The notes below the pieces were generated by a model, which saw only the letters and a program-made list of their open reading frames with translations, made no database searches and was not told the DNA's origin. A stretch of DNA of 64,000 nucleotides from positions 8,742,001 through 8,806,000 of the forward strand of contig OZ004612.1 in the NCBI GenBank assembly GCA_963924565.1, given 5' to 3'. Source of the stretch: Ascidiella aspersa. Its lineage: Eukaryota. Of this stretch, positions 1-64,000 are shown one piece after another. Position 1 is the stretch's first letter. Each line of letters starts with the position of its first letter. Both the position numbers and the translations under genes were made by a program.

Positions 1-133
1 CATAACGACTTAAGTCCAAGTCAAGTAATTTGTCCAAAGACTTAAGTCAAGTCAAGTCATTTTGGTCAAATAACTTAAGTCAAGTGAAGTCATTTGAAAA
101 CAGTAAGTCAATGACTTAAGTCATTACAACACT
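1..133. mobile_element. Right end of an AAGTC-pentamer-rich MITE (CAGTGTTG termini)
   Basis: Repeated GACTTAAGTC/CAAGTC motifs end in caacactg (reverse complement of CAGTGTTG). Related copies at about 9049-9187, 14564-14985 and 15583-15947, with fragments near 24945, 43900, 48830 and 63230. Confidence 0.55.
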
Positions 134-175
134 GAGAGTAATTCAGCATTAATGGTGCTAAATAACGCATTTCAG

Positions 176-3100
176 GTTACCCCGAGGACTCGAGCTTACC
201 GGGTAGCGGGGTTCAACGTGGGTCCGCCCTTGGTGAATTTGGGGACCCTTCCACCCCCGGGTACGCGTCCACCGACTACGCTTACAGGGTGCCGCTCGAA
301 GATATCGACTTGTTTCCACCCATACCCCTGCAACCCATCGGATACGAAACGGCGCAGTTCTTCTTGAAGTAAGTGACCTTCGAGGGTATAGTAGTTACTA
401 GTGGACATATATTAAGATAGATATATTTTCTGATCTAACACATGACAAAAAAAAACAGATCTTACGTTTTTTATGCTATTTTAAAATTTTTATATTTTTT
501 GCAATATTTTCAATATAGATTTTACCGCTATTTTCTTACATTTAGTCAATTTAGCTTGCTTTAGTTGCGATTTCTGATTAAGCATGAATTTTTTACTATC
601 ATAGATTCTGTAAAGTCGAGTGTATTTTTAATTTCAGTACAAGCGTATTTCACAACAGGGTTTCGGTTTTACTCCATCTTTATGTACATTGCCAAATAAA
701 GTTCAAACGGTCAATTCTGACATTTCTTGCCATAACATACAAATTAGAAATGAATGTGGAGCATTGTTAACCGATATTACCTTATTGCCAGTGAGATGGG
801 TGGCTTCGAAGCGCCAACATCGTTCACTACAGGCCTGCAAGTGGCCGAAAATTGGAAAATCGGTCCTGGTTTTGCGTCGCCTAACGAAACTCGGGAAGTG
901 CGACTGGTCGCCAATAACAAGTACGAAACCGTCGAGTCGAACAACGTGATCGGTGAGGCTTTTCCCTTTAAGCTCTCTTAATAAGTAATTCAGTTTTAGT
1001 TCTAAGTGTGCCGTTATACAGTTGCCTGCTGTACGCGCCTATACGTACTAAACTATATTTAGTGGATTAGAAAACTCAAGGAAAAAAACTTTTATTAAAA
1101 GTATCACATCACTCTTTCCAATAAATTCTAATGTTATTTTTGACAGATAGATAAAATAGCTTGGGCACGCTTAGTTTAATTTACTTTAATTGCGAATTCA
1201 GTAGCCGGAAAGTAACTACGAAGCCATATTTACATGCTTTTGCATTAAGCAGAAATCCTATAAAAAATGTTTGAGTAAGATGTGTTACATAGACAAAAGT
1301 TTTTTGTTAACTAAAAAGCGATGTGTAACATAGGTTATGGTAAAAAGCTGCTGTTCAGTTTAACGTTGGTCGTATAATTAGCGCTCAGAAAAGCAAGAGG
1401 CGCAAAATCAAATTTATAAAAGTAACCTCTACTTTACTCAATAAAATCCACGTGATCTATGGTAAAAACAAATCTTAATCGCTTCTTCCCTAATTAAAAT
1501 CTAATTTATGTAAGCAAGCCCCCTCTTTACACAATAAAGTTCACGGGACATATTGTAAAACAAATCTTAAAAGCTTCTGTTACAATAAAGTTTCAGGACA
1601 CTCTACTTAACGGCCTGTCGGATGCCAGCACTACACGAGACGTATATTAGTGTTGTAATATAAGGCGAAATAAGCGAACTTACATAAAGAAACATAAAAC
1701 AATAAAAGGACGTAATATATAAGCGGCCAACGACTAAAATCGGGCGTAAACGACGACCATCTTAAAAGCTTGTAATCCCAGCCTTGCCCAAACCTGACTG
1801 TCCCCTACCACACAACCTTTACTAAAAATCTAAGCAATAAGAAAAAGGTGTGAGTGAAGAAGGTGCCAACGATAAAAAGGTGTCAAAGTAAAACGGTGCC
1901 GTAAGAGTGAAGATCAGTAGGAAGGCAAGTGAAAATGCAATGGTGCAAACACACATACAAACGAATAAAATATTCCGTATAACACTTCTTCCCTAATCAA
2001 AATCGAATTTTAAAAAGTAAGCGTCCTCTTTACACAATTAAATCCACGGGACATATTGTAAAACAAATCTTAAACGCTTCTTGCCCAATCTTAGGTATTA
2101 TTCGCGGCCGCGAGGAGCCGGACCGTTACGTGATGTACGGGAACCACCGGGACTCGTGGGTGTACGGGGCGGTGGACCCCGGATCCGGCACCGCTTGTAT
2201 GATGGAGATCACCCGCATCTTCGGCGAGATGTTGGCAGACGGATGGAGGCCTCGGAGGTGCGTGAGCTAGTTACTGTATGGCAGAGAGCCATAGAATATG
2301 CGAGAGCTGTGGAGTCGGAGCCACACTCGGCATTAAATGGAGCCGGACTCTGGACTCGATAGACCCGGTTTACTTACCTGGAACCGGAATCAGAACTTGA
2401 GCCGAGTATAAGACAGATCAGACCACATTCTGTATCGTATAGATTGAATTCGGTTGGGATATCACGTCATAACAACCATATCGGAATTTTGGGCTGGAGT
2501 CAGACTCGGGACTCCGGCAGGAGTTTATTTTATCGACCTGAGTTGGCTCATAAGTCAAACTCGATTTTTTTCATAGCGACTCTGCAACCATGAATGCTCT
2601 TGGGCTTTAGTGGCCGAAGCAGGGACCAACAACCTTTTTCGCACTAATTATCGGCAACGAACTTCTTGCGGACTGGCACCTATCCGCGGTTCAGTGGTTG
2701 CCGATTGCCGGCCTAAAGCCTGTACAGAAGCGATCATATAGAAAAATCGGTAGATATAGGACGTATCCGCTAACCCTGGCAAATATGTTTTATAAGTTAA
2801 CCGTTTTGATTTCGTCGGTGAGAAGGAGCTGAAAACTAATTCTTCTGGCTATAGTTCTTTCGTTTGTCTTTCTCCAAAGATATAGTCGCATCGAATTACA
2901 AAATGTCAAAATAACACTTTAAAATACAGTTTTGCTTCGCATCTTTTCCTTACAGCTGCAATGAAAGGTTAACTTGGTTTCCACTATACCACAACAGGAA
3001 CAAACTACCAATATTACATTTTAGTACCTCCAGTAAAGAATGATGTGTTTAAAGCGAAATAAAAATACATGGAAAATCCGTCAACAAACACTCAACTACC

Positions 3101-6100
3101 CGGATGCCATGAATATCGGACTACTAATTTTGTCGCTACATACAAACGTAGGGAAAACACGAAAACGCAGTAAGTTAAGCACTAATAACCTGTTTATCTC
3201 GTATCCACAGATCTATCGTCTTCGGAAGTTGGGGCTCGGAAGAGTTCGGACTTCTTGGTTCCACCGAGTGGGCGGAAGACAATAAACAGCTTCTCAACGA
3301 GAGGGCGCTAAGCTACATCAACGTCGACATCGCAGTTTTCGCCAACGTGTCCTTTTTTACTCGAGCCAGTCCGCTATTGACCACTGTCATGTACGAAGCA
3401 GCGCAAAGGGTGAGTCACGGCACAAAATCCATCACCTAGCTTGCAAAAACTGGATTTATTTGCCTATTTTAACTACGTAAATCAAATTTTTTTTAAACTT
3501 TTATTATGTTCCTAAATGTTTTAAATTTTTTTTTTGCGTTTTTTTGCTGTGCGATAATGGATAACATTTTGTAACGTATATAGTCTTTGTATTTAAAGGA
3601 ACACCACTCCAACCTAAAACTTTAACAAAATAAGTGAAAGATGTGTACCTTGACGTCAGATCATAACTTGTGACATCACGTCTAAAAAAGGGTTTAACTG
3701 TTTGATCGGCGAAAATAGTTTGTCTATATACTGTTTATGCCATAGGTCAAATGACCTGAGCCTTGTGCTTCTCTAATTCATTTGTCACGTTGTGACTTGT
3801 TTATTTTTTGCATTGAAGGTAAAGGACTTCCACGGCGATACCGTGTACAAAAACTGGGTAGACAACTTTCCAAACACTGCAGGAAACAGTCCACTGTATG
3901 TAAAGCAGTTGAAAGCTGTGAACATAATTTGCTTCTTAAATAAAAACATAGTGCGAAAATGCCTTGACTATACCGGTTACTTTTATTATGAAACCTTGAG
4001 CAAGTTGTCAGTTAACTTCCTTCAAAATTTATTTTTTATTTTTTATCCTATTTGCTTGATACTAACCTTGTCAAATGAAGTATCAGATGTTATACCGACA
4101 AAACATTAAAAAACTGTTACTTATTTTAAAACCAAGCTTAAATAAAAGCGGTTTTTTAAAGGTGAAAAAGGCAATGAAAGGCTGATGAAGTGTTACAGAT
4201 GTTGCAAGTTTTTACGCTGGTGCAACTTAACTGTCCTAATTTTTTTATAGAATCGCTCGTCTCTACACGAGCTCGGATTACGCGGCTTTTTATCAAATGT
4301 TCGGCGTCACCTCGGCTGATTTGTCCTATAGGGGGAACGTAAGTGCAAAATATTTGATTTGTTACGTATAATGGCTGTTCTACCTGACTTTAAAAAGTTT
4401 TTGTTTACTTTTCGTTTACCGTGGAATGCTCATGTCATGTCACTTCGTTTACCATGGAATGTTCATGTTAGCAAAGCTTATATTTAACTAAGAATACGTA
4501 AAATGTAAATTATTTACTACAATAAGACGTAAAATATACATTGGCATTGTTTTGCCAACACCCACTTAGGCCTATACCAGTGGTTCTCAAACTGGGGTCC
4601 GCGGTCCTTTTGGGGTCCGCGAGACAATTTTCTGGAACCGCGAAGCACCTGACAAAAAATTAACAGGACACTCCTAAAGAAGATATTTTTGTGCAAAACA
4701 ATTTTCAGGCAATTTTACTTTTCAAAACAAAGCTGAATATAGTTGTTCATTAAAGATATTGTATGCTTCGAGTTGAATTGTCCATTGTGACGTCATAGTC
4801 TTGCGTTGTGCTAGTGAGAATTAGGTTTTTACAGCTTGCTGAGCTGCCACTGTGGGCTGTACGGTCACGGTTTTAAAACTGTTCGTGATTACTTCACTCA
4901 AATAAAGTGATTCGTTAAAATTTAACATAGAGCCGATAGCGAAGAAACAAGTGCATCCGTCCCATTGATACCATTAACAAACGAGATGTTATTTTGTGTA
5001 TATTTTAAAGAACCGTGAGCAATTAAAAAAAATCCTGGGGAACGTTGCGTAATTTTTCTTTAAAAGTTTGAGAACCACTGGCCTATACACATGTTTTTTA
5101 GGCGGAAAAAGATGAGCGTTATAAAATATCTCCTTATCCTACTTATCACACCGCGTACGACAACTTTGACTACGTCGACAGGTAAGCATCAAGTAAAAAG
5201 AGGCGTATAGCCTTCTTTCGCAAATGGGGAGCACAAAATTTACTCACTTTTGTTGTTACTTTTTTGCGATAAAAGTAAATCCACTCACTATACATAATGT
5301 GAAAAATTAAGCGATTGAATTTAAGTAAACCAAGGTACTGTTTTTGCTTAAATGAGTTATACATTAATAGCTGGATATGCGAGTTTCTGCTCGCGCATAT
5401 TCTGAAAATGCTTCATTGCACAGTATATGTTCATTCCGTTTGTTTAACCACGCAACCATGGCTAATGGGTTTAGTGTTAGGCTAGGTCTGTAGTGAACAA
5501 AAATTGTGGTTTTCGATTTGGAATGTGCAATGGGCCAAATTATATTGTTATAACCAAACCGCTCGAAATTTCAGCAACAAAAATATGTTTTTCCCATTTA
5601 TCAAAAAACAATAGGATGTGCTGTTTTTTTCCATAGGGAACCCTGATACTGGTATAGCCCTGTTATCAAATATAAGCAGGGCCATTTTTGCTGTTTTATT
5701 ACCCTAAATAGTGAAGTTGTGCTCTTTAATAAGCTGTCCCACATTAAGGGTCAAACAATGTTTTAAATACCATTTACCCAACTAACTTGTCCATTTGTTG
5801 ATTTTATTTAACGAAAATACCGCTTAACTATTAATTTGAGCAACAGCCCAGGAAATTGTTAAGTAGCATTAGTGCGATTATACCTACATTATTTCGATCA
5901 ATTTAACAAGAGAGGAATTTTTTTTTTTTATTAACCAAAGATGGTCCTAATTTCGTGGGTATCATCCAACACAAAAAGCAGTTGAAGAGGATATTTCACT
6001 GAGGTCATACCAGTCTTACCACCCCTGCTGTATTAGCTGAATTATAGCAATAACTGTAGCATTTGCAACTTTGCCCAAAATTAACATTTGACAGAAATAA

Positions 6101-8461
6101 CAAAACTTTTAAGGTTCGTCGACCCGGGATTTTTGGCGCACGCCACCGTGGCCCGACTGGCCGGCGCCGCCCTCATCCAACAAAGCGACTCCCTGGTAAT
6201 CCCGTTTTCCGTGATGCCCTTCGCTGACTTCGTGTCCTTTCAAGTTACATCCACTTTAGTCGCGTTTAACGAGCTATTCGAAGCGCAGGGAATTAGTACA
6301 GGTGAGCTAAATCAGTGCTTCTCAGTGTTTTTTTTAAGTCTCAGCTTAATATTTACCACTTTTTTAATGTATAGGTGCCGGTAAACTTTTACCAACTTGT
6401 TTTAGTCGCAGTTCACTTATTTAAAGTCGCAAGCAATCGTTACCAACTTTTGTCATGGCGAGCAACGCTACCCACTTTTAACGACGTATACCAAGCAATG
6501 TTTACCAACTTTTGTCATGACGAGCAACGTTTACCAACCTTTGCCACGGCTAACAAAGTTTACCAACTTTTGACATGGCGAGCAACGTTTACTAACTTTT
6601 CAAGACGTATGCTAAGCAACGTATACTACCTAACTGTCCTTTAGTCCGAAATTAATGTTTTTAAAATTTCAGTCTTATGGCTGGAGTCCCTTTCAAGAAG
6701 CCTTTGTTATAACAAATTTTAAGCAATTTAAGAGAAATGCCGGTACACCTCCAAAATTTAGCGCTCGTTTCGCACACCAGCTGAGTCACCACGTTTTCAG
6801 GTAGCTTTATAGGTGCGCTTCGAAACAAAAAGGTTAAAAAACATTGCCTTAACCACACACTTTAACAGCGTACACAGTTCATGATTCCTATTACAGCAAA
6901 AACATGATATGTCTTTTACTCTTCTGCAGTTCATCTTCAAGGGGCTGGAGACGCTTTTCATAGCGCTGCCAATGATTTCAACGTCTACATCAACACGCAT
7001 CTGGACAGAAATGAGTAAGGATTTGTTGTATTGCTGCTATTCAAAAGTTATGTTGTTACGACTTGATTGCAAACAACAATATTTGCCAAATTTGCCAGAC
7101 ACACAAGTTGACCTCAAATACACATTATATAAGTGGTGAAAGTGAGCCAGAATGGTCCGTTCTTGTAAAAATTTTGGGCTTACGAGCAAAGTTATGCTTA
7201 TTATCCCATGATTTTAAATTTGCGTGCTTTGAAAGATCCGTTCATAAAATAAACTAGTGTCGTTATCCGGGAAGTTTGTCTTCATCGTTACGTTAAGAAA
7301 ACTAGTCTGTTTTCACCCTTAAAGTATATATGCAGGTATAGTTTTGCCATTCTCTTGATACTTTATATACAATATTTAATTCTCTCGATACAACGACATT
7401 CAAAGACAAGTTGGGCAACTTAGTTTTGACAGAGGGCCACAGTAGTATAAGTAAATGCCATAATATTATCGGTCGCCTCATCTGATGGATTCCACTCTCG
7501 CATGCTGGCTCGTTTATAATAGGCCAAAGTTACAAACATTTTCTGCTGCACAATTATTATAATCTTTCGAGAAGACAATCGTGTCACAATTTGAGAATCA
7601 TTGGTTTAAACATTAAAGACTAACTATTTTTAAATAGTGTCACAAAGTTAAGTACATTAATTATGTTGCAAAGATTTAAATTGAACCAAATTGTCTTTAA
7701 CTACTTTGATGCTGTATTGGTTTTTTAGTCCAAAGATGATCAACGCGGTAAACGATAGACTGGTTGCTCTTGAAAAGAGTTTCATCGAACCAAAAGGACT
7801 GCCTGGACAACCAAATTTGCGGTAACGATGTAATTTGTGCCTAATCAGAACAAGAACAGCGTGATTGTTGAACGAATTGTTAAAAGTTTTTAGCACTATA
7901 CAACCTATATATGTTGCGGGAATTCGAAATCGCAACCTGACTTATACTATTCAGCTGCTCGACCGGTCTTATCGAAAATAATATTTTTTTGTTTTTGCTG
8001 CTTAGAACTAATATTTTAAAGAACGGCCAATAGACATTTAGACAGGCTATATGCTAATGGTTAACGATGGAGAAACTACTACTAAACTATATCAAATTGT
8101 TTTTTAAACGGCAAATGAGAAAGAAAATGGTAACGTTGCAGCAAATAGAAACACTTGACAATTTTTCCAGCCAACTGAATAAACCAAATTTGTAGTAAGA
8201 ATAAATTTACAAAACGTTTGCGATTTATTTATCTGTCGGTGCCCAACATTGCTGTTCGACCTCGACAGACACGTATCCGGGTCTCCAGGATCTTACGACG
8301 ACATTTCTGGTTCGTTTCCCGGCCTACAGGACGCCATCTTTCAAGTCGACGGCGCTGCGGATCAGACAGCTCAGTGGGAGGTGGTGAAACAGCAGCTTGC
8401 CTTGGTTACTCAGAAAATCCACGCCGCCACAAAACTGCTGAATCTCGAACCTGTACTTTAA
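176..8461 (+). CDS. M28B metallopeptidase, NAALADase/glutamate carboxypeptidase II-like (5'-partial, 11 exons in window)
   Basis: GT-AG exons 176-368, 792-952, 2095-2257, 3211-3409, 3819-3895, 4251-4338, 5102-5181, 6114-6301, 6930-7014, 7729-7821, 8269-8461 splice in frame. Motifs match the FOLH1/NAALAD2 family: [91 protein letters not shown]. All Zn ligands and the catalytic Glu are present. TAA ends at 8461. Confidence 0.95.
2300..2592. mobile_element. Degraded hAT-type MITE of the GGAGTC/GGACTC family
   Basis: gagctgtggagtcggag...cgactctgcaaccatg resembles the intact element at 54799-55230 and carries internal GGACTC/GAGTC repeats. Confidence 0.55.
4578..5080. mobile_element. hAT (Charlie-like) non-autonomous MITE in a NAALADase intron
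   Basis: TIRs CAGTGGTTCTCAAAC / GTTTGAGAACCACTG with a perfect 8-bp TSD GCCTATAC (4570-4577, 5081-5088). Same family as 19633-20588 and 30454-31014. Confidence 0.92.
6386..6625. repeat. Degenerate ~30-bp intronic minisatellite
   Basis: Unit approximately TTTACCAACTTTTGTCATGGCGAGCAACG, repeated about 7 times. Confidence 0.8.
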
Positions 8462-9891
8462 GTCGCGGACGGCCAATTCTGATTTTACTCACTTGAGGCA
8501 GGGTGATTGCTGCCACTTACCATCACTTCTTGCGTTGCTGCTATACATGATAAAGGTTGAGCAGCATTGCTTCATACAGGACTCTTCCATTTAAAAGCAG
8601 CAAACCTTAGGTCAATTCAATAATACAATGCGAATAATTGCCGTTTCTAAACGAACAAAACACAAGCCTATGTGCTAAACATTGTCATTGTTTCCCTTTC
8701 GAGGGTCTCAGATCTAAAAAATCGCTCAGACAATTAAAACACCTTTTCATAACTGGTATATGGCATTTCAATCTAAACCTCTCGCAATATTTATGGACCT
8801 ATCAAACATGGCGTAGCACACTTACAGCTGAATAACAAAATTGCAGTTAACATTATTTGTTTTTGATTTGTATCGTTGTTATAATTTATTTTTTTCGGAT
8901 GTTTTTGATTTGTATCGTTGTTATGATTTATTTTTCGGAGCTCGTCATTTAAAATTAACTAACGTGTCTTACGCGTATTTTTCGGTCTATTTGATTTAAC
9001 AAGTTTCCTAGGTTAGGTTTTTCTTGCCGTGTTTATGATACTACAAGACAATGTTGTAAGCAAGTCCTCTTAAAATACAAGTCAAGTCATTTGTAAAATA
9101 GATTAAGTCCACGTCAAGTCTTTTAGAATAAATAGAAGTCACGTCCTCGTCATCAAAATGAAACTTTATATTATTAGAATAACACTATAACAATGCTCAA
9201 ATAAACAAAATAGAGGAAATTGAAACGTTCAAACTAAATTTGTTCAGATCATTAGGCTGAAATGCCCCCTAGCATTAGGAAATTTAGTTGCCGTCGGATC
9301 ATTATTCAAGGCTAAAATCCTATACCAAAGGGGCCGAATCGGCACGTATACCGTACTGCCACTGTCACTGGCATCGGTTACCGTTTGTCTCCGTCGTTAT
9401 CTGACATCCCTAGTCACATCAGATGGAGCAAAAATGCGAATCTCTTTAGTTTCCATGTGTTGTGCCTTTGTTGCGAAAATGAACTCATTGAACGATTTTT
9501 CTTGTGGCGAAAATGCTTTGTGTCTTTCCTCCTGATTGTGATTTAACTAGACTTAAGTTTCAAATTTTCGCAAGAGATCTCTGAAAACTTTCATGCTGTT
9601 CGGTAAAAAAATTAATTTCTCTTCACCCCGCTTGGTCTCCCATAACGTTAATGGATTTGCCCCCTGTAGCGGCTCAAAATAACTATTCGAAGCAGTTTAA
9701 TAACGGGTGGGCGTAAGCCGCTTTTTCCTGCAGGGTTCCCAACTGTATCTGTCTACTGCAGCATTTGTAGGTTTACAAAACTAATATCTCCAAACTCAAA
9801 AATCTTTTGAGCCAAACTCTAAGCGCGTTTCCAATAACATAAGTTTATCAGAGAAAATACTTTTTAATTGGTAAACAATACCAGATATATA

Positions 9892-10294
9892 AACTGTTGC
9901 TACCAGGCATGGTAATATAAATCAAAAACAGCTCCTCTGGTAATTGTAATTGTTAACCAATTTTGGTGGCGCTTCAATAATAGCACGAGAATAAGACTAC
10001 AGGAAAAGATTATTTTTGGAATCGTGGAATATTCATAGGAAGGGTAACACCATGAACGTCAAAACTGACGTGATGCTTTCTGCATGCTACAAGCACCTGC
10101 TGAAGGACTAGAGGCAGTCGCTAATTACTTTCTTATCGTTTTGTTGCTCGCGTTTATTTCTGTTTTTTTCTTTTTTTCCTTTCCATTTATTGTACGAGCG
10201 TTCAGTGTCAATCACCCTGACGAAGGCGGCTTGTATAGGTTGCCGAAACGTTGGTTAACAATTACAATTACCAGAGGAGCTGTTTTTGATTTAT
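9892..10294 (+). mobile_element. 5'-truncated Penelope-like retroelement with inverted 5' pLTR segment
   Basis: Encodes a GIY-YIG C-terminal relic (IIARE*DYRKRLFLESWNIH..TMN..CYKHLL*) and a hammerhead at 10214-10255. Perfect 45-bp inverted repeat 9916-9960 / 10251-10295. Flanked by the 15-bp direct repeat AATACCAGATATATA (9877-9891, 10295-10309). Confidence 0.85.
10214..10255 (+). ncRNA. Type I hammerhead ribozyme (Penelope-type, minimal stem III)
   Basis: ACC-CUGACGA-A-GGCGGC[UUGUAUAG]GUUGCC-GAAA-C-GUU^-GGU: conserved core, 6-bp stem II, palindromic ACGU stem III, stem I ACC/GGU. Confidence 0.8.
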
Positions 10295-10850
10295 AATACC
10301 AGATATATAGACTCGGGTAAAATTAGGTGACCTAGCGCTAGGGCCGCCTGTCTGTTTTAGAAAAAAAATTATGCCTGGCCGACTGTCTTTCATGGCTTTT
10401 CTAAAGTTCTTGTCGACCATTTTAAAGTCCACATCGCGTCTCCCCTATTTTAATTGCATTTCCTAAAACGCCGCGTGATTTTGGAGATCATGACCTATTT
10501 GCGAGCCTCCATGTAATGTATATCTGGCAAGAGTTTGCCTATTCTGTCTGTGTTTCGTTAGCCAGTAGAATATGGACATTTTTTGGCCGAACAATGCTGA
10601 ATCTGGCTGAACGCCAATGCACGACAGGTCGACAACGGAAATGCACAGTTTTCTGGCGGCGCGTCGAGCTACGGTGTTGAATGTCTTGCGATCATAAAAA
10701 TAGGAAATTGCCCTGCACGTTTCGCTAAACTTTATCTTTCGCTGGGAGTAAATTTCTTGCAGCGAATACGCAGCTGCCAACCTATACGGATGATCGACCA
10801 AGGCTTTTAATCGAGCTTTGGTTGGCTTCGGCAAAGTCTAGACTCTAGAG

Positions 10851-11242
10851 CAGAGGCGTGCAACATACGGCCCGCGGGCCACAGCACGGCCCGCGCTACC
10901 ATTTTACGTGGCCCGCACAAACTCCGTCAAATAGCCCATTCATTTTTATTACTTTTCTAAGTTACTTTTGTAACGGAATCGTTGGTATTTTTCAATTCGT
11001 ATTACGTCACACTGACGGAACCTCCTTTATTGCGTCATAGTGTGCATTGTAGTAAAACTGCCTTGTTCTGCTGGTAATGATTTAGTGACATGATCTTACT
11101 TTATGGGTGCAGTGTTTTGAATATATATTAAATTTTCACGGTTTTTTTGATAAAAACTGTAAATGTTGTCCGATTGTCTGGCCCGCAGCACCATCACAAC
11201 TATACATTATAGCCCGTTGCGATAAACAGTTGCACGCCCCTG
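10851..11242. mobile_element. hAT MITE
   Basis: TIRs CAGAGGCGTGCAAC / GTTGCACGCCCCTG, subterminal GGCCCGC motifs, perfect 8-bp TSD CTCTAGAG (10843-10850, 11243-11250). Confidence 0.92.
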
Positions 11243-11307
11243 CTCTAGAGTGTGTTTATAGCGGCCTGAACAGTTTTTTTGGCTCGGTCCTCCTTCAGTA
11301 AACTTTG

Positions 11308-11404
11308 GTTATAAAAATTAAATAAATGCTACTAATATAATGTTATAAAATTAAATAAATGCTACAAATATAATGTTATAAAATTAAATAAATGCTACAA
11401 ATAT
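11308..11404. repeat. 33-bp tandem repeat, about 3 copies
   Basis: Unit GTTATAAAATTAAATAAATGCTACAAATATAAT. Confidence 0.85.
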
Positions 11405-11952
11405 GTTGATGATATATTTCTTGTACTGAATTATATTATCTTAAAAACCGTATCAATTGTCAATTATACCAAGTTTAGGTATTTTCTCATAGATATTTTT
11501 TTTTGAAAAATAGATTTTTTATTCGAAAAAAGGCGCTATTGGCCTAAGAGATGATTGTGTTCTCGTCTAATTTGTTTTGGCCAGCCTTATGTTGATGCTT
11601 TTTGCAATTTTAAAAGTATAACTATAAGATTGTGAAGCTTCTTTTCGCCCTTCTAAGCGCCTTGGATACGTACGCTATGCGGAAAATTGGATTTGCGAGC
11701 TGAGGTCCCTGAAAGTTCAATAAGCAACTTGTTTATCTGAGGTTAACCGTTTCATGCACGGATAGCTTCAAACCCGTTCGGCACTTCCTCGTATAACTTT
11801 AGCAATGGACAAAGCAAGCATGACGCAATTTCAAGCTTTTTTCAGACCGCGCTTAAAATACTGCTTGCCCTGCAGGGTTTGTTGCACCGCGCATTTTTTG
11901 GCATTAGTTGCTGCTAACAGTCGAGTTTGGACTTGACTGCGAGATCACAAAA

Positions 11953-14900
11953 ATGCTGACGATGAATCCAACAAAGATTGCAATTGGATGTTTGGCCGGA
12001 GCAGTTCTACTGTTTGGCGTTATTGCTCTGTCGACCACTCATTGGATGGAGGTATGTTTTGTTGATTGTATTGACCAGTCAGTTAAGACTTCCACGCCAG
12101 TACAAAACTGCCAAAGATTCCAGGCAAATAAATGAATTAGCTCTTTCTACCGGTATGTTAGCCAATTGGGCAATGTATCAAAACTTCAACAGGCATAACT
12201 CAAAGTTAAAACACGTGCCTATATAGGATTTTATCAACAACCGGCTTCCATTTTCAAAGCCCAGTTAAGAAGTTTTAAGTTCATCCAGTAAAATGCTCTC
12301 GGCTAATTTGCAGATTAACGTCTAAAAATTCTAAACGCATGAGGTTTAACTGCACCCTGTGGGCATACATCGCGCGATGTTTTATTTGAAAACTTAGAGT
12401 TGGTGAGAAAGCCCACATTTAAGGAATCACATATATTGCGCAGTGTTTTACGCCTAGTTCGGTAACATATTTGTGGCATTCGAAGAAGCACAATATTATG
12501 TTTGAAGGAAAGGTAACTGTTCCAACGCAAGTGTAAGGTATTAAATGGATATGAAAACGTGTTGTGTATAGTTTTACTTTTACCAAGGTTTCATTTTTTA
12601 CCGAAAAATTTTTTAACTTTTTTTTGCATCCATTGGTCCTGAATTTGCTTAAGTTAAGAGCTCCGTGTCACATCTGCTAGACTTTCCTTGTTTTTTGCGC
12701 TGCCTGTAAGTGTTTGCCAGATCGATTTTTTTGGTAATGCGATGCTTTTCAAATTAAACAACTCGCGTATCTTTCCTTGCCGGGCGTCAGCAGTTAGATA
12801 TACCCATCAGCCTTAAAATATTTGCATTTAAAACATGCAGTTCTTTCTGGCGTTTTTGTCCTTTATTTTGATTGTCTTTCGCGTTTGCCCAGGGCTGCTT
12901 CGAGCTCCACAATTTCCTGAACCTTCATATCAACGCCAGCACGTACTTTGTGCCAGATAATGACTCGGTGCTTGCGGTGAGCGCGTACAGAGTGGTGGTG
13001 GATCGGATCAAGAGTGACCCCAACGGCAGCATCTGTTTTGCGTCCGGCCTTTTTCACTATAGTATCGTGGACAGCCGACTGGAGGCCACAATGCCACGTA
13101 TGTACAGCTATTTTTTTGGATTCAATGAAACTACAAAACCCCTTTTTTTATTTTGGGTAAAGTCGACGATTTACTCTGTTCTAAAAGTTCTAGAACTATT
13201 GTCAATTCATCATGTCACCATCAGAATATGCCACTAATATATATGGCATGAGAAATTGCTAAAATTCCTTTCAATTTGCTTAACCTGGAAAATAAGCTAA
13301 CGTCGCAAATGATATTTCGTCGAAACTGTAAAAGTCATTTCGGAAGCGAACCTAATATGTAATTTTTTCGTATTTTTCTAGTGACATGTCTTCCTTTTAT
13401 AAGCTAAAATATCATTGGTTTTTTCTATTGTTTTACAGACCGAAAAATCAGAGGAATTTAAAATGTCGTTCTTTCATTGATAGGTTAAAAAACATATTAA
13501 AACAAATGTAGTCCAACACCTTAAGGATATAAACTGTTTACCAGGCAGACTGCACTTTAAGCCGTGTAATTTAAGTGTTACACTATCAATGAGAAAAAAG
13601 GATCAAAATAAATATAAGCGATTTCTCAAAATCACCTCTTTCGTGCCTTGTTGTCAGTGTCTTTTTTGCCTTAGGCCTAAGCCGGTCACACAGGCTGTAC
13701 GTAATTTTCTGTACTTACACTACCACTGCGCAGTTTTGGATTGATGTAGGCCTTCTTGAAATTGACTTGCAAACGTATTATGTTACAGCAATTAACAGTG
13801 ACTTTAAAAATAGTACCTGTAAAGTAAATTGAAACAACTCAACTATCCGGGTTGACTTATAGGACGTGAGGTTAATTTGACAATCAAATGGTACACAAAT
13901 ATATATAATAAGGTCGATTTTTTTCGTAATTAAATTATCCTCAACTTATTCAACTTCCATAGATTTGAGTTGTTCGTTCGGAGTCTGAGGTTTCCTTAGA
14001 CGTATAACATAGGAAGACCAGAAGACTTAGAGAATTATAGGCAATATTGTTGTTCGTTTCAAAACACTCGTTATTCATTTCCAATGTCATGTGAGGGGGT
14101 AGTTTTAAAATGTCGTAATATTCACAGAGTTTCTAATCTCGAAACTTCACAGGGTCATTGTCTTCGACAGAAGCCTGGTGTTGACCCTGAATGTTCACAA
14201 TAAAACGTGTATTGTAAATTTGCAATCAGGGTGCAGAAGGGCCAAACGTTTATCGTGTCGTTTGGAAAACGTGCCTGAAAGCAGTCGAGGTGTGAATAGC
14301 CTACATACGCAATTACGTACGTAATTTCATCAAGGCGTTCACAAGCAAAGCAAGTAGGCCTACAAAACAAGTTTTGTGTCACCCACTATAAACTTGAAAC
14401 CTCACTGCCACCTTGCTATTCGTGAGGGTTTGTAACGCTTATGGTTTAAACGTGCAACAGCGCAGACGCCCTCTTCAGGCCTAAAAGGGTTAGTTAAAAA
14501 CTAAAATGCGGTCAAAAACATATTGTGCTGAAAAATATTTAAATTTGTTTTGATGACATTTTCCAGTGTTGTAAACAAGTCGTTTTGAATCACTTACCCT
14601 AAATTCAAATCAATTGTTTTTGCGAAAACTAACAAGACAGCACATGTCAAAGTCTTCAGCTGCCCAAATCAAGTCTCAGTCAGTCATTATTAAAGCTATA
14701 GTCGACAAGTCCTTGTCATAAAAATGAAAGTTAAACTATTAAATTTGTAGATTTGAAAGATGATGAGCAATAAACGAACTAAACCATAAAAATCGCAACA
14801 TATAGCTAGCAAATCGTTTTATTATGCACAAAAACTTGGAATAAATACATAAACTTAAATGCTATCAAAAACACATCGTTTTACCTAAGGCACTTGTACA

Positions 14901-17900
14901 AAAGACTTCATCAAATCAAGTATTTAAAAAAACAGTAACTGAAGTACATTTAACACAAGTCATTGAGTTAATTCAATACAACACTTCATGATATTTATGT
15001 TTCTTGTGATATCATGAGAATTAATTAAAGTCGCCATGAGAATTAGTGCAATTTTAAACTTGACAGACACAAAATTATAAGTATTTTGGATCGTGTTTTT
15101 AAAACTTCCTACTATAATAATCAAATTTTAATTGAAAACACATATCCGAAAATAAAACATTTGGCACTATTTGATCGCAAGTAACTCGAAAAAACTACTT
15201 TGGCCACTTTTAAAACGTAGGTGAAGTAAACATGTGGTATTAAAGGTATAAATGTTTAATAATCATTGCAAATTACTGATCGTATGAACATTAAAAAGAA
15301 ACAGTGACTTAAGTGAACTTAAGCCAATTCACAGTAATTGACTCAAGTCTTTACAACCGTGTGTTTTTGTGCACAGTAAAGTTTTGTTCAAATTTTTACA
15401 GACTCGGCGGTGACGACAGCACGAGAAGGCACGGCTGCCTGTGTGATAGTCGGTTTGATCATCCAACTGGCCGGCGCCTTGGTAGTCCTCGTCGGCAATC
15501 ATGAGGACGCCGCAGGATCGCGGGGTCGCAAAATGTTTATCGGCGGCACGGTCGTTCTGGTTGCCAGCTGTAAGTGACATTTCAGTGTTGTTGATAAGTT
15601 ACTTTCAAATGACTTAAGTCCCAGTCAAGTCGTTTGTAAAACAACTTAAGTCCAAGTTAAAACATTTTTAAAAGCACTTAAGTCCCAGTCAAGTCATTAT
15701 TAGAGCAAGGAAATTTCAAGTGCAGTTCTTGTCATGAAAATCAAACGTATTCAAATTGGTAAATTAGTCCTAATATTAGGAACAAAACCGTTTACTAAAA
15801 AATAACAAACCCAATATATCGCAAGCAAAATGTTTTACCTGCAAAAAGTAAAGTCAAGAATTTTGTTCAAAAGACTTCAGTCAAGTCTAGTCATTTGAAA
15901 ACCGTGATTTAAGTGCAATTATAGTTTAAATCATTGTTAACAACGTGACCTTTACCTTATTATGAAGGCGCCAGGCTTAGTGACGAGGCAGGCTACATGC
16001 GGTCACGTTTTAGCCGGTTTTGCTTTCGCCCTACACCGTTTCTAGCGGTAAGACGACTTTTTAATTGCCGGGAGGCCGATCTGTGCCAACTGGTCGTCAT
16101 GTGTGTGTGTGTGCGCGCGACTGTTGCATCAAACGAACAGGTTTGTGTGTGTGCTTGGGAGACAAGTGGTGCGTTTGTTTTACATCACTTTTCATGACAG
16201 GTTTGCTTTGGGCTTGTACATGACTTAGGTGCCGTTTTCTTAATTCCTGTATGTTAAATACATCAGACCACGAGTAAAGTTGATCACATTGCAAGATAAT
16301 TGCTTTTGAATGAGTTATACAGTCTGCTATTGCGTTTTGTGGACCTTCGTAACTTTCAGGCCGATTCAAAGTCAGAATCTATCACACAATGTTTTCTTCC
16401 AGCCGCGTAACTGTGGAAAAATATTGCACTCCCTTTTCTATTGAAACTTCTGAGAAAATTCTTGATTTACGATCTATTGTTGGCACATTGATCCTGAAAA
16501 CAGCTTGCCAATAAAAGTTGATAGACCCACCAAAAATACAAACTTGCTATCCACAGTCACTCCTATCTGTGAAAGTGATATTTGTTATCGCAAAGTATTA
16601 ACACGCCTTACTTTTCTTGACACTTTTTTCGCGGGGTTAAACCGTTCGGTTTTTTGTGTTCACCACGGAATATGACATCTGTGCAACGTTTGCGTTACTC
16701 GCCTACGGTATTTTTTTTTTCAAACCAAACTTCCAGGCTAAGCTTAAAATTAACAATCATGCAAGCTGTGTATTTGTCCAGACCGAGACAAATTGTTCGT
16801 ATAACGAAACGACACAAACGGGGGACAAGCGTGCAAGTCCTTACTTTGTAAAAAGGGAAACATTTCGTCCAGGTTCAACTCGACTGCGTAACGAGTCGTG
16901 CTAAGTTTTACTCGTCGTGTGCTCGCTTAACTTTTAGAATTTTTGGGGGATTTTTAAGCGTGATAAACTCACTGACACGAAGAATTATCAATCGATTCCG
17001 AGAACAAAATTAATCATTTCAGGTGAAGTCCGCTTGGTTTGCAGTTTCTTCACTTCGTTTGTCGACCAGAGGTATGCCCGACTCACCTTAAATGGGAACT
17101 TGGCTACTTTTATGATTTAAAGCATTTCGAAACTTATCTTTAACAGAAAATATAAACTGACAGCTTAATGTCTCTGTATTTTTTTATCGGTTTTGCCGTG
17201 ACAAATTAGTAAAAAGGTACCCTAATACTGGTATGGGTGGTTTCAAATGACTTAGACTGGAACTTGATTTTTTTTGCAAACTTGGATTTATTTTGCAAAC
17301 GACTTGACTGGGACATTTTAAAATAAATTGTTTACAATACTGTTTTCTAACATGTATACGAGTATTTCGCAAATATTTTACATACAAAACTATATCAGGC
17401 CCAGGCACGGCGCTACTAGGACGATTCCCAGTTCAGGTATACTAAATAGTACCGACTTAATCTATTAAGTGAAAACTCTCTGGTTGGCAGGTTGTTATTC
17501 GGGACTGGGTTCGAATCCCAGTGCCACCTGATTGCCACACAAAAAATACCTTACCTATAACTCACATTAAAAATATCTAATCTATAAATCTTGTAACACG
17601 TAAAAAATACCTATACTATAACTATTGTTGTTTATAGCGCTGATGTTGCTTGTGGGTGGGATGATTTACAGCGTGGCGTTTACAGAGGCCACCAACGGTC
17701 GGGCAATGATCTTCTTCGATCAGTTTCGCGACGGTCTTGTGGAATTCGGCACGCGAACCAAGCGAGCCATCGACGTCGCATCCAAGGCACAGTTCGCCAA
17801 GGAGATCACGGTGTTAGAAAAAAGTATAATTGAGATAGAAGAACGTGCACAGGCCGACTTTCGCGCCTCCTTCTACATGGCCTGGATCTCTTTTATCGCC

Positions 17901-17981
17901 TCATTCGTCAACTCCTGTCTGACGATGGGCGTGGCCTTGCAGGGCAAGCGCGAGGACCCCACCCACCTCGTGCTCACGTGA
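11953..17981 (+). CDS. PMP22/EMP/claudin-superfamily four-TM protein
   Basis: Exons 11953-12051, 12893-13097, 15402-15569 and 17638-17981 splice in frame. TM1 (IAIGCLAGAVLLFGVIAL) is followed by STTHW; ECL1 contains SGLF; TM2 and TM3 are present; TM4 is preceded by the family-typical SFYMAW. TGA ends at 17981. Confidence 0.82.
14564..14985. mobile_element. AAGTC-rich MITE copy (degraded)
   Basis: Starts CAGTGTTGTAAACAAGTC and shares internal sequence with 15583-15947 and 9049-9187. End coordinate is approximate. Confidence 0.5.
15583..15947. mobile_element. AAGTC-rich MITE copy, 13 nt downstream of a splice donor
   Basis: Starts CAGTGTTG, has repeated ACTTAAGTC/CAAGTC motifs, and ends aacaacgtg. 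Confidence 0.55.
17503..17530 (+). other. Isolated tRNA-like T-arm / Pol III B-box (SINE fragment)
   Basis: CTGGG-TTCGAAT-CCCAG is a perfect T-stem-loop, but there is no convincing D or anticodon arm upstream. Confidence 0.35.
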
Positions 17982-18339
17982 TTCGCTCGTCTTTAAGCCA
18001 TTTTAAGTGGCAGGAAACTTTCTTTTGTCGTGTGAAACTGTCCGCTTCTATTTTGTCTCTTAAAGCCCACGGGTGTATTTCTGCCCTGCAAAAATTCCTA
18101 TTCCCTACGTTTTGACTTTCAAAAGTTGTGTATTATCGCCCAAAAAATACACTTGTTGACATTATTCTGTTCTTAAAACTCCCGACCTCCTATTTTTTTA
18201 CTTTAAAACGATCGTTTTTTTGCCCTAAAAATACACATCTTGACATTATTCTGTCCTTAAAACTTCCGCCCCCCTTTTTCAGCCTCTTAATAACTCTGTT
18301 CCCCAATTTTGGACTTTGAAAGGGTCGTTTCTTTATTAT

Positions 18340-19630
18340 GCCCTGATCGCGACGTAACTAAAAGAAAGCTCGACCTTTTCGAAATAAAATGGCCGTCTTA
18401 ACGAAGTCCTATATTGCATTCCAAACATGATCCATGCACTGCTAAATCCTGCTTTTGCGGATTTTAAATGTTAAGATTGAGTTTCATGTCACTAAACAGG
18501 TATTATTAAAGTTACATATTTTGTAGAGACGATTCGAAAATCGGTACTAAACATTAAGTATGTTCAAAAAGCGCTTTAAGATGTTAGAATTATATTTTAC
18601 TGCTAAGTCGTCATTAACATAAGGTAGACTTGTTTGAAATGATGCCGGTGTATAAGGTCAATCATATTCTCACCTTTCGTATGGAAATTTTACCAACAAT
18701 ATTTTCTGCAATGCAGACATGGCGAATCTGTTTTCTTTTTTCCTAAAGTTAATATTTACTACACTTTTCAGGCCAACTTTTTAGATTCTCCTGTTTTCCC
18801 AGCTACTGTTTTACTTTTGTCGCAATAACTACTGTAAAAGTATTTAAGAAGCAGACAGAGTAAACACGAAACCTTATCGAAATGTTGACAACAAAAGGCA
18901 CAGTCCATGGGAAATTTATTGTTGCACTTTGGAAGTTTTATCTAAATCCCAATGAAAGTATTACTTGGTAAACGGCATTGTTAGACGTAATTTTATTGTT
19001 ATCCATGGTTGTAACACGCATTTCCCGTTATAAATTGTAAATAATATAATTTTGTGTAATCATAAATACATTTGTGTAAACATCGGATATAATTATGGAT
19101 TAGCCTAATAAAAACTTTCAATATGAGTATAGGCTACATTTAACAGATCATACATTTTTCAGTTTATGTTTGTCTACTGCTGAAATGTCTCAACTGCATT
19201 ATTTTTAAAACATTGGTTTTCACGGCAATTATTTTATAAAACTTTTGTCAAAAATTGTAGAATATACTGACCGACACAATATGAATTTACCCGTCGAATT
19301 ATGTTTACAAAAGCCTACTGCAGGCCAACGTTTACGTTGTTGTACGCAGTTGACAATACAGTTTAAATCAGCGTTGGTTTTAAAATAAATAAAACATTTT
19401 GAAAATGATCACTAGAAAGATTGTAAAAATGACACGGTATAATTAACTTTTAAACAGCAAAAAGGCGCGAAAAAAAAACGGTTTTGTGTTTCATACAAGC
19501 TTTGACAACAATCAGCAACTTCAATTTTCCATCTCGGATTGTTGGTGTGCAAAATTATCTTTCGTGCTAACCATCTTGGGCTTCCGGCAGTATTTCCGTT
19601 TGCGCATAACATTCTCCCAACATTTTATAA
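18340..19630 (-). pseudogene. Relic A of the NTase-TPR gene family (3' flank plus TPR C-terminal fragment)
   Basis: 19481-19570 encodes ARKIILHTNNPRWKIEVADCCQSLYETQN, nearly identical to the end of the 1062-aa protein. 18490-19440 is homologous to the gene's 3' flank at 37981-38960. Truncated at the MITE that starts at 19633. Confidence 0.85.
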
Positions 19631-19632
19631 AA

Positions 19633-20588
19633 CAGTGGTTCTCAAACTGGGGTTGCGGTCCTTTTGGAGTCCGCTAGACAATTTTCTGGGACCGCGAACC
19701 ACCTAGCAAAACATCAACACAACCCTCGTGAAGAAGACATTTTTTTTGTGCAATAAAATTTTGCCGCACATAGGCCTAAATGTGGGACAAAAGAAAGAAA
19801 GCCAGATTCGGGTCGACCTATACGCACAAAGTGACATTAGCCACGAATTGCTGTTCAGTCACGTAATTCCGTGCTTCGAGTTGAATTGCGCATTTTGCTG
19901 TCATTAGTGTTTAGTTGTGCTAATGCAGTGGTCGGCAAACTGTGGGCCGCAGAGCCATTTTTAGTGGGCTGCGAGTTACTTTTAAATAGCTTAGTGTTCA
20001 CATGTAGTTATGGCCCGCATGATGGCCGTACAGTCATTGCACTTTATTTTAAAAGTTTGTGTGGCTAAGAATTTTTATATTGTCTCAGCGTGGTTTTGAC
20101 CCACGTGCCAAATATGGTCCTGAGAGCCTGCCGAACTATATATTTGCCAACTTTAATTCTTTGTAAACGCAAATTTTTTCTATATTCTTCTTTTGTAGTA
20201 TGTTTTCTAGGCGCCGTAATAATTCACCTTAAAATAAAATATCCTGAATCCGCCACTGTTTTTGTACTGATTTTTCATAGTGGGCCTTCCATAGCACTGA
20301 AAGCGTGCTTTGGGCCGCGACCAAAAAAGTTTGCCGACCACTGTGCTAATGAGAATCACGTTTTACAGCTTGCTACGCTGCCACTGTGGGCTGTACGTTA
20401 ACGGTTTTAAAACTGTTCGTGGAACATTGCTGCTACTGCTAGCAAAGAAGCAAGTGCAACCGAACAGTTGATAGTATTAAAAACAACTTGTTATTTTGTG
20501 TATAATTTTAAAGGGACAGTGAGCAATTAAAAAAATTGCTAGGGGACCGTTGCGTAATTTTTTTATATAAAAAGTTTGAGAACCACTG
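19633..20588. mobile_element. hAT MITE (CAGTGGTTCTCAAAC family) containing a nested MITE
   Basis: TIRs as in 4578-5080. The flanks (ttataaaa / ggttagaa) do not form a TSD, which suggests an adjacent deletion. Confidence 0.88.
19926..20343. mobile_element. Nested hAT MITE
   Basis: TIRs CAGTGGTCGGCAAAC / GTTTGCCGACCACTG with 8-bp TSD TGCTAATG. The paralogous element has a single empty site at about 30772-30779. Confidence 0.93.
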
Positions 20589-21708
20589 GGTTAGAAGGTT
20601 AAGAAAAGGAGTAAGAAAGTAGTGCTTGAATGTAGAGCTAGTAGAATGACCACACTGTTTGACAGAACACGGTTCAGAAATAAACAAATTAGTAAAAGTT
20701 TTACCTTTTAGCTTTCAGTATCAACCGAGACTGCCAAACCGAAGATTTGTAAACGTACACCTGCTTTAAAGGTACAAGTTCGAAACGATGATCACAATAT
20801 ATACGAGGTAAAGCGTTATGTTACGTTTGTGACCGCGCAAAAACAATTAATTTGCAAAACAAGTATACGTCAACCCTAAGATACTTAGGTATTGAACGCC
20901 TTTGTCAAAATAACAATAAACAAATGAAACCATTAGATAATACAAAGAGCAACTGATAGCTTTGCTAATAGATACTTGTAGCTGGTGAATCGTCAGCCGT
21001 TGACAGGATATGTCGTCTATTAGGTTCCGTTCATGCAAAGCTCTATGCTAGGTGTTATGAGCAATTTTGACGTTTAACATTGTTTTGAAACGTAGGACTA
21101 GCTATTGATTATAATAGACTAACAAATGCTTGCGCAGTAACGAAAATTTAACAGCAGACTTTAGAGACGGGTATAGAAAGGTGTATGGTGTTAGGAAGTC
21201 TATTTTATTGCTATAACAGCAGGTACATCTGCGTGTTTCCAACAAGTCTGTGAGGATGAGCTACAATACCCAACAAGTTCTACAAATCTACACACGATAA
21301 GTAGGACGTTAATTTTTCGTCAGATTAAGTGACAAAGTGTTTCAATAAAAAACAAGCGTCAGAACTTAGAAATAGTTGCTTTGCGAAGTAGTGAACTAAA
21401 TTTTAGGACCTCCAGTAAAAAAATGTTGCTTGGCGTTGCACGTATTTATTGGGTATTCGTAAATCTTGAGCAAACCACTAAGATAGACAAGGAAGTCGTT
21501 CGCTAGAGTCGTTTTTACGCTTTCACTCTTTGCATATACCAAAAAGCAGTTTATGAGTTTTCTATAAACTTAGTGGACAGGATAAAAGGTAATAGCAACT
21601 TTAGAATTATTGGCGAACTCGCAAAGATTAATATATTTTCTATATAACCTTGTTTTTGCAGTGAATAACTTATTTGGTAACTGTGCATTCGAGTTAAAGA
21701 GGTAAGAA

Positions 21709-24700
21709 ATGGCTTGCAACATAATACAATCGGTACAGTGCTCCCTGGACAAAAATACTTGCGAAATCGCTTGGCAAGACGGGCACATTAGCAGGTATTT
21801 GGGAAATTCTTTATTAAATTCGTTGGGTGTTAATAGTTCCCGATTATAAATGGTTGTGGTGGTTCTTTATTGATGTTCCAGACGTAGCAAGTGATCCGAA
21901 GAAACATTTTTGTTCTAACAATTTTACAAAAAAGGCTCACAGAGGAACCAGAAAATGCCCGTTTTTGAAATGTTAAAAGTTGAGCAATTTTGCCGATTTA
22001 CTTAGAAGGAGTGTGTAAAGAGGACTTAAAAAAGTTTTGAATTTTTTTTAGCTGTTCGAAAACAACTCGAAGTGTACTAAAATGCACAACTTCGCTTGTA
22101 GCGATAGATCAAAGTCCAACATCATCTTAAATTGCAATGGTAACTAAACATTTTCGGCTTGCGGCATCCTCAATGAAGCAGGACCCTACAATGTCACAAT
22201 AAACGCAATTAAAACAACCAGCATCAAATACATTTATCCAAAGTCCAGTGTGAAATTGGACACAGACGTTTTAGCAGCATTTAGAAAAACAACTTAATAT
22301 AGTGGCACACAGGCCTAAGATTTTATTGTTTTCAAGCCCCCAAAAATGCCACGATTAGGAAAAATCTATAACGGTTGCACGCGAAAATGGCTGCGCTTCA
22401 ATTACAGATTCCACGCGAAATGGCTGCGCTTCAATTGTTTTTGTGAAATGTGCAAGGCGCCGACAGTTGGTGTTTACAGAATAGACATTGCTGCATTTCC
22501 GGATGAATTATTGTTGAAATATGCTGTTACAAAGGACAATGGTAAATACAACTCATGCAAATCAACTGTTATACATTTTTGTCGGGTATTCCCGAACAAG
22601 TTCATTAAATTATTAAGGAAGGTTTTAACGTATCAAGTTTTAAAATTTAGGTTATTCATCTCGATACGTACGAAAACACTTTAGTTAATCATGGTGTCAA
22701 CTGCCAAGCAGTATGAAAGTTGTGCAATGTTAGTAATTAGAATACAATAAACTTCACGTTGTTTACAAGTGCGTTATGTTCTACTTTCTGCAAACTTGAT
22801 GTTTCGCTTGAAAGTTATAAAAAACAATTAGATTTTTTTAACAACGAGGGCTTGTTCGAAAGTTTTCCTTGAACATCTTTTTTACCATCTGACGTTTTTA
22901 AATAGGACCTTAAATATCTTACGTTGAAAACTTCCAACCCTATAATATTTCAAACGCCGAATAGTTTTAAACTTTTCACAAATTGTTGTTTTCTATTTTT
23001 TTAAGGTTTTGCACTTCAAACAACTTATGACGGAGATTTAATTTCCTCTCATTCGGCTTACCACCGATCCGAGTGGCTTCGCTCCAAATGCTACTGCAAG
23101 AAATGCTTGGATCGCAAAATAAGTCGTGCTGACGTCATTACACACTACGTCACCGACGGGAAACGAGACAGAATTCCGCGTAGGGTGGAATTTGAGGAAC
23201 TGAACACAGACAAGGGTCTATTTAAGTGCGTTAGTTGTCACTTCGACGTTAAATAAAATACCGTCGGCAAATAAAAGCTATAACTTGACATGCATTGATC
23301 AATTTGCTGCTAGCTGTTTGTTAAAGTTAAAATAGTTTTACAGAAACTATGTTCTGCTGGACGAGCATGACGTATTATTCAATATTTTCGTCATGTTTCT
23401 CCTGTAATAATGTAAAATCAATTTCTGTCAAATAATGCATGTGAATATTTAATTGTTTGATGATCAAGAGCAAAATTGAGCAACGTAATTCGTAATTGTG
23501 TTATTTTATATAAATATAACTAAGGTAGAAAAGCAACGCAAACTTTAGTCTTCGCATCCGACTATTATATACTTTTTGAATTTTCAGATTAAAAACAAAC
23601 AATATATGAATATATAAAACTGCTTATTTTAATTTTTCAGAATGGTAAAGAACGTCGTTGAAACAGGACTTTGTCTCGTTAAAAATGTCCCAACACAGAA
23701 TAAAATGGTTTTAAAGGTGAGTCTCAGTAGAAAAGAATCATTATGGTAGATAATAATTGCCTATTTAAACCGACCAAGGTCAAACTGAAACCTGTCGATT
23801 GAACAACCAGACCTGTTTTGGAATCTTTATTTGTTATTTTGCAGATAGCTGGAATGGTTGGACACATCGAATCGTCAACATACGGCGTGGTAGGTACCAA
23901 TCTTTAAGATATTTTAGAAATTCACAACTTTTAAAATCTAGAGTAACTGCAGATGCACTGAGTTCGACGTTATTTACACGAAACAGATCAGATATTGTTA
24001 GTGAAACCAAAACACAGTTCCAAGTGTGCTTTTTTTTTGTATGGACGAAAAATTGTAAAAAGGCATTTTTTATAAAAATTGATTTATGTTATAGTTTTGT
24101 CAGAAGTATCTCAGCAGGTCAGTTTTACGTGAAAATTAGCGCAAGAATTTGTTAACTGATAAAATTGCCTTTCAGATATTGGACGTTTTTGCGAAGGATT
24201 CCGATTCGGACAATGTTGCTTGCACGGCACTAAAGTTGCCTCTGCACCAAGATCAGATAAATTACGAGACCGCCCCGGGAATCCAAATGTTGCATGCAGT
24301 TGCGTAAGTAACATGAGCATAAAATTCACCAGTCTGCAAGTCCGCAACTTAATTCAGGTGTTTTTCTATTTGTTATTATCGGTCTACATTTCACACAACA
24401 CAATTCACATACCGACCTGAAGATCTGAACAGAAATTAGTTTAAGCGGATGATATTGCTATTTATTCAAGTATAAGAAGTACGTAAATAAGTAGTTGTGA
24501 CATGAACCAAGGCTTAACTGAGAGGAGGATTTTTTACCTACCTCCAGAGAGTCTATATTTACAGTAGAAAGTATACTTGGAAAGCATAAAAACAACTTTT
24601 CTAACCACGCCATTTTCCCGTCTAATCTGGGTATTCCTATTGCCTTCTGTGAAAGTTTTAGAACAGTGAACTCGATTTGTTTATCCTCGGCGTATAGTTT

Positions 24701-26754
24701 CGACGAATGCGTTACGGGAGGTGATTCTACATTGGTGGATATTTTCGAAGCGGTGGGCATTTTGCGCGAAGAGTCGCCAGAAAGTTTCCGAACCCTCCTT
24801 GAAGTTCCCAGCACCCACGAAACGATCGACCCGAAAGCGGAAAGGTTCTTTCAACATCAGAAATACAACGTCACTCTCGATTACTTCGGAAAGGTTGGGA
24901 TATTTGACAAGACATCTCAATTAGTTAACTGACAGTTACCCTACCAAGTCAAAGTGTGTGCAGCACATTAGAAGCATTGTCTCATTCCAAGTAAACAGTT
25001 ACAAGTCAAGTTTTACTACGAGTCATTGCAATATTAAAGAAGGCCAATTTCAATTGTTGGTATCAAAATTTACCCTTTCAAACATTAAAGTTAGATAAAT
25101 CAATAACCTAAAACTAAACATGTAGCAAGCAACTCACTTTTTATATGCAGATTTAGAAAAAAAACTAATCAATCACTTAATTTGCAACAGAATTTGTGTA
25201 ATAGACTCGATTACTATTCCCAGTGTTCCGATTGCTAAATCACGTCTTTTTAAACGAGAAAATTATATAAATGAGGCAAAATTAATAAACTTAAATTATA
25301 ACCATTTGTTCAATTAACTTGACTTGGATTTTACCAACTTGAAAAACTGTATTCTCTCAGAATTTGTATTTTTATTCATTCTACAGTGTATTCCTTGACT
25401 CGGACTAGCGGCATTTTAACCAATGTGATTCTGTAGCAATACTGGAAATTCTTTCTATAGGTTTTTGTCAGTTTATTAGGTTGGAACGTAAACACATGGT
25501 ATTTTTATTTTCTACGCCAGCCAGACGACTTTATTCACATATCTCAATGTTATCTTTTAACTTTGCAGATTGTCGGCGTCGCCTGGAATCCCGCCACGCT
25601 AGGAACGCCCCAAATATGTGAACACGACGTCGATAGGTATTACAAGGCCCACAGTGCATTGCTAAAAGTGGTCCGACAAAAAGACATACAGGTCATTAAA
25701 CTTTAAGTAAAATTATTTAAAGCAAATTGCTAAATAATATGTGGATAAATAATTGATTTATCGGGCACTGATGTAATGCATGTGTTCCATTTCAAGGTTT
25801 AACATAAAAGAATACAACAAAGGGCAATATGGAAGATAATATTATTATGCAATACGTCTCGTTTAATTGTTCTCAAAACTGTCTGTGTAGGTATAAGATA
25901 TCAGTATCACGACGTTATCGTTTCGTGCCACAATACCGTGCAAAAACTTTTTCTTGTGTCGGGAACAGAAAATAAAGTAAGATTAATTTAACAGTTTCGC
26001 TTCAAACTGGAAAGGGGTGACTTACTGGTGTTCAACAACCGAAGAATGGTTCACGCAAGAGATGCCTTCCAAATTAACGGCGGAAACAGGCACTTGCAGG
26101 TATTTCTATCTGATTAGAATTTACCAAAATGCCTGACTTAATTGTGGCTATTGCCTTAGTTTATCATTTGTGATATAAGTGTTGTAGGGCTGGATCCTCG
26201 TAGGAATAGATCACAGTTGATAAACACGTATTTGTGTGTATCTTTTCTTGAATAACGTGATTCTGTAAACCTTTTTAAAATGAAGTTCCTGACACGCACA
26301 GAATGCAGCAAGCATTGGCGCATGGTTGTTTCTTGGCTATAGCTCCCCTCTGAGTCTGTATCTCAGCTGACAAAGCGACGGTCCCGGTATGACCGAACAT
26401 CGTGAGTTCGAAGCTCACTCAAGGCCATATTTCTTTTTCTAGCCTGGCTTGCTTGCATCATTGGTCGACATATTCGGTTAGTCTGCGATGGTTTCAGTGT
26501 ATTGCGATATAAGTAAGCCGTTAACGTTAATCAAAAGCTACTTCAGAAGGGTTAGAGATCAGAGTTAACGAACGCGTATGTGTGTGCATCGTTCGCTAAG
26601 TGTCCCCTGGGCTCAAAACCTTAAAGACTCCTGTATCAATTCGCAGGGCATCTATATGAAGCTGGATGACTGGAAGTCGAAATACGTGACCTTGGCAAAA
26701 AGGCTCGACAAAGATGTCACCCCTCCTAAAATAGGAAACAACTCGTCGTTTTAG
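21709..26754 (+). CDS. Gamma-butyrobetaine dioxygenase (BBOX)-like 2OG-Fe(II) oxygenase, copy 1
   Basis: Exons 21709-21794, 22408-22541, 23006-23225, 23641-23716, 23845-23889, 24176-24303, 24698-24893, 25569-25691, 25995-26099, 26647-26754. Starts MACNIIQ (human BBOX1 starts MACTIQ). Motifs: WQDGH, WLRFNCFCEMC (Zn), LPLHQD (HxD), PGIQMLH, TGGDSTLVD, FNNRRMVHAR (distal His and Arg), RHLQGIY. Confidence 0.92.
26200..26595 (+). mobile_element. tRNA-derived repeat (SINE-like) in the last intron of BBOX copy 1
   Basis: tRNA-like core at about 26352-26427: A-box-like TATCTCAGCTGA, stem CGGTC-7nt-GACCG, T-arm GTGAG-TTCGAAG-CTCAC. The flanking motif GATCACAGTT..GTATxTGTGTG occurs on both sides. Confidence 0.65.
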
Positions 26755-28829
26755 AATGTTGCAGAATTTTATACCGAGAGATTTGTCTTTTTTATTTGAT
26801 TTTTTTTGGATTTTCGTGCGTAGTTTTACGAAAAGACTAAACATAGCTATAGCTTATTTAACGACTGACTCGGGTATAGGCTAAAACATGTTTATATATC
26901 GGTAAATGTTCAACAAGATTAACAACAAATAATTATTTTTATCATGATTTAATAACACAGCCTTATTGAATTATTCTTGAATCCAATGTTTTACGATCTA
27001 GCTACAATCCAGTCGCCAACAAATCAGTTAATTCTCGGGCAGTCGCTTTTCTTCATATTGTATTCACTCTGCTGCTGAAGAAAGATTCAACTATTATATT
27101 GAAACACTTTCAAGACGCTTTGTGCTGTGCTGCAGGCTGTTTTATAGTTATGCTGATATTTCGACTGTAAATACATTTTGCAACATACACGCATAATTGT
27201 CGGATCGGTTTGTTTATTTTTGACCTAATAGAGTCAGATACTATACGGTGGTCCGTGGCCAGTGTTACCCTGTACAAATATACACCAATTATGCACCCAC
27301 CGATAAAAAATGTGGGTGTTTTTACTTTTAAAACAAGAAAATATTGTTAAACAGCAGCAAATCCAGCAGTTTAAGAAGATATTTAAAATATTGAAAGGCG
27401 GTATGCATCGCTGGAGAGAACAAATATTACGCTGTTTGTAAAATAGAAATATTACGCTGATGTATGTGAGTGTAAACGGCAGCCGTTGGCAACATGGTTG
27501 ACACACCTGGCACGAAGCGAATTTATAGTAAATGTTTGGATTTAATTTGTTTGCAGTTAATTGGCAAAACCGCAATACTGTTAAAAATACGGAAATGCCT
27601 ATCAGGTGTTGACACAAAAGCTTTTTAAAGTTTCTTTCAGTACCGGCTAGTTTTAACAAGATTTACATAGACACCAATTCATAAATAGATCAAGTGACAA
27701 CATTTTTGTGCTGCAGTGTCCCGGATTGCCGATTACGTAACTAAGGCTATCGCTTGGGGTTCTTGGTAATTCATGTTTTCTGGCGCAGGAATTACAGTTG
27801 AAATAACATTGGTGTGTTTACCAAAACATTACAAATCTTTGTTGAGTAATTACTTACTTATCGTTTGTGTTTGGTACAACCGTTAAGCCATGTTGACTAC
27901 CGCATCCGAACGTGTTTTGCATCTACCTATACCAGTCATCTCAAGTGTGCCGCGTAATTTTTTGGTTATTTTATAAAATAGCCTAGTTTTTTTTTAAATA
28001 TACACGCAAACAGGCATTAAGACATGACTGACTAATATCTAAAGTCTGCAATGGCTTTCGGTGACTAATATCTAATTATGAAAATGGTCATATTAAGATA
28101 ACTAACGATTGCTTTATTCCCGTGTATAGGCGATTGTCAAGTTATGATAGTCATGTAGGCTATGTTGAAGTGTGCCGAGAATTTTTATTAATATTATTAG
28201 TGTGCCGCAACAAAACAAGTATAACAACCACTGACTAATTCTCTCGCAATCCTCTTTTGCTAGCATAGGTGTTTAATTAGCCAATCAGTAACTCTCTACA
28301 AAATTTAAGATATTCAGCTGTTTAAAAGTCCAACTTTTTATGAAATAACAATAATTACGCTTCGAGCTGCAAATTGTTTGTTAAAGATATGCAGGGCCAC
28401 TCTTATTAGAACATTCGACTTATTTCTGGGCACAAAGAGAGAGATTGGCGCACACAAACCTGTTTTTTTCTTTTTGCACTGCACCTTATGCACTTGTTTT
28501 TGTATTTTAGAGCGACTTGTGAACAGACGTTTTACGAGAAAAGTTGCAAAAGTTTACGAGAGCATCGCTTTAAAAGTTTATGGCAAATGTGTCATAAAAT
28601 GTGCATTTTAACAAATAAAGGCACTTCATTTTTTATATGATTGACCTTATACAAAAGGTATATAATTTCCCACTGTCCCAAAGGATTCATATTTTTTCGC
28701 CCGCTTCCAAAATGTCCGCTGTATCATTTAAGTGAGATCAATCAGTGGTTTCCGCAGTATGTGTGTCCTGGAAGCCTATAAGCGGACAATCGAAATCAGT
28801 TGATATATCAAGGATTTTCTTGCAAACGG

Positions 28830-30450
28830 CCTTTTCGAAATGAAATGGACGTAACTGAATCAACAAAACTGTGTAACAGCAGATTTTTTGCGCCGCTTAT
28901 TCGTCCTTTTTTGCATTCTTAACATGACCCATGCACTGCTAAATTAACCCAGATTTCCTGGATTTTTAATAACGTTCGGATTGAGAAAAGTTAGTCAACA
29001 GGTATATTAAAATTTCCTATTTTTGTAAAGAATATCGATACTCACTGTTTGTAAATATTAGCCTGTTTAAAAAGCGCTGAACAATGGTAAAATTTTATTT
29101 TGCCGCTCAGTCGTCATTAAAATTGAGTGAACTTGATTGAAATAATGCAAGTGCAAAATGTCAATCATCATAATTTCACCTTTCGTATCGAATTAGTAAT
29201 AATTAAAAAGACGACTTTCTGCAACGCGCACATAGGCTCGCGAATCTGTTCTCTTTGTACCTCTGGTGTAAATATATTGTACGACTCCTTTCAGGCCGTT
29301 TTTTTCTTTGTTCTAGAAGCTACTGTTTTACTTTTGTTAGCAGTAGCTACTGTAAAGGTGTATTTTAATAAGTATAGACAAAAATCCTTTTTATTAACCG
29401 ACACAAATTTAAATAAATTGGAAGAAGCAATACATGCGGCCCTAGTTTTTTCCGATATGTAATGCATGAAGTAAATTACACGAGCGAGCGATTAAATATG
29501 CCTAAATTATAAACAATTTAAAAAACGTGGCTAAACGTAAACCAAAATGAGAAGTTTAAATTAACACATCAATTTAAAGTTGACACATAAAACATAAAAA
29601 TTTAAATTGTTTTAACACTTTTTATTATACTCCTTGCGTCATAGCATCAACAACCCAATGGAACAATTAAACTGCAGTTATTGGTGAATTTGGCGACCCT
29701 ATAAAAGGTTTAGGCGACCCACATGTTGGAAATCGCTGTTGTAGTTTACGCTGACCGATAAATTATCAAAAGCGATTCTAAAGCACTCAGCTTAAATAGA
29801 TTATAGCCGCCGAATTAACATTTACAATACTGCAAGCCAAGATAGTACAAAATTAGCATTCCAGAATAAAAACGAAGTCCAATTTTAATTGTTGGTATCA
29901 AGGACGTAATACTATAATTACTTTTATAACAACAAAAAGCTTTGTCAAACAATTTTAAAGAGAAGTTACGCCCGTAACATTAGTAAATGTAGTGTTTAGA
30001 AGTTAGCAAATGTAATTTGAAGGATAAAAAAAAATTAAGATAACGGTGTTCTTTCGTGGTTGCCGCATGAGCAGATTTTGTGTTTCATACAAGCTTTGAT
30101 CACAATCAGCAACTTCAATTTTCCACCTCGGATTGTTGGTGTGCAAAAAAATCTTTCGTGCTCGGGTTAAGCAACCTTGGGCGTCCTTCAGTTTTTTCGT
30201 TTGCAAATAACATTCTCCCAACATTTTATTAAGCATGGCGACATCTGGATATTTTTCAGACTTTTGTGTAAGCAATGGTAACTCCTCCAAGACCGGTTCA
30301 AAACACGTTAAGGCCTGTTTAAAGTACTGACGACGCATATAGCTGGTGCCGATTGCCAAATCACATTTTATGCAAAATTGTCCAGTGCTAACAATCTTGG
30401 GCTTCCGGCAGTATTTCCGCTTGCGCATAACATTCTCCCAACATTTTATA
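28830..30450 (-). pseudogene. Relic B of the NTase-TPR family (C-terminal TPRs with a different tail, plus 3' flank)
   Basis: ORF 30003-30428 contains GQFCIKCDLAIGTSYMRRQYFKQAL...YETQNLLMR, which matches the last ~115 aa before the tail of the 1062-aa protein. 28840-29380 resembles 18377-18860 and 37985-38350. Cut by the MITE at 30454. Confidence 0.88.
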
Positions 30451-30453
30451 AAA

Positions 30454-31014
30454 CAGTGGTTCTCAAACGGGGATCGCGGTCCTTTTGGGGTCCGCTAGAC
30501 AATTTTCTGGGACCGCGAACCACCTAACAAAACGTCAACACAACCCTCGTGAAAAAATTTTCAGGTAACTCACTTTTCCAAACTAAGCTTAACAAACACA
30601 ATAATATTAACTATATGCCGCACATACGCCTAAATGTGGAACAAAAGAAAGAAAGCCAGATTCGGGTCGACCTATACGCACAAAGTGACATTAGCCACGA
30701 ATAGCTGTTCATTCACGTAATTCCGTGCTTCGAGTTAAATTGCGCATTTTGCTGTCATTAGTGTTTAGTTGTGCTAATGAGAATCACGTTTTTACAGCTT
30801 GCTGCGCTGCCACTGTGGGCTGTACGGTAACGGTTTTAAAACTGTTCGTGGAAAATTGCTGCTACTGCTAGCAAAGAAGCAAGTGCAACCGAACAGTTGA
30901 TACTATTAAAAACAACTTGTTATTTTGCGTATAATTTTAAGGGGACAGTGAGCAATTAAAAAAATTGCTAGGGGACCGTTGCGTAATTTTTTATATAAAG
31001 TTTGAGAACCACTG
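30454..31014. mobile_element. hAT MITE (CAGTGGTTCTCAAAC family)
   Basis: TIRs CAGTGGTTCTCAAAC / GTTTGAGAACCACTG. Paralog of 19633-20588 without the nested insertion. Confidence 0.88.
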
Positions 31015-32108
31015 GGTTAGAAGGTTTAGAAAAGGAGTAAGAAAGTAGTGCTTGAATGTAGAGCTAGTAGAATGACCATACTGTTTGACAGAACACGGTT
31101 CAGAAATAAACAAATTAGTAAAAGTTTTACCTTTTAGCTTTCAGTATCAACCGAGACTGCCAAACCGAAGATTTGTAAACGTACACCTGCTTTAAAGGTA
31201 CAAGTTCGAAACGATGATCACAATATATACGAGGTAAAGCGTTATGTTACGTTTGTGACCGCGCAAAAAACAATTAATTTGCAAAACAAGTATACGTCAA
31301 CCCTAAGATACTTAGGTATTGAACGCCTTTGTCAAAATAACAATAAACAAATCAAACCATTAGCTAATACAAAGAGCAACTGATAGTTTTGCTAATAGAT
31401 ACTTGTAGCTGGTGAATCGTCAGCCGTTGACAGGATATGTCGTCTATTACGTTCCGTTCGTGCAAAGCTCTATGCTAGGTGTTATGAGCAATTTTGACGT
31501 TTAACTTTTTTTTAAATCGTAGGACTAGCTATTGATTATAATAGACTAACAAATGCTTGCGCAGTAACGAAAATTTAACAGCAGACTTTAGAGACGGGTA
31601 TAGAAAGGTGTATGGTGTTAGGAAGTCTATTGTATTGTTATAACAGCAGGTACATCTGCGTGTTTCCAACAAGTCTGTGAGGATGAACTGCAATACCCAA
31701 CAAGTTCTACAAATCTACACACGATAATTAGGACGTTAATTTTTCGTCAGATTAAGTAACAAAGTGTTTCAATAAAAACCAAGCGTCAGAACTTAGAAAT
31801 AGTTGCTTTGCGAAGTAGTGAACTAAATTTTAGGACCTCCAGTATTTATTGGGTATTCGTAAATCTTGAGCAAACCACTTTGATAGACAAGGTTATAGTT
31901 CGCTAGAGTCGTTTTTACGCTTTCGCTCTTTGCATATACCAAAAAGCAGTTTATGAGTTTTCTATAAACTTAGTGGACAGGATAAAAGGTAATAGCAACT
32001 CTAGAATTATTGGCGAACTCGCAAAGATTAATATATTTTCTATATAACTTTGTTTTTGTAGTGAATAACTGATTTGGTAATTGTGCATTCGAGTTAAAGT
32101 GGTAAAAA

Positions 32109-35100
32109 ATGGCTTGCAACATAATACAATCGGTACAGTGCTCCCTGGACAAAAACACCTGCGAAATCGCTTGGCAAGACGGGCACATTAGCAGGTATTT
32201 GGGAAATGCTTTATTAAATTCGTTCGGTGTTAATAGTTCCCGATTATTGTTAATAGTTCCCGATTATAAATGGTTGTGGTGGTTCTTTATTGATGTTCCA
32301 GACGTAGCAAGTGATCCGAAGAAACATTTTTGTTCTAACAATTTTATTTGATAAGTACAAAAGACTCACAAAGGAACCAGAAAATGCCCGTTTTTTAAAT
32401 ATTAAAAGTTGAGCAATTTTGCCGATTTACTAAGAAGGAGTGTGTAAAGAGGGACTTGAAATAGTTTTGAATTTTTTTTAGCTGTTCTGAAACAACTCGA
32501 AGTGTACTAAAATGCACAACTTCGGTTGTAGCGACAGATCAAAGTCCAACATCATCTTAAATTGCAATGGTTACTAAACATTTTCGGCTTGCGGCATCCT
32601 CAATGAAGCAGGACCCTACAATGTCACAATAAACGCAATTAAAACAACCCGCATCAAATACATTTATCCAAAGTCCAGTGTGAAATTTGGACACAGACGT
32701 TTTAGCAGCATTTAGAAAAACAACTTAATATAGTGGCACACAGGCCTAAGATTTTATTGTTTTATCTACAAATCCACACGTTGCAGATTCCACGCGAAAT
32801 GGCTGCGCTTCAATTGTTTTTGTGAAATGTGCAAGGCGCCGACGGTTGGTGTTTACAGAATAGACATTGCTGCATTTCCGGATGAATTACTGCTTAAGGA
32901 TGCTGTTACAAAGGACAATGGTAAATACAACTTATGCAAATCAACTGTCATACATTTTTGTCGGGTAAAACAAAATTAGATTTTTTTGAATAACGAAGAC
33001 TTATTCGAAACGCAAAAACAATATCATATAGTTAAGTTTTCCTTGAACATATTTTTTACCATCTGAAGTTTTTATATAGGACCTTAAATTTCTTACGTTG
33101 AAAACTTCCAACCCTATAATATTTCAAACATCGAATAGTTTTATACTTTTCACAAATTGTTGTTTTCTATTTTTTTAAGGTTTTGCACTTCAAACAACTT
33201 ATGACGGAGATTTAATTTCCTCTCATTCGGCTTACCACCGATCCGAGTGGCTTCGCTCCAAATGCTACTGCAAGAAATGCTTGGATCGCAAAATACGTCG
33301 TGCTAACGTCATTACACACTACGTCACCGACGGGAAACGAGACAGAATTCCGCGTAGGGTGGAATTTGAGGAACTGAAAACAGACAAGGGTCTATTTAAG
33401 TGCGTTAGTTGTCACTTCGACGTTAAATAAAATACCGTCGGCAAATAAAAGCTATAACTTGACATGCATTGATCAATTTGCTGCTAGCTGTTTGTTAAAG
33501 TTAAAATAGTTTTACAGAAACTATGTTCTGCTGGACGAGCATGACGTATTATTCAATATTTTCGTCATGTTTCTCCTGTAATAATGTAAAATCAATTTCT
33601 GTCAAATAATGCATGTGAATATTTAATTGTTTGATGATCAAGAGCAAAATTGAGCAATGTAATTCGTAATTGTGTTATTTTATATAAATATGACTAAGGT
33701 AGAAAAGCAACGCAAAATTTAGTCTTCGCATCCGACTAATATATACTTTTTGAATTTTCAGTTTAAAAACAAAAAATATATAAATATATAAAACTGCTTA
33801 TTTTAATTTTTTAGAATGGTAAAGAACGTCGTTGAAACAGGACTTTGTCTCGTTAAAAATGTCCCAACACAGAATAAAATGGTTTTCAAGGTGAGTCTCA
33901 GTAGAAAAGAATCATTATGGTAGATAATAATTGTCTATTTAAACCGACCAAGGTCAAACTGAAACCTGTCGATTGAACAACCAGACCTGTTTTGGAATCT
34001 TTATTTGTTATTTTGCAGATAGCTGGAATGGTTGGACACATCGAATCGTCAACATACGGCGTGGTAGGTACCAATCTTTAAGATATTTTAGAAATTCACA
34101 ACTTTTAAAATCTAGAGTAACTGCAGATGCACTGAGTTCGACGTTATTTACACGAAGCAGATCAGATATTGTTAGTGAAACCAAAACACAGTTCCAAGTG
34201 TGCTTTTTTTTTGTATGGACGAAAAATTGTAAAAAGGCATTTTTTATGAAAATTGATTTATGTTATAGTTTTGTCAGAAGTATCTCAGCAGGTCGGTTTT
34301 ACGTTAAAATTGGCACAAGCATTTATTAACTGATAAAATTGCCTTTCAGATATTTGACGTTTTTGCGAAGGATTCCGATTCGGAGAATGTGGCTTACACG
34401 GCACTAAAGTTGCCTCTGCACCAAGATCAGATAAATTACGAGACCGCCCCGGGAATCCAAATGTTGCATGCAGTTGCGTAAGTAACATGAGCATAAAATT
34501 CACCAGTCTGCAAGTCCGCAACTTAATTCAGGTGTTTTTCTATTTGTTATTATCGGTCTACATTTCACACAACACAATTCACATACCGACCTGAAGATCT
34601 GTACAAAAATTAGTTTATATGGATGATATTGCAATTTATTGAAGTATAAGAAGTACGGAAAAAGGCGGTTGTGACATAAACCAAGGCTTAACTGAGAGGA
34701 CGATTTTGACCTACCTCCAGAGAGTCTATATTTACAGTAGAAAGTATACTTGGAAAGCATAAAAACAACTTTTCTATAACCACGCCATTTTCCCGTCTAA
34801 TCTGGGTATTCCTATTGCCTTCTGTAAAAGTTTTAGAACAGTGAACTCGATTTGTTTATCCTCGGCGTACAGTTTCGACGAATGCGTTACGGGAGGTGAT
34901 TCTACATTGGTGGATATTTTCGAAGCGGTGGGCATTTTGCGCGAAGAGTCGCCAGAAAGTTTCCGAACCCTCCTTGAAGTTCCCAGCACCCACGAAACGA
35001 TCGACCCGAAAGCGGAAAGGTTCTTTCAACATCAGAAATACAACGTCACTCTCGATTACTTCGGAAAGGTTGGGATATTTGACAAGACATCTCAATTAGT

Positions 35101-36992
35101 TAACTGACAGTTACCTTACCAAGTGAAGGTGTGTGCAGCACATTAGAAGCATTGTCTCATTCCAAGTAAACAGTTACAAGTCAAGTTTTACTACGAGTCA
35201 TTGCAATATTGAAGAAGGCCAATTTCAATTGTTGGTATCAAAATTTACCCTTTCAAACATTAAAGTTAGATAAATCAATAACCTAAAACTAAACATGTAG
35301 CAAGCAACTCACTTTTTATATGCAGATTTAGAAAAAAAACTAATCAATCACTTAATTTGCAACAGAATTTGTGTAATAGACTCGATTACTATTCCCAGTG
35401 TTCCGATTGCCAAATCACGTCTTTTTAAACGAGAAAATTATATAAATGAGGCAAAATTAATTAACTTAAATTATAACCATTTGTTCAATTAACTTGACTT
35501 GGATTTTACCAACTTGAAAAACTGTATTCTCTCAGAATTTTTATTTTTATTCATTCTACAGTGTATTCCTTGACTCGGACTAGCGGCATTTTAACCAATG
35601 TGATTGTATACCAATACTGGAAATTCTTTCTATAGGTTTTTGTCAGTTTATTAGGTTGGAATGTAAACACATGGTATTTTTATTTTCTACGCCAGCCAGA
35701 CGACTTTATTCACATATCTCAATGTTATCTTTTAACTTTGCAGATTGTCGGCGTCGCCTGGAATCCCGCCACGCTAGGAACGCCCCAAATATGTGAACAC
35801 GACGTCGATAGGTATTACAAGGCCCACAGTGCATTGTTAAAAGTGGCCCGACGCAAAGACATACAGGTCATTAAACTTTAGGTAAAATTATTTAAAGCAA
35901 ATTGCTAAATAATATGTGGATAAATAATTGATTTATCGGGCACTGATGTAATGCATGTGTTCCATTTCAAGGTTTAAAATAAAAGAATACAACAAAGGGC
36001 AATATGGAAGATAATATTATTATGTATTACGTCTCGTTTAATTGTTCTCAAAACTGTCTGTGTAGGTATAAGATATCAGTATCGCGTTGATGATTTAAAG
36101 CAGCACTGGAAAAATTTGTCATTCTCCAACTATAGCCACTCTTTAACTTATATTTTTTCATTTCGTGTCACAATACCGTGCAAAAACTTTTTCTTGTGTC
36201 GGGAACAGAAAATAAAATAAGATTAATTTAACAGTTTCGCTTCAAACTGGAAAGGGGTGACTTACTGGTGTTCAACAACCGAAGAATGGTTCACGCAAGA
36301 GATGCCTTCCAAATTAACGGCGGAAACAGGCACTTGCAGGTATTTCTATCTAATTAGAATTTACCGAAATGCCTGACTTAATTGTGGCTATTGCTTTAGT
36401 TAATCATTTGTGATATAAGTGTTGTAGGGCTGGATCCTCGTAGGAATAGATCACATTTGATAAACACGTATTTGTGTGTATCTTTTCTTGAATAACGTGA
36501 TTCTGTAAACCTTTTTAAAGTGAAGTTCCTGACACGCACAGAATGCAGCAAGCATTGGCGCATGGTTGTTTTTTGACTAGCTTCCCTCTGAGTCTGTATC
36601 TCAGCTGACAAAGCGACGGTCCCGGTATGACCGAACATCGTGAGTTCGAAGCTCACTCAAGGCCATAGTTGTTTTTCTAGCCTGGCTTGCTTGCATCATT
36701 GGTCGACATATTCGGTTAGTCTGCGATGGTTTCAGTGTATTGCGATATAAGTAAGCCCTTAACGTTAATCAAAAGCTACTTCAGAAGGGTTAGAGATCAG
36801 AGTTAACGAACGCGTATGTGTGTGCATCGTTCGCTAAGTGTCCCCTGGGCTCAAAACCTTAAAGACTCCTGTATCAATTCGCAGGGCACCTATATGAAGC
36901 TGGATGACTGGAAGTCGAAATACGTGACCTTGGCAAAGAGGCTCGACAAAGATGTCACCCCTCCTAAAATAGGAAACAACTCGTCGTTTTAG
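32109..36992 (+). CDS. Gamma-butyrobetaine dioxygenase (BBOX)-like, copy 2
   Basis: Exons 32109-32194, 32787-32920, 33180-33399, 33815-33890, 34019-34063, 34350-34477, 34873-35068, 35744-35866, 36235-36339, 36885-36992. Same motifs as copy 1, and it retains NVAYT. Confidence 0.92.
36440..36835 (+). mobile_element. tRNA-derived repeat (paralog of 26200-26595)
   Basis: Same tRNA-like core, GTGAGTTCGAAGCTCAC at about 36640-36656. Confidence 0.65.
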
Positions 36993-37538
36993 TTGATAAA
37001 CGTTTCATAAAGAATGTTGCAGAATTTTATACCGAGAGATTTGTCTTTTTTATTTGATTTTTTTTGGATTTTCGTGCGTAGTTTTACGAAAAGACAAAAC
37101 ATAGCTATAGCTTATTTAACGACTGACTCGGCTATAGGCTAAAACATGTATATATATCGGTAAATGTTTAACAAGATTAACAACGGGTTATTTTTTATTA
37201 TGATGTAATAATACAGCCCTATTGAATTATCCTTGAATCTAATGTATCGCGATCTAGCTACAATCCAGTCGACAACAGATCAGTTAATTCTCGGGCAGTC
37301 GCTTCTCTTCATATTATATTCACTCTGCTGCTGACGAAACATTCAACTATTATATTGCAACACTTGTGCTGCAGGCTGTTTTTGTTATGCTGATATTTCG
37401 ACTGTAAATACATTTTGCAACATACACGCATAATTGTCGGGTCAGTTTGTTTATTTTTGACCTAATAGAGTCAGATACTATCGGTCCGTGGCCAGTGTTA
37501 CCGTGTACAAATATACACCAATATTGCAACCACCGATA

Positions 37539-37981
37539 TGCGTATCTTTGCATAACCGACACGGGTTGAATGGAATCTTGCAGCGGTTGCTCTTCAGTCA
37601 CTTTCCCAAAGGAAACTTGCTGGCGTGCGGCATCATTCCGTCAAAGGAAATACCGCGGGGTGTCAGGCAGTCTGTAGAAACGCCAGGAGCTTCGCGTTTT
37701 GCCTACGTCGTTAACAAAAGGAAGCCACGCGCAGGAAATGATGGTCTCGCCAAAGCTGACGACGACTAACTGGAAGACGACGGTCAGCCATCATGGTAAT
37801 CTGACCGCCTTTGGACACCTTCTTCCAAGACGTAGACGTGCTCGAAATTCGAGTAAGGAGTTATCTCCATTCTTGCCAACGAGCCCATTCCAACCACAGC
37901 GTACGCGCAAGGAGGTTGCGATTTCAAGTTAACACAATACCGCACTATGATATGCATTAGCTCTGTGTTGCGCTTGCTGAT
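37539..37981 (-). pseudogene. Relic C: isolated, frameshifted nucleotidyltransferase core of the NTase-TPR family
   Basis: Matches 41416-41879 and encodes ISKRNTELMH..PPCAYAVVGMGSLARMEITPYSNFEHVYVLEEG (catalytic D changed to N). A deletion/frameshift follows DYH. Confidence 0.9.
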
Positions 37982-39134
37982 CACTAAACAGGTATTATTA
38001 AAATTACGTATTTTGAAAGACGTTTCGAATATCGCTACTCGTAAACATTAGCATGTTTAAAAGCGCTGAACGATGTTAGAATTTTATTTTGTGGCTTAAT
38101 CGTCATTAAAATTGGATTAACTTGATTGTATTGCGAGTGCAAAATGTCAATCATAATCTCACCTTTCGTGTCGAATTACCAACGATACGATTTTCTGCAA
38201 TGCACACATAGCGAATCTATTTTCTTTGTACCTAGTGTTAGTAGGTTCACGACACTTTTCAGGTCAGATTTTCAAATTCTCCTGTTTTCCATGCTACTGT
38301 TTTACTTTTTGTTGTAGTAGCTACTGTAAAGGTGTATTTTCATGAGCAGACAAAGTAGTAAAAAAACCTAATCGGAATGTGGGCGACAAAAATAACAAAG
38401 TTAAGGTAAAAGGCGTTGTTAGGCAAAGTAAACATTCAAAATATCAGTTCAATTCAGTAGGATATTGTTTTGGCTGCCTTTTGACCAAAGCACTTTACTA
38501 GTGTAATTTGATTGTTATCCTTTTATGTAACACGCATTTCACGTTATTATTCGCAAATAATATAATTTTGTGTAGTCATAAATGCATTTGTGTAAACATC
38601 GTATAGAAATATAGATTAGCCTAATACAAACTTCCGATATGAGCAGGCAAAATATAACAGAATATACATTTTTTAGTTTATGTTTATCTACTGCTAAAAT
38701 GTCTCATATGCATTATTTTTACAACATTGGTTTCCACGGTAATTATTTTACAAAACTTTTGTCAAAAATTGTACAATATACTGACCGACACAATATGAAT
38801 TTAACCGTCGAATTGTTGTTTACAAAAGCCTACTGCAGGCCAACGTTTACGTTGTTGTACGCAGTTGACAATCCAGATTGAATAAGCGTTCGTTTCAAAT
38901 AAATAAAACATATTACATTTTAGAAAATAACCATTACAAAGATTGTAAAAAGGACACAACGGGTATGCGTGGTATAATTAATTTTTTTAAATTTTTATGT
39001 TTTATGTTTTACTCTATTTAAAAGAGTAACACCTTTAACTTTAATAATATTATGTATAGTTGTTGGACGTAAATAAACGTAGTTTAAATACAAAATGAAG
39101 GTAAAAATTATTATAGAAAAAACACAGATACGTA

Positions 39135-42100
39135 TTATAAATCAAAAATATATTTGAGGAATACAATGATTAGTAGTAGCAACACGCTACAAAACAGCGT
39201 TTTATTAACTTGTTTTATTTTCCCTTCGGCAGCGCCTTTCTTTATTACTTCTCGCATAAGCATATCTTGTGTTTCATACAAGCTTTGACCACAATCAGCA
39301 ACTTCGATTTTCCACCTCGGATTGTTTGTGTGCAAAAATATCTTTCGTGCTCCGGCTAAGCAACCTTGGGCTTTCGGAAGTTTTTCCGTTTGCAGATAAC
39401 ATTCTCCCAACATTTTATTAAGCATGGCGACATCTGGATCTTTTTCAGCCTTCCGAGTAAGCAATAGTAACTCCTTCAAGACCGGTTCAAAACATGTCAA
39501 GGCTTGTTTAAAGTACCGACGACGTAAATAGCTGGTGCCTATTGCCAAATCACATTTCATGCAAAACTGCCCAGACTCTGGATTGTGTTTTTTCGCTTTT
39601 TCGCACAGCTCTAAGCTTTCCTTCCATTTGCCAGTTTTCCTGTAGCAGGTGGACAAATTCCAAAGGCATCTGGACAACTTCACGCGATCTTTGTCCGTTT
39701 CAATGTTCATTTGTGTTCGCAAACGAAGCTCAGCGTTAAATTCGATCAAGGCCTGAGAGTAGCGTTTAAGGTAGTGAAAGACGCTTCCAAATACTGACAA
39801 ACAAGTGGCAGAAAAATGATTGGTTTTGCGTTCTTCCGCTTTTGTTTTCATCAACTTTCTTGTCGCATCCTTCGACATATGCAAATCTTCTAAAGAGCAG
39901 TCGTCGTCAAAATACCGTAAAGTCTGGCGGCGAATTAGCCTTTTGTCGGGTTTCAGGTTGTTTCTTAAATCGAGCTGCTGAAGGCACTTTTCCAAGTGAT
40001 CAAGAGCTTCTGCAAAGTTACCGCGATCAAATTCCATTTTGCCGCGCATTGCTGAGCAGAAGGCTCGGAGAGTAACGATGTCAAATTTATGATGTTTTGT
40101 TCGCAGCAAGATTTCGAAAGCCGCTTGATATTGCTTCTCCGCTTTTTCTACTTGCTTCATTCGCCAATGACAGTTCGCCAGTTCCACATAGAATGTTGCG
40201 ACGTCGAAATCGTTGTTTTCGTTGCATGACAACTCTCGACTGAACTGCAAACAGGTCTCCCAATTTTGGAGAGCACTTTTGTACCTGTTCAGTTGGAATT
40301 CGCTCAACGCAATTGAACTTAACGTTTCCATTCTCGAGCGCTTTTCGTCTTGACCTAAACTTGACAAATGAGTTTCAAGGAGCTTTAAAGCCAACTTGTG
40401 TTGTCCAAGTTTTTGGTGGGATATCGATTCTGCATACTTGACACCTGGTTTTACCAAATTTAGGTATTCGTTTATGGACGGTTTAAGTAGACGCCACAAG
40501 TATTGCAACAAGCCAGGGTATAAAACATTATTAGTTAAAACCTTCTCAAACTTACCCATTTCATAATAGCATAGTAAATAACCAAGAAAATAGCAAACTT
40601 GGTTAAACACAACTCCTGTATGTTCTAGAATTTGATAGGTATGGAAAGCTTGGTCGAACTGTTTCAACTGAAGGTGAAATAGGCCTTTAAATAAATTTGC
40701 CACGAGCCACTTTTCACCTTCGGAAGAGGTACAGTGATTTTTAAGCCGCTTTGTAAATTTGTTTAAGCATTTCTTGTATCGCCCTAAATGAAGTACAACC
40801 ACCAGTTCTATAACGTAATCGTTCACTGCTTTATGCTCCACCCGAAGCCGGTCACACATGAGCCTCTGAAGATCAACGGCAGCTAAACAAAATCGAACAA
40901 CATTTTCTAACCCAAAGTGGCGCAGTAGATATTCTCGGAAGCGATTTTCTCCTTTCGCAGACGTTTCAAAGATGTCGACCTGTCCTTTGCTTACCGCGTA
41001 GTGTCTCAAGCGAATTTCGCAAGCCAAGGCAAGCGCAAGGATCAAGTCTTTTGCGAGGCTTTCCGGTAAATACTCTCTACTTTTCAACTCTTTCAAACGG
41101 TCGAAAGAGGAGGAAGACGAAAAACACTCTTCGAATCCAAGGTACGGTAGGAACACGGTAATGGTTCGATAAACATACTGCTTGATGTTAATGGACGGGT
41201 CAGTCAATCCTTTTGAAGCAAGTTGAAAGAAATCAAACTTTTTAAGGTCGTCTAGAATTTGCTCTTTCCAATAACTGCTGCCAGCGTTTTTTGAAACAAG
41301 TTGGTTTGCTCCATCGCGATACTGATCATATATTTCCTGATGGCCGCTGACGAAGCAGGTTTTGTTCAAGATCGCAGCCAAATGACAGTCATTTTTCTTA
41401 GTTTTTGACACATCTGCGTATCTTTGCATAACCGACACGGGTTGAATAAGTTCTTGTAGAGGTTGCTCTTCAGTCGCTGATTTGCCCAGAGGAAACTTGC
41501 TGGCGTGCGGCATCATTCCGTCAAAGGAAATACCGCGGGGTGTCAGGCAGTCGTAGAAACGCCAGGAGCTTCGCGTTTTGCCGACGTCATTAACAAAAGG
41601 AAGCCACGCGCAAGGAATGATTGTTTCGCCAAAGCTGACGACGACTAATTGGACGACGACGGTGAGCCATCGAAAGTACTCCCGAACTTCGTGGTAATCT
41701 GACCGCCTTTGGACACCTTCTTCCAAGACGTAGACATGCTCGAAATCCGAGTAAGGAGTTATCTCCATTCTTGCCAACGAGCCCATTCCAACCACAGCGT
41801 ACGCGCAAGGAGGTTTCGATTTCAAGCTGACACAATACTGCACTATGTTATGCATTAGCTCTGTGTAGCGCTTGCTGATTTCTTCCTGCACACGTTGGAC
41901 GATTTTAATTCGTTTTTCTTCTTCCGTCCATGGCTTCAACTGGGCCAAATAGGTTTTAGTCATATCTCTCATGGCATGTATATCCTTCGTAAAACACAAA
42001 ACCTTTTTCCGAAATTCGACAAGAGTGGTATTGCAGTTAGCGATGCTGAGAATATGCTCACAAAGCTCGTCGAAATCATGTTGCAAGTCAATAATACTGT

Positions 42101-42323
42101 CGGGTGCTCTTACCAGGGCAGCCTTTAACAGGATTGAACTCCGGATGAGCGATATCTTTTGATCGCGTCCTTGGACATTGTCAGCGTTTCGGCGAAAAGC
42201 TTTTCCGAGCCGATGAATTACCTTTGCAGAGGCCTGCTTGTCTTTTTCTCGCCCGTTTACAAAGCAAACGGACTTTAGATCGTTTGCCAGTGCTTCAACC
42301 TCTCCTAAAAAGTCCTTAGCCAT
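39135..42323 (-). CDS. Intronless 1062-aa protein: GlnD/GlnE/DUF294-like nucleotidyltransferase + TPR array + C-terminal tail anchor
   Basis: Single long ORF. Pol-beta-superfamily motif GMG181S182LARMEITPYS192D193FE195 with a candidate third carboxylate in SFD268G. DUF294_C-like helical region (INIKQ..SFDRLKEL..LACEIRLRHY). Multiple TPR-like repeats (IALSEFQLNRYKSALQNWE, LANCHWRMKQVEKAEKQYQAA, FGSVFHYLKRYSQALIEF, LSTCYRKTGKWKESLELCEKA, LGECYLQTEKLPKAQGCL). Hydrophobic C-terminus LFCSVLLLLIIVFLKYIFDL. Confidence 0.9.
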   Translation of the reverse strand: MAKDFLGEVEALANDLKSVCFVNGREKDKQASAKVIHRLGKAFRRNADNVQGRDQKISLIRSSILLKAALVRAPDSIIDLQHDFDELCEHILSIANCNTTLVEFRKKVLCFTKDIHAMRDMTKTYLAQLKPWTEEEKRIKIVQRVQEEISKRYTELMHNIVQYCVSLKSKPPCAYAVVGMGSLARMEITPYSDFEHVYVLEEGVQRRSDYHEVREYFRWLTVVVQLVVVSFGETIIPCAWLPFVNDVGKTRSSWRFYDCLTPRGISFDGMMPHASKFPLGKSATEEQPLQELIQPVSVMQRYADVSKTKKNDCHLAAILNKTCFVSGHQEIYDQYRDGANQLVSKNAGSSYWKEQILDDLKKFDFFQLASKGLTDPSINIKQYVYRTITVFLPYLGFEECFSSSSSFDRLKELKSREYLPESLAKDLILALALACEIRLRHYAVSKGQVDIFETSAKGENRFREYLLRHFGLENVVRFCLAAVDLQRLMCDRLRVEHKAVNDYVIELVVVLHLGRYKKCLNKFTKRLKNHCTSSEGEKWLVANLFKGLFHLQLKQFDQAFHTYQILEHTGVVFNQVCYFLGYLLCYYEMGKFEKVLTNNVLYPGLLQYLWRLLKPSINEYLNLVKPGVKYAESISHQKLGQHKLALKLLETHLSSLGQDEKRSRMETLSSIALSEFQLNRYKSALQNWETCLQFSRELSCNENNDFDVATFYVELANCHWRMKQVEKAEKQYQAAFEILLRTKHHKFDIVTLRAFCSAMRGKMEFDRGNFAEALDHLEKCLQQLDLRNNLKPDKRLIRRQTLRYFDDDCSLEDLHMSKDATRKLMKTKAEERKTNHFSATCLSVFGSVFHYLKRYSQALIEFNAELRLRTQMNIETDKDRVKLSRCLWNLSTCYRKTGKWKESLELCEKAKKHNPESGQFCMKCDLAIGTSYLRRRYFKQALTCFEPVLKELLLLTRKAEKDPDVAMLNKMLGECYLQTEKLPKAQGCLAGARKIFLHTNNPRWKIEVADCGQSLYETQDMLMREVIKKGAAEGKIKQVNKTLFCSVLLLLIIVFLKYIFDL

Positions 42324-42332
42324 AATAAACTT

Positions 42333-43443
42333 CTGCCAAACAAAGTGTTAAATAAAATTTAGTCGCGTATGCATTATTAGCTACTCGCATTGGATTTATT
42401 CTTTTAAAAAATTCAAACTTTACAAGCGTAACATTTATTTTATAGGATACAGTAATTGACATTAATCGATTTTAGAGGAACCAATTTAAAAGCTGCGCAA
42501 TTCAATACAGCGTACTTATAACATCCGTGTACTGTACGTGATTTCTGGATTTAAGCATGCTACCTAACTTTGCGTAACCTGTGATGCCACAGAAAGTCTA
42601 TAGTACGAAAATACGAATCTGATTGACTTGCTACGCATATTGCAAACAGTCATAAACATCACAGGAAATCGTACATTCTACATGGATTTAATCGAAATCA
42701 TTATCCAGTTAAACATATAGCTTTGTATTACTTTATTCAAGATGACAAACTGCTGGGCAAATCTATACTTTTGTCGAAGAAATATATATTTTGTTTGGGG
42801 GGGAGGGGGGGGGGCATGTCCTTGGCCCCACTATAGCAAATTTTTGAATTACAAACAGGCATGTAGCCAACCATGCTAAACTTGAAAGTACATTATATCC
42901 TTAAGAAAACTGATGATAATATCTAGGTGTTTATACCTAGCTGTGTTGCTAATTGATTTTTATGTTACAATTGAATGGTCGCAGAAACTTTAGCATAAAA
43001 TTATACTCAGATTTTTTCTAGCCTTATAGGTTGGGCCTACTAATATTTTGCCTTACAGCAAAGAGGCGGTGTTTAATTTTGTTAACTTTGCTACACCTGG
43101 CCAACTATCTCAATACGAAAGCAATACATTTAAATTCCCTGATAAGCAACAAACCAAAATATAACAGTTGCTAGACTTGATTTTAGTAACTTTAGTTGAC
43201 TTACTGCTTAGTGTATTCTGAATCACATATTGTCAAAACAAGGAAACCAAAACGAGAACCACTGGCGTAAATTACTATTCATTAGTCCTGAACACTCACT
43301 TGTCACCGTCACAACAAAGAAGCCACGTAATTATCCTATGTCATACACACAACAAAATACACTGCCTTCATAGATAATAGGTACAGACAGAGCTGTAGTT
43401 TCGTCACGCTACGCAGGGCGTGAACATTTCAGAGATGACGTCA
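42333..43443 (-). promoter_or_regulatory. Candidate 5'-UTR intron and CRE site for the NTase-TPR gene
   Basis: Minus-strand acceptor tttgtttggcAG lies 9 nt before the ATG (42333-42334). Candidate donor GTGAGT at 43299-43294. Palindromic TGACGTCA at 43436-43443. Confidence 0.35.
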
Positions 43444-44219
43444 CAAAATAACGCCAAAACGCGACGTATTTGCAATAAAAATACTGAAAACACAAGCGTT
43501 TAGCGTTAAAAAATGCCTTTGTACAGTTTAAGTTGCCTGTAAAAATTCATGTTCGAGGGTGCGATTAGATGCACACTGCCTTTGGCTTCAAAGAAAATTT
43601 CAAACGATTTCAAAGAAATGGGCTAAAGCATACTCAAACACAGTTTAGATTCGTCCGAAATAAAAAAAAAAAAAAAAAAAATTTTTTTTTCCGGGGTCAT
43701 GGTCACGTGGCTCCCTGATTCTGTTTATGACAGTTACCACCTTGGACAAATAAAGTGAATGAATATTACATTGTAAAATCGTTCACATTGATTTATTTCA
43801 GCTTGCTTCGCCTGTCTGACTTTTCCAGGCTACTGACCAGCTCATCCTAACACCGTAGCTTTTTCTCTTTGTCATTATCGTCAGAGCTGTACAAACAGCT
43901 GTGACTTAAGTGCAGTTAAATCAAGTCACTGACTTAGTCATATCAAAACTGACTCACTCTAGTCGACTTAAGGAAACTGACTATCGCTTTCATTGCTGAG
44001 TGGCACAGCACATTATATCGACAGTATCAAGTTTCGCCTAGTCAACTGGCACGATTCACGAACGTTGGGTTTTATTTTAGAACAATGTCATCGGCCTTGT
44101 GTTGAAGATTCAGCCAAGCGTGTAGCAAAATGAAGTCTACCTTGTCGATTGGCTTTTATTCTCCACGAAGCCATTTAATTCATTGCCAATGTTGGTTAGT
44201 TTATACCCTTAAAATAGTG

Positions 44220-44455
44220 TAGGGTTGCCATACGTGTTGATTTTTCCGGACATGTAAGGAATTGTAGTGTTACACTTTGCATCTGTGAGAGAATTTTACC
44301 CTAAACTAAACTAATTTAGTGAAAAATTAAAAAAATTGTAAAAAATTCAGGCGCAATATAGTCCATAGTACAATATTGGTTATAATACTACGGGTGTCTA
44401 TTCAAACCGTAATAAATATGACTTGGGTTTTGCCGGTTCAAGATTGGAAATCCTA
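44220..44455. mobile_element. hAT MITE (TAGGGTTGCCA termini)
   Basis: TIRs TAGGGTTGCCA / TGGAAATCCTA (2 mismatches) with a perfect 8-bp TSD AAATAGTG (44212-44219, 44456-44463). Confidence 0.85.
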
Positions 44456-45099
44456 AAATAGTGGTATCTTCTCTTTTCAAAGTACAACAAATAAGAAACC
44501 TAAACGGAACAAAGCATCGACGGTATCGTATACAACTATAGAGCTATAGATATGTGTTTTCAATACCCAGTAAAACACCACATCTCCACGTGTATATTAC
44601 GATTGCAAAACAGTCTATACGCTTTAGGAAGAGTATCACAGAGTTTCGTTATAAGCGCGTACTAAAATACCATGTAGCCTGTAAAGTAGAGGAATATTCA
44701 AGAGTCGACAGACATATAAAGTAACAGCGCAACAAATTTAAATAACATTCATTTGGTTAACATTATTTAGTTTCAATATAGGCTTTTCCATTTTTAAACA
44801 TTTGCCAGTTATGTTAAACAATAACTCAAATGACGTATACATATTTATATTTGCCAATACAGGGTATGTATTGTAGTGAGTATTGCTCTTTAGGGCATAA
44901 CAAAGTTAAAAAGTGAATGCAGTCCACGATAGCAAATAGTTTCAAATGTAATCGACGGCCCTAAAACCTATGCTGAGCCGTTCTTGGGATTTCCTTGAAA
45001 TACTCAAAGTTTATTTAATCGCAAAACTTGCTTTCATGTTCCAGCCACATGAGGTTCTACCATAGAACGATGTTTAAGGATAATCTCAGAATGAGTCGG

Positions 45100-45380
45100 T
45101 CAAAATACAGCTTCAGGAGGGTTAGATCACTTTCGCTGAACCCATATGCATGCGTATCTTTTAAATAATATGGTACTACAGATCCCCTTTAATGTGAATA
45201 GGCTTGTACTAAATAAATGTAGCAAGATTTGGCACATGGTTGTTTCTCAACTCGCTACGGTCACGGTTTGATTGGAGGTCGTGAGTTCGAACCCCGCCGC
45301 CGGCTAGTTGTTTTTCTAGCCTACCTAGCTTGAATTATTGATTTTTGGTAAGTCTGAGATGGCTTCCGGTGTTCTCAAAT
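45100..45380 (+). mobile_element. tRNA-derived repeat copy
   Basis: GGAGGTCGTGAGTTCGAACCCC plus the shared flanks (CTTCAGxAGGGTTAGATCAC; TTTTTCTAGCCT; AGTCTGAGATGG). Confidence 0.6.
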
Positions 45381-45988
45381 ATATATTGACATATATTCCA
45401 CTCAGTTTCTGATATAAATCAAAACAAATTAAAACAATTAAACAGGAGAGGTTGGCGAAACCTTTAGAATATTTCAAGTCAATATAACCATTATTTAATG
45501 ATAAATCAAAACTTTAAATGCCGATTAACTACTACAGCACGTTAACTTAAAAACAAAATGCAAAAAAGCATTAAATTTACATTTACATAAGCGAAGCAAA
45601 ATAAATAGAAACAATAAATAAATCTAGAGAAAACATGAAATAAACGCAAAGCACCTTAAGGTATTAACTGTTTGTTAACAGCATTAGATTTTTTTTTTGT
45701 AAAAAAATTGTGCCAAATTTTGTGTAAAATGTGTGCTAAAGATGAACACATATAGGTAGGAAAGGCAGGAAATTCGTAAGATAAACAATAACACAAAAAC
45801 AATTGGTTTTAGGAAATTGTCTATCTCATGAAGAGAGAATAATATAAAATGATAAAACATTTGATGAAAATGATCTTTTTGGTGTCTCAATAGCGTCCCA
45901 TATAGTGACCAAAACGTTTTCAAGCTTCGCAACTACAAGCAATTTACACGCTTAAATCTTTATCTAATGAAACGTTTATGACTAAACG

Positions 45989-48900
45989 TTATACCTTTGT
46001 GCTGTTTTCTCTGTTCGCCATCCAAGTGGGCTTTTCGTAACCGAACAGGTCGAAGTCAATCTCGAACTTTCGGAAAAGTTTTTCGACAATCGACGGAGGC
46101 AAGCTCTCGTAGGAGGTCCGCGTGAGGTCGCTGTTGGTCTTGAACGTTCTGTGCGGAAAGAAGGCTTGGGCGTGCTCCTTGGTTAAGTTAAATTTTCTCT
46201 CAAGAAAGTTGGCATCTTCGGCCAAGGTCTCAAACTTCATAATAAAATCGTATTTGACGTTACAAGGGTTGCATTTCTGGTCAAAGCCCATCCAATGTGC
46301 ATCCGGCTTTTTGACGACGAGAACAAAGTTGATAAAGTCTTCGAAAGTCGCCAGGCCATCATCGGTTTGGTTCCTGTCCAGGGGATTCGCCCTGAGATGC
46401 TTGTATTCTTTGTTAATCTTTCTCGACATTGGAGCGTAGAGCCAAGTAAAGCCCTTGCCCTCTGGACGCATCTTGTTGTTGTAGGCTGATAGAAGTCGGT
46501 TGAACGGGTGGCGAACAGTTATTATCTTGAAAAGGGGAGAGTCGCATTTAATAAGAGGGATACTCCAATCTTTCTAAAAAAAAGTTTTAAGAAGAAAATT
46601 ATCTTATTTGCCAACAGTGCAAACCTTAAACGGGACAGAATCCCAGAGAGCTTGCATTTCTTGGCGACTTCGCTTGGTCCCCATCCTCTGTATTCCGATC
46701 AGCTTGTTGGGTCGTTCGCCCTGTGCCTTGCCTTGCTTGTATTCTTCAAGTGTAAAGACCCCGTCCATTACAAGGATCGCCTCCATCCAGCTGGTGTATC
46801 CGCATTTAAAAATGTCGCACACTGAAAACTGCAGAGCAACATGGAGAAACGTAAGAGCTATGTAGGTCACGCGTTTTTTTAATTTTGCAAATGCACCGAA
46901 ATTTTCTTTATTACCAGTTAAAAAAATGGTTTAAATAGGGTCAAGTGACTAACCTAGAACGACCGTTGGTCAATTTAATTCTCCTTATCAGCTTGTTTAC
47001 CGATATACCTACTACCTACGTATAGCTAAGCTATGTAATCGTCTAAAGATGATAAGGAAATCAATAATTACAGCGCCCAGCCCAGTAAAATAATTAGTAT
47101 ACATTGGCCTCAATTTCAGCCTGTATAAATCGGTATTAACATATACATGAGATTTTCGAACGTCTTCGGAGGACCATTCAGTTTTCTTTAGAAAAGGGGA
47201 CAAATCCTTCTAAAAGATACGACATATTGCAGGCCTAACTCATACACTCAGTGCAAACCAACTTAACTATTACAATAAGCAAAAAAACACCATCAAAACA
47301 TCAGGTTTTAGTCGATTTACTTCAGAAAGTTGTTGACTATAGTGACTATAGGATGCTCCTGAACTTTCGTTCACCCTTATTCACCCCTTTTGGTGGTTCA
47401 CCGATGCAAAAATTTTGTTCACCCTGGAGTGAACCATTCACCACTTTAAGAAACACTGGAGTAGAGGATTATTCAAGAGTCGACATACATATAAAGTAAC
47501 AGCGCAACAAATTTAAATAACATTCATTTGGTTAACATTATTTAGTTTCAATATAGGCTTTTTAATTTTAAAACATTCGCCAGTTATGTTAAACAATAAC
47601 TCAAATGAAAAATACAGCTTCAGAAGGGTTAGATCACTTTCGCTGAACACATATGCATGCGTATCTTTTAAATAATATGGTACTACAGATCCCCTTCAAT
47701 GTATTTTTTTTGTGTACACAGCAACATAGAGAAACGTAAGAGATATATAGGTCACGCGTTTTTTTATTTTGCGAAAGCACCGAGACTTTCACCCATTGAA
47801 AAAAAAATTTTCACCCATTGAAAAAAAATGGATTTCATAGGGGCAAGTGACTTACATAGATCGACCGTTGGCCCATTTATTGTCGCTTATACAGGCTTTG
47901 TTTACCGATATACCTACGTATTAAGGATAAGGAAATCAATAATTGCAGCGCGCAGCCCAGCAAAATAATTAGTATACATTGGCCTCAATTTCAGCCTGTA
48001 AAATCGGTATTAACATATACGAAAAATCGGTATTAACATATACGTGAGATATCTAATTTTGTGGACAGACAACGTATGTTCAAACATTGTATTGTTGATG
48101 ACATACGGATTACACAAATATATATTTATACACCCGGCATTGACTACAGGATACAACGAAAGCCTATCGCCGATGATAAATATATATATCTATATGTCAG
48201 CGGACAAATATTGATTCAGACACATGATACCCACGTTGTAGCGTGTGGAGAACATGGATTTCGGGTCGGGCGTGTCGCTGTGCCACTTGTAGTCTTTCTT
48301 CCAGGAGGCGCACGCCTTCTTCAGTGTGTGAAGCCGCTCCCTTTGCAGCGCCTCGATTAAGCGTAAGTTGGACGACTCAATTTCTCGCAGGGAATCCACC
48401 TGGTTAGTTTGTATGCTAGAATCCTGTCCCCCTGGGGTTGCGCCGTTACCCACCTCACTATTTGTCGGGCACAGGGTCAGGCTGGGGCAGGGTTTGGGCG
48501 CCGGGCAGGTCTGTTTGGCCGGAGCAGTTGGCGTCGGGGGACATATGGGACAGGTAATGGTGGCGAGCGTCGGACACTGAACGACTGGCGAAGGAGGTGC
48601 TGTTGTCCTGCAATTATCATGAAAACATATTATTCTTTGCAATGGCATCAAAGCCCATTTAGGCAAAATATCAATGCCAATTTACGTATGAAAAAGGATA
48701 TCCGACAGTATAAAATCTTCTTTTTTCACTTATTGAATATTTTTTTTTATATATAAAACTGAATTTTAATTTTTGGGGCTTTGTTCGATTTCATAACATA
48801 TTTATATTTTATACCCAAAGTAGAGGCCCGAAGTCAAGTAATTTTGCCAAAAATACCAAATCAAGTTTATTCGTTTAAAAACAGTAATTTAAGCGAGTTT

Positions 48901-51900
48901 GATAGTTACAACACTGCAAATTGAACGAGCAAAAAGTAATACACAACAGGTCTAAATTCAAACTGTTGAATACTCTAGGAAGTTTTTTAACAATACTTTG
49001 TTTAGACACGGTTTGAAAAAGGATAGCAAACGAGCATATTATATATTTGAGATAATATTGGTTGTTACAAGGAAAACATATTGGTGGAGTATGCCCACAT
49101 GTCGGGTGTGTATATATTCCTAGATGGGAAACCATGTTTGCCTAAACGACGTTTTACAGCACCGATCTCGCAAATCTTTACCGCAAGTCAAACAAATTAA
49201 TGTTCAAATGTTTGCATTTGCGTGCAGTTAAGCGCGTAAGGGAGTGCTGATTGGCATCCGGAATGGCATAAAGGGAGAATGTCCATCGTAAACTAAACTA
49301 GAAGTAAAAGATTTTTTACGCCAACGAGCTAAAGTCAATCATTCTCCAAACGCTGACGCTACACACTTGCGAAACTGTTTCAACAATCAATTAAGCAGAC
49401 GCTATACACACTTGAGAAACAACAATAATGTTTTAACAATTATTTAAGGTTGTGTTAAATCCAAAACAACCAGAAAATGCAAAACTCGAACAAAGTGATA
49501 ATTTTGTAAACATTCAAAACAATCTCGGCCCTCTTAGAAATTGTTAATTTCTCAGTCTTTCAAACTCACGTTTTGGGATGTTAAATCACGTTCTTGGCTC
49601 AAACTTGGCAGATAAAATGAGCAAATTGATTTTTTCTTTTGTTTGAAGTAGCTTTATTGTTGTCGTAGATAACCATTTGATATAAACCGATATCAGTTTT
49701 TCGGGCCAATACCGATACCCAATGTTTTTGTGTGTTTTTTCAACTGATACCCAATACCGATTTTTTTTTCATATAGACCATGGTCAAAATTTAAGCAAAT
49801 TTAAAATAAAAAATAATTAACTTTTTAGTTTATCTACCCGTAATAATTAAACTGCTATTTTGCATATTAACTTTCCATGATGCTAGCAAAATTATTTTTG
49901 CCATAAAATAGGAAATTTGATTGTCTTTTAGGAAGAATTACATCATTTTTATGAGGTAAAATATCGGCCGCAATATCTTGGTGGACGCGAATATAGGTGT
50001 ACGATTTAAAAAATAAAATACATTAAGTCAAATGACGAATGTAAACTATATCGTGGTAGATTTACCCTTTATCCGGTCAAGCTTGTAAGTATATCTTAAG
50101 GCTGTTTCAAACTACTGTCCAAATACATGAATATAAAAAGACATGCTGTACACTGAAAAAAGCAGATGGCCTCGTAAAACATGGTTATCAAGAAGTTGCT
50201 AAAACTGATGCTGAATGGCAAACACTTGCGCCTTACGGCATAAAAAAGTCAATACACCCTTGCGGTTAAATTTTAACTTATTTATAACAGAGCGAACGAT
50301 TTTTTGTGCTTCTGACGTGTCATAAGGGTTTTCAAGAATTGTGTCTCACCAAAACAATACCTCCAGTTATTTTTTTGTCATCTTAGCCTATTTCTCATCC
50401 GATTCAAAATCAAGGCCGTTTTTCACAATTTTGAAATTAAAGAAGAGTATAAAGTATAAACAATAAAAAACATAAAAATAAATATCGTATCTGATTTCAC
50501 CGATTTGTAAACCACTTAACGGTAAGGTAGATGATATTTTATTGCATTTAATTAAAGTTTTTTTTATCGTGCTGTGGGATTAAAGAAGGATAAAACAAAA
50601 TAAAATCGGTACATTACCGAAATATTGTTAATAATCATTTGGTTTTAAAAACTCAATTTCTATGTAACCCCGTTGTGTAAAATTTAGGGTTTTGGATTGA
50701 AAATTTATAACTTGGAAAATTTTGTCTAAGTACAACTACAAAATAATTTATAGATATACCTACAAAGCTGAAGCCAGGATGAAAAAAATTGGTAACTGTC
50801 AAGTTAATGTGTAGACTCGGTCATAACAGTAGTCCCGTACAGGCAGTGGGTCACAAAATATACTTTCAGTTTAAGATACTTTCGGTTTATGGTCTCTGTA
50901 TAGTTTGACAAGAAATAAAAATAGAAATGAAATGTTCTGTTTAGCGGCGAGCATTTCGTCATTCCTTTCTGGATGGATAAAAATTCTATTTGGTGGCAAA
51001 TAACTGGACTGACAATCACCTACCCTATAGTTGTTCCGTTGGATGTCGTATGGCGACTTGGTGTCTGCGGGTTCTCTTCGCGAAATCTCTATTGAAAAAT
51101 AAAATTGATCTTTTGTTAAACAAATACAGCGAAAGAGTCAAAATGGCGTTTCTAACCAGTTCTTGGCGATATCTGACTAATTAAAAAATACCAACAGTTG
51201 ATAAAGAAGATTATTATTCACATTCATAAGTAAGAGGTATTAAAAAAATTACCAAAACTGCATGTTTATTTTCTGTTAAAAATATGAAATCAAAATTAAT
51301 AAATCAAAAATTAAAATCATATTTCGGTTTTACCCTTGAAGAAAGTTACAACAAAACCAGAAAATATTGTGTTTGCGATCGAAATCGAGGATTTAGTTAT
51401 TGCGAAGCGTATCGAAAAGTTGAAACACAGCAGGAAGATAAACAAGTCAAAGTTTTTTTTCTTTCGGTAAAATAGTGTTATTGCATACCTTTGCTGTACA
51501 CACAAATATGTTAGTGAACAAAATTTTGATAGTATAATATACACTGCTGGAAATTGTTACGCATGGAAAGTAGCGTTTTAAGCTATTATTGAAAATATGT
51601 TTATTTTTTTTTTCAGTAAACAAATTGGTTATAAACTGAGCGTTGGCTTCGCAAAGTTAAGTTAAACAAAAAATAAAAACTAACACCTCGACTTGTTTCT
51701 GCGCATATAAAGTAGTTGGTGGTATTTGGTGTAATAACATTAGCGAAAGTGGTCCTTAACAGCGTGTGGTTACGACCTTGGAAAGTAAGCCAAGGTCCAC
51801 TTGTTGAGTTAATATAGACTCGGTCAGCATAAAATTACATCGACGTTGGCAATATAGTCCAGTCTTCGTTGCCAATTCAAGTGAAAAAAAATCATCTTTC

Positions 51901-53665
51901 AATATGATTGAGATAACCGTGAAATAAACTTACCAGTGGTATAGTATAACATTTGGTTTAGTCCAGGGGTTCTTAAACTGGGGTCCATGGACCCCTTTGG
52001 GGTACGTGAAGCAGTTTTAAGGGGCACATGAAGGCATAATTAAACTATTAGCGTATATTTAAGCAATCAATTTTTCAACGAAAAAGTAGGCTATAATTAA
52101 TAATAAAATGTTTTTGCACTGAGTATATTTAGACTTCGTTTCATCTCACATATTTAGGACAGGAAACAGCAAATTTGTGAAGTCTGTTTGTAATATGACG
52201 TACATTTATGACGTCATCTCAAAACATTATTGCTCACACTGGTCCATGCGAAGCAAAAATATTTTTTAGGGGTCCGGGATAAAATAAGTTTAAGAATCCC
52301 TGCTTGAGAGTTAATGTTTTAAACTTCTATTGTTAGCGTGGACAAGGGACAAGTTAACGTCATACATGGATTTTATAAAACAAGTAGACTTAAGAAATAT
52401 GCTTTTTTTGGTCCTAAAAATGCTAAACGGAAATGGGGTTACACCGAAAGTTATTGCAGTTTACTAATGATACGTAAGCCGTAATCCTTGGTCAAAAAGC
52501 AGCGTTAGAAGGGCTATATCACAGTTATTAAAATATTTGGGCATATCTTTTACTGAAATATAGTTTAAATAGTTACGGAGAAGGTGTTTTTTATTCATAT
52601 TTACATTTTTAAAAATCACTCACTGTTTTAAAAATTACACTAAGATTTCAAGTTGATCGTTATCGACGTAAAAAAGTTCATGGCCTCTCAAGAGCCATTG
52701 AACCCCGGTTTAAGAACCCAGGCTTTAGACGGCATTCACTGTTTTAAAAATTACACTAAAACATTCACTGTTTTAAAAATTACACTAAGATTTCAAGTTG
52801 ATCGTTATCGACGTAAAAAAGTTCATGGCCTCTCAAGAGCCATTGAACCCCAGTTTAAGAACCCAGGCTTTAGACGGCGCAGCGTTTCATTTATCGTGTA
52901 CCAAAATTTTCGGAACCGAAGGCCACCTGTTGGAATTTACGTGCACGCGTTTAATTTATTATTAAGTTGAGTTCAGTCGAAATTCTTGAGCCCAATCGTG
53001 TTTTGTTTAACGAATAAAAACTACGAAAAATCCAAATATGTTCCATCGTTTCGACACGAAAGCTAAGTTTTACTTTACCTAACGCCTTAATTTCGATACT
53101 ACGAAAGCCAATACAAGTTTTTACACCTAACTAGAATTCGACTGGCATGCTAACAGTTTTTCTATGACTTTCGATGTACAGTACTTATGGACACACAGTT
53201 AGCTAGAAACTTTTCATGTGTCCCTAACAATAGTTGTGCCACTAGAAATGTAAATTTGATCGATTATAACCATAAGTACACATTTTGGTGAATTAAATTC
53301 CCAAGTTATTTTTTAATTTTGGAAATCCCTGACACTTTTCAGCAAATATATTCATATAAAAAAATTAAATAAATAAAGTATGTGGACTTATTTCTTTCAG
53401 GTTATTTTTGTTATACTATTTTTTGTTATGCATAAAACTTAACCCAGAGTAAAGTATAACTAAATATTAATCAAATTCCAATAGCCCAGTAATAATGCCT
53501 TTACATTGCGTTTTAGGGGACCATTGAAACAATAGTTAAGTATGTACTTACCGTGGTGACATAATCCGCTTTTGGGTATACGAAAAGTGTCATCAAAGCG
53601 GTGAAGACTAGCAGTAGGACTAACGGTAACAGTCGGTAGTTCGCCAACTGGCATAACTTCTTCAT
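45989..53665 (-). CDS. Carbohydrate sulfotransferase (Sulfotransfer_2, CHST8-14/HNK-1ST-like), gene 1
   Basis: Exons 53665-53552 (type II TM LLPLVLLLVFTALMTLFVY), 51088-51024, 48607-48235, 46828-46625 and 46525-45989 are phase-compatible. 5'-PSB CDIFKCGYTSW; 3'-PB VRHPFNRLLSAY; C-terminal DAHW..CNPCNVKYDFIMKFETL..DF.LFGY. Confidence 0.9.
51964..52302. mobile_element. hAT MITE relic
   Basis: CAGGGGTTCTTAAACT ... AGTTTAAGAATCCCTG termini with subterminal GGGGTCC motifs. No clear TSD. Confidence 0.65.
52618..52880. repeat. Local tandem duplication (about 115-145 bp)
   Basis: CACTGTTTTAAAAATTACACTAA occurs three times, and GATTTCAAGTTGATCG...CCAGGCTTTAGACGGC occurs twice. Confidence 0.85.
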
Positions 53666-54798
53666 TTTGTATTTGGTAAGGATTAACGGAAATTTGCTGC
53701 AAACTCTGAAATGTGACAAAGTGATTACTTAAACATATATAACCTTCCGCTATAGTAAATATAACTGTGAGTATAAACTCGCCTGCCTGTCGCGATACAG
53801 TTTGGCTTATGACATGATTTTTCCATGTTCCACATAACACTGATTGCGCTTTGTTTTCCCAACTGTAAACACGGGGTCTGTAAAGCAAACTCGAAACAAG
53901 GCTATCTTATCATGTTTACCTATAGCTGCATATATTGGTAAGGTAAATAAGGCGGCCATTTGAAACTTTAATACCAAGCAAAAAGTGATGTGTCTGGCTC
54001 TTGCTACTTCCAAATATTGCGACCGCCAGATAGCTTGCTGCGACATTTGTAACTGAAATTAGCCGCCGATGCAAAAAGCGAACATACAGTGACGGTTAGA
54101 ATCTAGAGTTTGACATCATTCCATAATTTGTGGATGCCAAAGAATTACGCCAAAATAAAACTATATGTATACGGCGAAAACAAAAAAAGAAGTAAATTCA
54201 ATAGTACCTCGAATTATACAGTTTGGCTATTACCTTCCGTTATAACATAACTCATTTGACGTTAAAGAACAGCATTCGAAATGTTACCTAGTAATATACT
54301 CAGTATGTACAGTAATATATTGTTATATTTTCTTGCAATTTTTTTCGTTAAAAAACAACTTTAAAGTGTGCATACGACAAAACATGATACTAAACCAGAG
54401 CTAAAAGACCTTAACTAAACAATTTGATTTAATTTTATTCAAAGAGTTTGATAGATTGAAATACCAAGTAACCCGAATAGGATTATTGCCATTTTTATCA
54501 CTTAATATACAATTCGTTTACAAGCGGTATGTTACCAAGAATAACCTACAACAGAGTTTCTAAAACTGTTGAATAGTTAACTCCACGGTGAAAAAAGTTT
54601 TTGCAAGTTCACCAACCGATAGGGGTTAGTTAAGTATTAATGGTTTATTTCAATTTTGTTTGTACGCAATGTCCATCTATTCTACACAGACTAAAATAAT
54701 CAACAGCGCCATTAACTCTTACTAACTAAGCCTGCCATATGTCCTCTTTTAGGAGGATTTGTCCTCTTTTTTTGAGAAGAGTGAATGGTCCTCCGAGG

Positions 54799-55230
54799 CA
54801 GGGCTGCGGAGTCGGAGTCGGACTCGGAACTAGGGACTCGAGTAAGACCTTGTAAATATACCTGAGTCCCGAGTCCGACGTGCGCATGCGCATTATCTAA
54901 TTTTAAAACTGTTAAGGCGGCAAAATGTAAGTTGCAACAGAGTAATAGCAAATGGTGAAATATTTTTAAACCATGTAATGCGGGTGGATCAATTATGACA
55001 CCAATATGAGTGGATTGCTGTAAATCCACCTTAATTTAGCTGCATAAATGGGTAAAATCCAGGCTGTAGAGTCAGAGCTGGATTCGGAACTCAACAAAAT
55101 CTTACATTTGGCCGGAGTCGGACTCGAGACTCGGGATTCGGACTCGGGTGTAGTTTTTTGACCGGAGTCGGACTCGGGACTCGGACTCGGGACTCGGACT
55201 CGGGTTGTTTTAACCGACTCCGCAGCCCTG
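54799..55230. mobile_element. hAT MITE with GGACTC/GGAGTC hexamer arrays
   Basis: TIRs CAGGGCTGCGGAGTCGG / CCGACTCCGCAGCCCTG; TSD CTCCGAGG / CTCCGAAG (7/8 match). Confidence 0.88.
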
Positions 55231-56529
55231 CTCCGAAGAAGCTCACAAATGCCTAAATATCCTCTATTTTTGCATTTCGAGTTAGTTGTTTATGCTTTCA
55301 ATAAGACTTTTAGGCGGAACGTCGTATTTATTTCCGAAAAATTACTGTAGCCACGAAACATGCTGAATCGCTGGTTTAAAAATGTTTTCCAACAAATTGC
55401 CCTACTGGCCCTACCTTCTTGATTGGTATTGCAAACATTTGGCCAGAAATATTGCAACCGAACCTCACATGTAAAAAGGCCCATTCATAAAGCAAAGGTG
55501 TGAGTTTTGTAGGCCTAGTCTACTATCAGTGTTACTGTATGGTAGGCAATGTTCTAATTTCTTACAGAAGCCTGTCTAGTTAGTCTACTTTATAGCTGAC
55601 AGGGGCCCGCCAAACATGATTTTTCCATGTTCCACATAACACTGATTGCGCTTTGTTGTCCCAACTGTAAACACGGGGTCTGTAAAGCAAACTCGAAACA
55701 AGGCTATCTTATCATGTTTACCTATAGCTGCAGATATTGGTAAGGTAAATAAGGCGGCTATTTGAAACTTTAATACCAAGCAAAAAGTGATGTGTCTGGC
55801 TCTTGCTACTTCCAAATATTGCGACCGCCAGATAGCTTGCTGCGACATTTGTAACTGAAATTAGCCGCCGATGCAAAAAGCGAACATACAGTGACGGTTA
55901 GAAGCTAGAGTTTGACATCATTCCATAATTTGTGGCTACCTCGAATTATACAGTTTGGCTATTACCTTCCGTTATAACATAACTCATTTGACGTTAAAGA
56001 ACAGCATTCGAAATGTTACCTAGTAATATACTCAGTATGTACAGTAATATATTGTTATATTTTCTTGCAATTTTTTTCGTTAAAAAACAACTTTAAAGTG
56101 TGCATACGACAAAACATGATACTAAACCAGAGCTAAAAGACCTTAACTAAACAATTTGATTTAATTTTATTCAAAGAGTTTGATAGATTGAAATACCAAG
56201 TAACCCGAATAGGATCATTGCCATTTTTATCACTTAATATACAGTGCGTTTACAAGCGGTATGTTACCAAGAATAACCTACAACAGTGTTTCTAAAACTG
56301 TTGAATGGTTAACCCAACAGTGAATAAATTTTTGCAAGTTCACCAACCGATAGGGGTTAGTTAAGTATTAATGGTTTATTTCAATTCTGTTTGTACGCAA
56401 TGTCCATCTATTCTACACAGACTAAAATAATCAACAGCGCCATTAACTCTTACTAACTAAGCCTGCCATATGTCCTCTTTTAGGAGGATTTGTCCTCTTT
56501 TTTTGAGAAAAGTGAATGGTCCTCCGAGG

Positions 56530-56948
56530 CAGGGTTGCGGAGTCGGAGTCGGACTCGGAACTAGGGACTCGAGTAAGACCTTGTAAATATACCTGAGTCC
56601 CAAATCCGACATGCGCATGCGCATTATCTAATTTTAAAACTGTTAAGGCGGCAAAATGTAAGTTGTAACAGAGTAATAGCAAATGGTGAAATATTTTTAA
56701 ACCATGTAATGCGGGTGGATCAATTATGACACCAATATGAGTGGATTGCTGTAAATCCACCTTAATTTAGCTGCATAAATGGGTAAAATTCAGGCTGTAG
56801 AGTAAGAGCTGGATTCGGGACTCAACAAAATCTTACATTTGGCCGGAGTCGGACTCGAGACTCGGGATTCGGACTCGGGTGTATTTTTTTGGCCGGAGTC
56901 GGACTCGGGAGTCGGACTCGGGTTGTTTTAACCGACTCCGCAGCCCTG
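56530..56948. mobile_element. hAT MITE (duplicate of 54799-55230)
   Basis: Same TIRs and TSD, carried along by the tandem duplication. Confidence 0.88.
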
Positions 56949-57317
56949 CTCCGAAGAAGCTCACAAATACCTAAATATCCTCTATTTTTGCATTTCGAGT
57001 TAGTTGTTTATACTTTCAATAAGACTTTTAGGCGGAACGTCGTATTTATTTCCGAAAAATTACTGTAGCCACGAAACATGCTGAATCGCTGGTTTAAAAA
57101 TGTTTTCCAACAAATTGCCCTACTGGCCCTACCTTTTTGATTGGTATTGCAAACATTTGGCCAGAAATATTGCAACCGAACCTCACATGTAAAAAGGCCC
57201 ATTCATAAAGCAAAGGTGTGAGTTTTGTAGGCCTAGTCTACTATCAGTGTTACTGTATGGTAGGCAATGTTCTAATTTCTTACAGAAGCCTGTCTAGTTA
57301 GTCTACTTTATAGCTGA

Positions 57318-57883
57318 CAGGGGCCCGCCAATGCAATTCATCCAGCCCGCCGACTCGTTGGCAAACTAGACACGAATCCATTTCAAATACTTTATGACTA
57401 TTTTAACTACCTAAGTGCGAAAAATTTTCGCGCTTTGCGCGAATGACCTTTGTACGTCCTGTTCGTTTACGTTTTGAGGCTAACTTTAAAAAAAAAAAAA
57501 AAAAAAAAAAATCGCGCTCGCTCCGCTCGCCAGGTGCTACCGGACACAAAAACCTTGACAAACACGAAACTAGGCTAACTAAACCGGTTATTGCGTTTCC
57601 TCAATGTAGTTTTATTACACTTTTATATGTAGTATGATCGACGTGTGAAATAGAATATTAAACCAAACACACGCTTTGTTGTCGCGCTTTGCGCCAACAC
57701 TTCACTGCCTTCTTAAATGTAATTAAACACGTTTTAGTGCAAAAAATATCTTAGGCCTGCCTGAATAAAAGTTGTTCTAACATTTTAATAACATAATTCT
57801 TAGTTAACATTTTGTGCGGCCCGCAGCGAGACCTTTCTAAGTTTAATTTTGGCCCGCGACAAGAAAAAAGGTTGCCGACCCCG
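57318..57883. mobile_element. hAT MITE with an internally deleted left end
   Basis: Right end GGCCCGCGAC..AAAAAGGTTGCCGACCCC; left end CAGGGGCCCGCC; internal CGCGCTTTGCGCG hairpins. No clear TSD. Confidence 0.6.
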
Positions 57884-58739
57884 TCTATAGCATATATGAC
57901 AAGTAGTTCTCATCAGATGCTTTTATTTTTTTTATTATTCTATAAATTTCAATGATATTTTGTGTAACCAATTTCACGATCTCATTAAATAATCATTCCT
58001 TATTGGCAAAGGTGAAGGGAATCGCAAAGTATTCATTGGCTGGATCTAATAAATAAATTTGATTTGTTGTTTTTGTGTCTGTTATTGTAACTTTTGCTTT
58101 GTTTTTGTAATTTTTAAAGGGAATGTAAAACATCATCAAACTCAAACGTAACAACTCTAATTTCGTTTTACTTGCCGGCCAAAAATGTCCTCTCTTTGGG
58201 CGCTGAAAGTATGTTAGCCCTATTACTAACACTGTGTTTGTTGTTGAGACCAGGTTGGGATTCGATTCTTACTGATTTTAAATATTTTGTTTAACTTTGC
58301 TGGTATTAAAATGTTACTGATGATTGCGTTTGTTTCTTTCTTGGATATAATCCTTCCTAACTGTAGATATGGAACAGTTTTTTATCGCAATAACCTACAT
58401 AGATAAAGTATAGTTTGTACGATTCACGAATTTCATAAAACATAGGGGGCATCTAAAAACTATTTATATTTTTTATATTTTACTTACATAATTGCGAATC
58501 ATATTTGCATTCGTAGCATGTTTTAATTTAGGGTGATTTGAATGCATACTTCTGTGATAGGGGTGAACGAAGCTGTAACATTTAAGAAGCACTGTACTAT
58601 AACAAAATATATATAACAGGGCCTGGAAACATTAGTCATATAAAACAAGTGGTTTTCAAAGTGAGACTTAGTAAAATTTAGGTGGGGCTTAGGGCGTGTT
58701 GTAGTTTTGGTGATACGTAGTTCAAAGTTTGAAAATATC

Positions 58740-59390
58740 CGCTCTCAAAGAGTGCTCCACGCCCGATGCGCCGCGGTAAATCGCCAAAGGACTGTTTATA
58801 AAATTCCCTGTGGAGGTTGTTCAGGAACCTACATAGGAGAAACTAAACGTTCTCTAGGAAACATGAAAACTTGAACATATGCGTGATGTCCGCCACGAGA
58901 GCGCATCCCGATCAGCTCTGGCAGAGCATGCGGTTGAACTTCAACACATTCAATATTCACTATAATTAGAGTAAAATTCTAGACTGCGGGCCGCACTATT
59001 ACAAAAGACGGTTCATTGAATTATTCCAGATCAACCAATGTCGTAACACTATGAACAAAAAGGATTCCTGGTTTCCGGCTATATACTGGTCGTTGTAGTT
59101 AACGGTATGCCTGATATAAACGCTCGTTGTCCGACGGTGCAGTTCTGCCCAGGATGACTCCGTCGCGTCACAGCTTATCGCATTCTTCCGCGACGTCTAG
59201 ATTTATTATTTTATCTATAGTCGTTTTAGTTTTTATTTTTAGTATGCAGCATAAGCTGGCTAACACATTCTTGTTTAAATTATTAACCCTGATGAGGTCA
59301 GCTGGCATCTGCTGCCGAAACGTCGGTTTATACTTAATTTGCACCTTAAACGCGATTTCTATTTATTTATCCAAATATGTGTTCAACAAC
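58740..59390 (+). mobile_element. Penelope-like retroelement 3' fragment (GIY-YIG endonuclease relic + pLTR)
   Basis: Frameshifted translation VYKIPCGGCSGTYIGETKRSL / EHMRDVRH..SALAEHAVELQH / KILDC..YYKRRFIELFQI..TMN..IYWSL* matches the PLE GIY-YIG pattern, and a hammerhead follows. Confidence 0.9.
59285..59328 (+). ncRNA. Type I hammerhead ribozyme (Penelope-type)
   Basis: AACC-CUGAUGA-GG(U)CAGC[UGGCAUCU]GCUGCC-GAAA-C-GUC^-GGUU: canonical core, GUC triplet, stem I AACC/GGUU. Confidence 0.85.
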
Positions 59391-59399
59391 TGTGATCTA

Positions 59400-59930
59400 T
59401 AGCCGGAGGGGAAGTTCGAGCCTCACTGCAGGCTTGTTGTTTTTCTAGTTTGTCCTGCTTGCATGTTTAATGGAAAGATTCGGTTAGTCTGCGATTTATT
59501 TCCGGTGTACTATGACAAGAAGGCGTATAGTCGTTGATCATAAAGCAGCTTCAGAAAAGCTAGATCACAGTTATTAACATATTTGTTTATATCTTTCACT
59601 GAAATCTGGTTTTAATAAGTTACGGAGAAGGCGGAAACACAAGTGTGCGTATCGTTAATTAAATAATATGGCACTGTAGATCCTTTTAATGTGAAATTGA
59701 TTGTACTACCAGAAAGCATGGTCGTATGATTGTTTCTCGACTCGACTCTGAGCCCGTGTATAGTTCAGTTAATAGAGCGACGGTCCGACGATGGTCGGAG
59801 GTCGTTGAGTTCGAACCTCAATTGCTAGTTGCTTTTCTATACTGCCTTGCTTGCATCATTAATCGACGGATTAGGTTAATCTTAATGGCTTCCAGTGTAA
59901 CCAAATATATATTGACACAAATTTCACTTA
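59400..59930 (+). mobile_element. tRNA-derived repeat, about 1.4 tandem units
   Basis: Two B-box cores (GAAGTTCGAGCCTC near 59411; GAGTTCGAACCTC near 59807) about 395 bp apart, each followed by the same downstream sequence. The second has D-arm GTTC-AGTTAATA-GAGC. Confidence 0.65.
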
Positions 59931-60512
59931 GTTTCTGATAAAACGCCAAAACAAATTAAAACAATTAAATAGGAGTTGTTTGCGAATCAATATAACTAGT
60001 ATTTAATGATAAACCGCAACCTTTATTGCAGATTAATTACTACAGCATGTTAGCTAAAATGCAGCACGTTAGCTAAAAATGCATAAAAGCGTTAAATTTA
60101 ATTTTACATTAGGGTAGCAAGATACTTAGTAATAAAAATCAATGTATAGAAAAGATTAAATAAACACAGAAGCCCCTTTAGGTTTTAACCGTTTATCAGT
60201 CAATAGTATCAGATTTTTATTTTTGTAAAAAAATGTCCAAAATTTTGCGTAGAATGTGTGCAAAAGCAGAATAGCATTGAGATCAAAGACAGGCGGTATG
60301 TAAAGATAGAAATACACGCACCAAAGAAACAATTAGTTTCATAAAAAGTTCTATCTCATAAAGCAGTAATAATATAAAAAGTTACAAAATATGGTAAAAA
60401 CGTCCTTTTAGTGTGTCTCAAGACCGTCCCATAGTCACAAAAACATTATTAAACTGCCCAGCTACAAGCATTTTACACGCATAAATCTTCATCTAATGAC
60501 AACAACTTAACG

Positions 60513-62599
60513 TTAAACCGTTTTGCTGTTTTCTCTGTTCGCCATCCAAGTGGGCTTTTCGTAACCGAACAGGTCGAAGTCGATCTCGAACTTTCGAAAG
60601 AGTTTTTCTACCATCGACGATGGTAGGCTTTCGTAGAAAGTCTGCGTGAGGTCGCTGTTGGTCTTGAACGTTCTGTGCGGAAAGAAGGCTTGGGTGTGCT
60701 CCTCGGTTAAGTTGATTTTTCGCTCAAGGAAGTTGGCATCTTCCGCCAAGGTCTCAAACTTCATCATAAAGTCGTATTTGACGTTACAAGGGTTGCATTT
60801 CTGGTCAAAGCCCATCCAATGTGCATCTGGTGTTTTGTCGATGAGAACAAAGTTGATGAAGTCTTCGAAAGTCGCCAGGCCGTCATCGGTTCGATTCCTG
60901 TCCAGGGGATTCGTCCTGAGATGCTTGACCTTCTTGTTAATCTTTTTCGACATTGGAGCGTATTTGTAATTGAAGCCCTTGCCTTCTGGACGCATTTTAT
61001 TGTTGTAGGCTGATACAAGTCGGTTGAACGGGTTCCGAACAGTTATTATCTAAAATTGAGTCAGAGCTAATAAGAGCTGTACTCCCCCTTATTTCTAGGG
61101 AACGTTTTCTAGAGAAAGTTTTTGAGAAAGCAAACTACCCAATTGTTATCATTGTTGTCAAGAACTTGATTGAAGTGAATAAACGGAAATTTATTTTCAA
61201 AAGTAACTGGCCAGTGGTTATTTATGTCAACGTCATCGGCAAATCTAAACGAAGTCTCTGTCAATGTTTGTCAAAATAGGAAGTTTGTTAGACTTGTAAC
61301 GCAACCAGCACTAGTAATTTTACTTATTTTAATTATTTAATTGATGTGTTCTATCAGACAATCATAATTAATTGCTGCAGTTTTCTCGCAACAACGAGTT
61401 GGAATTAATATTTAATTAGCAAATACAATTTGTAATCATTTTATTACCTTGTGTAAAAACCCTATTGATTCCAAATAATACTTCAGATAGAAAACACTAA
61501 CACGAAACAACGGCAAGGTAACTTGTTTTACTTGTACAGAAGAGGAAAATTTACCGAAATAAGGTTTAAATAAAACGTTTGAGTATAAGTCATCAGAAGT
61601 TTAGCTGGCTTAAAACGAAGTAATTTTGCATCAAGGATTGTCGATTCGTTACTTTAAGCGCATTTCATTTAAGCGATTGAAGTAAGTCATTATAATAATA
61701 TTTGTTTAAGTGTCGATCCGACAACTTTTTGACGTTAACGTTAATAATCAATTCGCATCGTTTTCTTCTACCTGGAATGTTTTACCAATTTCAATTACAT
61801 TTATTAACGACATCCATTTAAAAAAACGCCGAAATAGCCAGAGTTCAAAGACAAACCTTATACGGGACTGAGTCCCAGAGAGCTTGCATTTCTTGGCGAC
61901 TTCGCTTGGTGCCCATTCTCTGTATTCCGATCAGCTTGTTTGGTCGTTCGCCCTGTGCCTTGCCTTGCTTGTATTCTTCAAGCGTAAAGACCCCGTCCAT
62001 CACAAGGATCGCCTCCATCCAGCTGGTGTATCCGCATTTGAAAATGTCGCACACTGAAAACTGCAGAGCAACATAGAAAAACGTAAAATATATATAAGTC
62101 ACGTAGAAAACGTAAGATATATATATATATAAATATATATATATATCAAATGCGGTTTTCTTGTGCGGAGAAAAAATGATAAGGTGTCTGTCTGTCTGTC
62201 ACGTATATACCCACGTTGTAGCGCCTGGAGAACATGGATTTCGGGTCGGGGGTGTCGCTGTGCCACTTGTAGGCTGTCTTCCAGGCGGCGCACGCCTTCT
62301 TCAGTGTGTGAAGCCGCTCCCTTTGCAGCGCCTCGATTAAGTGTAAGTTGGACGACTCAATTTCTTGCAGGGAATCGTCGGGCTCAACCTGGATAGCTTG
62401 TATACTCGAACCCCGCCCCCCTGGGGTCACGCCGTTACCCCCCGCGCTGTCTGTTCGGCAAGGGGCCTGGCTTGGACAGGGCTTGGGCGCCGGGCAGGTC
62501 TGTTTGGCCGGAACAGTTGGCGTCGGGGGGCATATGGGGCAGGTTTTGGTGGCCAGCGTCGGACACGGAACGACTGGCGAAGGGTGAGGGGCTGTTGGC
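60513..62599 (-). CDS. Carbohydrate sulfotransferase (Sulfotransfer_2), gene 2, 5'-partial
   Basis: Exons 62599-62215, 62060-61857 and 61049-60513 are paralogous to exons 3-5 of gene 1 (KCGYTSW, VRNPFNRLVSAY). Intron 63200-64000 resembles 48820-49600, so exons 1-2 lie beyond the window. Confidence 0.9.
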
Positions 62600-64000
62600 C
62601 TGCAATCATCATGAACAATTATTAGTCTTCGCAATGTAAAACATCAAATCAAAACCGATAAAATATAACCGGCGCTAAATATAGCATCTGGAAACGATAT
62701 TAATACAGAGAACATGTGATACTTCACCGATACAGGTTTTTAGTTATGTCTGATAATTTAGTTGAACAATATGTTTTGCGGCCAAAAGAATTTTTTGCTG
62801 TCGTGGAAGTAAAGGAATCAAACTACCTAAACACTTTGCTATTTTATGCGTGTAACATCGTCTTTACACGTTCCAATTGTAAATATTTTCATAATTAGCA
62901 TTAATGATGAACAACACCCTCGTATCAGATACCGGTATGCGTTTTGCGATTTTTGTTTCGCTTTGCAGCATATTTTATATTTAACTGAAAAATAGAATTT
63001 TGGAGGTTTTGCTCTTATTTTTTCGTATTTAATACTTATATTTTATGATTAAATAATATAAAACATATTCTCTCCGAATTTTCAACGGTTGGCAACATAA
63101 AGTAAATAAATAAATAATAAAGAAAAATTCAACAGGCACAGCAGGTTGCTTGAAACATAGGCATAATATGTAATGACAAGTCCACGTCAATGCATTGGCA
63201 ACAATAAATAGAATTGGTAAATGGAAGCTCTAAGTCAAATTATTTTGCCAAAAAGACCAAGTCAAGTCGGTTCTTTCAAAAGCAGTAATTCAAGCGACTT
63301 TAGTCCTTGCAAAAGTGCAAATTAAACGGACAACAAATAATAATACATAACATATATAAATTGAAACGTTTGAATGTTTTAGAATTTTTTTTAATAATAC
63401 CCCGTTAAGACACGATTAAAATTTTAAAAAGGTTAGCAAACACGAACATATACGTATTTGAGGACATATTGGTTGCAAAAACCAAAATGGGTGGGAGCAT
63501 GCCCATATGTACCGTGTGTATGCATTCCTAACTATGGAACAATGTTTGCTTAAACGATCTCGCAAATTTTCACGGCAAGTCAAACAATTTTTTTTGTACT
63601 TGCGTGCAGTTAATGCCAGGTTTTAAGAGCACAGCTCGAACACAACCTGCTGCTATTTACAAAGCGAGTAGCCTACACAATTCCCTGTAGGTCTGCTAGC
63701 AAGGGATAAGGTATGAATCTACATCGTAATCTGAACTACAAGTAATCATTTTCGGTGATAAACGATGGTTACCACCAACGAGCTAAGGTCAATTTTTATC
63801 CAAACGCTGACGCTAGACACTTGCGCAACTGTATCAACAATCAATTAAGCAAACGCTTCAACAAGGTTCTTGTTAGGTTAAATTCAAAAGAACCACGGAA
63901 CGCAAGATTCTCACACTTCTCGGCTCAATCAAATTTTTAATTTTTCAGTCTGTAAAAGTCACGTATTGGCCTGCTTTTTCAGTCAGAATCTCGGCCCAAA

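Follow-up and report, generated by a model that had tools for sequence, protein, structure and literature searches.

A single-exon gene of Ascidiella aspersa encodes a DUF294-type nucleotidyltransferase with a TPR array and a predicted tail anchor, and belongs to a large animal gene family

The window, that is, the whole 64-kb stretch of Ascidiella aspersa DNA analysed here, carries on its minus strand (39135-42323) a single uninterrupted open reading frame (ORF) of 1062 amino acids, while the next-longest ORF has 162 aa. The lack of any other long ORF is consistent with the 4-11 exons initially given for each of the other genes of the locus. With stops making up ~6.5% of random codons at the local base composition, the chance of 1062 open codons is ~1e-31. 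The 3.2-kb intronless coding sequence (CDS) described in the initial annotation was confirmed as one 1062-codon frame. An acceptor-like tttgtttggcag lies ~10 nt upstream of the ATG and would belong to a candidate 5'-UTR intron, for which no spliced reads were found among the RNA reads. The features of the locus are as follows:

39135..42323, minus strand: complete single-exon CDS, 1062 aa plus stop (ORF list; sole ORF in the window above 162 aa)
41934..42323, minus strand: N-terminal helical domain, aa 1-130 (AlphaFold: five helices, pLDDT mostly >90)
41289..41933, minus strand: pol-beta-type nucleotidyltransferase (NTase) core, aa 131-345, Pfam DUF294 (Pfam PF03445 and fold matches to DrrA and GlnE)
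41739..41789, minus strand: catalytic motif G179-M-G181-S182-LARMEITPYS-D193-F-E195 (invariance in alignments A1 and A2)
41520..41522, minus strand: D268 in an invariant GISFDGMMPHA block, candidate third metal-binding carboxylate (invariance, 50 homologs)
40914..41288, minus strand: helical KNTase_C/HEPN-like substrate-binding domain, aa 346-470, Pfam DUF294_C (Pfam PF10335)
40434..40913, minus strand: helical linker, aa 471-630 (AlphaFold helices, low to medium confidence)
39225..40433, minus strand: TPR array, aa 631-1033, ~9-10 repeats of the kinesin-light-chain/NPHP3 type (Pfam and model)
39138..39218, minus strand: predicted transmembrane tail anchor, aa 1036-1062, ending in KYIFDL (hydrophobicity and modelled helix)
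37536..37981, minus strand: degenerate partial duplicate of the NTase core (pseudogene fragment), a copy of 41412-41879 (direct repeats, 88-97% nucleotide identity)

Pfam analysis of the protein gave matches to DUF294 (PF03445, residues 142-220) with 29.2 bits, above the gathering score of 21, and to DUF294_C (PF10335, residues 364-443) with 26.1 bits, above the cut-off of 22.5, the latter in agreement with the helical domain that had been proposed to follow the NTase core. The TPR-like repeats noticed at first sight turned out to be a TPR_12 array (E 6.8e-22, with additional TPR_2, TPR_1 and TPR_10 matches), which forms paired helices in the AlphaFold model and matches kinesin light chain TPR structures with E 2.5e-5. 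An F-box was not found by Pfam, aa 1-130 being a different helical domain in which C20, E26, L59 and R72 are invariant among 50 homologs and which is also covered in the Holosporaceae copy L056 (profile positions 8-523). Similarly, no NACHT, NB-ARC or other STAND NTPase, death-fold, TIR, Mab-21, OAS or PAP domain was matched in the window protein by Pfam, and none of the PADLOC defence models matched it.

The proposed catalytic motif is present, as VVGMGSLARMEITPYSDFEH places G181, S182, R185, E187, S192, D193 and E195 at exactly these positions, in line with the pattern hG[GS]-x(9-13)-D-x-[DE] plus a third carboxylate of this NTase branch. In our alignments (A1 and A2; 50 full-length homologs and 27 domain sequences), G179, G181, S182, D193, E195, D258 and D268 are invariant, and in the 50 full-length homologs the same is true for K381, R386 and R438 of the DUF294_C domain. 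D268 rather than D258 is the putative third carboxylate, both residues lying in a loop that is modelled at pLDDT <50.

Comparison of the AlphaFold model of the enzyme domain (pLDDT 77, pTM 0.79) with known structures by VIA-align led to the AMPylation domain of DrrA/SidM from Legionella pneumophila (PDB 6yx5, 3nku) as top match (Z 19.9, 261 residues aligned, rmsd 4.0 A), along with the N-terminal (Z 19.8, 273 residues) and C-terminal (Z 18.6, 267 residues) domains of GlnE. The next fold class, aminoglycoside NTases, reached ~Z 7 or less, CD-NTases 3.1-3.5 and Cid1/TUT7 ~3. DrrA (E 3.8e-7) and GlnE (E 2e-5) were also the top matches of the modelled domain in Foldseek. A sequence-only search with the window protein did not reach DrrA or GlnE, the link being at the level of fold and Pfam. 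In the model, the catalytic domain is thus folded like DrrA and GlnE, which adenylylate proteins, and its early assignment to the GlnD/GlnE/DUF294(+DUF294_C) branch together with DrrA, and not to cGAS/OAS/TENT, holds in Pfam, Foldseek and VIA-align. By the NCBIfam equivalog models, the protein does not class with the orthologs of GlnD or GlnE proper: the GlnD models PRK00227 and PRK03381, which require 799 and 631 bits, gave only 10-13. Nor does it match the cGAS/OAS/Mab21 or TENT (Cid1) enzymes; these share the pol-beta superfamily and the catalytic logic with the window enzyme, but their structural similarity to it is at background level (no Pfam match, Z only 3.0-3.5).

Pol-beta NTases are chemically versatile, and CD-NTases, MenT, AbiEii and Hailong HalB are members that act on nucleotides or nucleic acids. 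The same gene and fold might therefore serve another chemistry, such as the formation of a nucleotide signal or the tailing or capping of RNA or tRNA, without any protein NMPylation. This would go along with the HEPN-like C-terminal half of the modelled domain, which aligns to HEPN toxins with Z ~6 and to HalB, an oligodeoxyadenylate synthase, with Z 5.8, and with the fact that the generic bacterial DUF294 family is without an established substrate. We nevertheless consider such a chemistry unlikely, because the three best structural matches are all protein adenylyltransferases whereas CD-NTases and terminal uridylyltransferases stay at ~Z 3, and the pair of DUF294 and DUF294_C is the arrangement of GlnD, GlnE and DrrA (PMC3710099).

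The likeness to DrrA extends over a G-S...D-x-[DE] NTase core followed by a helical domain (the helical half of the model aligns to that of DrrA with Z 8.6) and includes a weak, sub-threshold Pfam match to SidM_N (17 against 27 bits). DrrA is an effector active in the eukaryotic cytosol, as the bacterial relatives of the window gene probably are. However, the two proteins have only 13-15% identity, DrrA carries GEF and P4M lipid-binding domains but neither TPRs nor a tail anchor, and the window protein is encoded by the host genome. GlnE and GlnD belong to the same Pfam clan and have the same order of NTase and helical domain, and in UniRef the homologs from Branchiostoma and Clavelina are entered as 'Protein-PII uridylyltransferase N-terminal domain-containing protein'; the window protein differs from them in having no HD, ACT or second NTase domain and no context of nitrogen regulation. 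The nearest ESM Atlas clusters are generic bacterial DUF294/DUF294_C proteins (scores 0.92-0.95), but both that were examined (L076, L077) are without TPRs, and no papers on the function of this generic family were found in the literature.

The hydrophobic C-terminal helix before KYIFDL, as initially described, was recovered by two methods. In Kyte-Doolittle analysis with 18-residue windows, all of the strongest windows begin within residues 1038-1045, no other part of the protein having one, with a peak of 2.76 for the window from residue 1043, and AlphaFold modelled a helix at 1036-1061. A single hydrophobic helix within ~30 residues of the C-terminus, with no other transmembrane segment and no signal peptide, is the pattern of tail-anchored proteins, and the helix is therefore predicted to be a membrane tail anchor. 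Such a tail is rare in the family, being present in five of 262 homologs and absent from 98%. It is common to the window gene, its old sister paralog L011, which is encoded on another chromosome (49% identity, sister grouping with support 100), and L030, and a second tail-anchored clade of three members was found in a separate lineage.

Searches for relatives yielded >811 full-length homologs and, with the enzyme domain, 1474 cluster representatives. Animal members come from tunicates (Ciona, Clavelina, Styela), amphioxus (Branchiostoma) and octocorals, i.e. soft corals (Xenia, Dendronephthya), and are labelled 'uncharacterized' in the databases or mislabelled as KLC1 or TTC28-like. The NTase and a C-terminal TPR_12 array occur in one polypeptide in the window protein, in Rickettsiales ORFs and in Neochlamydia/Parachlamydiaceae, with 30-38% identity between bacterial and animal copies. 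It had been asked whether the nearest homologs are bacterial, as in intracellular symbionts, or patchily distributed in animals, and both are true. The bacterial counterparts, the NEX2 family of Neochlamydia and 'tetratricopeptide repeat proteins' of Rickettsiales, likewise combine a DUF294-type NTase with TPR_12 and show lineage-specific expansion (50 copies in Neochlamydia and at least 11 in Holosporaceae 'Namur', compared with ~88 here). Most NEX2 proteins start with an F-box, sometimes together with OTU, where the animal proteins have the helical domain. In one NEX2 member that was tested, the type III secretion signal proved functional (Domman et al., 2014; PMC4209131), so that this protein likely acts in the eukaryotic cytosol. 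No papers describing the animal family, and no enzymatic, localisation or target data on any family member, were found in the literature.

In phylogenetic trees, the TPR-fused ingroup is separated from generic DUF294 proteins with 100% support by a branch of 4.0-4.5 substitutions per site, and the window gene lies deep in a tunicate-type animal clade (100% support), well away from the bacterial copies. Any transfer must therefore be ancient and concern the family as a whole. Of the horizontal acquisition suggested at the outset, a gene transfer between bacteria and animals at the family level, in either direction, is likely from the shared architecture, but this gene, one of ~88 loci and nested among animal copies, is no lone import. 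A recent acquisition from bacteria, or contamination of the assembly with bacterial DNA, could have been suspected from the lack of introns, the otherwise mostly bacterial enzyme family and the close relatives of the same architecture in Rickettsiales. In addition to the phylogeny, the genomic context contradicts this: the gene sits within a 33-Mb chromosome-scale contig, a DNA run spans gene and both flanks without break, its GC content is ~0.43 (0.34-0.40 in the surroundings) as opposed to 0.26-0.35 in the bacterial copies, and paralogs are found on at least nine contigs. Moreover, a homolog was found on a metagenome contig whose 23.8 kb contain no other long ORF, from which we conclude that this contig, too, is eukaryotic DNA. 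We therefore regard a recent bacterial origin as extremely improbable.

A search of the A. aspersa genome detected 98 matching stretches corresponding to ~88 loci on the at least nine contigs mentioned. Most of the loci are single open frames of ~1000 aa; in ~64 of them the frame runs without interruption for 840 aa or more, and ~50 loci form a tandem array at C6:0.72-2.66 Mb on the same chromosome as the window gene. The window gene does consist of a single exon, but it is no singular intronless oddity, being one of ~88 loci with mostly single frames. Several family copies are truncated or contain stops. In 23 recent paralogs, dN/dS was 0.26 for the NTase core and 0.31 for DUF294_C, against 0.63 for the linker, the fastest-evolving part, and 0.62 for the TPRs, whose higher dS may be due to gene conversion or to problems in the alignment; no region reached a value >1. 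Judged from these ratios, the enzyme core is under purifying selection in the array and the TPRs are under looser constraint.

RNA evidence for this copy consists of four reads (two pairs) in ~6% of one run. Both pairs map to the CDS or just upstream, and their orientation is the one that most stranded libraries would give for RNA from the minus strand. Contigs from runs X2 and X3, for which no library type is recorded, cover the transcript-like span only. Evidence for transcription of the window gene is thus thin. A contig from X2 represents an allele diverged by 3.4% with many indels in the 3' flank, the sole listed indel in the CDS being an in-frame insertion of 3 nt.

The very high tandem copy number, the truncated and stop-containing copies and the very low RNA coverage could also be explained by a selfish or neutrally drifting array, with this copy as a functionless relic nearing decay. 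A decayed partial duplicate, the fragment at 37536..37981, indeed lies 1.2 kb downstream of the gene; it was also recovered by the genome search, its translation contains stops, and SDFE is changed to SNFE. The gene itself, however, has kept its 1062-codon frame and all invariant residues at ~49% identity to its nearest paralog, the enzyme core of the array shows the low dN/dS given above, the indels of the diverged allele spare the CDS or preserve its frame, and neither terminal repeats nor other transposon hallmarks were found at its flanks. A relic is therefore quite improbable, and what lies at 39135-42323 is a real, intact animal gene under coding constraint.

From the open frame, the conserved residues, the modelled fold and the phylogeny, the ORF is probably functional and vertically inherited, belongs to a large uncharacterised animal NTase-TPR family and encodes a putative membrane-anchored NMPylator. 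The protein would sit in an organelle membrane, facing the cytosol, and would use an NTP to attach AMP or another NMP to a hydroxyl side chain of its target, a protein that the TPR array may select or sense. Being isolated and divergent, with a predicted anchor and one sister paralog for comparison, the window gene is a convenient representative of the family. A family of a fixed enzyme with a variable recognition module would fit a role in host-microbe conflict or surveillance. Such an immune or signalling-receptor role is speculative, its sole support being the way the family has expanded and the faster evolution of its TPRs. In pattern only, the family resembles the NLR/STAND-TPR receptors of invertebrates, with tandem arrays, a conserved module joined to faster-evolving repeats, and intronless copies.

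More tentatively, the proteins may be diversifying cytosolic sensor-enzymes of tunicates, amphioxus and some cnidarians, in which the TPRs would bind a microbial or danger ligand and switch on a DrrA/GlnE-type AMPylase. The tail-anchored members would guard organelles, and the family would be entangled with effectors of Rickettsiales and Chlamydiae, a reading that is possible but at present doubtful. If it is true, the host may have captured effectors and turned them to defence, or the bacterial copies may mimic the host system, and protein NMPylation would be a chemistry of innate-immune signalling, for which no animal example was described in the literature found. In animals, protein AMPylation is ascribed to enzymes of the FIC-domain (FICD) and SelO types, while adenylyltransferases like GlnE and DrrA are considered bacterial. 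Here, an enzyme of the predicted GlnE/DrrA type is fused to TPR arrays, and invertebrate chordates and octocorals have expanded it to dozens of copies. The family would thus be a concrete case for gene exchange between endosymbionts and animal hosts, and its animal members may offer a handle on the role of the chlamydial NEX2 proteins.

The putative nucleotidyltransferase (NTase) gene consists of a single uninterrupted reading frame, 1062 codons long (positions 39135-42323 of the window, minus strand), and the second-longest ORFs in the whole 64-kb window comprise at most 162 aa. As about 6.5% stop codons are expected at the base composition of the window, a frame of this length cannot be a chance product. 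The residue numbering of the initial annotation proved exact, with VVGMGSLARMEITPYSDFEH fixing G181, S182, D193 and E195. No variation was observed at G179, G181, S182, D193, E195, D258, D268, K276, K381, R386 and R438 when 50 full-length homologs were aligned, and in a 27-sequence alignment of the domain G181, D193 and E195 were invariant and S182 and D268 nearly so. Pfam analysis of the protein led to the following assignments:

Pfam matches of the protein
aa 142-220: DUF294, 29.2 bits (cut-off 21)
aa 364-443: DUF294_C, 26.1 bits (cut-off 22.5)
from about aa 630 to 990: TPR_12, TPR_2, TPR_1 and TPR_10, strong matches
SidM_N: sub-threshold

The TPRs are similar to those of kinesin light chain, and the only strongly hydrophobic stretch of the protein is its final 25 residues, with aa 1036-1061 predicted as a terminal helix in the AlphaFold model. 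Searches of NCBIfam returned TPR noise and GlnD matches far below threshold and nothing else, and the PADLOC defence models gave one insignificant match.

Modelling of aa 131-470 with AlphaFold, using 27 homologs as input, resulted in a pLDDT of 77 and a pTM of 0.79, the loop carrying D258 and D268 being of low confidence. A Foldseek search of this model against the PDB placed the Legionella AMPylase DrrA on top (E 3.8e-7), followed by both nucleotidyltransferase domains (N- and C-terminal) of E. coli GlnE. In VIA-align these three again scored highest and aligned over 261-273 residues each.

Structural similarity of the enzyme domain (VIA-align Z)
DrrA: 19.9
GlnE N-terminal domain: 19.8
GlnE C-terminal domain: 18.6
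aminoglycoside nucleotidyltransferases: about 7
MNT-associated HEPN toxins (helical half only): about 6
cGAS-like CD-NTases: 3.1-3.5
Cid1/TUT7: about 3

Pfam, Foldseek and VIA-align thus give good support for placing the domain in the GlnD/GlnE/DUF294/DrrA branch and not in one of the common animal NTase families. The protein is, however, no ortholog of GlnD or GlnE, as the corresponding NCBIfam equivalog models reached 10-13 bits against cut-offs above 600. A sequence-only PDB search with the domain profile gave nothing meaningful and reached neither DrrA nor GlnE, so that the domain is linked to these enzymes by fold comparison only.

In the roughly 6% of reads examined from one same-species RNA-seq run, two read pairs were detected, one within the coding sequence (41243-41636) and the other 100-500 nt before the ATG; the two are oriented as minus-strand RNA would be in most stranded libraries. 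Contigs of two further sequencing runs of unrecorded type covered only 38315-42334 (X2) and only 39410-42517 (X3), plus one short repeat-like piece, with a third run (X1) covering everything; the restricted extent of the X2 and X3 contigs looks transcript-like but is not proof. With regard to the candidate 5'-UTR intron, tttgtttggcag about 10 nt before the ATG is acceptor-like, and no spliced read among those examined confirmed the intron, no joint having enough supporting reads. Some 480 nt before the ATG, near the mapping site of one of the RNA read pairs, the minus strand has a C-rich homopolymer tract (ccccccccctcccccccc; 42795-42815). Carriage by a transposon was rejected, since no terminal repeats were found around the gene, where the only repeats are a partial duplicate nearby and short SINE-like elements. 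The flanks contain the following elements:

Elements flanking the gene
36613-36701 and 45254-45340: short direct repeats, 79-86% identity, 8.6 kb apart, either side of the gene region
37536-37981, minus strand: decayed partial tandem duplicate of the NTase core, copy of 41412-41879
45989-46471 and 60513-60995, minus strand: ORF pair (160/160 aa)
48190-48666 and 62146-62634, minus strand: ORF pair (158/162 aa)

The direct repeats contain a GTTCGAA box of tRNA type and probably represent SINEs. The members of both ORF pairs are about 14-14.5 kb apart, and their equal or near-equal lengths suggest tandem duplication of a multi-exon gene located downstream in the window. The partial duplicate (about 450 bp, 1.2 kb downstream of the gene) shows 88-97% nucleotide identity, contains stops and small deletions and has SDFE changed to SNFE; such a degenerate copy beside the gene indicates that the locus has been duplicating in place.

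When the assembly that contains the window (308.6 Mb, 75 contigs) was searched in six frames for the enzyme domain, 98 stretches were found, corresponding to about 88 loci, and thus the premise of a unique domesticated import was not borne out. Approximately 64 of these loci have an uninterrupted frame of at least 840 aa, and as nearly all are single open frames, the family is intronless as a whole. About 50 loci form a 2-Mb tandem array (contig C6, 717727-2660836; 0.72-2.66 Mb) on the same chromosome, some 6 Mb away from the gene described here; most array copies consist of one open frame, about 1010-1030 aa long, with a basic ...KLARRGLKSKK end, and near-identical pairs such as L019 and L021 occur. 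The gene of the window is an isolated, divergent copy. Its closest relative is L011 on contig C7, with 53% identity in the domain and 49% across the aligned core, and both are sisters with full support. Within the genome a hydrophobic tail was found in these two sisters and in the more distant L030; L012 also ends in a hydrophobic helix, which may be an accident of reading frame, its near-identical neighbour L013 having none. Among 262 database homologs of at least 600 aa, five have a C-terminal hydrophobic helix, and three tail-bearing proteins of another lineage form a separate clade. That the predicted tail is kept between paralogs sharing only half their residues argues for a function of this tail.

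Nei-Gojobori estimates were obtained for 23 recently duplicated array copies:

dN/dS by region
N-terminal domain: 0.41
NTase core: 0.26
DUF294_C: 0.31
linker: 0.63
TPR array: 0.62

In these 23 copies no region exceeded a dN/dS of 1, and the highest 60-codon windows reached about 0.8. The array copies thus combine a constrained enzyme with a faster-evolving recognition module, a pattern consistent with, though no proof of, positive selection. Among the array paralogs L015-L050, dS is about two-fold uneven within the same genes (0.17 in the NTase core vs 0.35-0.47 in linker and TPRs), possibly due to gene conversion homogenising the enzyme core or to misaligned repeats. For the gene of the window, an X2 contig from another sample (3.4% diverged) shows many indels in the 3' flank and, within the coding sequence, a 3-nt insertion as the single indel listed.

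Homologs of the full protein number more than 811 among the matches listed from a set of 5.8 billion proteins, and the enzyme domain alone matched 1474 cluster representatives at E <= 1e-3, 359 of them at E <= 1e-30. Members were found in tunicates (Ciona intestinalis, Clavelina lepadiformis, Styela clava), in amphioxus (three Branchiostoma species, some under the label KLC1) and in the octocorals Xenia sp. and Dendronephthya gigantea, the bulk of the remainder being ENA or JGI sequences without names. A bacterial source for the metagenome-contig homologs P0002-P0004 and P0047 was rejected: one such JGI contig, of eukaryote-like GC, encodes a 1280-aa homolog as the only long ORF across 23.8 kb, indicating eukaryotic DNA. 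When family-specific motifs were searched against 185 579 bacterial and archaeal species genomes, five loci were detected, the best three in Rickettsiales (Holosporaceae bacterium 'Namur', an uncultured Rickettsia and a Rickettsiaceae MAG), whose ORFs share the NTase plus TPR_12 architecture; the MAG copy lies on a contig with EF-Ts and an M23 peptidase. The 1.9-Mb genome of the endosymbiont 'Namur' (G001) contains no fewer than 11 ORFs of the NTase-TPR type, 1200-2270 aa in length (listed are L051, L056, L059 and L061-L067), one of which adjoins a 1153-aa pentapeptide-repeat protein. Of 301 sampled genomes of the order, 12 gave a match and four were multi-copy; multi-copy genomes of this order include G120 (41 first-look candidates) and G262 (18). 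In the Rickettsiaceae MAG SGMAG-38 the gene (L053:3323-7184) is split over two ORFs, an NTase ORF of 480 aa and one of 798 aa that begins within DUF294_C and continues with TPR and ankyrin repeats; this is a frameshifted pseudogene or else a true two-part form. A Holosporaceae protein as query also found Parachlamydiaceae and several Neochlamydia strains with an extra F-box. The latter matches are the NEX2 family, 50 members with F-box, DUF294 and C-terminal TPRs, of which a tested member has a functional type III secretion signal (Domman et al., 2014; PMC4209131). Generic bacterial DUF294 plus DUF294_C proteins make up the ESM Atlas clusters closest to the enzyme domain. Other partners of the NTase (P0352, P0354, P0299, P0329, P0367) include PARP and ankyrin with DUF294 (unnamed sources), a methyltransferase in Parachlamydiaceae MAGs and OTU in a Bacteroidota MAG.

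Trees were calculated for the enzyme core, some tree and AU analyses on reduced data sets. A very long, fully supported branch parts generic DUF294 from all TPR-fused forms, and the copies of this genome form one clade (100%) with the tunicates and unnamed eukaryotic sequences. The bacterial clade (SH-aLRT 97) contains two nested Xenia sequences, and amphioxus, together with Dendronephthya, falls between the tunicate-type and bacterial clades without resolution. The Xenia sp. Carnegie-2017 copies (P0302, P0327) are located on a 21-Mb contig and group within the Chlamydiae/Rickettsiales clade instead of with other animals, suggesting a separate transfer event. Under LG+F+G4 the outgroup joins weakly within bacteria, which would favour transfer from bacterium to animal; the site-heterogeneous tree did not resolve the base, and the AU test did not reject placement of the outgroup outside the bacterial clade (p 0.28). 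A bacteria-only clade without Xenia was marginally rejected (p 0.042). An exchange of NTase-TPR genes between intracellular bacteria and animals, in one direction or the other, is strongly indicated and probably took place repeatedly, Xenia representing an event of its own. The gene of the window itself is read as vertically inherited within an animal clade that is old; its chromosomal context, the uninterrupted DNA coverage, the GC content and the distribution of paralogs rule out contamination or a recent transfer.

All three closest solved enzymes, DrrA and both GlnE domains, adenylylate a tyrosine on a target protein, and from this chemistry we infer NMP transfer to a protein hydroxyl. By analogy the enzyme would move AMP or another NMP from NTP onto its target, the TPR array may hold this target or a regulatory ligand, and the predicted tail anchor would keep the enzyme at the cytosolic face of an organelle membrane, as the architecture suggests. 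That the protein is an active nucleotidyltransferase is probable, the chances that its substrate is a protein are about even, and a role of the family in host-microbe conflict or surveillance is a tentative and rather unlikely reading.

Neither the enzyme superfamily nor the NTase-TPR architecture is new in itself, the latter being published for chlamydial effectors only, and full-text literature searches found no paper describing an animal NTase-TPR family. The animal form with its predicted tail anchor is best called new as a variant of this known architecture, and the main interest of the finding lies at the level of the family.
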